A program made the translations under genes and the position numbers. A stretch of 12,236 nt of DNA from Gemmatimonadota bacterium (GTDB lineage Bacteria > Gemmatimonadota > Gemmatimonadetes > Gemmatimonadales > GWC2-71-9), in NCBI GenBank assembly GCA_039591655.1, contig JBDHDE010000095.1, positions 1 through 12,236 on the forward strand. The letters run 5' to 3'. Below are positions 1 to 12,236 of this stretch, piece after piece. Below the pieces are notes generated by a model. The model did no database searches and had not been told where the DNA came from. It worked only from the letters and a program-made list of their open reading frames with translations. Every line of letters begins with the position of its first letter. Within the stretch, counting starts at the first letter, position 1.

Positions 1-552
1 ACTCATGTAGGCCGGGGTGCCGATACTGATGCCCGTCTCGGTGAGGTGTTCTCCACCGGCTTCGGAGATGGCCCTGGCAATGCCAAAGTCCGCCACAACG
101 GCTTCACCTGCCGAAAGCAACACGTTCTCCGGCTTGATGTCGCGGTGGATCACATCGCGGCCATGGGCGGAGCTCAGGGCCGCCGCGACTTCGCGAGTAA
201 TCTGCAAGGCATCGTCGAGCGGGAGTTGCCCTTCCCGGGTCATCCGGTCCCGCAACGTCTCGCCCTCGATGTAGGGCATGACGTAGTACAGGAATCCTCC
301 GGCCTCCCCCGAGTCGATGAGCGTGAGAATGTGTGGATGGGTGAGCCCGGCCGCGATCTCGATCTCGCGCAGGAACCGCTCGGGTCCGAGCGCAGCAGCC
401 AGCTCCGGGCGTAGCACCTTGAGGGCTACGGGCCGATGATGCTTGAGGTCCTCGGCGAGATAGACCGTCGCCATCCCACCGCTGCCGATCTCCCGCTCGA
501 TGGCGTAGCGGTCGGCCAGGGCAGATTCGAGGCGTTCGAGGACGTCGTCCAC
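1..552 (-). CDS. Hanks-type serine/threonine protein kinase, N-terminal part (runs off the left edge)
   Basis: Manual translation from GTG at 552: VDDVLERLESALADRYAIEREIGSGGMATVYLAEDLKHHRPVALKVLRPE...HRDIKPENVLL...VADFGIARA...GTPAYMS. It contains the Gly-rich loop, VALK, HRDIKPEN and DFG motifs. Absent from the ORF track because there is no stop in the window. Confidence 0.95.
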   Translation of the reverse strand, partial: MDDVLERLESALADRYAIEREIGSGGMATVYLAEDLKHHRPVALKVLRPELAAALGPERFLREIEIAAGLTHPHILTLIDSGEAGGFLYYVMPYIEGETLRDRMTREGQLPLDDALQITREVAAALSSAHGRDVIHRDIKPENVLLSAGEAVVADFGIARAISEAGGEHLTETGISIGTPAYMS

Positions 553-643
553 CGGACCCAGCTCAGCTACGTACTCGGCTACAGTACGCCGCGACCTTGT
601 GCGCGGCTAGAGTGGAGGTCCGATGACCCCTGAACACGCCGAA

Positions 644-672
644 ACGCGACCCCGGATAACCCGAAGTCGCGT
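644..672 (-). terminator. Stem-loop downstream of the tRNA-Gln 3' half (terminator-like)
   Basis: Minus strand ACGCGACTTCGG-GTTAT-CCGGGGTCGCGT forms a 12-bp stem with two G-U pairs. It is followed by only a short T run and lies about 15 nt downstream of the tRNA 3' end. Confidence 0.55.
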
Positions 673-687
673 AGTGACTTCCGTCAG

Positions 688-729
688 CTGCCCCGCCTGG
701 GATCGAACCAGGACTCTTCTGATCCAGAG
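688..729 (-). other. 3' half of tRNA-Gln(CTG); attachment-site (att) fragment, not an intact tRNA
   Basis: Minus strand reads CTCTGGA (anticodon loop, CTG) TCAGA AGAGT CCTGG-TTCGATC-CCAGG (T arm) CGGGGCA G (acceptor 3' strand and discriminator). Upstream sequence (CGGCCCCC) cannot supply the 5' anticodon stem, D arm or acceptor 5' strand. Confidence 0.88.
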
Positions 730-889
730 GGGGGCCGCTAAGGGGCTCAAACCCGGCAAAATGTCACACAAAACGCGGGTTCGTGTCGTCCTTTGCCGGG
801 GTTGGGGACAAGATGTCGAGTTGTGACGGCATCTTGCCGGGACTGATGTCGTGCTTTGCCGTGTTACCTCATGAAGACAACAGCGCCCG
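711..889. repeat. R element copy 1 (tRNA-Gln core + arm-like heptamers)
   Basis: 711-869 aligns with 3218-3377: the first 36 bp are identical and the whole is about 85% identical by manual count. 877-889 (ACAACAGCGCCCG) is identical to 10224-10236. Heptamers at 825 (inverted), 835, 847, 857. Confidence 0.92.
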
Positions 890-904
890 CCCGTCGTGCT
901 GCGG

Positions 905-2992
905 CTACTCGAAGCTCGTACGGGATGAGAGGTGTGCCTCGATCTCCTCGCGCGTGCGCCAGACCGGCCGCAGCTCCTTGCGGGCGAGGAGGTGCAATTG
1001 ATCGGTGAAGTGGGGAGAGCCGGGCTGGCTGGAGTTACCGTAGCCGAGGACCGCCATCGCCCGCACTGGGTCCGAGAACTCAATGGCTGCCACGTAGGTG
1101 TCCCCGCCTGTCACCACGAGGTGGCCATCTTCCGCTTCGGCGAACCAGGCCATCCGGAAGACTCCCCATGGGTCGTGGAAGCCATTGGCTGGAAGATCGA
1201 CGTCGCCGCGGCGGAAGCGATGAACTTCGCCCCATGGGACGTCCAGCGCACCGTATCGCGCCTCGACTCTGTGGGCGGCCGTCTCCAGGGCGGCAGCCGC
1301 GGCGGTGGGGTCGGCGATGCCGTTTGGAGTGTCCAGGGGCGACTCGGCATCCCAGGGCACCGCGAAGAACCTCGACCCGACCAATCTCCAGAGTTCCTGG
1401 GCGAAGGTCTGGAAAAGGACGGCACCACGGCTCTCCGCGTCGGTCTTTCGGTCCCACGCCTGCAGAACATCGGCGGCCCGCTGTGCGAGGGGACTTCCGT
1501 GCGTGCGGGCAGCGGCTATCACTTCGTCGAGGATGTGGTCCGCCAGCTGGACCCAAGTGGAATGCTTGTAGGCGACGAGTTCCTCGAATGTGATAGATTC
1601 GTCCTCCAGCAGCATGAGCGCGGAGCGCTTGGCTCGGAAGTGCATTGAGCGCGGCGCCAGGTAATCGGGGTAGGTGTCCGGATCGAGGGCGCGCGGGAAG
1701 GTCGTCGTCCAGGGTGGGTCGTTGGCGTTCTGGAGCCAGCCGCTCTCGGGGTCCAGGACGCGCGGCAAGTCAGCGTAGGGATGAACTTCAGTCCAAAGCG
1801 TCGCAGAGGTGTCGCCGGGTACCGCCCTTGGCCAATCCCACTCTCCTTCGGGTCGCATCGGCGTCAGCCCGCCAAAATGATGCAGGATGTGTCCCTCGCG
1901 ATCCGCGTAGATCACGGTGAACGTGGGGAGCTGCATGCGCTGTAAAACCGCTTCGAACTCGGCGAGGCTCGTCGAGCGGCCCATGTCCCACCAAGCCTCG
2001 AGGGTGCCGGGCCGGTCGAGCCCCACCATTCGCAAGGCCAGCGCCGCACCGCGGCTTTCGGCGACTACCGGTCCGTGCACGGAGTGACGAACCAGCAGTG
2101 TATCCTCGCGAAGACTCCCATCAGCCGTCTTCACCTTGATGGTGTGCTCCTGCAATTCAAACTCGCGCACCCCGCCGTTCCAGCGATAGCCGCCGTCGAC
2201 GAGCTCGAGGGCGTAGAAGTCAGCGCCGTCGTGGGAGTTATTTGTGTGGGTCCAGCCCAAATCGTCGTTGAAGGCGATCACGAGCGTTGGGAGCCCCACC
2301 GCCGTCGCGCCATACACATCGACCCCAGAGCCTACGAGCTGCGCTTCGAAAAGCAGGTCGTGGTCCACCCAGAACAGGTGTGGGTTCGCCAGCAGCATGG
2401 CGTTGCCGCTGGCCGAGCGGGAGGGCGCGATGGCCCAGGCGTTGGAGCCGGCGGCCAACTGGCGCTGCGCTCCCTGGACGACGTGAGGGTTGCTGACGAT
2501 GCTGAAGAGTACAGCACGCTGGACGTGGGCCAGGACATCCGTGGCGTTGACCGGTAGGACAACCTCAAACTCGTCGCTGATTGCGTCGGGTTCCTCCGTC
2601 ACGTAGGCGTTGATTCCTTCCGCGAATGCATCCAAGTAACCTCGGAACTGCGGGGTCTGCGCCTCGTACCACTCCTGCGCCCGGGCCGGCACGCCCATAG
2701 TGAGCAGGTAGCGGTCCATCTGCAGGTTGGTCCAGCCGAGATGTTCGCGGAATTCTTCACCCCAGTACTCGGCGCTGCGCGCCCGGGCCTCACCGTAGAG
2801 CCTGAGTATCAGATCGCCGTGGCTCCGCGCTTGCGCCCATCCGAAAGCGAAGAAGACATCTTCTTTGGTCTTTCCGTAGACATGGGGAATCCCCCACACG
2901 TCCCAGAGGATCTCGGTCCGTTCGGGGCCGGTCCCGTGGCAGGCACCGAGCAGTACCGCCGCGCTCAAGGCACCGGCGATGAGGGAGCGCAT
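905..2992 (-). CDS. Penicillin acylase family (Ntn-hydrolase, peptidase S45) acylase, predicted lipoprotein; GL-7-ACA/AHL-acylase-like
   Basis: Start at ATG 2992 gives MRSLIAGALSAAVLLGAC (lipobox). Motifs: WDVWGIPHVYG, FGWAQARSHG, catalytic beta-chain start GSNAWAIAPSRSASGNAMLLANPHL, WTHTNN, QNANDPPW, YGNSSQPGSPHFTDQ. Confidence 0.93.
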   Translation of the reverse strand: MRSLIAGALSAAVLLGACHGTGPERTEILWDVWGIPHVYGKTKEDVFFAFGWAQARSHGDLILRLYGEARARSAEYWGEEFREHLGWTNLQMDRYLLTMGVPARAQEWYEAQTPQFRGYLDAFAEGINAYVTEEPDAISDEFEVVLPVNATDVLAHVQRAVLFSIVSNPHVVQGAQRQLAAGSNAWAIAPSRSASGNAMLLANPHLFWVDHDLLFEAQLVGSGVDVYGATAVGLPTLVIAFNDDLGWTHTNNSHDGADFYALELVDGGYRWNGGVREFELQEHTIKVKTADGSLREDTLLVRHSVHGPVVAESRGAALALRMVGLDRPGTLEAWWDMGRSTSLAEFEAVLQRMQLPTFTVIYADREGHILHHFGGLTPMRPEGEWDWPRAVPGDTSATLWTEVHPYADLPRVLDPESGWLQNANDPPWTTTFPRALDPDTYPDYLAPRSMHFRAKRSALMLLEDESITFEELVAYKHSTWVQLADHILDEVIAAARTHGSPLAQRAADVLQAWDRKTDAESRGAVLFQTFAQELWRLVGSRFFAVPWDAESPLDTPNGIADPTAAAAALETAAHRVEARYGALDVPWGEVHRFRRGDVDLPANGFHDPWGVFRMAWFAEAEDGHLVVTGGDTYVAAIEFSDPVRAMAVLGYGNSSQPGSPHFTDQLHLLARKELRPVWRTREEIEAHLSSRTSFE

Positions 2993-3073
2993 TCGATAGT
3001 GCACTGTCGCTCTCCGCAGGGTGGTTCGTCTCGACAGCAAGTTCCCTCGCCTTCGTATCGCCGGATAGCACAT

Positions 3074-3213
3074 CGGTCACGTTGTCGGTGGCCGTCCTAC
3101 GCGGGCGTCGCTCTGGCAGCGGGGCATTCGGGCCATCGGCGGTTCGACGGATTGGGACGAACCTTGTCCCGATGTCAGTGGTGAACAAGGGTCATTCTCA
3201 CTCGGGATTCGGC
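3074..3213. repeat. L element copy 1 (upstream of the acylase)
   Basis: Colinear with 11140-11283. Shared blocks: CGGTCACGT..GTCGGTGG, CGTCC, GGGCG(C)TCGCTCTGGC, an identical 22-mer GGCCATCGGCGGTTCGACGGAT (3131-3152 / 11204-11225) and TCGGGATTCGGC (3202-3213 / 11272-11283). Confidence 0.85.
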
Positions 3214-3217
3214 GGGT

Positions 3218-3377
3218 GGACTCTTCTGATCCAGAGGGGGGCCGCTAAGGGGCCGAAACCCGGCAGAATGTCACTTCAAACGCGAGTTCGTGTCGTCCGG
3301 TGCCGGGGTTGGAGGCCAAAATGTCGGATTATGACGACATCTTGTCGTGTCAGATGTCGTGATTTGTCGTGTTACCT
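3218..3377. repeat. R element copy 2 (19-bp tRNA-Gln core + arm-like heptamers)
   Basis: GGACTCTTCTGATCCAGAG (3218-3236) is the anticodon loop to start of T stem of the tRNA-Gln fragment. Heptamers GACGACA (inverted, 3333) and TGTCGTG at 3343, 3355, 3365. Confidence 0.92.
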
Positions 3378-3558
3378 AGCAGGAGTGTTGGCTGCGTCTT
3401 GCTGCGGTCACAGAAGCTGCGGGAGCGCCATCGGCGTCGGCCGAACGGCGGTCCGACGTTCTGGGCGCTCGTGCGAGCAGGCCGAACCACGAGCCGCTCG
3501 TCGAGCCTCACGTGCCCAGTGCGCGGCCAGGTGGTGGCGCGCCTACCGCCCCGGCGCG

Positions 3559-5265
3559 TCAGTCGTAGACGACGCCGAACCGCTCCCGCTGCTCGGGGCT
3601 CCCCACGGCGATGAGCGTCGAGCCCCGTTCGAGCCGCTGGTCGGCCGGCAGGTTGGTGATGATCCGCGCGTCCTGCTGGACGCCGATCACGCTCAGCCCG
3701 GTGCGGGCGCCGATCGCCGCCTCGGCAAGCGTCTTGTCGGCGAGGGACGGCGGAAGCGGCACGTAGAACAGATCGACGCCCTCGCCCAGCATGACGAGCT
3801 CGCGCTGCTGCACGATCGAGAACACCGTCTGCACCCCGAAGGAGGCGTAGCTCAGGACGAAGTCGGCGCCGGCGCGCTGGATGGCCTCGACGTTGCGCTC
3901 GTGGGTGACCCGGGTGAGGATGCGCGCCTCGGGATTGAGGCGCCGGCAGTAGACCGTCAGGTAGATGTTCATCGCGTCGTCGTGCGTCGTGAGCAGGATG
4001 GACGGCGTCTCGACGATCCCCGCCTCATCCAGTACCTGCCGGTCGGCGGCATCACCCAGGAAGAGCCGGTCGGGAATGCCATGGATCTTGCGCTTGAGCT
4101 CCTCCTTGCGCTCTACGATGTGGACCGGGACCTCCCTCCGTTTGAGGGCCCGAGCGGCCGCCCGGCCCACCTTACCACCGCCGATGATGAGCACCGGATT
4201 CGGATTGGCGTCGTAGATCACGAGCACCTCGTTCAGCTCCTCGATGTGCTCCGGCGCACCGATCGCGACCGGAATGCTGAGGCGCGACAGCTCGAGGTTC
4301 GGCTGCGCCGGTTGGAACCGCCCGCGCTCCCACACGCCGACAATCGTGACCCCGGTGAACTCCCGCAGCTGGGTCTCCCGGATGGTACGGCCCTGGAGCG
4401 GCGTGTCGTGCACCGGGAACTCGACGAGGAGGAGATCGTGGAACTTCCCGACCACGTTCGAATGGGCCGAGCCCGCGCTCACCCGGTTGGCGAGATGCTC
4501 GCCGAGCCGTTCCTTGAGGGGCAGTACATGCGTGGCCCCACTCAGCTCCAGGACATCGATCGATTCCTCCACCTCGACCAGCGCCGCGACGGGGACGGAC
4601 CCTGACAGCTCGCGAACCGTGAGGACAATGTTGGAGTTGACCGTGTCCGACGCATTGGCCAGGACCAAGCGGGCCCGCGCCGCAGCGGCGGACCGGTAGG
4701 TCTCGACGGCGTCGATCTCGCCGGTCACGGCCGGCAGGCCCGCATCGCGCATGCGCAATGCCACGTCGGGGTCGGGCTCGATCACGTAGGCGGGCACGCC
4801 GGCCAGGGCGAGTCGGCGCTGCAGCCCCAGCGCGATGGGATCGTTGGCGCAGATCAGCACGTGACCCTCGACCTCCGCCGGTACCGACCGGAGCGCCCGG
4901 AGGCGACCCCGCCTCTGCTGCTCGAGCCACGGGACGTACACGAATCGGATGAAGAGGAACGGGAGGATAATGAGGAGGAGCACGACCCCGGTCACCAGCA
5001 CAACACTGCTGAACACGCGGCCCAGGTCCGTCTCGAACGTGATGTCACCGAAGCCCAGCGTGCTCATCACGGTGAGGGCCCAGTAGATCCCGGTGAACCA
5101 GGAGTGGTCTTGACCCTCCCACGCCATGATCACGTGGAACAGCCAGCCGTAGAAGAGGACCACAACGATGAGCAGGGCGAGGTATCTGACGAACGGCGCG
5201 AGCCGCCCTCGCAGCCCGCCACCCCCCGCCACCAGCGCCGCCAGGTAGGAGCCGACGGTCTTCAT
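3559..5265 (-). CDS. Potassium channel protein: 2-TM pore domain + two tandem TrkA-N/TrkA-C (RCK) modules
   Basis: 568 aa. Pore helix and filter GIYWALTVMSTLGFGDITF flanked by two hydrophobic helices. The second RCK has the Rossmann motif IIGGGKVGRAAA; TrkA-C motifs GVTIVGVWERG and GLSVIGVQQD. Confidence 0.93.
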   Translation of the reverse strand: MKTVGSYLAALVAGGGGLRGRLAPFVRYLALLIVVVLFYGWLFHVIMAWEGQDHSWFTGIYWALTVMSTLGFGDITFETDLGRVFSSVVLVTGVVLLLIILPFLFIRFVYVPWLEQQRRGRLRALRSVPAEVEGHVLICANDPIALGLQRRLALAGVPAYVIEPDPDVALRMRDAGLPAVTGEIDAVETYRSAAAARARLVLANASDTVNSNIVLTVRELSGSVPVAALVEVEESIDVLELSGATHVLPLKERLGEHLANRVSAGSAHSNVVGKFHDLLLVEFPVHDTPLQGRTIRETQLREFTGVTIVGVWERGRFQPAQPNLELSRLSIPVAIGAPEHIEELNEVLVIYDANPNPVLIIGGGKVGRAAARALKRREVPVHIVERKEELKRKIHGIPDRLFLGDAADRQVLDEAGIVETPSILLTTHDDAMNIYLTVYCRRLNPEARILTRVTHERNVEAIQRAGADFVLSYASFGVQTVFSIVQQRELVMLGEGVDLFYVPLPPSLADKTLAEAAIGARTGLSVIGVQQDARIITNLPADQRLERGSTLIAVGSPEQRERFGVVYD

Positions 5266-5356
5266 GCAGAGATGATAATACTAGATCCGCGCGAAACAGT
5301 GGCGCGGCGGAGGCGGCACCGTCGCCGGGCTAAGTGACCTGCCCACCAAGGAGAAC

Positions 5357-5383
5357 GCCAGACGACCTAAGCGGTTGTCTGGC
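5357..5383 (-). terminator. Stem-loop downstream of the tRNA-Pro fragment
   Basis: GCCAGACGACC-TAAGC-GGTTGTCTGGC inverted repeat (11-bp arms, one imperfect position), about 14 nt past the tRNA 3' end and followed by a pyrimidine-rich tail on the minus strand. Confidence 0.5.
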
Positions 5384-5397
5384 ACTTGGTTACTGAA

Positions 5398-5433
5398 TCG
5401 GGACGGCGGGATTTGACCCCGCGACCCCCTGAC
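5398..5433 (-). other. 3' fragment of a tRNA-Pro gene (att-like remnant, T-loop mutated)
   Basis: Minus strand GTCAG GGGGTC GCGGG-GTCAAAT-CCCGC CGTCCCG A. The T stem is perfect, the T loop has GTC instead of TTC, and the acceptor 3' strand ...CCG-A is typical of tRNA-Pro (5' CGG). Anticodon and 5' half are absent. Confidence 0.72.
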
Positions 5434-5483
5434 TGCGATTCGGCTGCCACGCTTGATGGATTCGGGAGCTCGAAGGCCATGTC

Positions 5484-5637
5484 CTTGACACAATCTTGAC
5501 ACTCGCGAGCCGGGCAGGAGGCTGTACTGCGACGTCGGCATCGAGGGACAGCCCAGGCGCTGTTGCGACACCCCGTGAGCGGGCGAGGGTCGTGTCCCGT
5601 TAGGGGACACACCTTCCGGCACAAGATCGGGCACACC
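5484..5637. repeat. Periodic short repeats resembling integrase arm-type sites
   Basis: CTTGACAC at 5484 and 5495 (11-bp period). GACACACC/GGCACAAG/GGCACACC at 5606, 5618, 5630 (12-bp period). Inverted repeat GTGTCCC-GTTAG-GGGACAC at 5592-5610. Confidence 0.55.
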
Positions 5638-5850
5638 CTGCGGGTCACGGACTTCTTCATGGATCTGATGACCGGCGATCTGAGCAACCAGCAAGCGGTG
5701 CAGCGGGTGCACGATACGGAAGGGCCGTCGATCTCGTGGCTGGTTGGGCACCTCCTCAATGGACGCTGCGAAATGTTGAAGCTGCTGGACTCAAGTGCCG
5801 AAAACCCATTCGCCGCGTAATTCGACCGCGCGAGGCCGGCCGATAGCCCC
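5635..5850 (+). pseudogene. DinB/YfiT-like family protein remnant
   Basis: TLRVTDFFMDLMTGDLSNQQAVQRVHDTEGPSISWLVGHLLNGRCEMLKLLDSSAENPFAA*F. The 'DLS..QA......GPSI.W.VGHL' pattern resembles the first two DinB helices with the conserved His. No clear start; TAA at 5818-5820; the C-terminal half is missing. Confidence 0.55.
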
Positions 5851-5910
5851 ATGTGGTCGCGCAGCCCGGAAGCGCTGAGACAAGATCGCGGCTAGTGCCT
5901 ACCGAGGACG

Positions 5911-5949
5911 CATTAGCGGTTCATTAGGATCCTCTAAGACTTTCACTAG
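5911..5949. promoter_or_regulatory. Four hexamer direct repeats with an exact 11-bp period (candidate winged-helix regulator boxes)
   Basis: CATTAG 5911, CATTAG 5922, TCTAAG 5933, CACTAG 5944, in a locally AT-rich intergenic stretch. Confidence 0.45.
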
Positions 5950-6075
5950 AAACGGCTCTGCCTATTGCAGGCTGCAAAGGACGCTCAGTATCGTGCCAAC
6001 ACGAATCCTGTACCTATCGACCGGAGGTACTCCCCCAGTGCGCCAGTCCGCATGGCCCGCCACCGGGCCTCCGCG

Positions 6076-6091
6076 TGGCACACGCTTTGAT
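6076..6091 (+). promoter_or_regulatory. Candidate sigma54 (-24/-12) promoter of the activator gene
   Basis: TGGCAC-ACGCT-TTGAT versus consensus TGGCAC-N5-TTGCW: correct spacing, one mismatch at the conserved -12 C, about 60 nt upstream of ATG 6149. Confidence 0.4.
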
Positions 6092-6148
6092 AAAGAGGAG
6101 TGCTTGCCCCGGAGAACGGTACCGGGGCTTCTTCTACGAGGGGATGGC

Positions 6149-7415
6149 ATGGAGATCGGGCGACGCCGGGAGCGGCTCGCACCCACGGTTTTGGTCCTGG
6201 ACCAGATCGGAGGCTTCGAGTCGTTCGCGCGAGACGTGCTCGACCCGGCGGGCTACAGGGTGCTGTGGGAGGAGAGCCCGCGCGCGGCGATCGCGGCGCT
6301 CGAGCGGGACGAGGTCGACGCGGTCCTCGTGGACGTGTGCGTTCCGCACCAGGGCCTTTTCGACGGGGCCGCTTCGGTGATCCGCTCGCGGACGAAGGCC
6401 CGCAAGGTGGTGGTGACGGGGTGTCCCCTCATGGACGCCGCGGCCCGCGTCCTCTATCCGCGGGCGGATGGCTTCGTCCAGAAGCCTTGTACGCCGCAGG
6501 AGCTGCGCAGCCAAGTCGCCGGCGGGCCCGCTCCTCAGTCCTCGCCCGAGGAGCCGGGGCTCCCGTTTCACCGCATAGTCGGCACCTCGCCGGGCATCGC
6601 ACGAGTGATCGCACAGATCCACGAGGCGGCGCCCACGGATTCGACGATCCTGATCAATGGAGAGACGGGGACCGGAAAGGAGCTCGTGGCGGCGGCCATC
6701 CACGAATGCTCCCCTCGCAGGGACCGGCCCTACGTCGTGGTGGATACGGTGGCGCTCTCCGAGACCCTGCTGGAGTCCGAGCTGTTCGGCCACACGAAGG
6801 GCGCGTTCACGGGAGCCGTCAGCGGCAAGCCCGGTCTGTTCGAGGCCGCCGACGGGGGGACGATCTTCCTCGACGAGGTCGGTGAGGTACCACCCGCCGT
6901 ACAGCACCGGCTGCTCCGGGCACTGCAGGAGCGGCAGGTGCGCCGCGTCGGGGCCGTGCAACCGAGCAAGGTCGACGTCCGCATCATCGCGGCGACGCAG
7001 TGGGACCTGGAGGAGGATCCCGCCCCTGCGGGAGCGGCGCGAGGACATCCCGCTCCTGGTAGAGCATGCGCTGGCGCCTGCGGGTCCCAAGGGTGGACGA
7101 GCGAGCCGCTGTACCGACCTGGCGCTGCAAATGCTGGAGAGCTACGACTGGCCCGGGAACGTGCGGGAGCTCCTGGCCGTGTTGGAGCGGGCGCAGATCG
7201 GCGCGGCAGGGAGTCGGCTCTCCACGCGTGACCTCCCGGGGCGGGTCCGTGTCGCCTGGAGAGAGGCGATGCTCTCGGGCGGGGAGCCGCGGGAGAAGAC
7301 CGCGGTCATGCAGGTGCTGGAAGAAACCGAAGGGCACCGGGGCAAGGCCGCCGAGCTGTTGGGAGTCAGTCGCACGACGCTGTGGCGCTGGCTGGTGCGC
7401 CACGGGCTCCGATGA
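6149..7415 (+). pseudogene. NtrC/AtoC-family sigma54-dependent response regulator (REC + AAA+ + Fis HTH) with internal deletion and frameshift near 7016
   Basis: Frame 1 has the REC domain (VLVDVCVP, VVVTG, FVQKP), Walker A GETGTGKE, ESELFGHTKGAFTGA, GGTIFLDEVGE and RIIAATQWDLEE. It then jumps to another frame at 7017: IPPLRERREDIPLLVEH...YDWPGNVREL...AAELLGVSRTTLWR. The conserved ~20-aa G.FR.DL.YRL segment is missing. Confidence 0.9.
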
Positions 7416-7464
7416 TCGTGGAGCGCAGTGGTAAAGCGGCACCGGCCGACGGGCGGGGCCGCGG

Positions 7465-7917
7465 TCATGCAGCTTCCGTGCGGGAGCGATCCGTTCCGAT
7501 CACCGTCACCGCGGCGGCCATGAGCACCAGGTCCTTCAACAAGAACTCCCCGGCCAGGCTGAGGAGCGGGAAGCCGCCTTCACCGTAGCTCACCGCCGGC
7601 GCGATCAAGAAGATCAGTAGCGTGCCGGCAAACAGGCCGACGAGCACGATGCCCACGAAGCGCAATCCAATGCCGCCGAAGAGCAAGATCGCGCAGATGA
7701 GCTCGACGACACCCAGGACGTAGACGAATGCCGGGAAGGCGAGGAAGCTCAGCGACGCGTCGAGCAGGTCCACCACCGGGCTCGGGTCGACGAACTTGAG
7801 CGCGCCGATCCATAGCAGCACGATACCGAGGGCGACCCGCAACAACGTCGTACCCCACCTGCCTGCCAACTCCACATACCCGTTCACAGTCTCCCCCTCG
7901 AGTAGATCGTCCCTCAC
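7465..7917 (-). CDS. DoxX-family / YkgB(RclC)-like membrane protein
   Basis: 150 aa with four hydrophobic segments; LLRVALGIVLLWIGALKF, LGVVEL and GEFLLKDLVL motifs. The GTG start overlaps the upstream TGA (GTGA coupling). Confidence 0.85.
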   Translation of the reverse strand: MRDDLLEGETVNGYVELAGRWGTTLLRVALGIVLLWIGALKFVDPSPVVDLLDASLSFLAFPAFVYVLGVVELICAILLFGGIGLRFVGIVLVGLFAGTLLIFLIAPAVSYGEGGFPLLSLAGEFLLKDLVLMAAAVTVIGTDRSRTEAA

Positions 7918-8426
7918 TCCTGCTTCCTGGCGTGGTGGATCAGCCCGAGCACGTCCTTGGCGACCAACCGGCCCACCGCGCCGCTGGAGTAGACGGCCAG
8001 CACCGTCCGGCCCTTGGGGCGCAGTACGAACCCCGTCGCCTGGACGAACGCATCGTCCTTCCCCAGGTACGCCCCGACGCTCTTCTCGATGTCGAGCGGG
8101 TCCAACCCGTACCCCACCTCAAACTCTATACCGAGCTCCCTCACCGTGGTCCGCGCCTCCGCCTCCGGATCGGCGCTGAGCGCGATCACCGAGACGTCAG
8201 CCGCGCGGAACCGGTAGAGGTTCTCCTGGAAGTCCCGCAGCTGCTGCTTGCAGTAGTAGCACCAGTTCCCCCGATAGAACAGGATCACGGCCCAGCGCCC
8301 GTCCACGTCGCCCGGCAGCACGATCTTCCCCCCTCTCACGCGGTGGGCTCGTACCACCGGGAAGCGCTCGCCCACATCGATGCGGACGGCATGGCCCCGT
8401 ACCGGGGCGTCACCGGTTGCGGTCAT
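7914..8426 (-). CDS. AhpC/TSA-family peroxiredoxin-like (thioredoxin-fold) protein
   Basis: 170 aa; VGERFP, ILFYRGNWCYYCKQQL (CxxC), VIALSAD, ATGFVLRPKG...YSSGAVGR. Confidence 0.88.
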   Translation of the reverse strand: MTATGDAPVRGHAVRIDVGERFPVVRAHRVRGGKIVLPGDVDGRWAVILFYRGNWCYYCKQQLRDFQENLYRFRAADVSVIALSADPEAEARTTVRELGIEFEVGYGLDPLDIEKSVGAYLGKDDAFVQATGFVLRPKGRTVLAVYSSGAVGRLVAKDVLGLIHHARKQE

Positions 8427-8637
8427 CGGTCGTCCACTCTGCTTCGGTGATGCTCATCTCGCCATCTCCTCTCGGCGCCGCGGCGAGCGTGCGCGCAGCG
8501 CGTCGTTCCTGGGTCGGGCAGGCCGGGTAGTGGCCGTGCACCTCGCGGTACACAGCCAACATGGCGTTCCAACGCGGTGCGTGGGCCATGGGATGCGCAT
8601 CGCGCTCAGCACAGTAGGGGCAGCTGGACTCAGCCAT
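8410..8637 (-). CDS. Small hypothetical protein with CxxC and His/Cys cluster (possible metal-binding)
   Basis: 75 aa MAESSCPYCAERDAHPMAH...HGHYPACP. GGAG lies 8 nt upstream of the ATG; co-oriented between two real genes; overlaps the next start by 17 nt. Confidence 0.4.
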   Translation of the reverse strand: MAESSCPYCAERDAHPMAHAPRWNAMLAVYREVHGHYPACPTQERRAARTLAAAPRGDGEMSITEAEWTTDDRNR

Positions 8638-8724
8638 CGGCGGACTCCACCCGCCGCGGTGCCGCGGCCGGTGGAGTCGTCCCGCCTGTGAGAGACACGG
8701 TCTGCTGCGAGGCGTAGTCCCTTA

Positions 8725-9861
8725 TTACCGGGCCACCATGCCGTTGGCGCCGCCCGGCAGCGCTCCGAAGTCGCCGATGTGCGTGAGCCCGCCCTGCGCC
8801 TCGGCGCGGAACGCGCCCACGGTGCCACCGCCGTTGCGCACGTACAGGAAGCGCCCGCCCGGTGTGAACGCCGCATCGAGGGGTGCGGCGCCGGTGCCCG
8901 CCACCGCCTCCAGCAGGGTCAGCGTGGCGCCGGGGCCAATCGCCAGGCTGGAGATGGTGCCGCTCGCCGTGTTGGTGGTGTAGGCGAACTTGCCGTTCTG
9001 GCTGATGGCGATCCAGCACGCCGCCAACTGGGTGGTGGCCACCTGGCCGGAGATCACCGTCAGGTTGCCGGCTCGATCCAGCCGGTAGGAGGAGGCGGTG
9101 CTCAGGTTCGGCGGGCCGCCCTGGGCCTCGGACACGACCAGGTCGCCACGCTGGTTGAAGCTGAACCCGAACGGCGTATTGCCGGCCGACGCTTGCGCGT
9201 TGGGACCGCTTGCTACCCCGTCGGATCCGACCGTGTATGTGGTGATCGTGTTGGTCGCCTTCTCGGTCACCACGAGCACGCGCCCGTCGGGAGTGAAGCC
9301 GATCTGCGCGGGGCCGACCGCGGCAGCGCTGAGCGGCTGGACCGATCCCGGGATCGCCGTCGGCGCGCCGTCCGCGCCGAGGCGGAAGCCGGCGATGTTG
9401 CCGGGGGGGCCGGCGTTGAGCACGTAGAGCAGGTCGCCGTGCACGGTGAGGCTGATGGGCCGCGTGCCGCCCGACGCGACGGGCGCGCCGATGAGCGCGA
9501 GCCCCGTGCGGGTGACGCGGAACGCCGAGACGTCGTTACTGCCGGCGTTCACCACGTAGAGGCGGCGGTGATCCTCGGTGATGATCACGGAGCCCTGGTT
9601 GCCCAGGCCGCCGCCGGTGCCGGTCCCGCCGGTCGCGTAGGTGCCGGCAGGCGTGGGCCGGCCGTCGGCCGAGCGATCGAACACGATGACGCCGTTACCC
9701 CCGGGGGCGTTGCTCATCAGGTAAACGGCACCGGGGCCGCTCAGCCCCGCCGCCGATGCCGTGAGACCGAGGTCCGTCCCGGGCTCTACCGGCTCTCCGG
9801 AACAGGCCGCGGCGGTCAGCCCTGCGAGTGCCACGACCCACAAGCGACGATTCGTTTGCAT
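8725..9861 (-). CDS. Lactonase-family 7-bladed beta-propeller lipoprotein (6-phosphogluconolactonase-like fold)
   Basis: 378 aa; lipobox LTAAAC; blade repeats LYVVNAGSNDVSAF, LYVLNAG, FTPDGRVLVVTEK, ISQNGKFAYTTN, FTPGGRFLYVRN. AGGAG RBS upstream. Confidence 0.9.
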   Translation of the reverse strand: MQTNRRLWVVALAGLTAAACSGEPVEPGTDLGLTASAAGLSGPGAVYLMSNAPGGNGVIVFDRSADGRPTPAGTYATGGTGTGGGLGNQGSVIITEDHRRLYVVNAGSNDVSAFRVTRTGLALIGAPVASGGTRPISLTVHGDLLYVLNAGPPGNIAGFRLGADGAPTAIPGSVQPLSAAAVGPAQIGFTPDGRVLVVTEKATNTITTYTVGSDGVASGPNAQASAGNTPFGFSFNQRGDLVVSEAQGGPPNLSTASSYRLDRAGNLTVISGQVATTQLAACWIAISQNGKFAYTTNTASGTISSLAIGPGATLTLLEAVAGTGAAPLDAAFTPGGRFLYVRNGGGTVGAFRAEAQGGLTHIGDFGALPGGANGMVAR

Positions 9862-9920
9862 CTGCGCATCTCCTTGAAAGAGAAGAGATGGTGCCGCGGC
9901 CGGCGCCGGCGCTCCGCGTG

Positions 9921-10108
9921 AGAGCGCCTCGTGCCAAGCCGCGGTGGCCTTGGCCTAAGGCAACGACCGTGCCGCGATGCCGCTGTTCTTGGGAAGCCGT
10001 CGAAGTGGTTGTCGAACAGGCGATTAGCGACTTGGCGCCGGGCGCGGCCCCCGGGTTCGCACGTTTCATCGCAACCGGAGAGCATTCACCGAGCGTGTGC
10101 ATGAAACA
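9921..10108 (-). promoter_or_regulatory. Possible degenerate sigma54 promoter and upstream activator sites for the 9861->7465 operon
   Basis: Minus strand TTGGCACGAGGCGCTCT (9937-9921) has a perfect -24 box but the GC is 2 nt too close. An inverted pair GTTTCAT (10063-10069) / ATGAAAC (10101-10107) lies 130-170 nt upstream. Confidence 0.3.
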
Positions 10109-10132
10109 ACGCCGGCCGGCGGTGACCGCAGG

Positions 10133-10289
10133 CGTCCCTTGCCGGGTGCAGAGGTCAAAGTGCCTGTGTCACACGACAAGATGTCGTGTCAAGTGTCGTG
10201 ATATGTCGTGTTGGCTCACGGACACAACAGCGCCCGGCGCGGAACCGGGCAGCGAGAAGCCCCGAACGCCGATGTGACGCTCGGGGCTT
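10133..10289. repeat. R element copy 3 (no tRNA core; arm heptamers + two hairpins)
   Basis: CGTCCCTTGCCGGG matches copies 1 and 2. CACGACA (inverted, 10172) and TGTCGTG at 10182, 10194, 10204 have the same spacing as copies 1 and 2. Tail hairpins at 10232-10250 and 10257-10289. Confidence 0.88.
10257..10289 (-). terminator. Terminator-like hairpin downstream of the lipoprotein gene (part of the R tail)
   Basis: Minus strand AAGCCCCGAGCGTC-ACATC-GGCGTTCGGGGCTT: a 14-bp stem with G-U pairs that folds fully only on the minus strand, 23 nt after the stop at 10313. Confidence 0.55.
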
Positions 10290-10312
10290 GCCAGTCCGCG
10301 GCCTCGCTGGTC

Positions 10313-11086
10313 CTATCCGCCCAAGCTGTCGATCACGGCCTGCGTCATGTCGATGAGCGTCTGTGCTGCGGACGGCGTGATGCGCCTGCCGGCCCGCGCC
10401 TGCACACTACGGATGAACGCTTCCAGTGTGCGCTGAGCAGTGGTGTTCTGGTAGTCGCGGATGTCCGCCTCCGCATTCGACAAGAATCGCTGCATGTTCT
10501 CGGCAGTGGAGCGGTTGTCGATGGACCCATCCGTGAGGAACTCGTCCACCGTGCTGGCGATGGCGGCCAATCTCTCGACTGTTGGGGTTGCCGCCTCGCT
10601 GAATCCGGCGAGGTCCACGACCCCCGTGGAATCAGAGAAGAGGTCTTGGATGCGGAGCCGTAGTTGCATGCCTCCCGAGAGAAGGTTATACCGGGGCACC
10701 GAATATGTCTTGGTGACACTTCGAGTCGTGCCGGCGGCCACTATTGAGTCGGAGGGTCTGGTTAAGGACCCGTACGGCGTCCCATCTCCGTAGAACCGAA
10801 AGGTCCCTGCAGCGACGGCACCATCCAGATCGGCTTGGCTGAAAACGGTGATGATCACGTCCAGGAACATCTTGCCGGGGGGCGCGGACACGGTAAGCCC
10901 TCCCTCCACCGGGAAGGATTTCCGCGCCACAACACCGGTGACGGTGAAGGCCGTGCTCCCGAGAGTCAGCGTGTCGCCGATGCTCGCATAGGCCGGTGTG
11001 TCGCCGATGCTCGCATCGGCCGGCGGAGGTCCCTCGCCGCACCCGATCAGGAGAGCGAGAGCCAGACCAAGAAGTGCTGTACGCAT
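10313..11086 (-). CDS. Hypothetical lipoprotein: Ig-like (DUF4352-like) domain + C-terminal FIMAH-like helical domain
   Basis: ATG 11086 with AGGGGG RBS; MRTALLGLALALLIGC lipobox; beta-rich middle (IGDTLTLGSTAFTVTGV, APPGKMFLDVIITV). The C-terminus ...GSIDNRSTAENMQRFL...LEAFIRSVQARAGRRITPSAAQTLIDMTQAVI resembles FIMAH. Confidence 0.8.
   Translation of the reverse strand: MRTALLGLALALLIGCGEGPPPADASIGDTPAYASIGDTLTLGSTAFTVTGVVARKSFPVEGGLTVSAPPGKMFLDVIITVFSQADLDGAVAAGTFRFYGDGTPYGSLTRPSDSIVAAGTTRSVTKTYSVPRYNLLSGGMQLRLRIQDLFSDSTGVVDLAGFSEAATPTVERLAAIASTVDEFLTDGSIDNRSTAENMQRFLSNAEADIRDYQNTTAQRTLEAFIRSVQARAGRRITPSAAQTLIDMTQAVIDSLGG
10971..11024. repeat. 27-bp in-frame tandem duplication
   Basis: GTGTCGCCGATGCTCGCATAGGCCGGT / GTGTCGCCGATGCTCGCATCGGCCGGC (25/27 identical), encoding PADASIGDT-PAYASIGDT. 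Confidence 0.9.
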
Positions 11087-11139
11087 ACGGTCCCCCTGCG
11101 ACCTCAGGAGGGTTTGCTCACTTCCCGTCGGTGGTCCTA

Positions 11140-11283
11140 CGGTCACGTCCGTCGGTGGGGCGTCCAAGTGGAGGGCGCTCGCTCTGGCGAGGCGGGCCGT
11201 CGAGGCCATCGGCGGTTCGACGGATACCGCCAAAGTGCCGCCACGGGCAGGCGACATAAGGTCGAATCGGGTCGGGATTCGGC
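11140..11283. repeat. L element copy 2 (upstream of the lipoprotein)
   Basis: Colinear with 3074-3213, including the identical 22-mer and 12-mer blocks. Confidence 0.85.
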
Positions 11284-11290
11284 CTGCAAG

Positions 11291-11357
11291 CACCAGCGCC
11301 CGGCACGGGGCCGGGCAGTGGAGAGAAGCCGCGAACGCCGCTCTGACGCTCGGGGTT
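11291..11357. repeat. R element tail copy 4 (double hairpin only)
   Basis: CAGCGCCCGGCACGGGGCCGGGCAGTGGAGAGAAGCCGCGAACGCCGCTCTGACGCTCGGGG aligns with 10228-10286; both hairpins are retained. Confidence 0.85.
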
Positions 11358-11388
11358 ACTCAGGACTATCGACGCCGCATGTTGCGCT

Positions 11389-12236
11389 CTACCTGCCGCT
11401 CAGCATACCCAGGTCGATCATGCCCCCAGACGCTGTCCAGAGGAAGGCGCGCCGCTCGCCAGCGGCAGTCGTGCTGGTACCGACAACCTGGCCCAGCTCA
11501 TTGATGGCGCTGGCGTCACTCAGCGTGCCACCCAGTGTACCGAGGTCGGCCATGCCGCCAGCTGCTGTCCAGAGGAATGCGTGGAGGTCGCCCGACGCCG
11601 TCCTGCTCCTCCCGACCACCTGGCCGGCCTCGTTAATGCCGGATGCAAAGCTCGACGCGCCTCCCAGCGTGCCAAGATCCGTCGTCGCTCCCCCGACTGC
11701 CCACACGCAGGCGTGGGGTCCCGACGCGGACTCCGCCCATCCAGCGATCTGTCCGAGATCATTCATGTCCAAGGCCTCACTGAACTCGCCACCCAGTGTG
11801 CCAAGGTCTGTCATACCGCCTTGAGGTGTCCAGAGGAAGGCGTGAGACTCGCCCGAAGCGGTCTCGCTCACGCCCACGACCTCACCAGTGCCGTTGACCC
11901 CGTATGCACGGCTCCGAGTACCGCCAAGCGTACCCAGGTCCGTCATGCCTCCGCCTGCGGTCCAGACGAACGCGTGGAGCTTGCCCGCAGTGGTCCGGGC
12001 CGACCCCACCACCCGACCGCCGTAATTGATATCCTCCGCCGAACTGGACCTGCCCCCCAGCGTTCCCAGGTCAGTCATGCCGGCAGCAGCGGTCCAGATG
12101 AAGGCGTGGACGACGGTGCCGGTCTCGCTCGATCCCACAACCTGGCCCCTCGCGTTGATGCCCGACGCCACGTTCCACGACATTCCGCCCAGCGAGGGCA
12201 GGGCGGTCATCCCCGCTGCGGACGTCCATAGGAAGG
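11389..12236 (-). CDS. HAF-repeat extracellular protein (C-terminal part; 5' end outside the window)
   Basis: Six ~44-aa repeats of the form A.GIN..GQVVG.S.T.SG..HAF.WT..GGM.DLGTLGG. The frame stays open to the right edge (…FLWTSAAGMT…). Confidence 0.93.
   Translation of the reverse strand, partial: FLWTSAAGMTALPSLGGMSWNVASGINARGQVVGSSETGTVVHAFIWTAAAGMTDLGTLGGRSSSAEDINYGGRVVGSARTTAGKLHAFVWTAGGGMTDLGTLGGTRSRAYGVNGTGEVVGVSETASGESHAFLWTPQGGMTDLGTLGGEFSEALDMNDLGQIAGWAESASGPHACVWAVGGATTDLGTLGGASSFASGINEAGQVVGRSRTASGDLHAFLWTAAGGMADLGTLGGTLSDASAINELGQVVGTSTTAAGERRAFLWTASGGMIDLGMLSGR

Follow-up and report, generated by a model that had tools for sequence, protein, structure and literature searches.

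Kilobase-scale gene blocks of a probable tRNA-Gln(CTG) island stack and a predicted terminator-promoter-leader module in a sediment Gemmatimonadota genome

The accretion of gene cassettes bounded by tRNA snippets has already been described, as far as the sections of the reports drawn on here extend (PMC7771536, PMC5704250, bioRxiv 10.1101/2020.12.28.424599). The CIMEs known from Streptococcus (ICESt1/ICESt3) have lost their integration genes and kept attL and attR, are arranged one after another at the 3′ end of a tRNA, separated by chimeric junctions, and are mobilised by a related integrase (PMC5704250). In the tycheposon islands of Prochlorococcus, older elements are displaced inward by new ones, with partial tRNAs and integrase fragments scattered among them; tycheposons are defined by their own integrase clade, an inward-facing integrase and a replication module (bioRxiv 10.1101/2020.12.28.424599). 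In T4-type phages, the PeSL, which consists of a G/C stem-loop, a sigma-70-like promoter and a Shine-Dalgarno sequence between a stop and a start codon, is placed before unrelated genes in variable regions and allows shuffling via recombination inside the module (PMC2839356, PMC4122927). The consulted sections of the 2010 PeSL paper state that such plasticity was not known from cellular organisms (PMC2839356/PMC4122927).

The DNA analysed here is a stretch of 12,236 nt, referred to as the window (contig JBDHDE010000095.1, positions 1-12,236, assembly GCA_039591655.1), from a sediment Gemmatimonadota labelled G000; other G numbers denote relatives (congeners and others), C numbers denote contigs, and every count is drawn from regions retrieved for containing one of two repeated non-coding elements, R or L. 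All six non-coding elements placed here by an earlier, sequence-only reading (R1, R2, R3, L1, L2 and the tails) lie where it put them and are repeated beyond chance, with R1 and R2 matching at BLASTN E 1e-48 and 12 R and 11 L profile matches found genome-wide in G000. With a probability of roughly 0.65, the window belongs to a stack of small gene blocks bounded by copies of one end of a tRNA-Gln(CTG) island, which would have been built by repeated integration at the anticodon core via a tyrosine integrase from a larger island and then trimmed by deletions, with L as a predicted promoter, leader and RBS moving along with the cargo and probably permitting gene swaps by homologous recombination. 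The window contains the following features:

1..552, minus strand: Ser/Thr kinase (Pfam Pkinase), cut by the contig end
644..672, minus strand: terminator-like hairpin Q, 3′ of the tRNA 3′ half (fold z -3.3)
688..729, minus strand: tRNA-Gln(CTG) 3′ half, tRNA positions 32-72, with the recurrent core at 715-729
730..869, plus strand: R1 arm, in which 7-mers of the TGTCG[TG] type recur and are predicted to be arm-type integrase sites
877..890, minus strand: remnant of hairpin T1
905..3004, minus strand: penicillin-amidase-family acylase with a signal-peptide-like start
3049..3209, minus strand: L1, predicted promoter (-35 at 3188-3183, -10 at 3165-3160, 17-bp spacer)
3218..3377, plus strand: R2, retaining its core (3222-3236) and the whole arm; L1 stands where the eroded tRNA 3′ half would be
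3559..5265, minus strand: K+ channel (domain matches Ion_trans_2 and TrkA_N/C)
5357..5432, minus strand: second attachment remnant, of tRNA-Pro(GGG), with a hairpin (5357-5383) and a tRNA 3′ fragment (5398-5432)
5575..5820, plus strand: 81-aa fragment matching the beginning of a 172-aa island gene in G010 (73% identity)
6149..9861, mixed orientation: multigene block (sigma-54 response regulator, DoxX/DUF417, AhpC/TSA, lactonase-like propeller)
10133..10212, plus strand: R3, distal half of the arm only, without the tRNA core
10224..10286, minus strand: T1 and T2 hairpins, predicted to terminate the lipoprotein gene (fold z of -2.8 on the strand of that gene and -1.2 on the opposite one)
10313..11086, minus strand: predicted lipoprotein (lipoprotein-like N-terminus) with a C-terminal FIMAH domain
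11112..11279, minus strand: L2, predicted promoter (-35 at 11259-11254, off consensus; -10 at 11237-11232)
11291..11355, minus strand: T1 and T2 (the "R tail"), forming with L2 a terminator-promoter-leader module without an att core
11389..12236, minus strand: HAF-repeat protein (TIGR02913, E 1e-80), cut by the contig end

The gene labels and the stop-to-R and start-to-L distances given by the sequence-only reading are borne out, as is its statement that the window lacks an integrase; no intact tRNA was found within it either. Co-orientation of the genes holds for the four that it named, but the 6.8 kb it had passed over contains six called genes in both orientations, four of them antisense to R, and no L. 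Within this stretch, the sigma-54 response regulator is broken over two frames near 7020-7040, the gene order of block 6149..9861 is kept in G006:C100 at 81-89% identity, and the 81-aa fragment has no Pfam or NCBIfam match. The tRNA-Pro(GGG) fragment is 97% identical to positions 40-74 of that tRNA, its hairpin folds with a z of -4.45, and a related copy is present at G000:C54. The kinase at the left end is cargo of a unit left of R1, and the array therefore does not start at position 688; at many loci in congeners, a kinase likewise adjoins R on its left. Mis-assembly of the window is disfavoured because contig pieces from independent sediment runs bridge three of its junctions, spanning R2-channel, R3-lipoprotein-L2 and L2-tail-HAF.

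R, composed of the anticodon core and an arm of ~140 bp, is the end by which a family of tRNA-Gln(CTG) islands attaches. Positions 688-729 are identical (41/41) to positions 32-72 of the congener tRNA-Gln(CTG), R1 and R2 share 138/160 positions, R2 and R3 share 59/80, and arm matches are present in 10/10 congeners. The orientation of R does not switch on any contig, including 11 contigs with 3-8 copies. Since 65 of 82 R matches keep the core, the left ends of R are fixed and the right ends ragged; the core is absent from both R3 and the "R tail", and 21 of the 62 cores with an arm still have the tRNA 3′ end. Within genomes, R copies share only ~77% identity, the same as between genomes, so most of them are old, and R further occurs within an island at tRNA-Gln(TTG) and at sites that are not anchored. 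The true partner end of R is the terminator hairpin together with the tRNA 3′ half (window 644-729): hairpins related to Q come before tRNA 3′ halves in congeners and after the integrase stop in G002:C30 and G034, and the G034 integrase island (22 kb) has at its far end a homologue of the arm, the distal repeats of which recur past the integrase stop.

Tyrosine integrases at tRNA-Gln, expected by the sequence-only reading, are found in relatives. The G034 island has an intact integrase and the R-homologous far end, a 14-kb island in G102 has its integrase deleted, and further intact integrase genes are present at tRNA-Gln(CTG) in G002:C30, G137 and G057; G137 is a primase-like satellite candidate, the other helpers seen being plain integrase islands. 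An integrase lies within 1.5 kb at 5 of 30 tRNA-Gln loci (two full length), and the helper integrase points towards the tRNA. No integrase was found whose own end bears the arm repeats of the genus R, the repeats of G034 differing in sequence. A search beyond the window, which the sequence-only reading had recommended, yielded no intact tRNA-Gln(CTG), no tRNA-Ala(CGC), which is its neighbour, and no intact island-type integrase in G000, a 95% complete assembly. The anchoring of the window at a tRNA is inferred from relatives because no contig of G000, whose contig ends are unlinked, connects the two.

Stacking at the anticodon core, arm-type repeats and small units without an integrase, as first read from the window, are all recovered among relatives. 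Thirteen two-ended units were found, seven of them at the tRNA-Gln site, and five of these seven lack an integrase (0.84, 2.07, 2.15, 3.4 and 3.7 kb); with a further 1.2-kb unit at locus L200, six integrase-less units of 0.8-3.7 kb stand directly at intact or interrupted tRNA-Gln genes. No unit with both ends intact is present in the window itself, and its K+ channel forms a complete two-ended 2.07-kb unit at tRNA-Gln in G003. The gene has other neighbours in G000 and G006. The 46 R-to-R intervals (median 3.2 kb, 17 single-gene) vary in content among relatives. One large island of invariant content, the counter-case named in the sequence-only reading and a stronger form of decay, is refuted by this variability. 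The L-gene-R cassette that it proposed fares poorly as a general unit, since only 5 of the 46 intervals hold a single gene with L, and the acylase is the sole clean R-gene-L unit in the window.

L, formerly taken for the att arm that pairs with R, is not the other end of the island but a predicted promoter, leader and RBS, reused before unrelated genes. It combines sigma-70-family promoter spacing with a conserved leader of ~110 nt and an RBS; TTG, a 16-17 bp spacer of low information and nAnnnT are found in 59 of 66 copies, and 76 of 79 face a gene 5′ end. L1 and L2 are identical at 106/149 positions and the two tails at 56/68; the conserved leader begins at 3152 in L1, the 3′ part of which is degenerate, and at 11225 in L2, where an RBS follows. 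The 52 copies scored for cargo head 43 gene families, and signal-peptide-like genes follow L in 45 of 66 cases, vs 626 of 2594 genes genome-wide, by a crude test. Among 83 classified L ends, T1 precedes 35 and the core 18, about half as many. Nor is L confined to tRNA-Gln(CTG): islands at tRNA-Leu, -Pro, -Ala, -Cys and -Gln(TTG) and at tmRNA also carry it. T1 faces a stop codon in 63 of 76 cases, its folding showing no strand bias (35 vs 47 of 91), and with L it forms a module of ~230 bp, of which each genome has 2-36 copies spread over several tRNA islands. Promoter and cargo appear decoupled: promoter halves are at background identity in three of six homologous gene pairs (0.55-0.59; background median 0.59) and kept in one (0.81), and of the 29 pairs whose promoters share at least 80% identity, 24 stand before unrelated genes. 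The leader is a candidate new regulatory element, with no match in Rfam and no covariation above shuffles in 38 congener copies. It is present without the rest of L in other genera, with variable spacing between its conserved blocks. A GGCC-loop-GGCC hairpin with a variable loop and one compensated pair is seen in those genera and is a hint only. Neither the L nor the R pattern was found in viral contigs.

A four-step history is proposed for the stack. The anatomy of a full island is observed, with the integrase by the tRNA, the hairpin and tRNA 3′ half there, and core and arm at the far end; its activity would be that of a tyrosine integrase island. Also observed are integrase-free units of 0.8-4 kb that keep both ends, several of them immediately beside the tRNA, and we infer that such units may be mobile. 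A new unit would then enter the tRNA core or an older junction, displacing older units inward, and deletions would wear away arms and tRNA halves to the point where the outermost signals of the cargo, terminator T1 and promoter L, meet att remnants, which would account for the L|core and arm|T1 junctions. An erosion series from L-hairpin-tRNA half-core to L-core is seen, intact at G010:C15, and many of the 18 L|core linkers still contain remnants of the T-arm. Finally, the T1-L module would provide each gene with its own start and stop signals and with homology for exchange, as PeSLs do in T4-type phages. A more ambitious version, in which a cellular PeSL-like module pre-formats unrelated, mostly exported proteins as self-contained cassettes, shuffled among islands via mini-circles, and integrase-borrowing mini-islands, including circles closed at L-core-R, stack them at tRNA genes, is a speculative possibility that we hold to be rather doubtful. 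The circular junctions suggested as a check were sought in assembled contigs of the sediment runs, where no junction was distinguishable from other repeat copies.

In line with the L-R contacts noted by the sequence-only reading, L adjoins the core far more often than expected by chance (10 of 65 cores vs 0.3-0.6 expected), and 18 distinct L|core junctions have spacings clustered at 12-13 and 19-22 bp. These values favour the model of that reading, in which L and R are paired att arms on dedicated single-gene cassettes and an integrase acts in trans on L-core-R as a working attP. The model also gains from clean R-gene-L|R units in the window and at loci L155, L202 and L204, from one L-core-tRNA 5′ piece (G002:C19) resembling an attL made with L, and from repeated GTCGG motifs in L loosely like those of the arm. 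It is nonetheless unlikely: 65 of the 83 L ends lie away from any core, L is absent from 27 of 46 intervals, integrase-bearing islands end in the hairpin and tRNA half, and the six other tRNA/tmRNA sites, the promoter spacing and RBS, the separate leader of other genera and its variable block spacing, unlike that of arm sites, all point away from an att arm. Decay without movement, in which large autonomous islands shrank in place, small units never moved as such, and L and T1 are ordinary regulatory sequences spread with cargo without a shuffling role, follows the CIME route as outlined in the sections of PMC5704250 drawn on here, and fits the ragged arms, the integrase fragments beside several tRNAs, the low identity among R copies, and the frameshifted regulator and gene fragment of the window. 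This too is improbable, as the tRNA-proximal and therefore youngest unit is small and integrase-free in 5/7 cases and at L200, modules the size of a gene are shared among congeners at 80-94% identity while their neighbours and ends differ, and promoter halves are decoupled from genes.

Repeats between co-oriented single genes, and integrases in the genus that appear IntI-like by their motifs (including a 5′-truncated one at G000:C97), are reminiscent of a CALIN, an integron array in decay, in which L or R would be a non-canonical attC. That origin is very unlikely given that RYYYAAC...GTTRRRY occurs in 0/63 L, 1/37 R and 0/98 T1 regions, at or below shuffled levels, and relaxed boxes in 5/63 vs 7.4 shuffled; the sequence-only reading was right that the sites are not attC. 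L has no end-to-end hairpin, whereas an attC-like site by an IntI-like gene (L247) has 22 long-range pairs (a second control, L245, has none), neither L nor R lies in the eight integrase loci scanned (2-3.5 kb each), and none of six attC-like matches in G000 is near L, T1 or R. Independent insertion of L, T1 and R as MITE- or REP-like repeats, suggested by T1 at some loci without L or R and by a few inverted or doubled L, is the most improbable account, in view of the strict orientation to genes, the fixation of R on the tRNA core, the lack of terminal inverted repeats in L and R, and the failure to find a Y1 transposase, IS110 transposase or large serine recombinase in G000.

Under the preferred reading of a trimmed stack with travelling promoters, an uncultured and poorly known lineage would renew exported proteins and kinases via kilobase-scale units at tRNA genes, which would escape island finders that rely on integrases. 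With the T1-L module it can be tested whether the regulatory-cassette shuffling of T4-type phages also operates in cellular genomes, and the core-arm site and the integrase family of relatives offer a concrete att/integrase pair for testing. Were the two-layer system true, it would do the job of an integron without its own recombinase, with the leader as a new cis-regulatory element of the phylum; if decay alone is at work, the locus is an unusually clear example of known tRNA-island accretion.

The locus resembles integrons and CALINs in its co-oriented single genes between repeats and their variable order, but differs in having no attC boxes or hairpin, no linked IntI, a predicted promoter on the cargo and tRNA-derived sites. 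With CIMEs it shares the displaced tRNA 3′ fragment with the anticodon-loop core, both att ends without an integrase (in relatives) and a related integrase island at the site; here, however, units measure 0.8-4 kb and number up to about a dozen per genome. The additive flexible genomic islands of Alteromonas (PMC5217437) and Ca. Actinomarinales (PMC7771536) have tRNA repeats only, in the sections of these reports considered, whereas here the ~140-bp arm is kept with the core and cargo is formatted by a common promoter-terminator module. Tycheposons, as portrayed in the sections consulted, share the inward displacement of older elements and the scattered partial tRNAs and integrase fragments, but the present units lack an integrase or replication module and the helper integrase converges on the tRNA. 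T1-L differs from the PeSL in being chromosomal and about twice as long, with a conserved leader and a preference for exported proteins; it is not homologous as far as seen, is known here from sequence, and no mini-circle was seen. The claim of an undescribed system thus stands only in part: the R layer is published in kind, and a description of T1-L as a cellular analogue was not found in the literature, as far as the sources consulted extend. The likeness to the PeSL lies in sequence pattern only, with a stem-loop, sigma-70-like promoter and Shine-Dalgarno between stop and start, repeated before unrelated genes in tRNA-bounded islands. The R layer is known tRNA-island accretion, of the kind seen in CIMEs, additive islands and tycheposon remnants, at unusually small scale, and T1-L is predicted to be a cellular analogue of the phage PeSL terminator-promoter modules.

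The six repeat elements named by the sequence-only reading are all present in the window where it placed them, and its gene labels hold. Two features of the window, which is the entire contig C95 of this genome (G000), were absent from that reading:

644-672, hairpin directly behind the tRNA 3′ half
5357-5432, remnant of tRNA-Pro(GGG) and an accompanying hairpin

Also passed over was the 6.8-kb interval between the second and third copies of repeat R, in which six genes of mixed orientation were called and the second repeat, L, is absent. Genes were called with a purpose-built hexamer caller that misplaced some starts. A sigma-54 response regulator (6149-7415) is broken over two frames near 7020-7040, its homologue in the relative G006 being a single 450-aa call, and a sigma-54-like site lies near 9960-9974, upstream of a lactonase-like gene. 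An Rfam search of the window returned no match at gathering level. The sequencing runs in which the window occurs derive from sediment metagenomes, marine or other, with contig pieces spanning three junctions, and no RNA run is listed among them. Most records that match R exactly carry Gemmatimonadota in their title. A second stack is located at the 5′ end of tRNA-Leu(TAG) (G000:C5:2391-16509 and C9:6651-6732), where three repeats consist of the tRNA upstream region and the first 44-56 bases of the tRNA; similar 5′-end fragments occur for tRNA-Ser(GGA). Placement of the window inside this island was rejected, as the contig overlaps run C5-C107-C9 and C95 shares a kinase repeat only.

R consists of the 3′ half of tRNA-Gln(CTG), leading through the anticodon core into an arm of ~140 bp with repeated TGTCG[TG]-type 7-mers. 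A profile search finds 12 matches in G000, eight of them on C61, and the arm is matched in 10/10 congeners (same-genus genomes). The fetched congener DNA, a non-random sample selected for R or L hits, yields 82 profile matches, three of which are the tRNA gene proper; the core is retained in 65 copies and right ends are ragged. In this DNA, R orientation is constant along every contig, and 91 of 131 genes are antisense to R. R-to-R intervals (n = 46) have a median of 3.2 kb, with 17 holding one gene, 19 holding L, and five holding one gene together with L. Ser/Thr kinase genes very commonly begin immediately left of the R core on R-bearing contigs of most congeners, in eight cases behind a further shared flank of ~40 bp ("Z"). 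A stand-alone GIY-YIG protein of ~110-130 aa also recurs in the arrays (locus L016:15140-15469), with homologues on G000:C69 and in G002, G005 and G010. Of 14 non-congener genome-scan records, seven were examined for the elements alone, five of them giving no R profile hit and being rejected as chance pattern matches.

The identity of R is revealed by larger islands at tRNA-Gln. Genome G034 carries a 22-kb island in which an intact tyrosine integrase points towards the tRNA and an R-homologous arm lies at the far end; the two ends of this island share short repeats. The 14-kb island of G102 has its integrase deleted, and intact integrases adjoin the tRNA in G002:C30, G137 and G057. R is therefore the distal end of islands of a conventional tRNA-Gln family, whose opposite end is a terminator-like hairpin plus a tRNA 3′ half. 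It follows that the first R copy together with 644-729 marks where two units join in tandem, and that the kinase at 1-552 belongs to the next unit's cargo. The tRNA-Gln island at L133 (G137:C349) encodes an integrase with 62% identity to the G002:C30 enzyme; a primase-like open frame, identified by eye, lies ahead of it, and the island is a possible satellite-type helper. A full-length tRNA-Gln(CTG) gene at L083:183-312 (G003:C204) contains a hairpin-forming T-loop insertion of ~50 nt, also seen in ~15 displaced tRNA 3′ halves of congeners; it may represent tRNA inactivation or an assembly chimera. At L107 (G019:C73), unrelated sequence replaces the 3′ half of tRNA-Gln(CTG) at the core, possibly an insertion that failed to restore the tRNA.

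The sequence-only reading had proposed single-gene cassettes, non-autonomous and stacked at tRNA-Gln, with L and R as paired att arms. Their non-autonomous character is supported by small two-ended units, by the K+ channel and by recurring gene-sized modules. Thirteen units running from core to core and carrying a tRNA 3′ half on the right were found, seven directly at the tRNA; of these seven, five measure 0.84-3.7 kb and gave no hit to an integrase, one of 4.8 kb retains an integrase fragment, and one is the 22-kb island. An additional two-ended unit of 1.2 kb is found at L200. The K+ channel of the window forms a two-ended unit in G003 (93% identical), and its neighbours and ends differ in G000 and G006. 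Gene-sized modules recur across congeners at 80-94% identity with differing neighbours, which, with the K+ channel contexts, rules out one island of invariant content. Several signs argue against current activity of the units: R arms are ~77% alike both within and between genomes, the G000 assembly retains an island-type integrase only as a fragment and no intact tRNA-Gln(CTG) was found in it, and no excision product or circle was seen among the assembled contigs of four metagenome sets. The main Gln codon of G000 is CAG (26502 vs. 3340 CAA). Joints between the first two R copies in the contig sets were rejected as excision, their sides being <30 bases and matching other R copies, and an empty-versus-filled comparison (G007:C4 against G004:C1) was uninformative given its diverged flanks.

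The proposed role of L as an att arm is not supported, as L reads as a predicted promoter-leader. On the gene strand it comprises an upstream box, TTG, a spacer conserved in length and free in sequence, nAnnTT, a leader of high conservation and an RBS. Of 66 copies, 59 keep the spacing TTG-N3, 16-17 bp, nAnnnT, presumably that of a predicted sigma-70-family promoter. For the two window copies of L, the predicted starts fall at 11225 and 3152. L faces a gene start in 76/79 copies, and by a crude hydrophobicity test 45/66 downstream genes look exported, compared with 626/2594 genome-wide. Copies number 2-36 per congener genome, and both L and the hairpin T1 also occur within tRNA-Leu(TAA), -Gln(TTG), -Pro, -Ala(TGC), -Cys and tmRNA islands. 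Scored separately from its promoter part, the leader scores in 21 out of 100 further genomes of the family, two of them congeners, often ahead of a lipoprotein-like gene (12/26) and at several loci close to tRNAs. It occurs 14-19 times in each of three other-genus genomes (G060, G094, G111; loci L211-L222, L253-L266) without the genus promoter; a GGCC-loop-GGCC hairpin is seen there alongside GACG blocks that repeat, and no Rfam match was obtained. The leader is a candidate new cis-regulatory motif. For L itself, an Rfam search of 10 loci gave no hit at E ≤ 1, RNAalifold gave four pairs with covariation absent, and two hand-drawn structures had covariation not above shuffles; a proposed fourth hairpin was rejected, falling below the shuffled value (8/61 vs. 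12.2).

Complete outer ends were available for 99 L copies; with 16 lacking a recognisable end box excluded, the 83 distinct others comprise 35 joined to T1, 18 to the tRNA-Gln core and 30 to something else. T1 faces a stop codon in 63/76 cases and folds without strand bias, and for a second terminator-like hairpin, T2, the gene strand gives the better fold in 17/24. The L-core junction is real and above chance (10/65 vs. 0.3-0.6 expected), and may still recombine. Pieces of the T-arm often persist in the linkers, and at G010:C15 L, hairpin and tRNA half are still uneroded, so that wearing away of the true end as far as the cargo promoter would account for these junctions without L acting as an arm. 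Regarding gene exchange through L, 52 copies precede 43 distinct 5′ coding families, and 24 of 29 promoter pairs at least 80% alike precede unrelated genes, a count that shared descent with later gene replacement would also give. Among six homologous gene pairs (78-94% identical), promoter halves are at background identity in three, intermediate in two and retained in one; this decoupling fits crossovers inside the T1-L module, the homologous pairs being only six. The favoured reading, at a probability of roughly 0.65, is that mini-islands relying on a borrowed integrase have been stacked at tRNA-Gln and worn down there, and that a reusable module of terminator, promoter and leader formats their cargo. 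A functional cassette system in two layers, including a cellular analogue of PeSLs, the stem-loop and promoter modules of T4-type phages, appears unlikely.

An integron reading was rejected, since attC boxes occur in 0/63 L, 1/37 R and 0/98 T1 regions, with no end-to-end hairpin and no linked IntI. A 5′-truncated integron-integrase-like gene at G000:C97:6170-6721 has no attC-like site and is unlinked to L or R; fuller copies on G002:C20 and G009:C433 have attC-like sites close by. No Y1 transposase, IS110 transposase or large serine recombinase was found in G000, the viral contigs searched had no match to the L and R patterns, and searches covering the main texts of papers outside subscription gave no description of these repeats. 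The R layer works like tRNA-island accretion and by its testable features is a case of it, resembling CIMEs, which are att-bounded elements without integration genes (PMC5704250), additive flexible islands (PMC7771536, PMC5217437) and tycheposon-built islands (bioRxiv 10.1101/2020.12.28.424599). The 2010 PeSL paper describes such plasticity as not known from cellular organisms (PMC2839356). The T1-L layer is chromosomal and hence no member of the PeSLs, but resembles them in how it works (PMC2839356, PMC4122927).
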